A stretch of DNA of 64,000 bases from Moniliella sp. 'wahieum'. Taxonomy: Eukaryota. Below the pieces are notes generated by a model. The model did no database searches, had not been told where the DNA came from, and saw nothing but the letters and a program-made list of their open reading frames with translations. The DNA is taken from assembly GCA_003971905.1 (NCBI GenBank), contig RSEE01000144.1, forward strand, positions 62,001 to 126,000, read 5' to 3'. A program made the position numbers and the translations under genes. How positions within the stretch are numbered: position 1 is the first letter of the stretch; every line of letters starts with the position of its first letter. Shown in pieces: positions 1 through 64,000 of the stretch.

Positions 1-2330
1 ACCCGCCCCCCCCTCTGACGACCCCCACTGTACCAGACCTTGATCCGCTCGCGCGTGCCCAGCACGAAGCCCAGCTGGCCTGGGACGAAGACCCGGGCTT
101 TATGCCACGGGAAGACCTGGTCCTATGGCTCGGCCGACGTGCCACTGCGGCCCACTCTGCTGCCGAGGTGGCCGCCGCTCAAACTGCCTACATGGCCCAT
201 TTCGATTTCTCTCCACGATCGGGTGGACGAAGCACTACGAAAGCTCTGTGCCAAGCTGCTGCTCCGCGCTGAGACACAGGTACTGGAACGACGTGCTGCA
301 AGCGTTTGCCGTGCGCTTTCTCACTGCCCACCCTGCTTCGGACCTGTACCGTTCCGAGAACAGGTCCACCACCTTGCGTTTAGCATTTTGCTCCTCAATA
401 CTGATCTTCATGTGGCCGACTTGGGGGAACGGATGACGCGTCCCCAGTTTGTCCGCAACACGCTCTTGGCGCTGGAAGGTGACCAGGCCGCCTGTTCCTC
501 TGACGCCGCGGTTCCCAGCGCCGCCACTACCGATTCGCTCGACGGTACGGTTGTCAAGACAAAAAAAGCGGGACGAGATGTGCGTGGGCAACGAGGATGG
601 AGCGACTACTGAGGGTGCGTAGTTAGTTACCTGTCGCTCCTTCTTGGCGTTTTGTATGGTGTTGACCTTGTGGTTGGATTGTGAACAGGATATCTACACG
701 GCCTTGCGGTCCGAGCCCATCCACCTGCCTTCGTGGTGCGGCGATGTACTTGGTGCCCCTTCGCCCGACCCAAACAAACACTTCGCCCGACGAAGCAGTA
801 TCCGCGGCCTGCCTTCGCTTTTGACGCCTAACGCACCCAGTCGACGCTGGTCAGAGTCCGGGTTAGATGCGCGGTCGGCGGGACACGAGCAAGGGCCTGT
901 TGGGTTTGTTTCCTCCTCACCCAGACCAGTATTCCCGAAGAGCAGGATGCCAGCGTCACGGGCCAAAAACCGATCCCCGATTCGGAACTGGGCGCTGGCT
1001 GTGCGCCCTGGGCCAAGGAGGGCCGGCTGAGCCCAAGTTGATGGTCCCGGGCAAACGAGGCAAAGATAAAGCGTGGACCGAAGTGTTTGCGGTTGTGCAT
1101 GCTCCGGTGTCCTGTCCTTTTTCACCTTGCATCTTCCCTGTCCCCGCCACCACCGCTGTTGGCGGTGGCAACTGGGCGCTTAGTGCGGAACTGGTGGATG
1201 AGGTGCTGCAACAGACTGTAGCCCAGCCGGTACCGCCTCCTGGGCTGAGCCGTGCTCGACCCATGTCGTCGCCCTGCACGTGCCTGGCACCGGAGCATGT
1301 ACCTCCAAACATCGCATGAAGGTCTAGTGACGGAATGGTGTACGACCCTCAACTATTGGGCTGCCCGCGCGTCCCAGTCGCCCCTTGCGGCCGGGGTGAC
1401 GAGCGTCGATTACGGGTGGAACGTTGCTGGACCCCATTCCCCCCCCCGGCTACCCCTCTACCACTGCTACCACGGCTACCACGGCTAGTACGGCTACCAC
1501 GGGGAAGAAATGGAGAGAAGATGCTCTGCCACCCCAACTCCAGCAGTCCCGCCGACCCAACGCAGCGTGCCAATGTCTCTGTCGGTATCGGACTCGAGCT
1601 CCTCTGCATCGCTCCTCGGGCACCTCAAGCCCTCCACCACGCACACTTCGCTTACTCCCTCGGAGGAGGAGGCGCTGAGTGGGCCACCGGAGATGGTTCG
1701 TTCCTTTTCACTCGGTGTCGGTGCCCCCCGCGCCGAGGGTTATGACCCTGGGGTGGGGAAAGGCGTTGCGCGGGTTGGGTTCGCGCGTGGCCGGGACCGA
1801 AGCCGGCCCGGCTGCCGTGGAGTTTACTGCAGTAGGGTCGAAACTGGCCCGGGGTCGCGCTCCTCCTTCGCCCCTCTTCCCTACGCCTGTGCCGAGCCCC
1901 GCCGCACGGCAAGGCGTATGCATCGGAACACATTGCGTTGGGCACGTGGTCCCCTCCCCCTCCGCCGTTGGGACGATCGAGCTTATCGGAGCAAGAGCAG
2001 GAAAGGGCATTACGAGCGGTCGTGCTTAGCCTCGAAACGGAACTGGTTTCCCACCAGGGCTTGCGCGCCCCTTTGGCCGCCCGCTTTCATCCGCGCGGAC
2101 CGAATGCCTTGTTGGCCCGGACCAATTGGGAGCATAAGCTCGAGTACTTGCTAGATGAGCTGGCCAAGTACCGTACCTACGCTGCTTCCCTGACCGAAGC
2201 GCGGAAGAAACGGGCGCGTCTGGTTTGGCGCGACGGAATGGTCCTCGATCCGGTGGCGGAAGCCGAAGCCGAAGCGGAGGTGGGCAGTTTGGACGCACCC
2301 CATTCCGATGCGCCCGCGTTGGACCCGTAA
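1..2330 (+). CDS. Sec7-domain + PH-domain Arf GEF (Syt1/EFA6-like), 5' end outside window; frameshifted
   Basis: Sec7 motifs DEALRKLCAKLLLRAETQVLER and LAFSILLLNTDLH. PH-domain end WCTTLNYWAARASQSPLAAGVTSVDYGW. C-terminal NWEHKLEYLLDELAKYRTY helix typical of fungal Syt1-like proteins. Likely intron about 615-688. Stop TAA at 2328-2330. Confidence 0.8.
1458..1502 (+). repeat. 9-bp tandem repeat CTACCACGG x5 (Thr/Ala-rich coding repeat)
   Basis: ctaccactg ctaccacgg ctaccacgg ctagtacgg ctaccacgg, read directly. Confidence 0.85.
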
Positions 2331-2808
2331 TGCCGTACCGCGTACCCGGTCCAGTGGACCGGCGGGCGTAGCATAGGCAACCCCGTCCCTGTTCTCGCCT
2401 TCATTCAACTTTCCTTTATGGGCGTACTTGGCGAATGTCTTTCTTTTGCCCTCCCCTTTTCGACCGCAGTCGCTGCCGTTTCCCATCGTTTGAAGCTTGA
2501 AGCTTGACGCTTTCGCTATCTTCGCTGTACAATACCATACGTCTGTGTGTTCGTGTGTTTGTCACATCTGTAATCCTGTGTCGTCTCTTGTCGGTCTTTT
2601 GCCTGTAGAGATCCTGCTTGCCCCGCCCCCCCACGCCCCCCTGAAACTCTCATGACAACAGGCCTCAATGTCCCGGCCGTCAATATGATATTTGGTTCCA
2701 AACCCATCACAGGGATGAGTGAAGATAGTGGGCATGGATTGGTCGTACATGTGTTGCAAGGGGGGGGAGGCGGGGGCGGGGGAGGGGACCAGGCGCTCCA
2801 CACGGAAC

Positions 2809-4416
2809 TCAGACCGAATGGTCTTGAAGAGGTGGAAGCCGTCGGCCGAGGTGGTCATGAGCATGCCCGGAATCTGCTTGTGCCAATGAACCTCTTTGAT
2901 CTCTGACGCACCATAGTGGGAGAACAACAGTTGGTTGGGCACCTGTTGGCCTCCCTGGCCGACCAAGTCGGCAGTGTTGCTCTTGACGCCGGTTTCCTCA
3001 TCGTCCGCCTCGACACTCAAGTCCCCAGGGTTACCTGGTCGTCCCGTCCACTCGCAGCAAACACACTCTCCTCTGTGGGGTGCCACTCGACCGAGTCAAT
3101 GGGCGCCGTGTGCCACTGGAACTCGGCCACGGCGTTTGACGTTTGGCCGCCTTGCCCCAGTTGCGCAAGTCCCACACCTTGAGCATTCCATCGTCGCCGC
3201 CAGACAGGATGAGGTAGTCGGTCATCTTGTTCCACGAAATCACATTCACGTCGCTCTCGTGGGCATGGTCGTTGGTCACAATGCTCTTGCGCGCTTGGGT
3301 GCGTACGTCCCAGATGCGGATCGTCGAGTCGGCGGAACAGGAGGCAAAGATGGTCTGTTCCTTGGGCGACCACTGCAAGTCTTCGACACTGCTCGTGTGC
3401 GACGCAAACGGACGCTCGTTGGTCACCCACCCCGACTCCCGCTGCACGGTCAGGTAAATCTTCGAGTGCACATCGCCACTCAGCAAGCGTAATGGCAGCT
3501 TGCCCCCCTCGCCCAGAGGCGGGGCCCAATCCAACGCGTACCCCTCCACGCGGTGCTGCCGGACCGTGTGCAGCGGGGTAGAGACCTTCTTCTTGTCAAA
3601 CTGGAACGGTTCCTCCAAACTTTGAAGCATGGGCGCCACATCGTGGATTTGCACCCGGCCCACATCGTTCCACACTGCCACAGGGTAGGTTGTGCTGCTC
3701 GTCCGATCGACGGGCGCTGCGCGCACTCGGTTCACCCCGCCCTGGATCTGGAACGAACGGTACTCCACCACCGCATCCTCGTCCAATCCGTCATCGTCGT
3801 CGTCATCATCGTCGTTGTCCGAGTCGTCTGCAACCGGTCAGGACAAAGAGAAAAACAAAAGAACAGAATAAGAAAGGGTAGAGGGGGGAGGGAAATAAGA
3901 ACGTACTGCCATCTTTGATGGTGCGGTGCATGTTGGATGCCTTCATCACCAGCACTTCGTTGTCCTCGGCGCGGTCAGCCTGGGTCCCACTGACCCAGTA
4001 TGCGGTGTGAGGGAATCCTCCTCCACCAGCACCACGCTCATTGCCCAACTTGTCTTGCAGAATATCAAACGACAGCGCGGGCCAGGTCACGTTGAGCCGG
4101 TGCAGCATCTCGTATGCGCCTTGGTCCGGTTCGAGCTCGGCCTTGGCCGGGCCATCTTGGTGGGCAGAGGGGATGTACACCTGGGTGGGGGAGTCTTCTT
4201 CGTCGTCATCGTTGTCCTCGTCGTCCGGACGCTCGACATCGCCTTCAATTTCCATCTCGGCGTCCGACGCGACATTGTCTTCTTCAATGTCATCGCCAAA
4301 GGGGTCTTCAAATTCGCCCATGCCTTCGTCATCGTGCTTGGGCGCGGGCACAGTGCCAGACGCACACGCTTGGCCTCGGCCGTGGCGCGTTCGGGAGAAG
4401 CAGCGCGCTTGGACAT
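2809..4416 (-). CDS. RRB1: Ribosome assembly WD40 protein Rrb1/GRWD1
   Basis: Acidic N-terminus, AYEMLHRLNVTWPALSFDIL, SGTQAD, EGYALDW, HTSSVEDLQWSP, QLLF.H.G..EIKEVHWHKQIPG, ending GFHLFKTISV* after a 1-nt correction. Intron 3828-3906. Confidence 0.92.
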
Positions 4417-4845
4417 GGCAGCAGAGCGGTAGGGGGTGGTGGTTGCACAAGAGAAAGCGCCGGACGCGCAAGACGATCGTGGCGCTGCGGGCGTCCAAGC
4501 GCACTGGCTCGGCCTCCTGCGTGTGGGCCACTAAAAAAAAACCAGCGAGGAAAAAGAAAACGGAAAAGAAAGCCATATTAAAATCAAAAAGAAACTCCAT
4601 CCGGGCCGTTGCACCGATGCGAATCGAACAGCGCACGCCTCCAAACAATGCACCGATCGGCTATGCGCGGTGCTAGGGTTTGCCCGCCATTTTTTTTCTT
4701 TTCGAGGGATTTAGCCTGTCTTCTCCGTCTGGGCCCAGCCTGGGCTCCCGATGGGACAGCCGCCGGGCACGGCACCGCCTGAACGTGGGGCCCCTCCTGC
4801 CTGTTCACCACCATTGGTCGCGGCTGCTCCCCTTCTCCCATCCCC

Positions 4846-7360
4846 ATGTCCGACGCCTTTACCGCGCTGCTGCCCCCGCGCCTCTGCGCATCCTCATCCT
4901 CGGCTCCGGTGGCCGCGAGCACGCACTGGCCCACCACCTCGTCGCCAGCCCGCGCGTCGAGCACGTCTTTGTCGCCCCTGGCAACGGCGGCACCGCTTCG
5001 GCCGACGGTCCGCTGCACCAACCTGCCTGAGCCCAAGGTCAGCGGCACCGACTTCTCTGCCATCACCGCCTGGGCCCAGCAGAACAAGATCAACCTTGCC
5101 ATTGCCGGGCCCGAGCAACCGTTGGTGGACGGCGCCGAGGCTGCCTTCCGTCAGGGTACGTATCTCCTTCCCTCCTCCCTTGCGTTTTCTCTTGATGGCC
5201 ATTGCGCAGGGAAGCAGTGGCTGACACGATGAGTAGCTGGTATCCCCATGTTTGGTCCTTCGCCCGTCGCGGCGCAGATGGAGGGCTCCAAGACCTTTTC
5301 CAAGCACTTTATGGCGCGTCACCAGATCCCCACGGCCGAGTACCAGTCTTTTACTCCGCAGCAGGTGAACGAATGTCTGGCGTACATTGAGAAGTTGGGG
5401 GGTGCGCAGAAAGTGGTGCTCAAGGCGAGTGGTCTTGCCGGCGGGAAGGGTGTGCTTTTGCCCGAGACGACGGCGGAAGCCAAGCAGGGTGTGGAGGACA
5501 TTCTGGTCAAAAAGGTGTTTGGGGGCACGCCGGCTCGTCGCTGGTCATTGAGGAGCGTCTCGATGGCCCTGAGCTGTCGGTGCTTGCGTTTAGCGACGGT
5601 ACACGATCAAGGCCCTGCCGGGCTGCCAGGACCACAAGCGCATTGGCGAGGGGGACACTGGGCTCAACACGGGTGGCATGGGCGCCTACTGCCCTGCCCC
5701 TGAGGGTGTGCCATTTGAGCAAGAGATCTACGACACGGTGCTTAAGCCTACGATCGATGGCATGCGCGCGGATGGGCTGCCGTTTGTGGGGTGCTCTTTG
5801 TTGGCCTGATGCTCACTTCGCGTGGGCCCAAGGTCCTCGAGTACAATGTCCGCTTTGGTGACCCGAAACGGAGGCGGTGCTGGAACTTCTGGAAACGCCT
5901 CTTGGGGAAATCATCTTTGCCTGTGTGGAGCGCCGCCTCGACACTGTCGACATCAAGATCAAGTCGGGCAGCGCGGTGAGCATCATTCTTGCCTCCAAGG
6001 GGTACCCCGGTAAGTACCCCACTGGCCTCCCGATCACCTTGCCGGCGGCTTCAGCTCTGCCCAAGGGCGTGCAGATCTACCACGCCGGCACCAAGATTGT
6101 GGATGGCCAGGTGCTCACTGCTGGCGGTCGTGTGTTGGCGGTGAGCGGGGTGGGTGCGACTCTGCAAGAAGCGCTGAAAGCTGCGTATGCCGGTGTCGAC
6201 CTGATCCAATTTGAAGGCAAGACGTTCCGTCGGGACATTGCCCACCGCGCGCTCACCGCAGCTTCTACGCAGAAGCAAGAGGCACTCACCTATGCTTCGG
6301 CGGGCGTTTCGATCGATGCCGGGGACGCGTTGGTGCAGGCGATCAAGCCTCTGGCCAAGTCGACTGTACGCCCTGGGTGTGATGCGGATCTGGGTGGGTT
6401 TGGCGGTGCGTTTGACCTCAAGCCGCTCGGGTTGAAGGACCCCATCCTGGTTTCGGGTACCGACGGCGTGGGCACCAAGCTGCGTGTGGCGCTTGATGCC
6501 AACAAGCACGACACGGTCGGCATTGACCTGGTGGCCATGTCGGTCAATGATCTGTTGGTGCAGGGCGCGCTCCCGCTCTACTTTTTGGACTACTTTGCTT
6601 GCTCCAAGCTGGACGTCAAGGTGGCTGCGGCTGTGATTGGTGTGTGGCCGAGGGCTGCCGACAGGCCAAGGCCGGCCTGATTGGCGGTGAGACGGCGGAG
6701 ATGCCCGGTATGTATGAGGGGGACGACTATGACCTGGCAGGCTTCGCCGTGGGCGCAGTGGAGCGGGTTCAGCTGCTACCGCGTGTGCAGGAGATGCAAG
6801 CCGGGGATGTCTTGATTGGCCTGGCCTCGTCGGGGCTGCACTCGAACGGATACAGTCTGGTGCGCAAGGTGGTGGCTCGCTCGGGGCTGAGCTACGGGGC
6901 TCCGGTGCCTTGGAGCAAGAGCGCGAACGAGGCCCCGCTGCCGGCGACGCTGGGCGAGGCGCTGCTGGTGCCGACGCAGATCTATGTGCAGGCACTGGCG
7001 CCCCTGCTGCAGTCGCCTGAAGGTTTGCTGGGCATGTCCCACATTACCGGCGGTGGCTTTACCGAAAACATCCCGCGTGCGCTCCCGGCACACCTGGGTG
7101 CGCACATTGACCTCACTGCGTGGGAGCGACCGGGTGTGTTTGGCTGGATGCAGAAGGTGGGCAATGTGGAGGCGCGGGAAATGGCCCGGACGTTCAACAA
7201 CGGTATCGGGATGGTGCTGATTGTGCGCAAGGACCAAGCGGAGCGCATCCTGACGTTGCTCCGGACGGACCCGGCGGCGGCGGCCCCCCCTGTGGTGATG
7301 GGAGAGCTGGTGGCCGGCTCGGGCGTGTCGTACACTGGGCTGGACAAGTGGGCCAACTGA
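4846..7360 (+). CDS. ADE5,7: Bifunctional GAR synthetase / AIR synthetase
   Basis: [34 protein letters not shown] (GARS). [48 protein letters not shown] (AIRS). Intron about 5156-5236. Several 1-nt indels. Confidence 0.96.
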
Positions 7361-7883
7361 GGTGTAGAAGAGGGGCGTTGTGACATGTGGGAAGCAGCAA
7401 GCTGCATCCAATCCATGATGGTTGAAGCGTGAAGCGTGAAGATGGGTCGATTGATGTATTGGAGTTAGGGCAAACACTTCCGAGTATCAATACGATAGAG
7501 TAGGGATATCAGTTCTACGCCACACTTTCACAGCTACGCCACAGGCCTTCAAGTGTTTACAGCGAGAAATCCACGAATTAAGATTGTTCGTATTGTCAGC
7601 AGACCAATACTAGTGGTTCTCTTCATGGTGCACCATCAAAGATGTAACAGTGGCCACGGGCGAAGAGAAACCTAGTAGATTAGTTACAATGAAATTGGGG
7701 GTGGGACTTAGATGGACACTGCATGACCCATTCTTTATCACCTTTTCGCCAGTTTAGCATTGGTTTGTGCTTTCTTTCTATAGTCCGAGATGAGCCTGAG
7801 CACTCACTAGCACGAAGTGGATGGACATCACTGGTACAAGTGTATTTCTACAAGCAAAGCAGGAATCTAGATGAGCGACCAGC

Positions 7884-9467
<1,584 letters not shown>

Positions 9468-10254
9468 AGGCGCCTTGACTTCGCTCCTGCCTGTATTGCA
9501 CTTGTACACTAGGTTGTAATGCTACATCATCGAATCATCGTGTAACATGGCGAGCCTCCGGGTTTACTAGCTGTAGTTGTAGCTATTAGCACTGAGCTTG
9601 AAGGGTCGAGCGTATGCCCAACCAGCCAGATCATTCTTGTCCTTCACCAGTGGAATAGTATCAACAACTGTTGAGACGGAAGTGCTATCAGCATGCCACG
9701 AGTATCGGTGCACCACTGCAGCAGGTTCCCCTCCAGCAGCCTCCACCTGTCAACGGCTTGTCCGTAACTCGGGCTGTATAACTCGTTGGATGAGAGTTCA
9801 TGCGATTCCCGTCCCCCGGTATCAAAGGAAGATTGGTATACTATGCGCTGTTGCGCATACGATGCAGATACTACTATGGCAATGCCCAGAGTATCACGAC
9901 AGGAGAAGTTTTACTTCTTCCCAGCCCAATCATTAAACATTGGGATCGAATAGCGTTCTTTGACCGATGGCGCACGGTGAAAAGTGAGTCTACCACGACT
10001 GCTTCCATTCCAATCCGAATCCATCTAGCATCCACGAATTCCAGTCCGTGATAACTGCCATGAATGTTGAGAGTGAACGTTGAACCAGCATATGGGCATA
10101 CCCTAGTTGCGCACCAGCAGTGGGTCTGATAGATGCACATATGACTTGGCGATGCTCCGACTGGGGTGAACTATGGAATGCATGGAAACAGTAGGCATAA
10201 ATCTAGTGGTACAGAGGGGCACAGGAGGAGGATCGATGAGGGGAGGGAAGGGGT

Positions 10255-11695
<1,441 letters not shown>

Positions 11696-11910
11696 ACGTC
11701 TTGCTGTACTTTGACTCTGTATTAGCAGCCCCATACTGCACCACTACTATGCACTGCACCCCCACGTGTCCCTTTCGTAGCCAGAAAGACGTGTTTTCCC
11801 TGTATCCAGACAACTCGGGTACAGCATGCGTAGCGTCAACACCCAGATAGGGGTGGGTGGGCCCTCCGAGCGCTAACCACCATTGCTGAGGCTCAGCGCG
11901 CTCAGCCCCA

Positions 11911-12728
11911 TCACATCATGAGGGGAGGGGGAGGGGTGGCTAACGTTACGTGCTTCACGCAGCAAGGGAAGTGAAGCCTGCATGGCGGCACAATACCGAG
12001 GAAAACGAGGGTGGGCATGGCCCAGATCCCCAGGAAGAAAAGGTGACTGTCTCTCCGCCGCCTAAGGGGGTGGGGGGAGGGCTGCCGATTGAGATGGCTG
12101 CGCTGGGCTTGTCGTACAAGTCCCAGTCCAACCTGCCTCCCGGGAGCAAAGCGGATTGTACGCGCCCGGCTTGGAAGGCGGTCCACTGCCTGCGGCGTGC
12201 CGAAAGGGTATGAGCAGTCCAAAAGTGGGCGCTGACAGTCAAAGCGAATGCAGCGTATGACACCCTGATGGCAAAGTGCGAGTGCGTGCGAGTGCGAGGG
12301 CGAGTGGGCGGACGTGCCACGCCCGGTCCGAGGGCCGGAGGAGCCATTTGGTTCGCACCGCTCCCGAGGGCGCAAACGGCCACGTGGGATTGGACCGAAC
12401 TAGGAGGAGGTGGATGAGCTGGGGAAAGGCACTGACTATCACCAGACTCCAGGGCAGTTGATCAGTCCAGTGGACGAGCAGAAGGAAGATGAGACTTGCC
12501 ACGCCCAGTCTCGATGCCAGCCTGCGTGTCGCCTGGGCATGTGCCTCAATCAGCTCGCACAGCGCCTGGAGACTGTAAGCTGGATAGGAGAGAAGGGGTA
12601 GGAAGTGCGTCAGTCGTTGTGTGCAAGCTACGATACGACAAGCGGGACAGGGGACGAACCAATGCATGCGATCAAAGATAGGCCAGCGGCGACGCCGGCA
12701 GGATAGCTTAAGACGGCGAGGAGGCCAT
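11911..12728 (-). CDS. Svp26/TEX261-family ER-Golgi membrane adaptor (3' end approximate)
   Basis: LLAVLSY..G...GL.LI, then L..LCELIEAHAQATRRL, TDQLPW, TWPF, HFWTAH and ETV.FFLGIWAMP.LVFL parallel the Svp26 layout. Intron about 12580-12659. Frameshifts. Confidence 0.65.
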
Positions 12729-13477
12729 GCGCTCTCAGCGCCACCAAGAAAAGAGGGGGAAGGTGGGGCAGAATGATAAACAGGTGGTGAGGTGAATGTC
12801 GTAATGGCCTGTTCAAATCATCGAAGAACACGGGCTCGTGGTGATGGATGGCAGGACCTGCGGTGGTGGTGGACAACCTGCGAAAGCCTCAAGTAGATCC
12901 AACGTGGCAATTTCAAGCCCGACGACTGCCTCTCCGCAATTCATTTTCACTTCCGCCGAAACCAAAGTTGACATCGATATACTAAGTCTCACCTCTCGAT
13001 GCACAGCCAGCAAAGACAAAGAATAAGGGGGTTGTACGCAATGAGAGGCGTATGCTTAAACACCCTACGCACACGCGGAAAGGGTATCATCTCTTTCTGG
13101 GTAAACTGACACGCTCCCCCCTCGAAATGGATTGGTCAGCGCTGGAACAACCAGTATAACAGACGTGCAATAATAAGACCAAGCTTCTGATCTTCGCATA
13201 GAATGACAGAAGTGGGTTCCGCTGGCTGTTGTTTCAGGGATCGAACGGTCTAGTATCAAGCGCCTGTGACCACCTGGATGGCGCTGTGGTTAGCATACAT
13301 GTTCACCATGACCGAGCCAACGGTCAAAGACCGTTTGGACCTGCAGATGAGGAAGGGCGAATTGTCATGATAGGAGTTCTAGGATTTAGCGCCCGTAGGA
13401 GAAGATAAAGGGGGAGAAGAAAATGAGCATTGGACATGTCCGCAGAAAGCGACAATGGGGGAGGGGGGATGGGACGA

Positions 13478-15345
13478 TCATGAGTCCATGGGGGAGATGT
13501 CATCGACACTTGCGTTCCTCTCGGGTGCAGGAAGGGAATGCGCCAAAGACAGGGTCTTGATGGGAGATGCGTGCCTTTCGACGTTCATAGCTCCCGGCTG
13601 AGGGGCCGGGGAAGGAGACCTCATCGCTGGGACATTGTCCTCCATAGCGTCCGCTCCAACCTGGGGGGCTACTTCGAGAACGTGGGAGACAACCTGGGCC
13701 GACTTGCGGGGACGGCGGGATCGGGACGAAGAAGACGGGAGCCGTCTACGCGCTAGGCTCACAGCCAGAGGGACGTCATCGTCCTCACTGTCACTCTCCC
13801 TAATCTCTTGGGACGGATGTTGAAGTTCGTCCTCTTCGTCTTCCATCTGGTTCACGCCTCGGCGTGACCGGGGCCTAGCCGATTTTGCTTTGGATACCCG
13901 TTTGGCCGAGGTAGATGTAGACGTAGAAGCCCGCAAGCGTGTCCCTTGCGCCGCCGATTCGGTACCCTCCTGTTCCGAGCCGCACCCAAAGGGAGTTCCT
14001 CGATGACGGAAGCTAAAGGCACGGAAGGTGCCTGTGGCGTACACCCGCCTCCCCTCCAAAGGGCGCTGGCGACCACAGGTTTGAGCATGCTTCCGCAGCA
14101 ACTCGGGGGAAACATGGGAGTAGGTGCAGTCCATCATGGGACAGTGAAAATTGCCATCCTCAGCCCGCTCCACATTCTCCAACAAGTTTTCTCCTTCGGG
14201 GCGCAGGGGGAAAACGAGTTGCCGAATATGGGTTTGGTGATGGAGCCTCCGATGAGCACGCAATTGTCCTTTCGTCGCAAATACTTGGGCGCAGGCCAGC
14301 ACGGGGCACTGGCACCTTTCTCCAGCCCTTCGCCACATACGCTTTCGCTTAAGTGGCTGTGGGCGGAGTTGTGCGGGCGCAGGAGCCAAAGTGGCGGGAG
14401 CTGTCACCTGCTTTGAAGGACGTGAAGCAGATGACTTTCGTTTGCGATGGGAAGAAGGACGGGTAAGTCCCTCGTCGTCCGGGTCGAGCTCATCATCGTC
14501 CATCGCATCGCTGGCCTCGTCCGAAGACCCGCCCAACTCGTCCGCGGACGATTCGGCTCAGCCTTGATCGACACTGGATTGTGCAAAGGCGAGGCGGGGA
14601 TGGAGACGTTGTGCAAACCATCTGCATGGTCCGATGCCATAGCACTGTGCCCAGGTGACAGAGGCAAGGCCGAGGCCATTGAGGCAGCTTGGGCCAGTTG
14701 ATCCAACCCATCCGTGTGTGTACCCGCCGAAGACGGCCGAACACCAGCCCGGGAATGTGCGGCTTGAAAGGAATGGAGTAGGCTGTCTGATGCAGATGGG
14801 GTACCACTGTGCGTGCCAACGTCGCTGGAGGCCGAGGCGGATGCACGGCGGTCACCCGACATGGCTGGATCTAGAGGGGGTGACGCTGGGTCTTGGAGAG
14901 GCGGGGCTTGGTCGCTAGGAGGGGGCTGGGTACCAGGTATGGCGCCGTGGGCATTGGCTACAGGGTTGGTGGAAGGGCGCATGGCAGGATGGAGCTTGCG
15001 TGGGTCGGAGGGGGAGGAGAGGGTGTTGGGGGTGCGGCGCTGGCAATGCAAGTCGCGGGCAGAAGGGGAGAAGGCGTAGCAGAGGCGGACGTGCGGGTGG
15101 AGGCTGGATATGTAGTTGGTGTGGTAGGTGCATCCGATCCAAGGACAGAACCATGGGTCCTCCTCGCGGGTGCGGAGGATGGTGATGCTGGTGCCGCCCT
15201 GGGCGTCGCGGAGACGGAGGGTGGTCTGGAGCTGGTGGAGACGCATGTGGCCGCGGCGGCGGGAGACGTTGTCGAAGCGGAGGGAGCAGTGGTGGCACTT
15301 GAGTGCGAGTATGCCCTCGGGCGGGTGGGGGGTGGGCGGATCCAT
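13478..15345 (-). CDS. Zinc-finger protein with two C2H2+C2HC modules separated by low-complexity sequence
   Basis: CHHC..F.......HMRLH...FCPWIGCTY......L..HVRLC and CPVLAC...F.....L..HRRLH...FHCPMMDCTY.....LL.KHAQTC. Two ORFs joined by a frameshift near 14536. Confidence 0.7.
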
Positions 15346-15402
15346 GGCAGGGTGTGTGAGAGGAGGAGGATAAGTGGTGGGGGGGGGGGCGGTGGCGGTG
15401 GG

Positions 15403-15459
15403 GGCGATGGCGATGGCGATGGCAAGGGCAAGGGCAATGGCAGTGGCGCTGGCAATGGC
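15403..15459 (+). repeat. Degenerate hexamer microsatellite (GGCRAK-like) x about 9, upstream of the zinc-finger gene
   Basis: ggcgat ggcgat ggcgat ggcaag ggcaag ggcaat ggcagt ggcgct ggcaat. Confidence 0.75.
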
Positions 15460-15780
15460 TGCTGCGGCGGAGGGGCGGGCGGGCTCCGCCACTGGGCTCA
15501 CATGCACATGCCATGCAATATTCATGCAGTGCCGCGGCGAAAAATCCAGACGCAAAGAGTGAAATTGCAAGCGCACTCAGCACCCGGGCGCTCTGGACGG
15601 AGGGTCTCGTTGGGCCTCGCGTGCCTAGCGCCCAAGCCTGCCTGACGTGGTAAACGTCCAGCTGCCGGTGGGGTCCGGCCTGTCCCAACCGCAACCTGTC
15701 CAGCCCGCCATCAGTGAACCAGCGCTCATCGGCTCACCGACCATCGCATCCTCTGCCGCACACCAGGGTGTGGTGGCGGA

Positions 15781-18153
15781 ATGCCATCGACATGCAATGG
15801 ACGGTGAGTACGCTCAGGGCCGCGCCTGACAGGCAGCCGACAGCTTGTCAACGCCAGAAGTCCCTCCTCCGTCCACCCCGCTGACTCACCTGTGCGTCAA
15901 TCTCACGCGTCAATAGCCAACCGCAGCGTCACGTGATGCCCCTCCCCCCTCGTCTCCGCTGCGGCACGCTTATATCCACGCCCACCATGTCGCTCGGCCG
16001 CCAGCGCCTCCAAGCGCTCATCCTCGAGGTCCTCGGCTCCCAGCCGTCCCTGCGCGACAGCAACCCTACCTCAATGCCTTCGGGCCGAGGCCAGCCGGCG
16101 CCGCGCCGCTCGGCCCCGTCCCCATGGGCGATGCGTCGGGCATCGGCGGCGCACAGGAACACGTTCGCTGGTCAAGATCCAAGGCCCCTTTACCACCCGC
16201 CAGCTCAGCAGCATTGCCGAGGGCATGGCCTACCTCAAGCGCCTCGGCCTCATCAGCATCATCGTCGTCGACAGCCAGGCCTGGGGGCATCCGCCCGTGC
16301 GCTTCCAGCAGGACGGCACCCCGCTCCTGTCCCCAGCCAGCATCGAGGACCACGAGTTCCGTGCCTGGCAGCGCGCTGCCGGCGGCGCCTCCAGCTCTTC
16401 CGCCCCCCTCCATGTGGCCATCCAAGAAACTTGCGTCGCCGCATGCTCGCCCAGACCTTCCGTGTGGCTCAGATGCTTTCCGAACAAGGCGCCCATGCCC
16501 GTCCCTTTCCCTATGCCATCCTGCGCGTCAACCCCCAGGCTGCGCAGGCCAAGGGCAGCCCTGGCAGACATTGCGCCCTGGGCACATGCCCTTCCTCCCG
16601 TGCCCTCCGTTTCACCGGACGAGGTGCACCCGTCGCCCTTGGTAGCCGACGATGGATTGCATTCCTTGCGCAATGCTTTGCTCAGTGACGCCATCCCCGT
16701 CTTGCCGCCCCTCGCGCTCTATTCGGATGCCAACGGTGGGCCCCAAACGGTCGCAGTCTCTGCCAATGACTTTTTGCCCAACTTGGCTCGCGAGATGAGT
16801 CTGGCCGGCTCACGCGCCGCCTCGACGGAGCAAGGCCAGGCAATCGGAACGGACGCAACGACGGGGTTGCTGGACGATGTGGACATGACACCGGTGCGTT
16901 TAATGATGATCAATCGTCAAGGTGGCATTCCTTCGCATGCGCGGTGGCTTCCCTCACCTATCCATCAACTTGGCCTCCGAGTACGATTCGATCCAGAGCA
17001 GCTTTGTCTGGCGCCAGTCCCATCCCACGTCGCTGGAAGAACTACGGCTGGCACGGGACTGTTTGGCAGTAATGCCGCCTTCGAGCAGCGCGATTGTAGT
17101 TTCCCACCGTTCGCCACGCAGCTTGATTGCCAACTTGATCACCAACAAAGCACCGCACTCTCCCTCGCTCCCGCACCGTCTCTTGGCCGCGCGTCAAGAT
17201 GTTGCCCATACACCGACGATCATTCGCCGCGGCCTGGCAATCCGCGTGATCCAAGAGTTTGATCAAGTCGACTGGGACCGGATGCAAACGCTGCTCGAGG
17301 CGTCCTTTGGTCGCACCTTGCTCCGCGACGCCTACCTCGCCCGGCTCCGCGACTGTCTCGATTTTGTCCTGGTCACAGGGGAGTATGAGGGAGGTGCGAT
17401 TGTGACGCGCGAATGGGCACCCGGGGAGAACAAGGCGGAAGCGAAGCCGATTGCCTACTTGGACAAGTTTGCCGTCCTGCCCCGTCTGCAGGGGAGTGGT
17501 GTGGTGGACTTTTTGTGGGGTGCGCTGCGGGACGAGGTGCATGGGGCCGGGCTGTTGGATGCGCTGAATCAAAACGGAGGCCTGAATGGGTTTGGAGTGG
17601 GACGGGACCTGGTATGGAAGTCGAGAGCCAACAACCCTGTGAATCGCTGGTACTATGAGCGCAGCAACGGCTTTATCAAGATTGACACGCGTCCTCCTGC
17701 ACTCAAGGCCGCATCGTCCACGCCCAAGTTGGACTGGGCCATGTTCTGGTGCGACTCGGAACAACGGTTGGCCGCCATGGGAGAAGAGATGCGCGCGCCT
17801 CTGCCACGGCGGTCGAGGCCATGCGAGATATGATGGATGCCGATGGGGTGACTGCGTTGGATCCCCCACTTGGTCGAGATGACGACTATCTGCCACCTTC
17901 GACATCATCGTTGGCCCACACTGCCGGCTCCACTCGGTTGGTCCACCGGCCCTCGCATGCGTATGCTCAGGACCGGGGTGAAGGCCCGGATCAGGATCAC
18001 CATGCCAATCCGGCCGGCGGGTTGGACCGTCTGACTCCTGTGGATCCCCTGGCTGCGCCTGCTCTTTTGCCTGTCGTCGCGCTCAGCGAACAAGGCCGTC
18101 TGGAACGCTGGGTGGCCGCCTTGTCCCAGATCCCATCGGCTTGGGCAGCTTGA
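15781..18153 (+). CDS. ARG2: Mitochondrial N-acetylglutamate synthase (amino-acid acetyltransferase)
   Basis: LILEVLGSQPSLRD, ALVKIQGPF, MAYLKRLGLISIIV, RLMMINRQGGIPS, INLASEY, LIANLITNK, YLDKFAV, WKSRANNPVNRWYYERSNG. Start is either 15936 or 15781 via in-frame intron 15804-15916. Confidence 0.9.
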
Positions 18154-18572
18154 TCGTCGAGCTCGCACATATCTACATTCTTTTTCACTTTATTGGGCCG
18201 TGTTCCTCCTAACCCATCCCCCCCTTCTTCCCTCCTTCCCTCCGTCACCCCTTTCGCTGGTCTTATTGCATACATCTGTCTTTCTCCTCCATGTCAAATG
18301 GAACCAACCCCACGAAACGATGCAATTTCCGTACTATACGCAAGGTCTATTCAGGGCTATCGACAAAATAGCGCCGATGGGAGAAAGGTCCATCCATCCA
18401 TCCACGTAGAAAAGGAAAAGGAAGAGCCCGATCCAACTGAACAAAGCACGAAGGGGAGCAATCGCAAAATGAGGGCAAGTACAGTGGGGAGCAAGTGCTC
18501 GATGAACGTGGATGAGGCGCACATCACGTCCGAGCCGAAAGCTAGACCATCAAGTTTCAGGCGCGGAGACGA

Positions 18573-21118
18573 TCACAGAAAGTTGAGGGCGGCCAAGAGC
18601 TTGTCAGCAGGGTCGTCATCCAACCGAGCCATCTCAATTTCCGAGATGAGCTTCTTGATTCCAATTTGTAGCGGCTTCTGGGTGCCCAGTCCAGCCTGGT
18701 TGAGGAGCGTCATGCACCGCGCCTGTTCCTCCTCCGTTTCAAACAGCGAGGTAGCACGCAGCACATGGTCCACCTCACGCAGCGACTCGATTGACGGGAC
18801 AGAGATGTCAGCGTAGAAGGACTGAGCAATCTCCATTTCCTCCAGCATGGGCTTGTTGCTAGAGGTGACAAGGACCAACAGGCGCTTGTCCTTGGGCGGA
18901 CGGGTCAACAGGACCGACAATGCCTGCAGCACCGTATTTTGGAAACGAGGGCCAATGGGAACCCATTCAATCAGCTTCTCAACCCATCCACCACAATCAC
19001 CGACAAGGGCGATTTGTAGGCATCGTTGAATACCTTATTGATGTGCTGCACCTTGGCCGGCTCGTTCATGCCAACCATGTGTTCCGGGAGATGATCTGGA
19101 TAAAGGGGAAATCACTTTGCAGCGCAATCGTTGCCGCCAGCGCGGTCTTACCGCTACCGACAGGGCCGTGGAGTAAGGCGGTGACCAAGGGAGTACGCGA
19201 ACTCTGCCGCACTTGTGCCACACGTAGCGCACCATCCCGCAAAATGGCGTCCACGTGGGGAGCAAACTTCATGATGCCGTTGGCCACGACCGCCTGCAAG
19301 TCATCCTCCGACACACCAAACGCAGGATGCACTTCATCGAGTGCATGGAAAAAGTCGTCACGGTTCACCCGCATGTTCTCTACATCGTCCGAGATCCCCG
19401 CCGTGGTGCCGACCTTGACATGGCGATTGAACGCAAACGAAGTAGCGCTCTTGACCAACCCAGCAATTTCGGCACCAGAGAAATTCTTGGTGAGTGCTGC
19501 CAGTTCGCCTAGATCCACATCGTCGTCCATCACGCCTTTTAGTCATCTGGGCGGTTTGGATGTTGAGAATTTGAACGCGTCCGTGTTCGTCGGGCAGACT
19601 GATCTCCACCGGCACCTCCAGACGACCGGGACGCAGAAGAGCTTCATCAATCATGTCCAGACGGTTGGTCATACCAATGATGAGAATGTTGTTGAGTTGA
19701 TTCACACCGTCCATCTTGGACAGCAGCTGGTTCACCACCGAGTCACCCACGCCAGTTCCACCACCCGTCGTACCACGCTGCTTGCAAACCGCATCCAGTT
19801 CATCAAAGATGATGATGTGCAGCCCCGAGTCATCTCCCTTTTCCTTGTACTCCTTTTCAGCGTCGGCAAAGAGCTTGCGAATGTTCTCTTCACTTGCACC
19901 CACGTACTTGTTGAGGATTTCGGGCCGTTAACGATTTTCGGCTCCCGTGCGTTGAGCATTTTGCCAATCTGACGCGCAAGCAACGTCTTGCCAGTACCCG
20001 GGGGACCGTACAGGATAATACCCTTGACATGTTGGATGCCCAGCTTCTCAACCAGAGCAGGCGGGAAGATACGCGAGGCGAATGCGCGACGGAAGATTTG
20101 AGAAAACTCCTCATCCAGACCACCGACGCCCATGTCCTCAAATTTAAAGTTGGGCTGCAAAATGGCATTGGGGGGCGCACGCTTGGAGTTGCCACGCAGC
20201 TTCAGAGGGCTGTTCTGGGCCTTGGAGTAGGAAAGCGACGTTTCTGACACCAAGATACCGCGGAACGAATTGGGCGAAGCAGCGGTGGCTGCTGCAGAAG
20301 GCTTCTCCAGCATCGCCGCATCCACCACATGGACAGCTTTGACCACGAGCAACAACTGCTGGCCATGGAACTCTTGCACCAGCTCCTGGCCAACAGAGAA
20401 GACGTGACCGTTAAACAGACGCAAAAAATTGCTTGCCAACTCGTCAGTGCTGTATGGTTCAACGTTCTCGACCCCGCGGGCAAGGAAACTGGCTTCAAAG
20501 TCAATTCCACCAAGGTAAATTTGACCGCCGTCAGAACGAGGGTCATACGGCGTGACCGAAACGGCTTGGCCAATGCTTAGACGAGCCCAGCGACGCTGAA
20601 GCATGGCCACACCGATCGTACCTGGTGCAACTGTGCCGGTGCGGTCCATACTGCAGGTGCAAGCGAGGAGGTCAGTGTGGTCTGGCGCAAAAGGGCGGGG
20701 AGGGGGGGGAGAGTACGTACACAGCGGTGAAGGCGAAGTTGCGGTCGAGGACAACATATTTCGTGTCGTGCCACTCGTTGGGGTTAAGGACAATGCAGTT
20801 GGACAGGGTGTAGTCCTTGGGCGAAGTAGAGACGGTGTAACCGCCAACGCTAGAAGAGGGGTAGGAGCTCTTTTCACGGGGTAGTCCTGATACGGCGCAG
20901 GAGCAGGTGCTCCCCGTGGAGGAAGAGACGGAGCAGAAGGCGCATAACCTGACGCGGCGTGCCCAGTAGGAGCGTACCCGGCACCGCGGGGAGGCGGTGC
21001 GGGGGCGCGGCCGGCTACGCCATATGCGGACCGGTCGCTGGTGGGGGGGGCACGGGGGCGGCAGAGCGCCCGCCATATGCGGACGGTCGCCGCCACTCCC
21101 ACGAAGGAATCCAGCCAT
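18573..21118 (-). CDS. SEC18: Vesicle-fusing AAA ATPase NSF/Sec18
   Basis: [61 protein letters not shown], and D2 Walker A GPVGSGKT. Intron 20651-20720. Confidence 0.96.
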
Positions 21119-22498
21119 GATGTGAGAAGAAGGGAAAGGAGGACGGAGGAAGCGGTTGGTGGCGGGCGGGGGCGGTAGTAGTGGTGGTGGCGGGGGTGGC
21201 GGGGGTGGATGCCAGTCAGCCAATGGCCGTCGTGCCGTTGCACGTAATGCCACCAGCAAAGCGAGGGGCGTGGCGCATGCGTATTACGTCACCACCAGCT
21301 GAGCAGCTGCTGGTTATTAAACTTTCACCCACAGCGGAGGCAGTCGACGGGCGGGATTACGTGGTTACGCGATTGCGTTTCCCGTGCAAGCGTTGCGTCG
21401 CAGTCGCATTCACGATCGGTGATCGACACACCCCGCATCGTTTCCTCGATGCAATTTCTGCCCCAAAACGCCTCCAACTCTGTGCGGCAATGGAGCTCGG
21501 ATAGAGGGAGGGGAGCAGCCATTGCGAACGCCCGCACCCGCAAACACGCCGCGAAAGCCGCTGTGGCAGTGTTGAACGTGCCGAGTACTACGTTCTCGAC
21601 GCTTGGAGCTTTGGAAGAGAGCGTTGATGGCAGCGTTTATAGCGGACTTCTACACCTGCCTCACCACTGCTGTGAGCGCTCAGGGAGAGCGAGCAGCCTC
21701 GCGTCTCACGATTCAGTGGTAGACTGCGCCGCGTCTCTTGCTCTCATGTACATCGCTTTGCTCGCAGCCTCATCGATCATCCCTAATCGGCCTCATCGGC
21801 GCGTCATTCTGCATCATCGATCATCCCTCGCTCCTCCGTACTCACACTCGCTCCCGCAGTCTATATAAGGTCTCAATAGCAGAGACCGATGACAGAGACA
21901 CCCGGAGAGACGGGGGTGGGTATGTAGAGTGCATACCAGAAGCTGCCTCAGGCCTCAGGCCTCGAGCTTCAAGGCCTCAGGACCTCAAAGTAAGGCGAGA
22001 AGAGCGTCTTGACGCACAATACCCCCGGGGGGTTGGAGCCTGTGGGAGGTCGTGTTGTTTTGGAGAGAGGCTTGAGCTGGCATGCACAGGCTTGAATTTT
22101 GATCCGGGCGTGTGTGGCTGGGTACGGTAACCGATGGCAGTGATAGCCGTGAAGGGTGCCAGGGATGTCCGATGTACCCTTGCACACCTGAGCACAACCC
22201 CACCCACACACTGTACCTCAGTCTGTGGAATCCAACTCCAGAAGCGGTGTATATCAATATGCCGCTCCTCAACTGCATTCTAGTGTGCCCTTCTCTTCAT
22301 TCCCCCGTACTTTCACCCACTCATCGTCGTTTCCCATAGCATTCCCACTGTCACCACATGTCTCCTTCCAACGCCGCGGCGGACTTGATACACCAACACC
22401 GGATCCTCTTCTCGCCAGAGATCCTTCCATCCACTCTCTCCCGTCCGTCCCCCCGGCTCACCTTCAATCCAGGACGAGACGGAGCCAGCTCAGAAAGA

Positions 22499-24086
22499 AT
22501 GCCTTCCAAGAAGAATCCCACCATCCTCCACCCCGGTCTGTCCGATATTGAGCATGAGCCAAATGACCCTGTATTCTGTTATTCCCTCCGTGCCCAAGCG
22601 AGGCAGCGCCGGCATCACTGCCGCACCCGCCTTAGACGGTTCCTCCGCTTCGCTTTCCTCGCGGCCCTGGCCTTTGTCCTTCTGCGTACTGGGTATCGCT
22701 TCCTCTTGCCACCGCTTGGCCTGCCCGAATGCGCTGCCTGGTCTTACTTCCCACATCCTTCTCAGCGCCTCCTCGCTCCTGCAAGCCAAACGCCCGACTA
22801 CCACGATTCTTTTAGCTCTATCAATGTGAGCATGACCGACCAAACCTGCAATGCCCTCTTCCCTCGTCTGGGCGAAGAGCTGGATAGGAGTGTTCTCTAT
22901 TACCGCAAACAGCGTCAACTGTATGTCCTTTCTCCTTCCCTCTCTCTGTGTGCGTGCCCGCGTAAGCTATACTAACCCGTCAGCATCACCTTGGTGCCTA
23001 CGGTGGCCCAATAGCATCACCTCCACCTACCTTGACCAGGTCTGCAACAACACAGACTGGCGCCGACGCGCGCACATCCGTGCGCTAGTGTACCGCGGGC
23101 AGCTCTTTGTCCGCTCGTACATTGACCCTGGCTTTACAAGGGGACCCGCGACCCTCGCGCTGCTCCACCAGGCCATCACTGCAAGTCCCGAACCGGTGCC
23201 TGACATTGAGCTGTGCTTTGGACTAGAGGACCGACCAGCACGCGGCACGTTTGGACTGGACCGTCCCGCTACACCAAGGTGGTGGTGGAGTGCAGACAGA
23301 GCGGCGTCGGTGGGGGAAGTCTGGTTGCAACCCGACTTTGGCTTTCTGACCTGGCCCGAACATGTTGGTTCCTACACTGCGCTACGGTCCAAGATTGACG
23401 CAATTGAAGCCGAGACGCCATGGAGTAACAAGACGGCTAGCCTGCTGTGGCGCGGGAGCACCAAAGTCGGTGTACCGGAACGGAGATCGTTGTTAGCAGT
23501 GACGCATGCGTACCTCTCCACCTGGTCCGACGTGCGTGCGATCGATTGGGACACGGGTGCCAACGTGATACGGATGGAAGACCACTGCCGTTGGCGGTAC
23601 CTCGTCGCACCCGAAGGCACAACCTATACGGGTCGTCTGCGCAACCTGGCCAACTGCCGCGCAGTCGTGGTAATGCACCCGCCCAACTGGGTCACTTTTT
23701 GGATGCACCTGCTCAACCCCAATCCCAACTCGGCCGGGCAAAACGTAGTCTACGTACCCCGTCTTCCTTGGTGGCGTGCTAGTTTATCTACCATCCTCTC
23801 TCGTACACTGGCCTGGGCCCGGCTGCCTGAAGTAATGGAGCACCTGTTAGAGCACGAGGAGCAGTCGCACCAGATTGCGCAAAATCAGTGGGACCTGTTA
23901 CGAAACCGCTACCTGACCCCCGCAGCGGTGGCATGCTACTGGCGTCGCGCGACCAGAGCCTACGCTAGCGTTCAAGACATTTCCGTTGGATTGCGAAGTT
24001 CGGATGTGCTGTTTACTGACTGGCTCCGCACCCTCTCTCCCCGCACCCAACGAGCACTCCAAGAAGCGATGACTCTGGCCGACTGA
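22499..24086 (+). CDS. Glycosyltransferase family 90 (KDELC/POGLUT/Cap10-related), type II membrane protein
   Basis: N-terminal TM segment, CNALFPRL.EEL, PVPDIELCF, PDFGFLTWPE, W..K...LLWRG, MEDHCRWRYL...EG.TYTGRL, YLTPAAVACYWR. Intron 22921-23014 gives an intact frame. Confidence 0.85.
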
Positions 24087-24182
24087 TATAGCCGGAACAG
24101 CTGCCTCCCGGCATTCTTCCTTATGTTTCCACTACATGGACAAACGTATTGTATCTACACGACCAATCGATGTTGAAACAAA

Positions 24183-25360
24183 CTAGTCATATATAAGCCA
24201 TAGATCGAAAAGCAGAGATGAACCTTTAATCCCGTACGGGGAGGGCGTCAGAAGCAGCCGAAGGCGGGGTAAACGCTGGAGCCGGTGGGGGTGGTGGGGG
24301 AGATGTGACACCCCTGCTTGCACCTTGGAAGCTGATGGCGGCAGATTGGAAGCTTCAGATTCGACCGGTACACTGGGAGGTGCCCCCGCCACAGCAGATG
24401 CAGACGTAGGAGCCGAAATAGGGGGCACAAGCAAGCGTGTCTTGAGGTGTGGTAGGCGTAAGCACCTCCATCTGACCCGCTCCACCGATGGTAGGAGGTG
24501 CTGAGGTGGAGGCATTCATCGAGCCCCCCTCAGTGCCAGCAGGGGTGTAGGTAACAGGTCGAGTATGAAAGTCGCCCGTTTCATTCGCCTTCATCGCCAG
24601 TAGCTCTTGTTCAGCAAGAAGCGCAAGTGCCGCCCCAGGGGTGGGCGGGTAAGTGCCATAATACGCGGTCCGTGGCCGGCCTGGCCGTTTCCGGCCATTC
24701 TCCCCCGTTGGGGGGGCGGGGCAAAGTCCGGGCCTGGGGCAACGATGGGTTGGGGGTGAGAATTGCTGGCCGAGAGGTGACGGTGAAGATCATCCTTATT
24801 GAGAAAATGTTTGGGGCACCCAGGTTGTGGACAGCCAAATCGCCGCGCACCAAACTCGTCTCCTTCTTCCCCGGCTTCCGATCCTTCACGCTCCTGCTCC
24901 TGTCCCATCTCCTCCGCTTCCCTCGGATGTGGAGATCCTCGCAGCGAGGTGGGCGCCGACATACCCTCAGGAATGGGGATGCAGGTGGGGAGGCAGAAGG
25001 CGCGCGCGAGTGTGGGACAGAGAAGGACACGGGGTATGGAGGGTCGCGTGGGAAGGCAGCTGCGGGTTTGCGTCCGCGCCGGCGACCAAGGCTGCCATTT
25101 TCATGGATGCGAGCGTGGCGGACAAGCTCATCGCGGCGGCTGAAGCGCTTGCCGCACCCGAGGAACTCGCACATCCATGGTTTTTCGCCCGTGTGGGTTA
25201 AGATGTGACGACGTTGGTGTTCGTAGCGGTAAAAGGCGCGGGGACAGAGAGGGCATTTGTACGGCCGCTCAGGGGGTTTCTTGGCGGCTTCAAGCGCGGC
25301 AGCAGCAGCAGCGAGGTGGGTGAAGCCGTCGGAACCGTCGCCGCGGACGTTTCCGGACAT
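24183..25360 (-). CDS. CreA/Mig1-like C2H2 transcription factor with an extra downstream finger (3' end uncertain)
   Basis: [55 protein letters not shown] closely parallels the CreA fingers. Later [21 protein letters not shown]. Frameshifts. Confidence 0.75.
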
Positions 25361-25942
25361 AGCGGTGGAGGGGGGCAGGTGGTAGCCTGTGGGAGCAGCG
25401 GCCAGGGCCCAGCCAGCCCCACCTGACAAAAAAATTCCCCGCACTCGGACGGAGCGGAATCAGTAATCAGCGTGTTTCTGCGGCAGCCTCCTCGCCCAGC
25501 TGGACGAGGAATAACGGACAGCACTTATAACCCGCCCCGATGGCACAGCGCCAGTCTAGCCCAAGTGCCCAAGCGTCCGTGTCACATGTCCGGCGGGGGA
25601 GGTCGGACCATGCCATGATGTACGTAAGCGCCACTCAATTCCGCGGGGCCCCACTGGGTTCATTAAAAAAAGGGCTACTAATAACCGATCAAATCAATGC
25701 GCTTATTCTTCCAGCAGCCGACAGACATACTTGCAGTGGCGTGGAATAGGACAAGCATCCCTTGCCTCGCAGATCGCAATCTAGGCTGCGTCGCTTATCG
25801 GGAAAACACGTCTACATCGCCACCACCGCCACTAGCGTGTCTGCCTCTGCCTCTGCCGTCACCAACCCGCCACGGCCCACGCGCATATATCCACACCTTT
25901 CTGTCTCTCCAACACTACGCATCACTCCCTTCCCTTGATATT

Positions 25943-27839
25943 ATGGCCGCAGCCGCGCATGCCCAAGGACCAGATCCCATCGGCACCACCGTTACGCTCC
26001 GTCTGCACTGCAACAATCTACGCTGTCGTGTCGTCTTGCCAGATCATGGTACGCTCTTCCTTTCCACACTACTCTTCACATGCCGTGGTATCCTCAGCTA
26101 CACAGCGAACATTCGTCCGTTTTTTTGGCTTTCTGACTGGAACTTTCCCGTATCAAAACAGAGCAGGCGGTGGTGACTGTATGCTCACGTATGTCCTGTG
26201 CTCCCGACTCTTTTCCATGATCAAAAACGATGACAAACACGCATATTTTCTCACACTAACCCCTCTCCCCTACTTCTTTTTATGCTATTCTTTTTTGCTG
26301 ATGGTGTGGGTGATGGTTCTTCCATACCAACACAGACATATTCTGTGGTAAGTTTTCCGTTTTCCTCATTTTGTAGTGTGATGAGGGTGTTGGGGTTGGA
26401 GTTTTCGCACGCTCACGCCATCAACAGTGTCGTGTGCCGGTCACTTGCTTGGTCTTACGAGGGGGCGCACTTGTCCAGCGTGCGACAGCCCATTGGAAGA
26501 CAAGATGGACATGGCCTTGGCCACCCTCGATCCAAGCGAGCGGTTCAAACAAGTACGTTTCCCACCCTACCCCTTATGAATGCACGGTGTCTAACAACCT
26601 TCTCTCCCACCCCCCTTCAGTCTGTTCTAGCTGGGCTTAACCCCCAAGTAGCGCTGGAGATCGCAGCGCGGAGTGTTGCCTTTTGGCTGTACCAGTCTTC
26701 CCAAGAGGTGCGTTGAGAACATTGGATATATCTCCAGCTCTGTGTTCACTTCTGACGTTATTTCGCGGTTGGTGGAATAGATGTCTTTACAGCACATGCT
26801 GTTGAAGCATGCTAGGGACCGGACCCAGGTATGGAAGGACCGGTACGAAAACGAGATTTCCCAAGGTCCGCATCTCTCCCGATTCCATTCATCAACTGCT
26901 CTATAGGCCTCACACTAACACTTTCCCATATTTAGCCCACGCACTAGCAGCCCAACACGAAGCTACCGCTGAGCAGTATAAGCGCAAACTCGACCAGGCA
27001 AACCAGACCATTACCACGCTTCAAGTATGTTCCCTTAATGACACTCTCGGCAAAGGTTTTTTTGAGACTAAAAATTAATGTGCCACCAGCTCATGCAAGC
27101 CGACCGCCATTCAACGAAAATACCATCGCCACAGGATGCAAGGTCCAAAGGCCTTGGCCCAGTCGGAGCCCTTACCGGATCTGGGGGGAGCACCATGGCA
27201 GGGGATACGTTTGCCTCATTGTACAAACCTGGTCCAGGCATATCCGTACAGAGGAGAGCTCTGTCTTTGGCGCCTGAAACGATCGGGGGAAGAGGGAAGG
27301 AGAAGCGTTCCCTCCAACCTCCCCACACTCTTCGCCAATGGCTTCCTCCGACCGTCGATAGAAGCGCATCCAACCCGTTTGCGCCCAACTCTCGGAATAG
27401 CTCTTCGTCCAAGTTGCGCGTCCCAATGACTGAGGTCAAATCGCACCAACCTGCGCGAAGGCTTTCAAGTGTTGGTCAAGGAAGGGGCACTACATCTTCT
27501 TCCTTTCGTGCGTTCCCCACCAATGCCCCACGGGGAGCGCACACAAGCTACGTGTCACGATCCAGTCGCCGGGTCGATAGCAACAAAGTCGTTGAGTCCC
27601 CAAGGGCGACCCTCCCTCATCTACTTACTGGCTTGGGCGAAACATCAGGAGGAATGCGTCGGGCAGCGATGTCGCCTACAGAGGAAGCACTCCGTCGTCG
27701 AAGGCAGCGGAGCAAGTCCTCCCGTCTCTCTTTTGCGGGTACAAACACTACTGATTCTCGCGTTGGCGTCAACGGAAACCGTCCACCGCCCAAGGGAGGA
27801 GGTATGAACCTATCCCAGTTCTATGGGTTGGGACCATAA
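25943..27839 (+). CDS. HEI10: Meiotic crossover RING E3 ligase Hei10/CCNB1IP1, 8 exons
   Basis: Exons 25943-26048, 26162-26188, 26336-26347, 26428-26552, 26621-26707, 26781-26865, 26936-27024 and 27090-27839 splice in frame to LHCNNLRCR...AVVTVCSHIFCVSCA...CPACDS...FKQSVLAGLNPQVALEIAARSVAFWLYQ, followed by a coiled coil. Confidence 0.92.
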
Positions 27840-28508
27840 CCATTAGGATTAGTATAAAAGTGTTCAACAAATTCCTCGTCTCCTGCATCCACACCTTTTT
27901 TTCCTCGATTATAGGGTGTGACGGACGGTCGATCGACAATACCATAAGATACAGGCCTCAACCTCAGCATGGCGACCCGATCCACATGTTCATAGAGTAG
28001 CTGAATCTGGAATGTGGTTCCTGCCTTGGGCCTAACGGGGCCGGACAGGCCGTTATCCTAAAAGAAATACTATATACGGCCCGCCAGGGGGGGCCTGGTC
28101 CTGATAACATGAGGGAACGGAGAGGCGCCACTTAGCTCATTGCGTGCAAATGAAGAACTACGTATCGGCGGGTGACTTGTGGGAGAAGGCGGGCGGAGAC
28201 ATGCAGTGCTGAGGGTGGTGGTGTCGCAGAGGGGGCGACAACCCATGGGGATGTGACTGGTTGTTCGCTGGGCATGTGGCTGGCCGACGCGGGGCGGAAC
28301 TGGGATTCCGCGGATGGGACAGCATGCGTGCATCACGTCTGCACAGGCACATGGCAAACCAACAGAAAATACTTCAGCTTCCGCCGGCGTGGCGCTCTGC
28401 TTTAGAACGGGCTGTACCGCACTGCACTACGCCAACCACGCCGGCATTCTGCCCACCTGGCTGGCATCTCCATCCGCCGCGGCGTCCATCCCTCGCCCGC
28501 CGCCCGCC

Positions 28509-31500
28509 ATGCCATCCCCGGCACCGCCCGCTCAGCTGGGCAACTTCGACCTCGTCACCCGCTTCTCCCTTCCGTACGCCACCACCATCACAATCGAGAA
28601 GTGGGTCTCGCGCCAGACCGGCCTCTCCATATTCTGGGCCGACTTCCCCAGTCCGCTCCTCGAGTGCTCCATTGTGCTCGCCACCGAGATCTTTAACGAC
28701 AGCGGCTGTCCTCACACCCTCGAGCATCTCGTCTTTCTCGGCAGTGAAAAATACCCTTACAAGGGGATCCTCGATACCCTCGCCAACCGTGCCTTTGCCA
28801 ATGGCACCAATGCTTGGACCGCTACCGACCACACCGCCTACAGCTTGACAACCGCCGGCTCGGACGGCTTCTTGCGCATGCTACCCATCTACTGTGACCA
28901 TGTCTTTTTCCCGACGCTCACCACCCAGGGCTTCATCACCGAGGTTTACCACGTCGATGGCCGTGCCAAGGAAGCCGGGGTCGTCTTCTCTGAGATGCAG
29001 GGCAGGGAGAATTCTTCGGGGGATCGGATGGACTTGGAGCGGAATCGGGTATTGTTTGCTCCCAATTCGGCGTATCGATCCGAGACGGGAGGGCTGATGA
29101 CCAATCTCCGCAAGCTAAACGTCGACACCATCCGTCAGTACCACAAGACATATTATGCTCCGCACAATGCTGCCATCGTTCTCGCCGGCCCGCTGGACCG
29201 AGAGGCATTGTTTGATCAACTGCGTGCCATCGATCAAAGTTTTGTCGGGCACAATATTTATTTCGGTCCCAAGGGCCCGCCGGGATGGAAGCGCCCGTTT
29301 GTAGAGTCTGTCTCGGCCCAGCCACCGGTCATCGTTCCTACGGCTGACAATCGCAAGGTGGTCGAGCTGCCGTTCCCTGACGAGGATGAGTCGATGGGTG
29401 AGGTGGACATTTCGTGGGTCACGCCTCGTGCGACGGATTGGTTGACAAACCAAGCGTTGGACTTGATTGGGGCCTATTTGAGTGACTCGGCCATTGCCCC
29501 TCTCACCAAGCATTTTGTTGAGAGACCCGACCCCAAGTTTTCCCCTCTCGTTTTATGACGAGGAATATGCTACCTGCACCTCCCTCTCCTGTTACCTCAA
29601 GTCGGTGGCCACCAAGGATTTGGCTACGATTGATGTTGAGCTGGTCGGCTTCCTGGCAGATTTGGCCAAGAAGGCTGACATCTCCCTCGAACGCATGCAT
29701 ACTGAGATCAAGCGTGAAAAGCTGCGCACACTTGAGCAGCTCGAATCGGCTCCCCAGAATTATCTCAACGACATGATCGTGCCCGATTTCTTGTATGGCG
29801 ACCGAGAGGGGAAGGACCTGGGCGAACTGGCGAATGTGGTTGCTCGCCTGGATATATTGGATCGCTGGACGGCTCAACAGTGGGCGGACTTGATCAAAAC
29901 CTACTTGGTTGACAACCCTCGACTAGTTGTGCTCGGCCGTCCCAGCGCCAAGATGGCGAGGGAGTTGCGAGCAGAGGGAAAACGGCTCTGGCCCAACGCA
30001 AACAAAAGTACGGCAAGGAGGGGCTACATCGTCTGGGCAAAGAGCTGGACGCCGCGCGGCGAGCCAATGATGCTCCGATCCCAGACAAAGTAATCACAGA
30101 CTTTAAAATCCCTAGTCCCTCGACGATCCATTGGATCCCAGTTGGCGTGGGACGTTCGCTGCCGACGCCAACCGTGTCAATTCCGGATCTTGGGGATGAT
30201 GTGACGTCGCTGGACACGGAGGTGCAGAATCACATTACCCACGACACGACCGACTTGCCCTTCTTCGTTCAGTTTGATCATGTCCAATCGGCCTTCCTGA
30301 CGATCACGCTCGTGTTTAACATGCACGACGTGCCGCCAGAGCTGTACCCCGTTCTGACCCTATTCAAATCCACCCTGTTCCTCTCCCTGTGGAGCGGCAG
30401 GATGGGACAGAGATTGTGATGAGCAAAGAGGAGGTGATTGAGCGGCTGAACATTGACACACTCGAGTATGGTGCCATGGAAGGCTCGCATGGCTTCCCTC
30501 CAGAAACGCTGGGAATCGAGATGCGCGCTGAGGCGAGCAAGTACCGGATCATGATTGCTTGGCTCCGGGATCTTCTGGCGGGGGGACAATTTGTACCGAA
30601 GAGCTGGAGATCTCGCTGCGGAAGCAGATCAAAGCTCTGCCCAGCGCCAAACGCGACGGGTCTCGTGTGGAAGCTGCAGTATTGACGAGATGACCCTCGA
30701 TCCGACTCGGTCGACTGTGGCGCAAAATGCGCTTTTTGCTCGGATGGTCAACCTGCCGGCCCAACTCGCGCTTCTTGCTCCGACTGAAGGTCAGGCTGCA
30801 CCGCAGCCAGAAAAGCTGGTGGATCAGCTGCACCAGTTACGCGCACATTTGCTCCAGCCGCGTAACTTGCGTGTCCATGTTGCCGGCAACATCTTGGCCC
30901 TGTCAGAGCCCAAGAAAGACTGGGCGGACGCACGTTTTGGCTTACCAGCATGGTGGGATACGCCCGGCACACTCGATTTGAATACCGCGCCCGTGGATTC
31001 GGTCAAGAATGTGCGGAGTGCGCTGGGCGCTGCGCCTGCGCGCCACGTGGTCGTCTGCTCCGTCCCGTCGATCGAGAGTTCGTACGCAACATTTGTAGCC
31101 AAAGGACCTACTAGCTTCCACGACCCCGATGTACCCGCGTTGACGGTGGCGGTGGCGGTGTTGAACGCACTCGAGGGCTTTCTGTGGCGGTTCATCCGCG
31201 GTGCTGGCTTAGCGTATGGTGCGTCGCTCGCGTTTGGTCCTAGCTCAGGGTACGTGCGTTTCACCCTTTCGCGCTCGCCGAATGCTGCGGATGCGTATCT
31301 GGAGGCGCGGCGATTGTTGCGCGCGCTGAGTGGTGACGCGTCGGCACTGCGTGAGGGGGAGCATCTGGCGATCGACGATAAGATGGTGCAATCAGCCAAG
31401 AGCAGTTTGGTGTGTGGAGTGGCAGAGGAGCAGGCCTCGGGGGCCGCGACGGCCGACAAGACGTTTGTGGAGACGGTCCTTCAAGGGACGGGAAAGAACT

Positions 31501-31822
31501 ACGGTCGTCGTCAGTTGGCCCGGATGGAGAGCGTGACGGTGGCGGAAGTACAGCAGGCGATTGCCAAGTACCTGGTGCCTCTCTTTGATCCAGCCCAGTC
31601 GTTGGCCTCGGTTGCTGCCGCACCCGATGTAGCGCACAAGATTGAGACGCAGTTGACCAAGGTGGGATACCAAGTATCCCGCCGTGAACTGGCTGCGGAC
31701 GAGAAGACCGAGGTGGATGACGAGGAAGAGGAGGAAGGGTCGAGCACCGACGAGAGCGAAGTCGAAGAGGAGGGGAGGAGGAGGAGGACACGGACATGGA
31801 CGAGTCGAAGGAATCGCACTAA
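28509..31822 (+). CDS. M16 (insulinase/pitrilysin-like) metallopeptidase, Sdd3/YOL098C-like
   Basis: Inverted zinc motif DSGCPHTLEHLVFLGSEKYPYKG, TNAWTATDHTAY, GVVFSEMQG, RSETGG, LWRFIRGAGLAYGA. Acidic C-tail. Frameshifts. Confidence 0.88.
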
Positions 31823-32502
31823 CGTCTTCCATTACCCATCAGCGCAGGAGGGGGCTCCTTATTCAGTCTCGCTACTAACGAATCTATGCTTGAACTACTT
31901 CAACGATGTCATGATGATGACAATGGCAGGTATACCTCAGGGGACACAATAGGGGACAGAGGTAGAGAGTCCATGCCAACCCGCTTTCGCGATGGTAAAA
32001 AAAGTAGGTGTATTGGCAAGGCTGGAGTGCGCCCGCCCCAAAGATGAAAAGTTCCTGAGGCACGGGGTGGATTATCGGTCGACTGACCTTCAATACTGCC
32101 GAACATGTCTCTATATTCTTTCGGCGTCGGCCTCAACTCGTGTCACGCGTCACGTGCAATTCGATGTGCTGCTGGCCCGTGCAGGGGTGCGAGCTGTGAA
32201 GCATGTCGCTTGCAGCGCCGGACACAAGCGTCTGGCCGGGGAGCAGCCTGCCGGCCAGGCCCACCCGCAACGGTGCAGGGTCGGCTGCAAGGGCGCAGTA
32301 GCGCACCCTCAAGCGTCGGCAGTAGGTGGCCGGGTGACATGTGGCAGCATATCATGTGCACGGGCCTGCGGCGTAGTGCGTGCGACCGGCTTGCCGCCGA
32401 CACCCCGAGGGTGTGGGTGTCTAGCACACTTCCCTCATGCCCGAACCCACCACCCCTCGATGTGAGACAGACTGAAACAGGGTATTTTTTTATTTTGGGT
32501 GT

Positions 32503-32545
32503 TGATGCATGATGCATGATGCATGCATGATGCATGATGCATGAT
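32503..32545 (+). repeat. Tandem (TGATGCA)n array, near-palindromic
   Basis: tgatgca tgatgca tgatgca tgca tgatgca tgatgca tgata. Confidence 0.9.
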
Positions 32546-32680
32546 ATGCTTTTCCACCCATGACGGGCTCCCGATCCAATCCAGTTAAATACCGCCGCCC
32601 CCTCTCTTCTCGCCCTCCTCATCACCACCACCATCCTCCATCTCCTCACCTACCCGCTATCCAGTCGCCTCACGACGATC

Positions 32681-34256
32681 ATGCCTGCATCAAGCAACGC
32701 AGCCCCGCCAGCGGCAGTGCGCCGTTCATTCCAGCGCCAATAAGCGCGCCGGGCCGATTGGAGGCCAATGATATCTTTGAATCCGACGTGTTTGACCGGC
32801 CGGCAAGCGAGTATGTACCCGTCTTCCTTTCGCTCACACTGGGCCACACAGCCATCCTAACACACGACGAACAGCTTCCGACGGTACATTCACACCCCCC
32901 TTACCAGCCCCCCCGCCGTGCCTGCTTTATCCAGCCCCAGGGCCAAGCGCCCGTTTTCGTTCCTGGGCGACGAGGATGAGGATGAGGACACGGGGCCTCG
33001 TACCCCCCGTCCTATCAAGAAGCTGCGCTCAAACCCGATCCCCAAACCTGAGCCCAATGGAAGTCGAAGCTCAAGGCACGTTGCGCCGCGAGCGGTGGAG
33101 GTGCCCGCGAACGATTTCTGTTTCCGCCACGTACCAACAGGAGCATGATCAGAGGACTCGGGCGCAGCGGAAGAGTACCGCCATGTTCAATGCCGACCTT
33201 GACGTGATCCCGACGGTTTGAAGAAAATCCAAAAGTTTGGAGCCAAAGAATGGGACGACAACACCGCCTCCTCCTCCGAATCTTCAGACGAGGGGTGGGA
33301 CGGGGAAGTGAGTGAGGAATACTCTGAGCCCGATGAGTCTTCCGTGCAGGACCTGATCAACATGGGGGCGCCACGCCCATTTGGTCTGAACGACGATTTC
33401 TTCCGTCCCACCGAGTCCGAGGAAGAGGACGAGGCGGACACAACCAACAGTGGACCACCAAGCCCACACCTTGAGTCCCATTTGTTTTTCCCACCCTCCC
33501 CCATTGGCCGAAGAGGATGAGGTGAACGGAGCTGCATCGGCAAGCAACACGGCAAGCAACGACGACCCTCCGAGTCCTACGCTTCCGCGTATGGCCCCCG
33601 ACAACTGGGAGGGCAGCGGGGAGACTGATTCGTATGAAGAAGACGAAAGTGATGTGCGCCTCTTCCCTCACCCTGATCCCCTTCGACCCTTCGCCCCAGG
33701 CTGTGCACGGACGAACGGCGACAGGTTCCGTCCCTTCTGGTACGGCACCCTTCTTTCTTCCCAATTCACACTGCAGGAGTTTGCAGCGCAGCAAGTGGGA
33801 GGCCCATCGCTCCACCATCTGTCCAAGAAGCAGCAAAGGAAATTTTTCAACGGCCGGGAATGGAACCGCCACCAAGTATTGAAACCGAAGATTGCAGCTG
33901 CCTTGGAGAAGGACCAGCGAAGCGTGGTCCTGTGGCGCGTGGAGGCGAGGCCGTTGAAAAGGCCATGCGAGCCAGCACACCTTGTCGAGGCCAAGATGCT
34001 CACTGAGTTTGTCTGCTGTGTTACGTGGCCAATGCCCCATAACACGCAAGCCGGGGTGCTGGGCATCGAGCTGGTTCCGGTGGATAACACGGGCCGGTAC
34101 TGGCCCCCTTGGATGACCAAGGTGATGGGGGTGGATGCACATTACTTGGCCAACCTGGAGCCTGGCCTCCACCTCTTTGTCGTGGCCCTGATCGACGTGC
34201 CTACTTTCTTCCCATCTGAGCAAAAACGGCGGAAGAGCACTCAACAATCTGCGTAG
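32681..34256 (+). CDS. Hypothetical protein: acidic/disordered N-terminal half plus a compact C-terminal domain
   Basis: TAAATA near 32587, C-rich leader, intron about 32811-32874 (GTATGT...CTAAC...CAG). Overlapping coding-like ORFs end at TAG 34254-34256. No family recognised. Confidence 0.5.
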
Positions 34257-37176
34257 TGCAAGTGCCTTGCTTTATACTTTTCCCCTTTCTGATGACCCCC
34301 CGATGGCTCCAATGTCACTTATCCTCCGTCTCCCCAATTGTGGTTGAGACCCCCCCATCCCTTCCCATCATATGGATGTACACCACCCTTCCGTGTCCCG
34401 TTCGAGAATCATATCGCGGTTTGCCTTGTACGATTGGTCCACAATTCTAAAGATATAGCAGAGTAGATATAGGAAAGAGACCGATGAACTCTCGCCGTCA
34501 GTAGAAAAAGGTAGCCCGACTCCATCCCCATCTCCATGGGTTAACGTGCTGTCGTCCGCGAACGCATCCAAAAGTTCTTGAAAAAGGACACACCGATTAA
34601 CATATCTTTTGGGGTATATGGCCAACAAGTTCTTGCTCACTTCCTCCTCAATCAGTTACATTCGGCGACCTTTGATAGTATGCGGCATTACTTGCACAGC
34701 TCATCACTTTTGTCTGCACAGTATAGTAGTACAACGGGAATGTACATGTCGGATCACCTTTCGCCTCTCGCCACCCGCCCAACACCAATTCTGCGGGCAG
34801 CCCTAGAGATGCCCGGTGCCGGGCACCCTATCGCAGAAGCTCTTCCTCCACCTTTGACACCTGCCAGAGGACACCATTCAAATAGTAGGAAGTAGCACAC
34901 CGGAATATTACTCCCGTCGAGCCCACAGCTCGCCGGCAGTATGTTTATACCGGAGTCATATCATTTACAACACTTAAGGCTGGGACAAGGAAATGCTGCA
35001 CCTACATCGACCTGCTCATCCGGCGAGTGCTGCGGGTTGGCCCCGAACCCGTTTAAGAAAGCAGGTAAGATGCCAGCAGGTCAAGACCCTCTTGCGTCGG
35101 CCCTTCGCGTCCAAATCGGAGGTAGCGCACGTGGATACGAAAGAGCATGGTACACCTCCAGTGGCCAACCATCTCAACTCACCACTTTTCATTCATGCCA
35201 GCACCCATCGTGCTGGCCGTCTTATAGTGGCACAGTATCCTCGTGTCGTCATAACTTGGCGCAGTCTCTTTGTTCCGACAGTCGAAGCAGTTCCCTCTAC
35301 CGGCGTTCCAAAGGTGTTGCAGTTCGCTCGTGCACCGCCATCTAGGCTCGATGCGGAGGTGGATGTTAGGGATGGAGTGCACGGGCTGCAGGATGGGCTC
35401 CCACACCGACTTGTGCAATGCACCACACTTGGACTGGGTGCGGATGCAAGCCATGATTTGCTCAGGAGAAAACATGGCACACCGCACTTGCACATGCTGC
35501 GCGTGGAAGGCTCAAGATGCGGAGCTGGAGATCAATCTGAACCGTTGAGCATATTGGGCTGTTCCTTACGGCTCTTCTCCCACACATAATCCTCCCCTCC
35601 CACGCAAGTACCAGGCCGGTTGCCGTTCGACGCACTTGCGAAGGCGGAGTGCGAGGCCTGGCGCGTGTGCCACTCGCTCGAACGATGCAGGTGGCACACG
35701 GCAGGTAAGTCAGCTGCACTTGTCACAGGCAATCATGAGGCGGATCACAACTTGAAGCAGGGCCGTGGCAGATGCACTTTTGGTGGGCAGGCCCGCCCCA
35801 ATAACGCCAGATCTGCCAAGATCAGAGAGGGCAAAAGTCAAGTTGGTCCAACTCCACCTCGAAACGAGTATTGTCCGGCGGACCTCTTGTTGTTTGTTGG
35901 AGGGGAGTGCTATAAGGGGTTTCCCTGCCCGGTCCTCAGGTGGCTCGGCGACGCTCGTTGGCCGGGCAACCCCAGTGTGCTCGTTCCGTTCCCTCTGTCC
36001 CCTGTCTCCTCTTCCTTTTAGCCGTTTCTTGCAGACTGTGATCTTGATGGGTCACGCGTCACGCCTGATCTCTTTGCGGATGATCGGCAGGCCATAGGAT
36101 CCCCGCGTGCTCCAGCAATACATTGTGGCGGAGCGACACGTGAAGGCAAGCGGATTGATATTGATGCATGATGCTAGTCAAGCGAGAGGCTGTGGTGTGA
36201 AAGCGGTTATGAAATTTGAACGCCACTTGGCTAGTCGCGGTAATAGCAGCAGCACAGGGTCCGCATCATTCGTCGGTTCTCTCGACCACCGATCGCCAAT
36301 AATAATCGATCGCTGATGGCCCAATCGCTGTGGGGTTGGGGCACCAGGGCGCGCGAGCGGGGATACGCGGAGATGGGGGTGCCGTGGAGCTGCGCAGCAA
36401 GATAGGACAGCCGCCAGCAGGCCACGCTGTGGCCACACGAAACTGGCCAGGCGGTCCGGGAAAGCGGGCGGAGGGAGACACATGCTCTGGACTACCCGTC
36501 TATCGGCCAAGGGAGGCCGTGTGCTGTGGGGCGGAGGATCATCGATGCTGAATGATTAATGACGGTGGCGGGCGGAGGCCGGACTGAGGAGGCAGGATGG
36601 GGCAGCAGGTGGCGAGGCAGGCCCTTCAAGCTTCAAGCGTCATTCAGTGGCCATATTGCGCTCTCCACACTCGCCTCCTGCCAGCCTCCGCAGGCTGTAG
36701 GGACCCCTCCAGTGTCGCCGCCGTTTTCACAACCACGCCGTTGGCTGAGGCTGAGTGGCCTCGCGACGCGTGATGCCCACGGCCCAAGGCCTACGGCATC
36801 CCTTCTATCTTCGCCACCGGCCACTGGTAGCCACTGCCAATGACGTTACTGAGCACTGGCCAGTCTGAAAGCCCACTCGGCTGTGAGTGTACTGAGAACA
36901 CACCCATCACCCATCATGCATCATGCATCACCCCCACAGTGTGAGATGTGGGATTCCGCCCGGCCAACACTGCCCCCGCGCCCGCAGCCCCCCCGCTGCG
37001 GTCTGTCAGGAAAACTCGAATTGCGGGGCGCCAGGTGCAGCAAGCCACAGCAGCCGATAGCCCAGTTCCCCACACACGCCTCCGCCCTTTAGACCGCACA
37101 TCCCAGCCGGGCTTCCTCCCCCCCCACCTCTCTTCCCCCCCCCCACCACCCCGCCCCGTTGCTGCCGCCTCCCGCC

Positions 37177-40100
37177 ATGTCTGCCGCCGAGATCCCGATG
37201 GCCCCGTGCCCATCGCCGACGGGTACGCGGGCAACCTCACCCCCCCCAAACCCAGAAGCTGCGTGAATTCTGGGCGGGCTACTTCGACTGGGTAGCCAAC
37301 GCCACTGGCACCGGCGCCAGTCAACCTGCCGTCTCCACAGCCGCCTCGTCCGATCCCTCAAGTGCCCCCAAGGGCGATGCGGCCAAGGATGCCGCCCACA
37401 TCCAGCAGGAGCAGGCCAACCTGCGCGCCTCCTCGACTCGTACGGCCCCGACTCGCTCAAGAGAGCCATGTGGGAGTTCATCAAGATGGACAATCCAGAC
37501 AGCATCTGCCTTCGTTTCCTCCGCGCCCGTAAATGGGACGTCCCTCGTGCGCTTGGCATGTTTGCCGGCTGCCTCAAATGGCGCCTTGACAATGGCGTCC
37601 AAGACCTGGTCGAGGGAGGGGACTTGACCAACGTGCTAGAATCGAAAAGTTCCTTGACCAGCAACGTTCGGGCAAGACGTATGCCAACGGTGCCACGGGC
37701 GGTGACAATGTTGCGCCGATCCCAGTCTGTTATATCCATGTTAAGAAGCACTTCACCAATGGTCAGCCCAGCTCCTCCATGGAAAAGTACGTCATTTATG
37801 CCATGGAAAGTTTCCGATGCCTCATGGTGCCTCCGGGCGACAAGGCCATCATCTTTTTCGACTTGACGTCCTTTGGAGTCAAAACATGGATGGTCTTGCA
37901 TTTTGTTTATTGTCAAGTGTCTCGAGGCATACTACCCTGAATCCTTGTCGGTTCTCTATGGCACAATGCACCTGGGTCTTTTCTGGCATTTGGAAGGTAC
38001 TCAGCCCCATGCTTGATCCTGTCGTACGCTCCAAGATTCAGTTCACCAAGTCGGCCAAGGATGTCACTGCCACCGTTCCCGCCGACCACATGATCGCCCA
38101 ACTCGGGGGCAACAACACCAACGAGTTCAAATTCATCGAACCTCGTCCGGACGAAAATGACAAGCAGAAGGACACGACGATCAAACCTGCGCTCCTTCGG
38201 CGCTATCATGACCTGGCCGATGCGTATGAGGCTGCCACCAAACGTTGGATCGAGACCAACGGTAAAGAGTACGTTTCTTTTTACTAGCAATATTGCCCTC
38301 TCTGGCCTTACGCTTTTGACTGACCTTTCTTTTCCCCATCAGCCCTTCGATTGAGGAAGAACGTACCCTACTGTTCAAAAAGCTCCGGGTGGCCCAGTTT
38401 GACGTCGAACCCTACACCCGTGGCTTGACGGTCTACCACCGCTCGGGCATCATGATGGTCAAGGTATTGCCGATGGACGTACACGGGCAATGGGCAGACC
38501 AAGCAGCATGTCATTGGCCGGACTTCGTGTGCTGCTGTGTTCCGTCGCGAGATTTACGAGATGGAAGTGATGGGAAAATCGTCTACCCAGGTTGGGGCCG
38601 AATCGGAGGCAGCAGCCGCGCGACGCGACTGGGTCGCCCTCTACGGTGATCCTCAGGTGGCTGCCCAAATCGAAGGGAACGCTGAGGTTCGCGGCTCAAA
38701 GGGTGTCCTGACGGGGGTCGACTATGACTTTACCGCTCCCCCCGGGGCGCCGCAGCAAGTTGCGCAGTCTCAACCCCAGAGCAAAACGCGCAAGGGGGCC
38801 GCCACAAACATCGCACAGCTGAACAGGCCACTGCTGCGGCTGGATTGGCTGGTGTGGGTGCCGCAGAGGCCGGTCTCAAAGTCATGAGGATCCCTACTCC
38901 CAAAATGGTCACGAGCAAGAGGAACAAGAGGTGCAAGAGCAACCCTCAGCTGACTCGCAGGTTCGCCGTTGGCAACCAGGGAAGTACAAGTACATTGAAC
39001 TTGGTGGGCCCTCGGCGAGAGAAATCGAGTCCAAAGCGTTTGATTTGCCCGAAGGCACGGCCAAAACCCTACTCCCGAACAACAAGTGAAGCTCCGTGAG
39101 ATGTGGTCGGTCTACTTTTCGTGGTTGAACCAGGCCAGTGGGCACCAACAAGCAGGAAGTCATCATCATAAGCACATGGTCGACCTGCTTCTGAGCCGGA
39201 TCCTTCAAAGAAGGCCAAGTCGGACGCTGACAAGGAGCGCAGCGAATTGCCGAGGAGCAAGCTCAGTTGAACCAACTATTGAGTATGTATGGTGGAGACA
39301 CGCTAAAGAAGGCTCTCTGGCAGTTCTTCGACTTTGATGACCCGGACGGCTCTCTGCTGCGTTCCTTCGAGCACGGAAGTGGGAGTATCCCGCGCCATGA
39401 ACATGTGTGGCGCCACACTCAACTGGCGGATGGAGAATAATGTCGAGCAATTGATCGCCGCCGGAGAATTGGGCAACGGAAAGACGATCCCAAGTTCCTG
39501 GACCAGCAGCGAGAGAACAAGACATTTGCATGCGGCACGGCCCTAAACGAGCAGCCCATTTGCGCTTCCTTGTCAAGAAGCATCTCACCAATGGTCAGCC
39601 AGGCACATCGATGGAGAGTTTGTCATCTTTGCCATGGAGTCGTTCCGGATGTTGATGCAGCCGCCGCAAGAGAAGGTCGTGATCATTTTCTCGCTCGAGG
39701 GCTTTGGAATCAAAAAGTAAGTTGGTGCTCGATCCCTGCAAACCTGATGTTTCCCCCCCTTTCCACACCAGAGAAGAGAGACTAACCTATCGTTCCGCTA
39801 CCCAGCAGGATTGGAATTGTGTCCTCTTTATCGTCAAGTGTCTCGAGGCTTTCTATCCCGAGTCGCTTGGTGTCATCTACCTCTATGCTGCGCCCTGGAT
39901 TTTCTCCGGTATCTGGAAGGTACTCTCACCGCTGCTGGATCCCGTGGTGCGCTCCAAGATTGTGTTGTCAAAACCGCCCGCGACTTTGGCGACCGTATCC
40001 TCCCGAGCGCCTGATTGAGGAAGTGGGTGGCCAGGCAGTCGACTCTTTCCGTTTCCTTGAGCCTGTCGAGGAGAGAACGATGCGCAGCGCAACATGGCGG

Positions 40101-41759
40101 AGAAGAACAAGTTTGTCAATGCCTACTGGAGTTGGCAGATGAGTTGAGGATGTGACTCGCCGCTGGATTGCGTCGAATGGGCAAGATGCGGCGGTGACAA
40201 CGGAGCGTGCGCTGCTCAAGCGCAAGTTGCGCGTAGCTGCGTTTGACAAGATGCCCTATGTGCGAGGCAAGACGATCTACCACCGCCAAGGTACCCTCGA
40301 CGGTATGGGACGGGTGACGTGGGTGTACAAGACCAAGGATGGCCAACTACTGCGCCATGTGATTGGTCGGCGCGACCACTATGCCACTTTGTTGCGTGAG
40401 ATCAACGAGATTGAGGCCGGTGTCGGTGGCCGCGGTGGAGGCCAAACCGAGGATGCCATTGCTCGCCGCGATTGGCTGACGCTCTATGGCGACGGTACGT
40501 GCCCATGAGATTGAGGGTGTACCGCTGGACCGTGCCGCTGCCGCTGCCCAGCCGGCCGCAGAGGGGACTGCAACGCACAAGAAGAAGCACCGCGCCGGCA
40601 AGCACCACCGCCATGGCACGGCGACAGGCGCCGCTGCCGCCGCAGGGGCTGCGGCCGGTGCCAGGCTATGCAGCCGCCCACTCATACGAGAACGGCAATG
40701 GCAACGCCTATGCGGAGAAGCCGGAAGGATGGATGGACGATCTGGATGCTCGTTCGGGCTCCATTTCGCCGTTGCCCGGCGATCGTCTGGCACCGCGCCC
40801 TCGGAGCCGGCTTGGACCGACCGTTCCTCCCTCCTCCCTCCAAGGCCCGTTCAGCGCTGCCAAGGCCCGTTCGACCCCCGTCATGAATGCCAAACCTGCC
40901 GTTCCTGCCGCAGGCGGAATGGGTCGCTTTTCCACGCACAATACCGAGGATGGTTACTCGTCGGCGGAAGATTTGTTCTTTGACACGACTGAGGCGCATG
41001 CAAGGACTTGGCCAATGCACGTGTGTATGTGCCCCCCGGCCACCTACCGTCTCGAGCCAAGACAAGGATAAGCCGGCGCGGCGCAGCCACCGCGACCGTC
41101 GCAGCCGTCGTCTGGGGCGTCGGGGCCTTTGCTGACGATGTGGCGGCCGCGCCACGGGATGAGCCAAGCCGCCGAGCTTCCGTCACTACTATGCCCTCTC
41201 GTACTCGTTCGGGTTCAGCGGATGGGCGATCGGGCGATGCACGCTCAATTGGTGGTCGTCGGGTCGTTCAGGTCGCTCGGGTCGCTCTACGGGAGGTCGT
41301 TCAACGAGCGAAGCCCGTGCTGCTGGTTATGAGCGCCCCGCACCAGGCATGAGTTCCCCGGTGCCCCTTCGTATGGAGGGTACGAGGGGTACGACGATGG
41401 CTACGACACGAGGCGTCGGTCCTACTCGGGGCGTTCGCGCATGATGTCAGCGTCGACCAACTCGGCGGTGCAGCTGTACGGCGGATCGTACCACTATGCG
41501 CCCGGCTCGTATGGGCGTCGTCATTCGGATGCAAGGGACGAAGATCTGGCGTTGCTCTACCCAGAATCTGCCCAGCCGCAGTCCCAGCCGAGGCGCAAAC
41601 GCAGTGGCTCGCTTCGCAAGGCAGCTTCCATCTGCCGTCCACGTCGCGCAGCGCCTCCACTTTGGCTCTGGGCAGCTACGACGACTCGAACCCCGCCCGG
41701 AGCGTCGCCAGAGGAAGCCGTCGTTGCGTCGGCGTCTGTCGGGGGTGTTCAAGGCCTGA
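37177..41759 (+). CDS. Sec14/CRAL-TRIO lipid-transfer protein (Csr1/Sfh2-like) with two tandem CRAL-TRIO units and a long disordered tail
   Basis: Unit 1: DNPDSICLRFLRARKWDV, VKCLEAYYPESL, IWKVLSPMLDPVVRSKI. Unit 2: DDPDGSL, VKCLEAFYPESL, IWKVLSPLLDPVVRSKI. Introns 38269-38342 and 39717-39805. Many indels, 3' end approximate. Confidence 0.8.
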
Positions 41760-42493
41760 TGCGCCTCACGGTTCAGTTGCATGCAACTGCATCTCGACAG
41801 ATTTTGTGAATGGTCTCAACATGCCCTGGCTTATGGGCTGTATGGTTAAGACGTGACATCCTTCCTACCCACGCACTTTACTTTTCAACGCTAGCTCCCC
41901 ACCTTGCTCCAGCTTATCCTTCATTTGCCTGCTACTTCTTCTTCTTTTGGATCGTTTAAACTGCCTCCTACGTTTCCTCGCCTGCGCCCCACCACCCTTT
42001 TAACACCAAAACGAGAATTTCCTCCCTGCAACCGATAATTCCCGCTTGACCGTTTCCTCTCGCTCTTAAGATCCCCGCTTTTTACCCAGTACCTATATAC
42101 TGCTCCCCTGCTAAATCGTTATCAACCCCTATGATGATAATGCTCCAACCAATTTGCTCCAAGAACCAACGAACGTTGAAACAGGCTTCACAGATAGGCC
42201 TCGGTATAGAGCATGAGCAGCGGAATGCTTCTTCTCGCACTGGTGCCATAATAAGAAGGACCGTGTGAACATGATGTCGTGTGGCTCCTATACGAGATGG
42301 GTGTGGTTTTACAGCCAAGAGGATCTGGCTGGCGACGGGTTTACTCGCGTCCAATAGAGACTACGCTGCAAATGGTTTGCTCGTATGGCCGACCAACACC
42401 ACAGCTAGCGTTCCACGTTCGCATACGTTCACGACCGACCAAGATGGCGTGCTATCTCCTCCATACGAGACAGAATCGAGAAAGAGATCAGTA

Positions 42494-43565
42494 TCACCCT
42501 TGGAACGCAATGCCCTTTTCATCACCGTCTTGTTTCCCGCCGCCGCGTACCCGTACCCTCCCGCTGGAGCGGGATCAGATCCTTTGCCACGTCTTTAGTC
42601 GAGCCTCGCAATGGGCGCACTGGGCCTTGATGCGCTTTGGCTTTATGTCGTTGGAAGGTTGTTTCTGCCCTACCAACTCCTCCGCCGTGTCCTTGCAGCC
42701 GGCGGGCTGGAGAACGAGCGTGTTGGTGCACTCACGACAAAACGTGGCCACAGGCGCGCATCACATAAGCCTGACTGGTCTGGCCAAAGGCAGATTGACA
42801 CGTGGGACACGCGGCTCCAACCGGAGTTGCGCGTCGGTCGTGGCAGCACCTGCTCGGCGGTCGCTTCGCTTGGCTGGGGAGAGAGGCAGGTCGCAAAAGT
42901 GAAGGTCGACGAGTTGTTTGATGGTCAGAGGGTGGGCCTTGCCCGCACGGCACATGGGTTTGGTAGGCACCCGTCCTCGGTCCAGAGACCCAACTGGAGC
43001 GCATCTGTTGCTCGGACGGTGTCAGCGATGGCAGCCAGAAGGAGGGAGCTTGGATTTTGGCTTCGGCCTCCCCTCGGCCGCCAGCTCGGCGCGAACTCGC
43101 GCCTGTTCTGCGGCGTCCGCAGCGCTGGCCCGCGATCGTCTTCGTGTAGGTCCTACGGCAGAGGCGGACGGGTTGGGAGCGTCGTGGGCTTTACGCTTGC
43201 GCGAGCCGGGCTCGGGGCCTGCCCCGTCGACGCTGCTGCTCCTCAAAGTCGCGCACGGCGGTCGTACGCACGCTGTTGATCAAGCGTCTTTCTGTGCGCG
43301 GGGTCGGCCAGGGCCTGGAGAGAACGCTGGATGCGGGCCAGCTCGTCTTTTGAGCGACGTCGGACAGGACGCACTCGCGGCAGAAGAGGTGGCCATGGGC
43401 ATCGACAGTCGGGCGGCGGGCGGGCGCGAGGCAGAGGACGCAGGCGCTCCAGGCCGCTGGGGTGTGCCGAGCTCGGCGGTGGCGGTGCCGCCCCAGGCCT
43501 TGCGTGCGCGGTGCGATCGACGTAGGGTGAACGGGCGGAGGAGGTTGTTCTTCGAGGGCGGGCAT
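42494..43565 (-). CDS. NOSIP-family (nitric oxide synthase-interacting protein) U-box/RING-like protein
   Basis: M.R.SKNN start, CVLCLAPARRP....HGHLFCREC, SKLP.FWLPSLTP-like segment, CPTC...MRACGHV, ending LIPLQREGTG...IAFQG*. Confidence 0.8.
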
Positions 43566-43764
43566 GGGCGGGGGAAGGGGCGGCGAAGAGGACTGCGTCG
43601 CCGTTTTATACGAGCGAGCCTCATAAGCCAGCCCAGCCCGCCTCGATTTCAATTTGCTGTTCGAGCTGCTGCCCGCCTGAACATTTCACTGCCCCCGCTT
43701 TTTTTTTTGCCTCCCGCCCGCTCGCTGCGCTCCACCCTGCTTTGCCCCGCGCTCAACACACCAC

Positions 43765-45618
43765 ATGAGCTCCCGACGGACCGACTGCGCTACGTCACGC
43801 CCGACGAGAGCGCTGCTGAAGGCGTTTGAACTCGGCTCGCGCCAACCACGAGGTCGTTCCCACCCAGCTCGCCGCCATCTCTCGGGCCTGCGCACGAGCA
43901 ATGTGCCAAGCTCATTCCGAGCTGGCCAAGCGCAAACTGGTGGCGCGCGAGCAGAACGCTCGATACGAAGGGTACCGTCTGACCTACGGCGGATACGACT
44001 TTTTGGCGGTGCGTGCGCTGTCGAAGCAGGATGGCTCGGTGCGGTCGGGTACCGCGGTCGGGGTGGGCAAAGAGAGCGACATTTACATTACCGAAGACAC
44101 CGATGCCCACAAGGTCATTCTCAAGATCCACCGTCTCGGCCGCATCTCCTTCCGTAATGTCAAACACAAGCGCGACTATCTTGGTAACCGACACACCAGC
44201 AGCTGGCAATACCTCAGCAAGCTCAGCGCCAGTAAAGAGTACCTGTTCATGACGCTGCTCAAGCAGCATGGCTTCCCGTCCCCCAACCCCTCGGCCACAT
44301 CGCCACGCGATCGTGATGGAGCGGATCGATATGCGTACCCGTTGCGTCAGATTGTCTCGCTTCCCGAGCGTGAGGTGGCATCGCTCTACGCCGAGCTGAT
44401 GGCGCTGATGTACGCCTGGCCAAGTGCGGTTGATCCTGGTGACTTAAACGAATTCAACCTAATGATTCGCGGAAGCGGCCCAGCGATATGACGATGAGGA
44501 CGGCGCCGAGATGGCATTTGAAGCCAAGCAAAAACGCGAGACCAAGCAAAGCTTGCAAAAGGCACAGGACCATTCGAAGAGCGGAGAACCGAAGACCAAT
44601 CGAATTGAAGCCAGGGGAACGGATCGAACAAGGCAAGGGGTTGAAAGAGTTGTGTCGACCAATCGGACGGGAGGCGCAAGACTCGGATGAGGAGGAATCG
44701 GAAGAGGCGAAGGTGACTCAGAAGACAACGAGGAGGCTGACAATTCCCTCCAACGACGACGACGATGAGGACGACGAGGAAGAGGAAGAAGCGCGTGCAG
44801 AAGCTGCTGCGAAAATGGCCACTGAAGAGCCCACAGACGATCGCGAGGGCAACCAGTCGAGGCATCTTGATTGTTTCCTCAGATGGTCAGTGTGGAGCAT
44901 GAAAATGCAGCGTACTACTTTGATCGGGTGGAGGCATCAACGCTTCTTCCGAAAGCGTTTCCGTTTCGAAGCCCAAACCTGGCCCACTTTTGCCAAACAC
45001 AGTCCCTCGTGAGGGAAGCTCAACGGTCAAACGCGAGGCACAGTATGAGGCGGCGCGCAAAGCTGCTCTGCGAGACTGGGCAACCAGTTCCTGAGCCACC
45101 TGCTCCGGTCGATGAGGAGGGCAACATTCAACTTGACAAGTTGGCCGAGGCTAGCGGGTTCGGAGCTGGAGGACGTCTGGAGAAGGAACTCAAGAGAACT
45201 TCCGCTCCCTTCGTTTGGGTGGCGGTGAGGATGGAGTACGCGCTGCTGAGGTGGCCCAGCGTCTGCATGGAGGTGTGCCGGAGCACGATGCTCCCTCAGA
45301 CGAGGAGGCGCAGGTCAGGAGGAGGAGGAGGAAGAGAGGGGAAGAGGAGGAAGAACACCTCACCCGTGCTGAAAAGCGAGCCCGCGCAGCGGAGCGCAAC
45401 GCCAAGGCAGGTGTGTTCCCCTCCCGTGGCGCAGCGAGAAGGCTGCGAAGGAAGGTGATCCCAGTTTGATTGCGCTCCGCGTCGCGGCCGAGCGGGCACG
45501 CCGGGAGGCCAAAGCAGCCAAGCATCACGGCAAAAAGGCGCAAGGGTCCAAAGTCGGACGCCGCAACGCGGGAGGCAAAGGTCGGAACGATGCGATTGCG
45601 ATCGACACACAGTTTTGA
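43765..45618 (+). CDS. RIO2: Atypical kinase Rio2 (40S maturation)
   Basis: NHEVVPT, YEGYRLTYGGYDFLA, GVGKESDIY, KIHRLGRISFR, GDLNEFNL, FPQMVSV.HENA.YYFDR. Basic C-terminus ending DTQF* after frame correction. Confidence 0.92.
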
Positions 45619-46477
45619 GAATGCTATGTTACTGTCAGTCCGATCGACATCTGCCACCACGGTAGATCTCGTCTGGGGAGTCATGACCCAGCACTGGGAG
45701 ATGCACTTTGAGGCACAGGCTGCTATGAAGAGAGGCAGTTGGCATGTCGAGGCCGGCTTGGTGCCTGCTTCCAAGGCGAGCGAGCCCGGGCTAATTATGG
45801 CAGAATGTAAGGAAGTACCAGATGCGATACCGATGGGTGCCAGGAAAGGTGGTCGGGATGAAGGGGAAGGGTCATTGGTTGCTATGTAAACTGGTGCCGT
45901 CGTTGACGGAGGCGGACAGCATGGTATGATGACTGAGCGAACGGCGGAGGCGGGAGTGGAAGTGGGAAGAAAGAGAATGTGAATCGTCGGGCAACACAAC
46001 AGGCTGTGGGTCTTGATGGACAAGGGATGTCGAGGGCAACGGTATTGGGGGAAATGCGGGGTGGACGCAGTGGTGCTGCTTGGCGACAGCCCCATTGGAC
46101 ATGGGAGAGGGCGTCAAGGCGGCAGATGGGGGCTAAACCCTGGGGGATGTGCCAGCTACAAAGTATTAGGCTAGTTACTCCTGCCCACCATTACGCTCCT
46201 TGTCGACAGCCGCTGGCTTCCCCTGGACCTTGGAGAGGGCACCACCTGTCCAGTGACGCATTCAGCATGCCAGCCACCTACTTCAGCTTAACCTCAAAGC
46301 CACCGTCACTGACATCATCCTCGTTAACGTCAACGTTATCAAGTATCCCCGTCCCTTCCTTTCTTCCAGCTCATTGCATCAGCGAATGCTATTGCTTCCA
46401 TAGTGCACGCAAGTCCAGTAACCGTTGCCATTCCTTACACCGGAGAAACCCCGTTGGTCCAAGGCCTTGGCAAGCGT

Positions 46478-48244
46478 TCACAGGTCCGTCTTGGCCTCCA
46501 CCGCCCCAACCAGCTCCCGCATCTTGCCCGCTGCGAACTCCGTCACCTCGTACAGCTTGGCCTTGCCCAGTTGGTAGCCCTGAACAGCCAGCAGCGAAAC
46601 AGGATCCTGTTCGTCCATGTAATAGTACCACTGTTGTCCCAAACTCCAGGTCAGTACCCCAGCCCAGAAACAACCTCCAACACGAAGACATCTCCACGTA
46701 CCGTAATTTCCCAGGCAACCAGCGTGACCAACAGCACAGCCACAAACAAGACTATCATGTAGCAGAACATGAACCAGTACAGTTCGCGGACATCCGCTTT
46801 CTGCCGTGCCTTCCGTTTATCCTCGTCCACCATGGCCTTAATCGTAGCCTGAGAAGTGCCTTGTGCACTCACTGACGGGTCCAACGCCAGGGCCAACGCG
46901 GTGGCGCGGCGCTCCTCGCGCATCTGCTCGACCGCCTTGCGTCGAGACAACGCGCCCGGCGGCGCACCCCCAGCGCCGTACCGCTGTTGACCCACCACCG
47001 TAGTAGGAGGACTGACAAAGGAAGGGTAGTGCGACTCGCACCACACTTCGATTCGCGACAGTTCCACCCCCCACTCGACAAAGTTCAAGTCGTCGGGGCG
47101 AAGGCGGGCATGGATTTTCCGAGCATAGTCGCGGAAGATGTAGGCCACGTCACGATTGTTCGTGGCCGAAATAATGAGCTTAACGGCTTGGCCCTTGCGA
47201 ATCTTGAGGTTGCGCTTAAACACTGCCGGGTTGTCAAACAACAAGTCCAGTGTTGCAATCGCCATCACTTGCGGGATTGCGGCAAAGTTGAACACACTTT
47301 GTTCGTGCAGCAACGTTAGGTTCCAATACATATGTCACATGGCTCATTGCGTCCAGCAGCATCGTCGACAAGACGCCCATTGTCCGCTGGCCCAGTTCCC
47401 CTTCCACCGGGCGGTACTTGCCCGGTTGCGTACTCCTCCACACCCTTCGCCACCTCAGCCTGCGACGTGAACGCGCACCCGGGGCGAGACCACGCTTCGG
47501 CGGGCCAGAAGAAACGGCCTTCGTCACAGTCCTCCGCATAGTCACGGATAATGTTGGTCTTTTGAAGGTACAGACCCATGTGGTTGGACAACCCCATCTG
47601 CTGCCCCACCAATGGTGACTCCAGCCCTGAGGCCGAGAAAAGGCGGCTCAATCCTTCGCCTACAAGACCAGCGACAAAGTGACAGTACAGGTCATAGTCG
47701 GCCCATTTCTCCACCTTGAGTGTGCCCTTGGCACTGGCCAGCTCAATGTACGACGCCATCCCGCCGCCCATCTTGGCCGTCATGTCGGCAATCACTACTT
47801 GGTACTTCTCCTCCAGCAAGCCAAACTCGCCAATGATCTTGTCAAACTCGACCAGCAGTTGGCGGTCCTTTTCGTTCGGACCGGACTCGGTGAAGGTCCA
47901 GCCGGGCTGGTACAACTTCTTGTGGAAGGAGGTGAGGAGGGGAATCTTGACCTCGGGCGCGATGGTCATGTCGTCCTCGACAGTGTCGAGTCCACGGAGA
48001 ACGAGATAGTAGATGCAGATCACGCGCGCCAGCTCGCCCTTGAGCTCCTTGATGACGGCAGAAAAGGAGCGCGAGGTGAGGTCGAGGAAGTGCCAGCATT
48101 CGCGCATCTGGTCGCGGTCCCAGCCGCTGGCTTCGGGGTTGGAGGTGATGTCGTTGAGGGGGTCATGCATGAGCTTGTACTGGAGCAGGGAGCGCAGCTC
48201 CCGGGATGGGTGAAGAGCAGCGCGAGAAGCTGGGATGCGCCCAT
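46478..48244 (-). CDS. ERG9: Squalene synthase
   Basis: TSRSFSAVIKEL, YLVLRGLDTVEDD, YCHFVAGLVGEGL, MGLYLQKTNIIRDY, FAAIPQVMAIATL, C-terminal TM segment. Intron 46631-46701 adds a last exon ending ...VEAKTDL*. Confidence 0.96.
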
Positions 48245-48969
48245 GGCGAAGACAGATGCGCGGCGGATGCGATGGGGAGGAGGTGGGGGCGCGGCGGATG
48301 TTCTGAGAGCGGGGGGCGGCAGGGCACGGGTGAGCGCACGGGACCGGTGAGCGCACAGGTGAGGCGCCCAAAGCCTGGCCCAACAACACCCAACCATGCG
48401 CGCCCCGCCCCGCTTAGCTAATGCACCCTCTGCGCTCGTCTCATATTCCCTGGGCCTTCCACTTCAAACCGCCGCTGTTGTTGTGGCACGTGAGGTCACG
48501 CCTCGGCCTGAGGCCTGCAGCCAAGCCAGACCCATTCTTCGTCGGCGCCCAGCTCGTGTCGTACGATTGCGCCCCCGCCGCCGAGATGTGGGGGAGGAGG
48601 ATGCAGACGATGCAGTAGAACGGTGGTTGGCTGTTGCATGTTACCATCCGGCTCACCGGTCTCACGGTCTGTACTCAGTAGATTCACCAAAATGTGCAGT
48701 CGTCGGAACATGAGGATGCTCTCCGACGCGTTCCGCCACCCCACCACCAGAACATGAGCGCTTCTTTTGGCACACCCAAAGCTCTCGATTTCGCCTCTTT
48801 TCTCATTCGTACCGCCCTTTCTCAAAGTTGTCTGCGCACGTTTCTGTCGTCATCTCATAGATGAGACCGATGGTGCTAACATCGTTTCGTTTACTGCTCT
48901 CAGCTCTGTACCGAATTAGCCAAAATATTGCACACAGTATTTTTTGCTACTTTTCATTAGCCCGATATA

Positions 48970-49076
48970 GGAGGCATAGCCTAGTGGTCTATGGCATCGT
49001 ATTCAAGTCATTAAGCACTTCCGCTTAAGAGTGGATGGAACTGCGACATTCGTGGGTTCGAGTCCCACTGCCTTCA
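48970..49076 (+). tRNA. tRNA with CAA (Leu) anticodon, 33-nt canonical intron (49008-49040) and short variable loop
   Basis: Acceptor GGAGGCA/TGCCTTC with A73. D-arm GCC-TAGTGGTCTAT-GGC. Anticodon stem TCGTA/TGCGA with loop TT-CAA-G|C. T-arm GTGGG-TTCGAGT-CCCAC. Confidence 0.9.
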
Positions 49077-49077
49077 C

Positions 49078-49092
49078 TTTTTAGCTTTTTTT
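49078..49092 (+). terminator. RNA polymerase III oligo-T terminator
   Basis: Runs TTTTT and TTTTTTT immediately 3' of the tRNA. Confidence 0.75.
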
Positions 49093-50181
49093 GCTCGCCA
49101 AGTATTTTTTAGCCCTGTCGTTTTTGCAGCCACGTCGTTCGTTCATACATGAGCTGCATGAGCGTAACTACCGGGGCGAGGCGGGAATGCCGCATTCTCT
49201 GGCCTCTCCGGAACTTCTAGAGGGACGAGCCGACGATGAAGCACAGGTGCGGACCTATATGGTTGTGTAATGACCCGTACATCTCGCTCCCGGGCGAGGC
49301 CAAGAAACGCTGAAGCGGCATCACGCATTGTGTGATGTGCGCGTAAAATGTTTTTCTGACGTGGTGCCCCCAACGCCATGGGGACCACCATTTTGACCAC
49401 CATTTCCACTTGCTGCTCTCGTGAGCGCGTGAGCTCTTCTAGGGCATCAATAGCAGGTAGGGACCGAGGCCGAAGCTGGGCGTTTCATGTTATCTGTGAC
49501 ATGGTCAGCATCAGGATGCATAAACGGCTGTGGTGATGATCGATAATTATCAGCGCGGGGCACACAGATAAAGATACACGTACGTCCGGAGTCACCGCCT
49601 CTTTAGGGGTTTATTTTCAGTCGCAATGGCCACAGGGCTGTTTGGGGCACTTGGGTGCGCGGGCTCTGCTGCCTACTTGCACCGCCGCTGAGGGGGGGGC
49701 TGGGCTGGGCTGGGCCAGGCCTGTCGTTACGCGTTAGGGGCATGGGGCTACCGAACTTCTGCCCCATCGCAAAACGCCGATGGCAACAGTCGTTGGACGA
49801 GTGACGTTTGACACACGTCTCTTTGACAACGATCGGCGACCCGTCTCGTTTTAATGTTGTGGTTTTGTCGGGAGTGGGACGGTGCCCAGTAACGTTCACA
49901 GCGTGGCTCAGCGGCTCAGTGGCTCAGCACTCAGATACTACTCAACGTTGAAGCATCAAGCACAACGCTGCTTGAGGTGCAACCGTCCAGTGCGCTCAGG
50001 CTGCCGAACATGATTGACGTCCGACGTACGTTGTGGGGGTCAGAGCGTCTATAAAAACCTGCCTCTCTCAGCTTTCAAGACTCGGCGCGCATCCCTTCCC
50101 CACCCACTACCCACTATAACCTTTCCCAGCAGCCTACCGCCCTTACTGTCTCCCGCTATTCATCTATTGACCCCCAACGCG

Positions 50182-50404
50182 ATGCACTCGACTTCCCGTT
50201 GCTCCCCTGTTAACGTACGCCCATCGCCCTCTGCTTCGCTCTAGTAGGCGCGGCATGTGCGGTTGAACAAGTACTAAAATCCCTCGTTCTGGCCAGATGG
50301 CTGCCCCACTGGCCTGCCACGGCTGCAGCTTCAACTTTGGCTCCAACCTGGAGCGGAAAATGTGGCAATGCATGCGGTGCGGTCACCTTCACTACGACCA
50401 ATAA
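50182..50404 (+). CDS. Putative 46-aa CxxC-x14-CxxC zinc-ribbon microprotein, two exons (not in the ORF track)
   Basis: TATAAAA at 50050 and a C-rich leader. Exon 50182-50214, intron GTACGC...ACTAAA...CAG 50215-50296, exon 50297-50404. Product MHSTSRCSPVNMAAPLACHGCSFNFGSNLERKMWQCMRCGHLHYDQ*. Confidence 0.6.
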
Positions 50405-50941
50405 GCCCTTGTGGCTTTGCTTACCGCATTCGTTGCAGATGTCTTTGTGCGTGTATGGGTATTACGCATGAGGCTCATTGACTCATCAACGCCCGCCTTG
50501 GCCAAGCTGCACCTGCCCCCTGGTCGTGGGCGTGTAGTTTTGCCGGCCAGCGTAGGACGCCTTTTTGTGCTGTGCACAACTGCCCCCCACGTCCCAAAAA
50601 CCTCCCCGATGTACTTTGGTTGGCTCTGATAAGGTTCCACCACTAATCGTACCTCGTTATGACTAGTCTGGAGGTCATCGTAGTTCGCTTTTGTTCCCCA
50701 TCATATTTCCCAACAGGTGGCAGAGGCAAACGGTCGGTAGCCTCAGATCCTTGACAGGATACGGTCCATGGGAGTATGCAGAGATGAATTGCATGGGTCG
50801 AGCCCCTGCCTCGCCCATACAGAGCGGGCAGGGACGGTATCAGACAAAATGGAGCAGACAAAAGGGAGCTTGTACGAAGAGCAATGGTGACGGCCGCCCA
50901 GGAGGCGAGGCGCAACAGAACAGAATGTTGCGCACCTAGAT

Positions 50942-53900
50942 TTACCGGCCCGATCCCTTCGCCTTGGTCATACGAATACTGGGCGCGACCAAGGGTGTCA
51001 TCGTCGCCGCAATTCGACCTGGGTTGGGACTTACATGGCCCGGCGTGGGCGCAGCGGAAGCAGGGGTGGAGCGATTGTGAGCCATGTGGGCCTTGATCAG
51101 ATGTCCGGCCGCGAGGGCTGACATGAGCGATAGTTCCCCTGCCATCACCGCGGAGGCAATGATGGCGGCGAGCCGTTGAGCGTTGGCGCCTGGCGTGGAA
51201 GGGTGCGGCCCAGCAATGCCCAGCAGCTCGAGCATCGACCTGTGGGTCCAGCACCGTCCCCCCGCCCACCGTTCCCACTTCGATGGAGGGCATGGAAACC
51301 GAGATGCGCAAGTCCCCTCGGGCGTGGCCTCCATCAAGGTCATGCAGTTGCTCGACTCGACGTTCTGCGCAGGATCTTGCCCCGTGGCAAGGTAGATGGC
51401 AGTAAGAATGTTGGCGGCATGGGCATTGAAGCCGCCAATGGAGCCGGCCATGGCCGAGCCAATCAAGTTCTTCTTCAGGTTCAAATCCACCAAAGCGGCA
51501 ACCGAGGTCTTGAGCACCGAGCTCACCACTTTGTTGGGTACCACCGCTTCGGCCACCACCGATTTGCCCCGACCTTCAATCCAATTGATCGCAGCGGGCT
51601 TCTTGTCCGTACAGTAGTTACCCGATAGGGCCAGAACCTTCATGGAGGGGAAGTGCTCGGTGGCCATCAATGTCAGCGCACGCTCAACCCCTTGGAAATC
51701 ATGTTCATGCCCATCGCATCCCCCGTCGAGGTGGCAAAGCGAATAAACAGGGTTCGACCCGCTAGCGCGGTGCGCAAACTGGCCAGTCGGGCAAAGCGGG
51801 AAGTCGAGTCAAAGGCAGCCTTGATCGTCGCCGCACCAGTGGTGGAATCGATCCATCTCTTAGCCTGCGCCGCTTCGGCCGCAGTGGGGAAATCGACGGC
51901 GGGGCCGCGCGTCATGGCGTCTTGCGTCAACACGGTTGTCACGCCCCCTCCCGCATTCAGCGCCTTGCACCCACGCGAAGTGGATGCAACCAGAGTACCT
52001 TCCGTCGTGGCCATCGGGATTGGCGTAAGTTGGCCGTCAATGGTAAGAGGACCCGCAATGCCGAGCGGCAAAGGAAGGTAGCCCACAACATTTTCACAGC
52101 ATGCGCCCATCACTTGCGCATAGTTATAGTTCTTAAATGGCAACTTGCCCGTCTCCAGCGTTTTGGTCAAGCTGGCACGCGAAACAAGCGCACGGCGGAC
52201 ACGAACAGCACGCTCGGGGTCTTGAAGTACCTTCTCCAACGCGTAAGCAGGAATCTTTCCCCGCTGGGCAAGTAACACTACTTCCTCGTCCGCAAGGTAG
52301 AGCACACCGGCGCCATTGTCGTACACCTCCAATACTTCCTCGAACGAACGGATCTGCGAAGCGTCCACGCCCGCCGTGGGAGGTGTAGGATCTTCTCCCT
52401 CCGGCACAATCAGCGCAGGGGGGCGGCATAAATGTCACCGTGGGAGCGGAGGGCGGGAAGGGTTGGCATTGGATGAGTTGGAACGGGACGATTTGGCGAT
52501 GCGGGACTCGGCTTCATCCAAATGAGCCCAGCATACGAGCAGCGGCAAAAGCAGCGGCACCCATAGCGTTACCTCGGGCAATAGCTGCGTTGCCTTGAGC
52601 AATGCCTCGGAGCAGGTACGCGTTGAGAAAGATGCTCACTGCCATCGCGATCGAAAGCCACTTGGAAATAAGAGGGTCACCAACAATTGAGGTCCATTCA
52701 GTCATCAGGCTACCCAAGACCTCTAGCGACTGGTGGCGCGAAAGCAAGCCTGTCGATCCGCGCGAGCTGTTAGTCGAGAAGGAAGGATGAACTGAATGAG
52801 TTGCCGAGGACGATGAGGCGATCGACACTGACGTCAGGGAGGGGAATTGCTGCTCATATGCCTCGGCCAATGTCTTGGCAAGTTCAGCTTTCTCGTCCGA
52901 CACCTGGTTGGTCAGGAGTAATCGATCACCGAAAGGAAAACCGGGTCATGGATCTGCAAGCGGGCGCCAGTGGGATGGGAACGAGCAAACCGCTCGAGCG
53001 CTGGCGCAAGTGCCGGCGAGGAAGGGGTTAAGGACAAGTTGAACTGTGTCGCTGACGGAAGTAGCTGGTACGGATCGTTCACGGTAGCGCTCGGGGACGA
53101 AGGTAGAGGCAACTTCGGACGTGGCAGCACGCAAGTAGCGAGTGCGAGAAGCCTGCGTTGTCATGGTACCAAGTAGGTTGAGGCTGTGTAGCGTGATGAA
53201 GGAAGCAATCAACAAGATTTTGAGCCGGCCCACGGGTTATTTTTAGAGTTGGAGCCAACCAGGCGGTGCCAGAGCCCACGGACCCGACGGGACCGAGAAT
53301 GCTGCCGGTGACGCAGCTGGGCTGACAGCCCAGCCAAAGGAGGGGCAGCATAGTTGAAGGAGTGATCGAGATGGAAGATACACGACTGCTTACTGCGCTA
53401 TCGGCACCCTTGATTGTAGGGGTAACCGAGCCGGACGTCGTAGCGCTTGCTACGCCGCCGCTGGTGGGCGCGGCTTCCTTGTTAACGGCCGATGCGGCTG
53501 GGAGGGAAGCGTGGCGGCGCTTACGCAAGATCCGGATCCGCAGTACCTCAACAATAACGGTCAGGATGCCAGTGTAAAACGTGTGGAGAAGAATGGCATC
53601 GAAGAACAGGATCAGTGCCGCGAGCTGGCAAAATTCATGCAGGCCACTAGGAGCAATGCACGAGCCCGCAAGCAGCAAGGCCAACTCGATCGCATAGTCA
53701 CGAACGATTTCTTGGCCAACACTGTCATATGCACCCACCAACACGTCACGGGCAGCCAGCGGACGGGGAAGCTCCCACTCGAGATCGGGATTTTCGCGCA
53801 AGCGGGCAGTGAGGGCCCGAACAAAGGCATCCTCATTCGACTTGGGTGTATCGGCGGAGTTCCCATTGAGGGCCGGCTTTCCCTCGCTAGCTCCTACCGA

Positions 53901-54995
53901 ACGCGAAGGTGGCTTCAGAACATCTAGAAGAACGTTGGGACCTCGTGCAGGTGGGACGATGGAGCAAAAGCGGGGTGAGTGAAGACAGCCTTGGTCAATT
54001 TATAGTGTTTGTCAAACCCGACAGTCACGACCAAAAATGGGAGAGCTTCGCTCAGTGGGACTGGGTCGATGTGCACACCAAGGTAGTGGGCCGAGACGAG
54101 AGCAAAAATAAATGCACAAGTGCACGAAATCAAAACCGATGCACCTGAACAATACCGGAACGTTAGTCAGCTCGCCGACGAGGCGGAGACAGAGAAGAGG
54201 GCAACGTACCAAGCCAGAAGTGGAAGCCAAAGCGGCGCATCGATAAGAAAAGATTGACAAAGGTGGCATGCATAAAGATGTAGACACAAAGCATGAGAAA
54301 GATATCGGCAGAATCGGCGGCTCGGATCAGGTGGCCAAAGCGAGCGAAGAGAGCGCGAGAGGCGTAAGCGACCAAGCGAATCGAGTCAGCCTGGACTGTT
54401 ACGGCCGATGAGCGAAGCTGCTGCAGGGTGCGCCCTGCGCGTGTCCATGTAGTAGGGGACATTGCAGGGACAATGCGCCAGGTGTCGAAGGGAAGTGATA
54501 CGTTGGACGGGGTAGCGAGCTGCTGCAGAAGCTCCGTTTCTTGAGCAGAGTCGGCCGAGGCAAACGAGGGGGTCCAAGCCACCACAGGGGGGCTACCCGG
54601 CAGGACATAGGGCGTAGACAGGGAAGGCGCGGAAGGATGTTGGGCAGCGAACGACTGGGCGAGTTGAAGAAGGCTGGGTGCTGGAGCCTGCTGGGGCAGG
54701 GTGCCGATCGTGTCGACCCAGAAGACAGGACGCACCGCAGCGTCCGCAGAGGCGCTGGCGCCAGCACGTGACCAGCCAGAGGCCGAGTGTGTCCACACAG
54801 TGGGTGGCGCGAAGGAGGGGGCGGGCAGGCCGGCGGAGGCAGCCACGGCGTCGATCCAATGGGAGCGCGACAAGGCGAAGAGGAGGGAGAAGTAGGCGAG
54901 TGTTGCGACGATGGCAACGACGACGATGCTCTCGATGGGGTGCGGGTGGCCTGCCGGAGCAGGGCACGCGTCACACGCACCACGGGCGACAGCAT
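50942..54995 (-). CDS. HMG1: HMG-CoA reductase with N-terminal membrane/sterol-sensing domain
   Basis: [103 protein letters not shown]. Intron 54145-54209. Confidence 0.96.
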
Positions 54996-56287
54996 GAGAG
55001 ACGAAGCGCTCGAGGGCGACGGTGGATGCGGAGGCGAAGACCGCGACGAAAACGACGATGAAGACGCAAACGAAGACGAAGGAGATGGGCGATGGAGGGA
55101 CCTGTGGGCTGCGTTGGATGCAGATGGGCAGCGGTAGCTAGCTAGTGCACCCTGCCTGCCGATCACCAGGCCGCTCGGGGGCAGTGTAAGGGCGGAGCGG
55201 CTGCAGTGCTGCGTCACGCGTCACATGTCACATGTCACAGCAGACTGCAGCCGGCGCTTCGCTCCGGGTGGCGCGTGGCCGTGGCAACCGGGCGCAGCCA
55301 GGCGCCCGCCAGCCCATGCCACGTCTGCGCTCCCGCCGCAGCAGAGCGGCGCCACGCAGCCGTGTCTGCGCGGCTCCCCCACACTCGCCTCATGCTACCC
55401 CGCCCGTGTCCTGCCGGACGCTCCACATGCTGCACCAGAGCAGCGCCACCCTTCAGCTAAACCACGCTATATATGCCTGCCATCCATGTCCAGGCCAGCC
55501 CTCCTACACCCGGCGACAATCCACCCGCAACACCGTCTCTTTCTCGCAGGTGCGTCCACGCAGTGCTGCCGACGGCGAAATGATGCATCACGGGCTTTGA
55601 ACCAACATCGCCTTTGCTAGCCACAGCTCCTCTGCGTCCGGTCCACAGATCGTCGTTGACGCAGCAGTGCTCACCAAAAAGATAGAATGAGGTCCTGACA
55701 GGCGAAATAGATGAGTCAGTGCATGCGACGCTTGTGGGTAGTTGAGCTTTTCGGAACCTCCAGGCTACATCAGGCACAACACTATCTGCCCGATCCGTCC
55801 GTTACAGCCACGGTAAAAGAGCCAGAAGGAGACGTTGGGAGCTGGGACGGCTGGCTGCATCATCCAACTGGAGGATTCACCGGGAAGTGGGAGCAGCGAG
55901 CTGGTTTCCCTCCACCTCGTCCACAGGTGCCAGGCTACAAATCATACGCCACTATGGAACGAAAGTTGAGCGAAGCAGGCTGAGGTGCCCATGCGGGGAA
56001 GCCAGCCATGTGGAGGTTGTGATTGATATTGAGCGCCAATGGCAAATCACCGTGTGCGTAATTAATCACCGAGCCAGCATGGGAGGGGCATCAATATTCA
56101 CTAGGGTTGTTCCCTGGGCGCAATGCGATTTCCGCAGCGCCAGCACTGCCGCAGTTACTTTCGCAGTGTAGGCACGGCGCCGGTGTCCGACGCGGCTGCC
56201 CCGCCGAACGGCCGCTGGTGGCCGGGGGGGTGGCAGCTGGCAGCGTCGGTGACGGCCTCGCCACCAAGCAGCACCTTCTCCAACATC

Positions 56288-57404
56288 ATGGCCTCGCGTG
56301 CGACTGTCAGTGTCCGCGCTGCTGACGGCAGTGCCAGCGGCGCAAGCCTGCCGCTGCCCGCCGTTCTCACCGCTCCGATCCGCTCCGACGTGGTGCAGAT
56401 TACACCCAGGTGGCCAAGAACAAGCGCCAACCCTACGCCGTTTCCACCAAGGCTGGCCACCAGACCTCGGCCGAGTCGTGGGGCACCGGCCGTGCTCTGG
56501 CCCGTATCCCTCGTGTGGGCGGCTCGGGCACCCACCGTGCTGGCCAGCTGCGTTCGGTAACATGGCCCGTGGCGGTCACATGTTCGCTCCCACCAAGGTG
56601 TGGCGCCGCTGGTGGGTGAAGACGAACCAGAACCAGAAGCGTGTTGCGACTGCTTCGGCTCTGGCTGCGACCGCCGTGCCGTCCCTCGTTCTCGCCCGCG
56701 GCCACCGCGTTGAGCAGGTTGCCGAGGTCCCCTCGTTGTCCCCACCGAGGTCGAGTCCTACTCGAAGACCAAGGAGGCGGTTGCCCTCCTCAAGGCGCTC
56801 AACGCCTACGACGATGTGCTCAAGGTGTCCAACTCGCGCAAGATCCGCTGGCCAGGGCAAGCTGCGCAACCGTCGTCACGTGCAGCGCCGCGGCCCCCTC
56901 GTTGTGTACAACGAGGACAAGGGCATCTACCGCGCTTTCCGCAACCTGCCCGGTGTGGAGCTCGTGTCGGTTCACCGCCTTAACCTCCTCCAGCTCGCGC
57001 CCGGTGGTCACCTTGGCCGCTTTGTGATCTGGACCGAGGCCGCCTTCAAGCAGCTCGACTCGATCTTTGGCACCTACGATGCTGCCTCGGCGCAGAAGAA
57101 GGGCTTCGTCCTTCCCCGCGCCAAGATTACCAACACGGACGTGTCGCGTCTGCTAGCTTCGGAGGAGATCCAGGCTGTGCTTCGTCCGGCTGGCCCCAAG
57201 GCGACCAAGCGCCCCTTCACCCAGAAGAAGAACCCGCTACGCAACAAGTTCGTCATGGACCGTCTTAACCCGTACGCCAAGGTGCAGCGCAAGATCGAGG
57301 CTGACGTCCGCGCCGCCAAGGCTGCTGGCACCTACAAGCCCGCTGCCAAGCCGGCCAAGCTGGCGCTCAACCCCAAGTTCCTTGAGTTCCTCCACGCTCC
57401 TTAA
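56288..57404 (+). CDS. RPL4: 60S ribosomal protein uL4
   Basis: [68 protein letters not shown]...M.RLNPY. No intron seen. Indels present. Confidence 0.96.
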
Positions 57405-57817
57405 ATAGTCCCTGTGGTCTATTGATGCTCGTGGGGGGTGTCTCATGGAATGATGGGACAACCTGTGCCTCCCTTGTCTGTTGGATGATCGGCTGGCGCA
57501 CATGCCCATGGCCCTGGTGAGGCGATAATCAAGGCCTGAGCACATGCACATGCATATGTTGCACCCCCCCAAAATTGTCCCGACTTGGCTGTTCAGGGGC
57601 GTTGGCCACCCTTCTCTCGTGCCCATCCATAGACCCATACGTAACTTGCTGAGTGCGAGTGTTAGTGCAGCTTGAAGGAAGCTCGTCTAGGTGGCACACA
57701 GCCCTGGCCCATCCGGCACCATTACATAATAGCCCGTACTGTCTTACCGGTTACCGATGGATATTGGATTGTCTTGTTCTTCTGACCGGCAGCCCCACCT
57801 TCACTTCCATCACGGTC

Positions 57818-58775
57818 ATGGCTTCGGCGTCCAACTTTGACACGTGGCGGGACGCCTGTATCGGTATATTACAGCGCCCATGCCGCTCCAAGCCCATCTC
57901 AGTACCCATCACCTCCCTCCCCACCATCCTCTCCCGCACCGATGTGGTCGAAACCAACACCAGTGATGCGCCGACCATGGCCACCCCGGAAGAGGTCGAG
58001 GACTGGAGCAAGCATGTCGAAACCGAAGAGGAGTTTCAGCGAAGAATCCAGGTAGAGAAGTGGGGCGCGTCCCTTTTGGCCAATAGTTCGTTTGTATCCG
58101 ATTGTGTTTGTGTTTTTCGTCTCATCCGTTCTGACTTGACGGCATGGGTGCTCCCGACTCGTCCCGCCCCCGCACTGCGCTGAAACCAAGCCCGATGATT
58201 CGTTTCATGACCAAGCATCTTGCCGTGATTGGTTGCAACCCATTGGATGAAGCCGATGTGTCCCCATCCGCCATGCCCAAGATTGCCGTCGGTCCGTGCC
58301 CACCCACAATTGCCGGTGGCTTTTCTCCCGCCCCCGAGGGGCATCCCCCAGTGAGAGCGGTATCTTGATCTGCAGCAACCGGATTCAGACGAAGAAAACC
58401 TCGAAGACACGCTGGCGCACGAAATGGTGCACTGGTGGGACAACTGTCGCTTCAAGGTGGACTGGTCCGATCTACGTCAGCATGCCTGCTCAGAAGTACG
58501 GGCGGCGTCCTTGTCGGGCGACTGTCGTTGGGGCCGAGAAATGCGTCGGTTACACTTTGGTGTGATGAAACAGCACCAAGAATGTGCACGTCGCCGCGCT
58601 GTGCTGTCGATCATGGGAAATCCGGCGTGCAAGGGCGAGGACCACGCCAAGGAAATTGTGAATGATGTCTTTCAAAGTTGCTTTAACGACACGCGGCCCT
58701 TTGAGGAGGTTCGTTCCACCCTGACATTGGCTCTTCCTCTCTGTACTGACCACCGCGTTTGCCTAGATCTACTGA
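57818..58775 (+). CDS. ATP23: Mitochondrial inner-membrane metalloprotease Atp23
   Basis: [27 protein letters not shown] (HExxH), [29 protein letters not shown]. Introns about 58087-58190 and 58709-58766. Confidence 0.92.
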
Positions 58776-58875
58776 ACGCGTGTCTGCTATACCATCCCAT
58801 CTACACTGTTCGAGAGTCAAGACTAATACAAAAGGTATCGACCCTACACGATACAACAACCGAAACCAACAGACC

Positions 58876-61800
58876 CTAGTCCAGTGATCCCCGAGTGGGT
58901 GGCAACGAAATGTGATCATGCCGTAGGCTCTTCCGGCTCTGGTGGTCGGGAGGCGGTATACCACCACCTTCGACAGCCAACAAATCGTCCAACATTTTGG
59001 AGTGCTTCTTGGTTCGCTCCATCTCCTCGCGTGTTCGACGAATCTGGTGCTTAAGCTCCTTCTTGTAGTCAGGCCATTTTTCCGTCCCTTTGTGCGCTGC
59101 TCCAGGAAGGACGGGAAGAGCTTTGCTCAACTTGCGACTCAAGTTCCTTTACCCCTCTTTCCACTTGGCTTCTTCGTGCTCGTGACGGACCTGAGCTTCC
59201 TTCATCCGGTCTTCAGTCTCAGCCAGCTGGTGCTTTGCAACGGTCAACATGCTTTCCAAACTAGCTGGAGTGGTGGGCGATGAGTCGTATTCGGGCTTAA
59301 CACTCGTCCCATCGTCGCCATTCTCTGGGCCGACTTCATTGACCCGATTTGGATCTGCAGCTCGTTGTTAGCCGAGCGGAGAGCGTCCAGCTCAGCCTGT
59401 TTGGCTGCGATACGGTTGTGCCACAGACTCTGTTTGTCCTTAATCATCTCGATGGATGTCTCTAGCTGGTTGATCCGTGCAGTATTTGCGTCTTTTTGCC
59501 GATGTACCGTACTGGAGAACCGAAAAAGAGAAAACGAGTGAGAATCGAATGTAAGCAGGTGAGACCGAGTATATACCTTGGGGGGGAGGGAGCCCTACCT
59601 AAAACGATCTGTGATATTATCCTCGATACCCTTGATGCGTTGTTCGAACTGTACACGTATCTCGCTCACACTCTTCAGAAGAGTCATGATGCGCTCATTT
59701 AAGACGGGGAAGTTGGTAAATGCGTCGTCCTCGTGTGCATGCTGGCTCCATTCCGCGGGCCCCATGACACGACCCAGTTGCTGGTAGATGTGCATCAGCA
59801 ACACATCGCGTTCCTTGAGCTGCTGGGCAACTTGTTCACTGATTCGGCGTTGGTTACGCGTCTCATCTGCCCGAACTGTTTCCACACTTTCCAGTTTGGC
59901 CTGAGCCCGTCCGAATTCTTCTTGTGCCTTCAACAAGGCCCGGCTTTGCACGTCGAACCGTTCCGAGAAGCCTTTGCTCACTTGCTCTTCCGCCGACAAT
60001 TTACCTGCAAGTTCACAAAGCTTGGCCTTCTGCACGCACAAGAGAGTTAAAGAGAATAGATCAGTGAGATGCCACTCCCCGATCCAGTAAAGAAAAGAGA
60101 GAGAAGAAAGAAGCGTACCGCTTGGGTCCAACCTAGGTCTTTCTCCTTCACCAAGTCAGACTTCCGTTCCACTTCCTTGGTGCATTTCTCCAGCTCGCGC
60201 TCAAGCTCTGCAATTTTACTCTGGAGGCGATCGATCTCAAGATCCAACATGTGCTTCTCGGCGGCAAACGATTCTACATTGTGTGCTTGCAGCACTGCGA
60301 GTTCGGCTTGAAGCTGGTCCTGAACCTGTTGCTGCATCCGTGACTTGAGCTCCTCTAGCGCTTTGTCCAGCAATCTGCACTCATGCTCTTTTTCGACTGC
60401 TTTGACTCGATATTCGTCCTCACGTGCCTACGACTCGGCCTTGTATTCTTGCATCTTCGGGCAGCGGCACGCTGCTCACTGCCGAGACGCTCAATCGCAG
60501 TGGCCAAATCAGCTTTGACTGTACTCAACTCGGCACGCGTCTTCTGGGCCGTTTCAGCTTGGGCTTCCTCTTCGGCTTGATGTATCTCAATCTTGTTGTT
60601 GCTCTCGACCAAGCGATTGTCGAGGGTCGCATTGTTCTCTTGGGCAGTAGCGAGTCTAGCTCGGAGCGATTCGTTGAATAGCTCCGCTGATTGAAACTTG
60701 GCCTGGGCCCCCTCAACTCATGTTGCAGTCGCTCGATCTCTTCCCCTTGAGCATGGAGGCGAGCATCACGATCTTCAATCCAGATTTCCAGTTTTGCACT
60801 TGCCCCGACCTCTCGGCCATTTGACGGCTCGCCGTATCAAGGTCGATATCACGGTTGACCAGCTGGTCTTGCAGATGCTTGGCTTGGTTTTCCCAGTGAG
60901 CCGCCTCTGTCTCTGATTTTCTCAACTTTGTTTCCAGCATCTTCACCTCTTCTTCTTGCGCAAGTTGAAAGGCACGCGCCAGTTCAATGTCATTGTTGGC
61001 CTTGCGTTGATTATCCTCGATAGAAAACAAAAGTTGATCCCTGTACTGGTCCTTCTGCTCGCATTGGCGACGTAACCTTATGACTTCGTCATGCTCCCAC
61101 TTGACTTGTTCCTCCGCCTTGATCCGGAGTGTGTGAGCAACGTTCAGCTCGGTTCGCAATTGATCATAGGCTTCGTCGAATTGGGAAAGACGGGCTTGAG
61201 ATTAACATCAGCAGATGATCGCTGTTCTGTTGCTCTGAGCTCCAAGGCAGCAAGTCGTTCCTTCAACTCTTTATTTTGTTGGTTCAACAGGTCCTCTTGT
61301 TCCTCCCACCGACTCTGCAACGCCAACGCGAGTTCACGTTCCAGTTCCCCAACTTGAGCACGGGGGGCCTCTTCAATCTCCTGGTTGTGTTGCCGTGTCA
61401 AGTCTGATGAGGATTGTCTCTTATCCAAGCGGCAATTCGTGTCAGCCAGTTTGAGAGAGAGTTGATCCCGCTCCGCCTTGATCTGGGAAAGCTCCTTGGC
61501 ATGCTCTTTCTTGAGTTGGTCCAACAATTCCTGCGAATAAGAATCAACGAGAGAGAATTATTAACAAACGAGAACCAACAGGTTGATTAAAGAGATATAA
61601 TGAGAAAAGTATATGATAGTAATCAGGGAAAGAAGTGAGAAACACGTACCTCCTGTTGTTCTGGGGACTGGTGGGCCTTCGGCTTATCGCGTTCGGTCTT
61701 AAGGCACTTGATCTGACGATCACATAATGATATACTCTTTTTCATTTTCTCGTTCTGATTGCGCAGCTTGGCAATATGTTCTGTGCCTCAATGAGCTGGA

Positions 61801-62503
61801 TGACCACTTTCGGCTGTTCTTTATGTTGCTCAGTTGGCTGCGCAAGTGGAAAACCTCGCGCTTCAGATCACTATTTTGATTCCTCAGGGCTTCGATGTAT
61901 CCCTCAGTTCTCTTGAGACTCAAACCGTTGGTTGATTTGTGAGGCCGAAGAGCGTCCAGACATTGGGACTCATCCAGCGAACTGTCATTCCGGGGGATCT
62001 CGGCCGTTAGTGACGAGTAAAACGTGTTGAGAGATGAAGAGGATTCAGAGTCTTGGGCCACAAGCTGGCGTTGGACGTTAGACAATCCCGTCTCGACCAC
62101 TAATGTATGCGTGCCACTATCCCCTTCGATCACGCCTGGAAGGGTGAATGGTAACTTGGAAGCCATATTGCCTTCGTCGGTGGTGAGGCTGCTGATGGTG
62201 TGGATTTTCGCGTGAACCGTCCACGCTAATGGTAGGCGACAGAAGTGGTAATTGATTAGGAATTGGGGCGGGGGTGAAGACGAGGGGTGCGTTCATTGGT
62301 CTCGACGAGGAGACAGCGAGGGGGGTACCATCACCAATCTGGGTGTCGGTAACGTCAGAAGGAAGGGGGGATTCTGCCTCCTGGCATGGGACGGTCGTGG
62401 TGATGGCAATACGACTGCCAGGGGGGGTGCCCAAGTTGCTTGATGCACAGTGGCTGTGCTCCGCGTCGGCGTGGTCCGCCGAAACCAGGACAGGGGAGGG
62501 CAT
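58876..62503 (-). CDS. Mto1/ApsB/centrosomin-like coiled-coil microtubule-organiser protein
   Basis: CM1-like [27 protein letters not shown], a long coiled coil, and a C-terminal [10 protein letters not shown]...L..V..I...FE.R segment. At least three introns. Indels. Confidence 0.65.
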
Positions 62504-62961
62504 CGGACCTGATCCAGCACACAGGGGCTCGGAGAGTGGGGTGGTGGGAGGACGAAGGCAGACGCACAAGCGACCGAGGAGGAAGTGGGAACTGATGTGG
62601 CCAAGAACAGCCGAGAGCGAACGCGAGCAGCGGCTATACTAATTTAACCCAAAAACACACCCAACCCTCCCACTGCAAGACAGAGCGCTGGCGTTAATGC
62701 AGCCCCGTTGCACGTGACCACAGAGATGGGTCACATATACTACAACCTGCTGTAACCTGCTATAAAAACAGGTATGGCTACTATAGTTGTTCACTTGAGT
62801 TCGTTTTGTTTCGCACACACTGCATTAAGATCAAGTCGTGATGAACATCGCAACCAACGTAAACGCTAGAGAGAAAGGAGGGGGTAATAGCGACCGGTCC
62901 AGGTGGGTAAAAAAAGATGGGGTTGCAGCATCTCCACACATCAGCAAAAAAGAGCCGCCTC

Positions 62962-64000
62962 TCATGACCTGTGGTTCCACTGGCACGAGAAGGGCGTACT
63001 GGCCTCGTTGTGACGGTATGTGTCCCGCAGCTGAACCACCGAGCCATACATCCCTCCGACAAAGAAGAAGAATCCAAGAAGAATAAGGAAAGTGTTGAGG
63101 ATGCTCAGTGCGATGTTCTTGGCCGAGCTGTTCCAGGCGCCTTCGCGCAAGAGGTAGAACCAAATGAAGCCTGGCAAATAGAACGAGAAGCCGGACACAC
63201 AAATGGCAGAGATGATGCTAAGAATGAGGCTGAATGCCGGGATGGCCTCAGCAACCACCCAGCCAATCACGGTCAAGCCAAATACAATCGCCACCCACGC
63301 CCCAATTCCAAGAGGGGTCGAGATGTACTTGTGAGGCGTGTTTTTGAAGATGCGGTGATGCACATAACGGGCAGCTGCAACCGTGTTGATCGAGCCCGAC
63401 ACAAAGATGACGACCAAAGCAATACCAAATCCGACCCGACGAACAGTGTGGCTAGATGCCAGAAGCAGCAGGGGAAGGCACCCCCTTGCCCACGAAGGCG
63501 TAAATCAAGGCGCCAGTCAGAATGTAGATGATCCACTCCGCTGCCATCAGCAACGAAACCGACTAGCAGAGGCACCCGGGTCAGTATCCTGTGGCTAATG
63601 GAGGTAATGCCAAATCAGGGGAAGGGGGATGTTCATGTACCTTCATGTAGTCTTTACGGTTCTTGAGTTCGGTTTGGAACGAGGGTTGGTTGACTACAAA
63701 ACTGAAGGCAAAGGCGATGTTGACAACCGCCACAATTACTTCAGAAAATGGAGGGCTTGGGTTGGTCGGGGCGCCGACCCAGATATCAATTCCCTTACCA
63801 CCGTGGGAAGACACACCTGGTGTGGAGCAAAAACGAGAATCAGTAAAGAGATATACACTAGGACGCTGAATGAGTTTGGGAGAGGAAGAAAAGACGTACC
63901 AGTAGCAATGATGGTAATCAAGATGCTGGTGATGATGCTGATAAAGTCGGCCACGCCAAGCCAGGATTGCTCAGAAAAGGATCGGGGCAGGGCGAGGATA
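62962..64000 (-). CDS. Amino-acid/auxin permease family neutral amino-acid transporter (Mtr-like), 5' end outside window
   Basis: AVVNIAFAFSF...QPSFQTELKN.KDYMK, RVGFGIAL.VIFVSGSINT...ARY, WVVAEAIPAFS.ILSIISA, FSFYLPG..W. Multiple TM segments and introns. Confidence 0.85.

Follow-up and report, generated by a model that had tools for sequence, protein, structure and literature searches.

The long variable arm of tRNA-Leu is held to be near-universal outside animal mitochondria (PMC9976931). In the 64-kb stretch of DNA analysed here, called the window, there is a tRNA gene with the leucine anticodon CAA and a variable loop of 5 nt. The question raised by this locus is what such a gene encodes. 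A sequence-only reading had offered three explanations, namely a natural class I tRNA-Leu, a tRNA whose anticodon was switched, and a deletion introduced by the assembly, and these stand as the correct set of options.

The gene spans 107 nt with its intron (48970..49076, + strand), as delimited by Rfam family RF00005 and by the minimum-free-energy fold. It matches RF00005 over model positions 1-71 of 71 with 48.6 bits and an E value of 2.4e-07, against a gathering score of 29, and so, with the whole covariance model covered and the gathering threshold exceeded, it bears the marks of a nuclear tRNA gene. It is the sole tRNA match to Rfam in the 64-kb window, even at a permissive E<=1. ARAGORN without its intron mode returns 0 genes in the same 64-kb window. 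The 5' exon (48970..49007, +), as defined by the sequence and the Rfam alignment, comprises the 5' strand of the acceptor stem, U8 A9, the D arm, A26, the anticodon-stem strand TCGTA, and U32 U33 C34 A35 A36 G37. The anticodon CAA, which reads UUG, lies at 49004..49006 (+) in the sequence, in the Rfam alignment and in ARAGORN output. The 3' exon (49041..49076, +; sequence, Rfam and fold) starts with C38 and continues through TGCGA, the variable loop, the T arm and the 3' strand of the acceptor stem to A73. The predicted length of the mature tRNA is 74 nt prior to CCA addition.

All stems of this molecule are paired, and U8, A14, G18G19, U33, the T loop and G15-C48 are all there. The acceptor stem GGAGGCA/TGCCTTC has seven pairs, one of them G-U, and is followed by A73 as the discriminator. 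The D arm, GCC(T)-AGTGGTCTA-(T)GGC, has three Watson-Crick pairs plus U13.U22, and its loop of 9 nt is AGUGGUCUA. The anticodon stem TCGTA/TGCGA has five pairs including one U-G, the anticodon loop is TTCAAG, then the intron, then C, and the T arm GTGGG-TTCGAGT-CCCAC is standard. The anticodon stem is separated from the T stem only by the variable loop CATTC (49047..49051, +), the same 5 nt in the sequence, in Rfam and in the folds; its C48 is able to pair with G15. The sequence-only reading had described a clean cloverleaf with a 33-nt intron at 37/38, on which the Rfam insert and the minimum-free-energy folds agree, and its five bases between the two stems were reproduced base for base. A type II tRNA has a variable region of >10 nt formed as a stem-loop, and this is absent here, since the region is 5 nt both in the Rfam alignment and in the best fold. 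What is present is the combination that defines a type I tRNA-Leu, a leucine anticodon (CAA) with a short variable loop (5 nt).

Signals for RNA polymerase III accompany the gene. The A box TAGCCTAGTGG agrees with the consensus TRGYNNARNNG at every specified position, and the B box GGTTCGAGTCC agrees with RGTTCRANTCC (both consensus sequences from PMC11028032). A scan for bacterial promoters and terminators around the gene gave nothing relevant. Two runs of T, T5 at 49078-49082 and T7 at 49086-49092, begin 2 nt past A73 (49078..49092, +), and these we take to be the Pol III terminator.

The intron, 33 nt at 49008..49040 (+), is located at the canonical 37/38 position by the Rfam insert, by the minimum-free-energy fold and by the constrained ensembles described below. 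In the RF00005 alignment the anticodon loop carries an insert of 36 positions, made up of 3 loop positions and the 33 intron bases. With its site at 37/38 and the mature domain intact, this is a canonical pre-tRNA intron. As a rule, the 3' splice site of such a precursor lies in a bulge, and an anticodon-intron pair forms between position 32 and intron position -3. In the predicted precursor U32, U33 and C34 are paired with A, A and G at intron positions -1 to -3, and C38 is bulged; U32 could instead form a wobble pair with the G at intron position -3.

The 3' end of the intron, TGGAA, is complementary to TTCCA, the 5 nt of a loop with a CCA anticodon, and the perfect pairing had been pointed out in connection with a Trp-like origin. 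The complement is real but it is not specific to Trp. When all 64 anticodons were compared, the intron complemented the TAA and AAG loops over 5 nt as well (CTTAA), the AAT loop over 6 nt and the CAA loop over 3 nt. TAA is itself a leucine anticodon, one transition from CAA. With the TAA loop complemented equally well, intron complementarity was rejected as a sign of a former CCA anticodon.

The absence of a long arm is a matter of folding as well as of alignment. Folded without constraints, the 107-nt precursor has the short-arm cloverleaf as its minimum-free-energy structure, at -36.3 kcal/mol (z -2.33), and the spliced 74-nt RNA has the cloverleaf at its minimum, at -26.5 kcal/mol. ARAGORN in intron mode parses the gene with a 17-nt intron, an anticodon stem UCGUA/UAAGA that contains a G.A mismatch, and a variable region of 21 nt. 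The stretch TAAGA (49026..49030, +), which is the 3' strand of the anticodon stem in the ARAGORN fold, is intronic in the preferred one. To say that there is no long arm is therefore to prefer the better of two folds. For the comparison, the acceptor, D and T stems were fixed and each anticodon stem was forced in turn. The ensemble free energy of the precursor was -37.1 kcal/mol for the short-arm form vs -27.9 kcal/mol for the ARAGORN long-arm form, a gap of 9.2 in favour of the short arm. The 90-nt product of the ARAGORN splice sites has no cloverleaf at its minimum.

Shuffling provides a measure of how readily either parse arises. The 44-nt segment that separates G37 from the T stem was shuffled in 20000 trials, and a long-arm parse was scored as equally good if it had at most one mismatch, an arm of 10-24 nt and a stem with five or more pairs. 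Parses equal to that of ARAGORN were found in 950/20000 shuffles, and allowing a 4-pair stem raised the count to 2937/20000. Only 303 of the 20000 gave an anticodon stem of five perfect pairs with 4-5 nt after it. The energy gap, the failed cloverleaf of the 90-nt product and the shuffle counts together indicate that the short-arm reading is what the sequence was built for, and by this modelling the choice of the short-arm fold over the ARAGORN fold is well supported. The long-arm parse, reached in about 5% of shuffles, is near chance, and it is possibly an evolutionary trace.

The tRNA gene is flanked by two genes of the sterol pathway on the opposite strand, less than 3 kb apart across it. 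One is a squalene synthase of the ERG9 type (46705-48212, -; PF00494), 73% identical to an NCBI protein, 70% to that of Pseudozyma flocculosa and about 60% to Agaricomycotina proteins; these identities speak for a basidiomycete close to the Ustilaginomycotina. The other is an HMG-CoA reductase (50646-52434, -; PF00368). A core histone cluster occupies approximately 7887-11692 of the window, with an H2A segment from 9054 (+) and H4 from 11384 (+). The minus strand carries ORFs with a histone fold at 7887-8722 and 10206-10679; they likely encode H2B and H3, which points to an arrangement in divergent H2A/H2B and H3/H4 pairs. After ...NKKSRV the reading frame of H2A is broken, either by an intron or by an error.

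Several genes of the window report on the quality of the assembly. In the squalene synthase there are two frame changes within about 150 nt (47176-47422, -), and the protein alignment is continuous across them; residues 16-276, 278-328 and 313-360 of P0001 are aligned in three successive frames with no protein gap. The HMG-CoA reductase, a GARS-AIRS gene (4783-7357, +) and an AAA ATPase gene (19069-21288, -) are each broken up into ORFs that overlap and differ in frame, and in the reductase a stretch of about 25 residues is out of register. In the window the errors shift the frame by 1-2 nt and come at a density of about one to a few per kilobase. Among the frame changes examined in its genes, no deletion of several bases was seen. 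From their sequences, the broken essential genes look like the product of an unpolished long-read assembly with 1-2 nt indels rather than pseudogenes.

Which amino acid the tRNA would carry can be judged from identity elements. For yeast tRNA-Leu in vivo, A73 and G37 have been reported as essential for leucylation, and mutation of A35 lowers charging (PMC3488233). All three of these LeuRS determinants are found in the present tRNA, as the sequence-only reading had noted, along with the elbow elements G18G19, U8-A14 and the T loop. A G37 that follows A36 is typical for Leu and Phe tRNAs, and an intron is carried by the tRNA-Leu(CAA) genes of yeasts and animals. In E. coli, tRNA-Leu variants that lack the long arm remain charged (PMC9976931). 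Human LeuRS, for its part, is described as using the long arm together with the acceptor pairs A4-U69 and G5-C68 (PMC11028032; PMC6614811). The corresponding pairs of the present tRNA are G4-C69 and G5-C68, and G4-C69 in place of the A4-U69 used by human LeuRS is a point against the leucine-charged reading.

Tryptophan was the other amino acid considered. The eukaryotic TrpRS requires C34-C35-A36, G1-C72, U5-G68 and A73 (PMC11028032). Here A35 and G5-C68 are found instead of C35 and U5-G68, and with just G1-C72, C34, A36 and A73 matching, tRNA-Trp identity was rejected. The acceptor end had earlier been called Trp-like; its G1-C72 and A73 are indeed present, but with C35 and U5-G68 absent a Trp origin is not backed.

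The D stem had been described as Leu-style, and it does have three Watson-Crick pairs. A search of metagenomes for the exact 19-nt D-arm sequence gave 4 loci, at which ARAGORN predicts two bacterial-type tRNA-Pro(TGG) genes of 77 nt and two tRNA-Ser(GCT) genes of 76 nt. The same 19-mer in a short-arm tRNA-Pro(TGG) shows that a short-arm core can accommodate this D arm, which is hence no marker of Leu. No orthologue of the present gene was found among these 4 loci. A scan of viral contigs with a degenerate pattern of D arm plus anticodon loop gave 0 matches, and a similar pattern in prokaryotic genomes gave 6 loci, 0 of them with a tRNA gene. The tRNA-Ser genes of the metagenome scan, on contigs L002 and L004, have the anticodon GCT, a length of 76 nt, a short variable loop and a 19-nt D arm identical to the one described here; this is another short-arm tRNA bearing the anticodon of a long-arm family.

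The meaning of UUG in this genome was read from conserved proteins. In H4 the invariant Leu of GLGKGG is encoded by TTG (1/1), and in H2A all 3/3 Leu residues of YLAAVLEYL are. The HMG-CoA reductase has 12 TTG codons aligned with human HMGR, opposite L (7), four further aliphatic residues, namely V (2), I (1) and M (1), and K (1); two more, which coincide with a frame break or fall beyond the aligned region, were left out of the 12. Among the five TTG codons of the squalene synthase, three are at Leu-majority columns, and one is at a Thr-majority column in which Leu is the residue of the two closest relatives. The fifth (47612-47610, -), residue 187 of the ORF starting at 48170, falls in a column with Trp in 44/60 homologues, the two closest included (context ERPW vs ESPL). 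The other 20/21 aligned TTG codons of H4, H2A, HMGR and squalene synthase are at Leu or variable positions.

Reassignment of UUG to Trp, or an ambiguous reading of the codon, was considered and rejected, as a single TTG in a Trp column stands against 20 that fit, and one base substitution turns TGG into TTG. The codon at 47612-47610, one base off TGG, could be a genuine W-to-L change or a base error. Because the lone TGG/TTG difference is in a variable column of an error-prone assembly, it is not evidence of recoding, and on these alignments UUG is leucine in this organism. The sequence-only reading had come to the same view from TTG at invariant Leu positions of H2A and H4, and the HMGR and squalene synthase alignments concur. 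In 16 Pfam-supported ORF segments TTG accounts for 90 and TTA for 12 of the 457 Leu codons. The commonness of TTG implies that the cell needs an ample supply of Leu-tRNA for UUG.

A type I tRNA-Leu(CAA) has been described in GC-rich Streptomyces coelicolor, where it is charged by the single LeuRS and where knockout of its gene was not achieved (PMC6614811). Long-arm Leu isoacceptors coexist with it, and its type I structure is tied by the authors to UUG being common and UUA rare (PMC6614811). The two cases have in common the anticodon CAA, the short variable loop, a GC-rich genome and frequent UUG beside scarce UUA. In contrast, the S. coelicolor gene is bacterial and intronless, and its tRNA is recognised via C74 and a special insertion domain of LeuRS rather than via A73 (PMC6614811). 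The need of that short-arm tRNA for the insertion domain is a point against the leucine-charged reading of the present gene.

Other systems resemble the present gene in part. The type I tRNA-Leu of animal mitochondria also has a short variable loop and A73 and is charged by LeuRS (PMC9976931; PMC6614811), but it is organellar, has its own LeuRS, lacks an intron and Pol III signals, and belongs to AT-rich degenerate structures. In the nematode nev-tRNAs, as here, the arm class of a nuclear tRNA is mismatched to its anticodon; the mismatch runs the other way, however, since these tRNAs combine a long-arm body with a Gly or Ile anticodon and receive Leu (PMC3333845). In the open-access literature searched, no functional eukaryotic cytosolic short-arm tRNA-Leu was found to be reported, and only a Met-derived human gene comes near. 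Like the present gene it is eukaryotic and nuclear, has CAA as its anticodon and lacks the long variable arm (PMC8450103). It arose recently from tRNA-Met(CAU) by U36A, shows seven differences to Met-CAT-3-1 and is probably silent (PMC8450103). The present gene differs from it in its G37, its intron and its long D loop. That the sole eukaryotic nuclear precedent found for CAA without a long arm is probably silent is a point against the leucine reading.

Among ordinary leucine tRNAs, S. cerevisiae has 10 tRNA-Leu(CAA) genes (PMC11028032). Compared with canonical tRNA-Leu(CAA), the variable region here is 5 nt instead of >10. Features presumably shared with the yeast and human tRNA-Leu(CAA) are the loop UUCAAG, the intron at 37/38, A73, G18G19, the 3-pair D stem and the 9-nt D loop with GGUCUA. 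In the core, we take the yeast and human tRNAs to have G9, G13.A22 and G26, against A9, U13.U22 and A26 in the present gene.

The possible explanations can now be weighed. If the ARAGORN reading were true, the gene would encode a long-arm tRNA-Leu(CAA) with a 17-nt intron at 49008-49024 and a 21-nt variable region in which a GGATG/CATTC stem closes a 9-nt loop. This is precisely the parse that intron mode outputs; it would give back the expected tRNA-Leu architecture, and the number of shuffles that equal it shows that such a parse is not trivially expected. It is nonetheless highly improbable, being the less stable precursor fold by the full energy gap given above, with a mismatched (G.A) anticodon stem and a product that lacks a cloverleaf minimum. 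The Rfam covariance model chooses the 33-nt insert. Its arm stem abuts the T stem without a position 47/48, and its arm loop is 9 nt; known long arms are unlike this. Further, U32 is opposite C at intron position -3, and the anticodon-intron pair, which is required for 3' cleavage, is missing. An artefact of assembly, in which the true gene is an ordinary long-arm tRNA-Leu(CAA) that was shortened by about 8-12 nt of variable arm, is unlikely too, although less remote in a sequence where frameshifting indels are many (squalene synthase, HMG-CoA reductase, GARS-AIRS and AAA ATPase). It had been remarked in advance that such a deletion would exceed the 1-2 nt errors elsewhere, and this holds for the window; a loss of 8-12 nt that leaves all stems and loops canonical is a different kind of event. 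The deletion would by chance have to spare a perfect anticodon stem, exactly five loop bases ending in C48, and canonical lengths of all the other loops. Core positions 9, 13, 22 and 26, which are off the yeast/human pattern, suggest an adapted core and not a simple deletion. If this explanation were correct, the locus would be a warning on tRNA calls in unpolished long-read assemblies.

The third explanation is one of origin and function. The gene could be a short-arm tRNA of another isotype that gained the anticodon CAA, or a decaying copy of tRNA-Leu minus its arm. Its product would then be silent, poorly charged or a low-level mistranslator, and long-arm tRNA-Leu(CAA) genes elsewhere would decode UUG. 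We regard this as rather unlikely, while giving it some weight. Arm-less 'Ser' tRNA-like repeats occur in the basidiomycete Serpula lacrymans (PMC8450103), and shifts of the anticodon between alloacceptors have been described from yeasts and animals, mostly at position 35 (PMC3923123). The D arm, present as an identical 19-mer in 77-nt tRNA-Pro genes, is not specific to long-arm tRNAs. The 5-nt complement of the intron 3' end to the CCA loop also speaks for a shift, but it is equalled by the complement to the TAA loop. The one squalene synthase TTG aligned with a Trp-majority column is likewise set against the remaining tested TTG codons, which fit Leu or variable positions, and the Trp determinants C35 and U5-G68 are missing. 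G37 is inconsistent with an origin from Met or Val tRNAs, which have A37. Signs of decay, such as mismatched stems or missing conserved bases, are absent, and the tRNA is single copy in the window, not a repeat. Were the gene anticodon-shifted, it would be a candidate natural mistranslator of UUG.

The explanation that we tentatively favour, with a little less than half of our confidence behind it, is a real, intact gene for a short-arm tRNA that reads UUG and is charged with leucine. A small share of the odds falls to explanations other than the four weighed here. The gene, its fold, the position of its intron, its promoter boxes and its terminator are all in place. Transcription by Pol III would produce a precursor with the canonical 33-nt intron between 37 and 38, and splicing at the sites given would yield a 74-nt type I tRNA with the anticodon CAA and a short variable loop. 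Its likeliest function would be to bring leucine to UUG codons, with charging by LeuRS via A73, (m1)G37, A35 and the G18G19/T-loop elbow, not via the long arm, as reported for yeast LeuRS. Such a tRNA would be to the eukaryotic cytosol what the type I tRNA-Leu(CAA) is to S. coelicolor.

A bolder version of the leucine reading concerns descent. The tRNA may derive from a long-arm ancestor through a shift of the 3' splice site. In that event the intron would still contain the former strand of the anticodon stem, TAAGA at 49026-49030, along with the 5' half of the former arm, and the new strand TGCGA, taken from the loop of the old arm, would close the anticodon stem. The proposal stems from the long-arm parse, which is still readable in the gene at a level that was reached in 950 of the 20000 shuffles.

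It is possible, though doubtful at present, that this is the first eukaryotic tRNA-Leu of type I to be encoded in the nucleus and to work in the cytosol, serving as a regular decoder of UUG in a GC-rich basidiomycete yeast or smut relative. If a working short-arm tRNA-Leu does exist in the fungal cytosol, it would be a caveat for annotation pipelines in which the arm is used to call Leu or to flag pseudogenes. It would provide a natural test case for adaptation of the tRNA core after arm loss, and it would mean that a eukaryotic cytosolic LeuRS can dispense with the long arm in vivo.

Follow-up and report, generated by a model that had tools for sequence, protein, structure and literature searches.

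A probable lineage-restricted zinc-ribbon microprotein gene beside HMG1 in a smut-related fungus

The window analyzed here, a 64-kb stretch of genomic DNA from a smut-related fungus, contains on its plus strand an unannotated two-exon gene for a four-cysteine peptide of about 46 residues, and this is probably a real, lineage-restricted zinc-ribbon microprotein gene with no known relatives. Comparison of its copies shows the anatomy of the gene and the conservation of its product at the protein level, including selection on the four cysteines and on a few non-polar residues. Judged from these features, the gene is very likely to be expressed, the peptide, if expressed, is likely to bind a metal, and, if it folds, a protein-binding role is slightly favored. 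The best explanation overall, with a probability of about 0.45, is a stand-alone zinc-ribbon microprotein which would act by binding to another protein.

The Locus and Its Copies

The assembly searched comprises 69.5 Mb in 223 contigs. We infer a hybrid genome, in which there are at least two copies of each of two diverged chromosome sets. The gene next to the microgene, which from its sequence we take to be HMG1 (HMG-CoA reductase), is found on the window contig, in a close copy on contig C140, at five contig ends and in two more distant copies on C5 and C27. The close second copy of the locus is 94% identical in DNA, and the catalytic region of the distant HMG1 copies shows 78-82% identity; the identity at third codon positions between the chromosome sets is 53% in HMG1 and 75% in RPL4. 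The order of tRNA gene, interval, HMG1 and RPL4 is kept on C5 and C27. The tRNA gene is 95% identical in these two contigs and, over the part that aligns, fully identical in C140, so it is no artefact of the assembly; it was the sole Rfam match on 48400-51000, and ARAGORN, which gave no gene in the window, missed it.

Two further observations concern this region. Three contigs with 99% identity (C146, C93 and C66; L021-L023) start or end at the identical base, window 50421 onward, just past the microgene stop, and the shared break point suggests a redundant haplotig assembly. At 50781-50890, 50-160 bases past the HMG1 stop, lie two short blocks which are conserved from one chromosome set to the other, unlike the remainder of the interval; this stretch has a folding z of -1.84 on the minus strand and is a possible 3' UTR element.

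Structure of the Gene

A promoter element, a start, splice signals and a stop are all present in order at the microgene (Table 1), which is the arrangement of a protein-coding gene. The initial annotation had described a TATA box, a pyrimidine-rich leader, an ATG, an 82-nt phase-0 GT-AG intron and a second exon, and each of these was found exactly where it had been placed. The two CxxC knuckles 14 residues apart, with the W-x-C-x-x-C-G pattern, were likewise read correctly: the spacing in exon 2 is CxxC-x14-CxxC, and the Trp stands two residues ahead of the third Cys. However, three of the four copies have an extra codon (Thr) past the first knuckle which is absent from the window copy, so the true spacing may be 15 and the true length 47 residues.

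Table 1. Positions of the microgene, its synteny markers and other four-cysteine small genes. Positions are those of the window unless a contig or locus is given.
Feature	Position	Strand	Basis or remark
tRNA gene, upstream synteny marker, outside the microgene	48970..49076	+	Rfam RF00005, 48.6 bits
TATA box (TATAAAA)	50050..50056	+	read from the sequence
5' leader, C/T-rich, without ATG	50057..50181	+	true of 4/4 copies as far as the first ATG
coding exon 1, 33 nt, 11 codons, probable true start (ATG at 50182)	50182..50214	+	M-x-S-T...P-V-N kept in the divergent set
phase-0 intron, 82 nt, GTACGC donor, CAG acceptor (predicted splicing)	50215..50296	+	position common to 4/4 copies
branch-like site TACTAAA in the intron	50272-50278	+	sequence
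coding exon 2, 35 codons plus TAA (50402-50404), opening with the second ATG	50297..50404	+	both knuckles kept in C5 and C27
Cys codons of exon 2; Trp codon	50315, 50324, 50369, 50378; 50363	+	sequence
HMG1 3' coding frame, convergent with the microgene, synteny marker	50942..51808	-	ORF list
C26/C147 microgene	L103:1476-1604 = G000:C26:659683-659811; L114 = C147:72756-72884	- (L103)	pattern search
CxxC-x10-CxxC-G small gene behind a TATA box	L078:1465-1650 (C10), L077 (C7), L143 (C47), L145 (C54)		four copies
41-codon CxxC-x12-CxxC-G-H frame, right after a GTACGC...CAG intron-like stretch	L079:1430-1552 (G000:C6:758129-758251)		one copy found

The distance from TATA to the first ATG is 131-132 nt in the close pair and 91-92 nt, with a TATA repeat, in the divergent copies. 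The intron measures 79-89 nt across all four copies, with a GTACGY donor and a YAG which abuts the second ATG; if it is retained, the exon-1 frame stops within the intron (ORF 50014-50244). The exon-2 frame is the sole small ORF of the form M..CxxC..CxxC..stop in the 64-kb window, and when the window was simulated 150 times with an order-3 Markov model, the chance rate was 0.073 such ORFs per window, and no simulated window (0/150) had one with an upstream TATA.

Lengths of 46 and of 35 residues, the latter from the second ATG, had been left as alternatives. The longer form of 46-47 residues is favored because exon 1 is in frame in two of the four copies, the longer version of each haplotype pair; in addition, its start is the first ATG after the TATA box in all four copies and has a purine at -3. 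Within this form, 47 residues are possible as well as 46.

Four close CTCAG units lie at 49903-49934, upstream of the TATA box, and similar CTCAG/CTGAG clusters occur upstream of two other microgenes. The word CTCAG has 120 occurrences in the window, and the second chromosome set lacks the cluster.

Conservation between the Chromosome Sets

C5 and C27 carry the microgene at the syntenic position, between the tRNA gene and HMG1, and most of the flanking DNA is unalignable there. The TATA box, exon 1, the position of the intron, both ATGs, the four cysteines and the W-x-CxxC-G knuckle are all kept. In both copies the leader is free of ATG and the ATG has A at -3; exon 1, which has 36 nt (33 nt in the window), reads M-x-S-T...P-V-N and is followed at the same codon boundary by a GTACGT donor and an intron of 86-89 bases, with TAG directly ahead of the second ATG. 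Exon 2 retains A-P-L-x-C-x2-C, then T-N-F, then W-x-C-x2-C-G, and its stop comes 15 codons past that Gly. The knuckle spacing, 14 in the window, is 15 and 17 in the other copies when these are read across deletions. The conservation of the four cysteines, which the initial annotation had wished to see checked in related genomes, was therefore looked for within this genome, and all four of them with the same intron stand at the syntenic place in C5 and C27.

At the DNA level, 4 of the 38 60-nt segments over the interval beat 20 shuffles, namely exon 1 (colinear), one non-colinear segment and two in the HMG1 3' region; the segment at 50181 scores 38, and the maximum was 28 in 20 shuffles. The 25 gap-free anchored codons include 10 identical ones, 6 with silent differences and 9 with residue changes. 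Silent differences are found in 5 of the 8 conserved degenerate codons of exon 2, which is about as saturated as HMG1, and in only 1 of 5 in exon 1; on this ratio exon 1 may owe its conservation to splicing or translation control and not to its peptide.

The pattern CxxC..W-x-CxxC-G gave 47 matches on both strands of 69.5 Mb and 6 in a reversed control, so about 0.0005 matches are expected by chance in the 1.55-kb interval. More modest support comes from protein alignment: when the exon-2 peptide was compared with six frames of the interval, the best single frame was equalled by 22/500 and 30/500 shuffles, and the best two frames summed were equalled by 11/500 and 4/500. Conservation at the protein level in a diverged syntenic copy is a mark of a protein-coding microgene.

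Relation to Known Zinc Ribbons

In phmmer, a search of 1.84 billion representatives gave three matches at E<=0.001, all of them repeats in long unrelated proteins, and no homologue. Word-indexed searches with the 45-residue frame and with the six-row alignment gave no homologue, the best match in the ESM Atlas (0.89) was to unnamed clusters and serves as a lead only, and JGI metagenomes gave no match to a degenerate DNA pattern of the conserved N-terminal half. This absence of outside homologues is weak evidence, because the nearest named relatives of the neighboring squalene synthase, in the Ustilaginomycotina, are only 70-74% identical (unnamed sequences up to 84%) and genes so short are rarely called. 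Within the genome, the W-x-CxxC-G-H pattern has 15 matches as against 6 in the control, with the upstream knuckle only at the microgene locus, and the four matches to CxxC-x2-T-N-F are the two homeologues and two judged to be chance; a look-alike on C11/C110 was rejected, as it has no start codon and is antisense to another frame. A literature search, which covered mainly open-access papers, found no description of the microprotein family. The family had not been recognized in the initial annotation, and no match to a Pfam family attains its cut-off.

When a family profile of six unaltered sequence pieces was run against solved structures, it matched the zinc ribbons of eL43, IFT122 (E 3e-3), eL40 (3e-3) and rubredoxin (0.02), and also TnpB and eL37. 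Two CxxC knuckles 10-20 residues apart, which mark a zinc ribbon at the level of the fold, are present. The AlphaFold2 model is of low confidence (mean pLDDT 59, pTM 0.28), and Foldseek with this model gave no matches. The best solved match is eL43 (L37ae; 9nri_Bb, profile E 8e-6), which has A-P-x-x-C-x2-C, a similar spacing and W-x-C-x2-C-G-H in common with the microprotein. However, eL43 has about 90 residues as against 46 (46-59 across the copies, ending in a stop), and the microprotein evolves fast, is without the basic N-terminal arm and the C-terminal helix of eL43, and in the second set is not basic. With half the length, no such Pfam match and a similarity confined to the ribbon, it is not counted as a member of eL43/L37ae.

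Rubredoxin and the rubrerythrin C-terminal domain (PF21349) share with the microprotein the W-x-C-x2-C-G knuckle (E 0.11, below the cut-off), but in the microprotein the matching knuckle comes second, the spacing is short (14) and there is no second C-P-x-C-G; the score of 12.3 bits against a Pfam cut-off of 26.5 speaks against membership. For RanBP2-type/NZF fingers, passages of one paper give the signature W-x-C-x(2,4)-C-x3-N-x6-C-x2-C (PMC12383448). The microprotein resembles them as a small four-cysteine module with C-x2-C-x3-N in three of the four microgene copies; however, it has Leu and not Trp before the first Cys (L-x-C), its Trp sits before the second knuckle, and the third Cys follows the Asn after 10-13 residues instead of 6. 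By the signature in those passages it is not such a finger, and PF00641 is not among the Pfam matches. The T-F/Y dipeptide after the second Cys, described in passages of another paper as the ubiquitin motif of NZF (PMC12805371), is replaced by S-F in the window copy and Y-E in the second set.

By analogy, the nearest concept is that of the one-domain zinc-finger microproteins of Haloferax volcanii with C(P)XCG motifs, without membership by motif or homology. For these proteins, phenotypes are reported in 12 of 16 deletion mutants (PMC6562870), and zinc was found in 9 of 14 purified proteins, 5 of 14 being zinc-free (PMC11241148). The likeness lies in a size below 70 residues, a single domain, paired CxxC knuckles and several unrelated genes per genome. 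The fungal gene, however, is eukaryotic and predicted to be spliced, and no homology was found; its size would fit, but Gly follows only the second knuckle and neither knuckle has Pro.

Proposed Function

The microgene would be transcribed by RNA polymerase II, and the spliced mRNA would be read from the first ATG into a soluble peptide of 46-47 residues; the product of the second chromosome set would have about 59. A shorter form could arise by leaky scanning, from the second ATG, which is also conserved. In a single zinc-ribbon fold, the two CxxC knuckles would hold one metal ion, most likely zinc. This stand-alone module would then dock on a partner protein, as an adaptor or a competitor, by way of the conserved non-polar positions, which are A-P-L ahead of the first knuckle, T-N-F behind it and W ahead of the second. 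Protein binding is the most likely role because the peptide has neither a catalytic domain nor a signal peptide and its net charge is not conserved. N-terminal lipidation was set aside, since Gly2 occurs in the second set only. Against the protein-binding reading stand the seven deletion-type events (2.5 expected) with three of the four copies not open, the absence of an outside homologue, of a Pfam family and of a partner among the findings, and the 5 of 14 purified Haloferax C(P)XCG microproteins which are reported to be zinc-free (PMC11241148).

A real microprotein for metal or redox handling, that is, an iron or zinc carrier of the rubredoxin or Dph3 kind, or else a small buffer or sensor of metals, is an unlikely alternative which nevertheless draws on the weak match of the second knuckle to rubredoxin and rubrerythrin knuckles, on the extra exon-1 Cys in both sets and on the stand-alone size. 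However, the knuckles are 14-17 residues apart, far below the spacing in rubredoxin, which is roughly 29 residues. The extra cysteines are at differing positions, and the total of five and six in the two sets, exon 1 included, is too few for metal storage or a metallothionein; moreover, the locus has no metal-related neighbor.

Binding of RNA or DNA, in the manner of the eL43/eL40-type ribosomal ribbons and the RanBP2-type fingers, is less probable again. The best solved matches are indeed ribosomal zinc ribbons, and C-x2-C-x3-N-F resembles the RanBP2-type fingers, of which the full signature is absent. But the net charge is slightly positive in the window copy (K+R 4, D+E 2) and slightly negative in the second set (K+R 4, D+E 5), and the basic residues are unaligned between the sets; a net charge which is not kept argues against nucleic-acid binding.

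The position of the gene between ERG9 and HMG1 had implied a link with ERG9, which proved weak. ERG9 adjoins the tRNA gene in the window (46400-48400) but is about 171 kb away on C5 (G000:C5:377780-378308), and by this comparison the difference is a rearrangement between the chromosome sets. A sterol gene cluster was therefore rejected; a tie of the protein-binding microprotein to sterol synthesis is unsupported, the adjacency to HMG1 being part of ordinary synteny.

Frameshifts and the Assembly

The frame reads through only in the window copy, and the other three of the four copies have frameshifts. Deletion-type events number three in C140, two in C5 and one in C27, and the window lacks the one codon present in the other three. 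Single-base differences put the second knuckle out of frame in C5 and C27 alike; because they fall at different positions, a few bases from one another, each copy supplies what the other lacks. These are seven events in about 640 coding bases, where the rate in pooled coding regions would predict 2.5 (Poisson p 0.014), and the gap rates vary widely among coding regions (0.8 to 11.8 per kb per copy). Over the four copies, 1.6 kb of HMG1 coding sequence has 25 single-copy deletions, no single-copy insertions and 7 unassigned two-copy events; with single-copy indels which are deletions only, frameshifts are the usual error of the assembly.

If the frameshifts in the three copies were real, the microgene would be a once-functional gene now decaying, with the window haplotype alone still open. 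This reading, which ranks below those already discussed and has a small chance of being right, agrees with an indel density in the frame (about 11 per kb per copy) near that of the flanks (6-9) and above that of HMG1 (2.5-4.5). Against it, the breaks differ in place from copy to copy and the copies of each pair complement one another, the deletion-only errors also affect HMG1, another coding region has 11.8 gaps per kb per copy, and the conservation is long-term, over a near-saturated branch. Finally, the locus might give a spliced transcript which runs towards the HMG1 3' end and is non-coding or regulatory, with an incidental reading frame; this would suit the convergent arrangement and an exon 1 and donor region kept mostly at the DNA level, but it is very improbable with exon 2 conserved as protein with silent changes and poorly as DNA, and with the motif expected at the syntenic place by chance at only about 0.0005.

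Other Small Genes and Significance

At least three further candidate loci were found by pattern in the genome (Table 1); for one pattern they come from the first 100 of 302 matches, so this is no census. The C26/C147 microgene has the same architecture as that in the window: its first exon has five codons, its phase-0 GTACGT intron spans 121-123 bases, and its second exon encodes 43 residues with CxxC-x19-CxxC and W-x-CxxC-G. The second exon is identical in both copies, and its peptide is only slightly similar to that of the window microgene. It sits between what we take to be RIM1-like and CCC1-like genes, and a search next to the nearer RIM1-like homeologues, on C43/C51, did not find it. In the CxxC-x10-CxxC gene the frame is 94-97% identical among the four copies, and the upstream kilobase is 78-89% identical.

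A distant look-alike of the latter gene is present on C63 (L146:1420-1683, minus strand). Two-knuckle patterns with W-x-CxxC-G which are broken by frameshifts occur at L085/L111 (C10:667532, C47:158957) and, behind two TATA boxes and GTAAGT, at L088/L112 (C13:920196, C69:294832), and these are candidates only.

A wider proposal, which is doubtful, is that the microgene belongs to a dispersed and so far unrecognized class of stand-alone four-cysteine proteins in smut-related fungi, the eukaryotic counterpart of the haloarchaeal one-domain microproteins. Such fast-evolving peptides would tune larger complexes by mimicking or blocking a zinc-ribbon docking surface, and the one in the window, whose gene is tail-to-tail with that for HMG-CoA reductase, could have a part in the control of sterols or isoprenoids.

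Fungal microproteins have been catalogued mostly in yeasts. In the passages searched of a 2024 review, neither 'zinc' nor 'basidiomyc' occurs (PMC11413187). The present case illustrates that a hybrid genome can act as its own comparative test, and the result for the gene in the window raises the odds for the other microgenes. If validated as a class, one-domain zinc ribbons in basidiomycetes would modestly enlarge the set of regulatory tools known from fungi, in a way that is easy to test.
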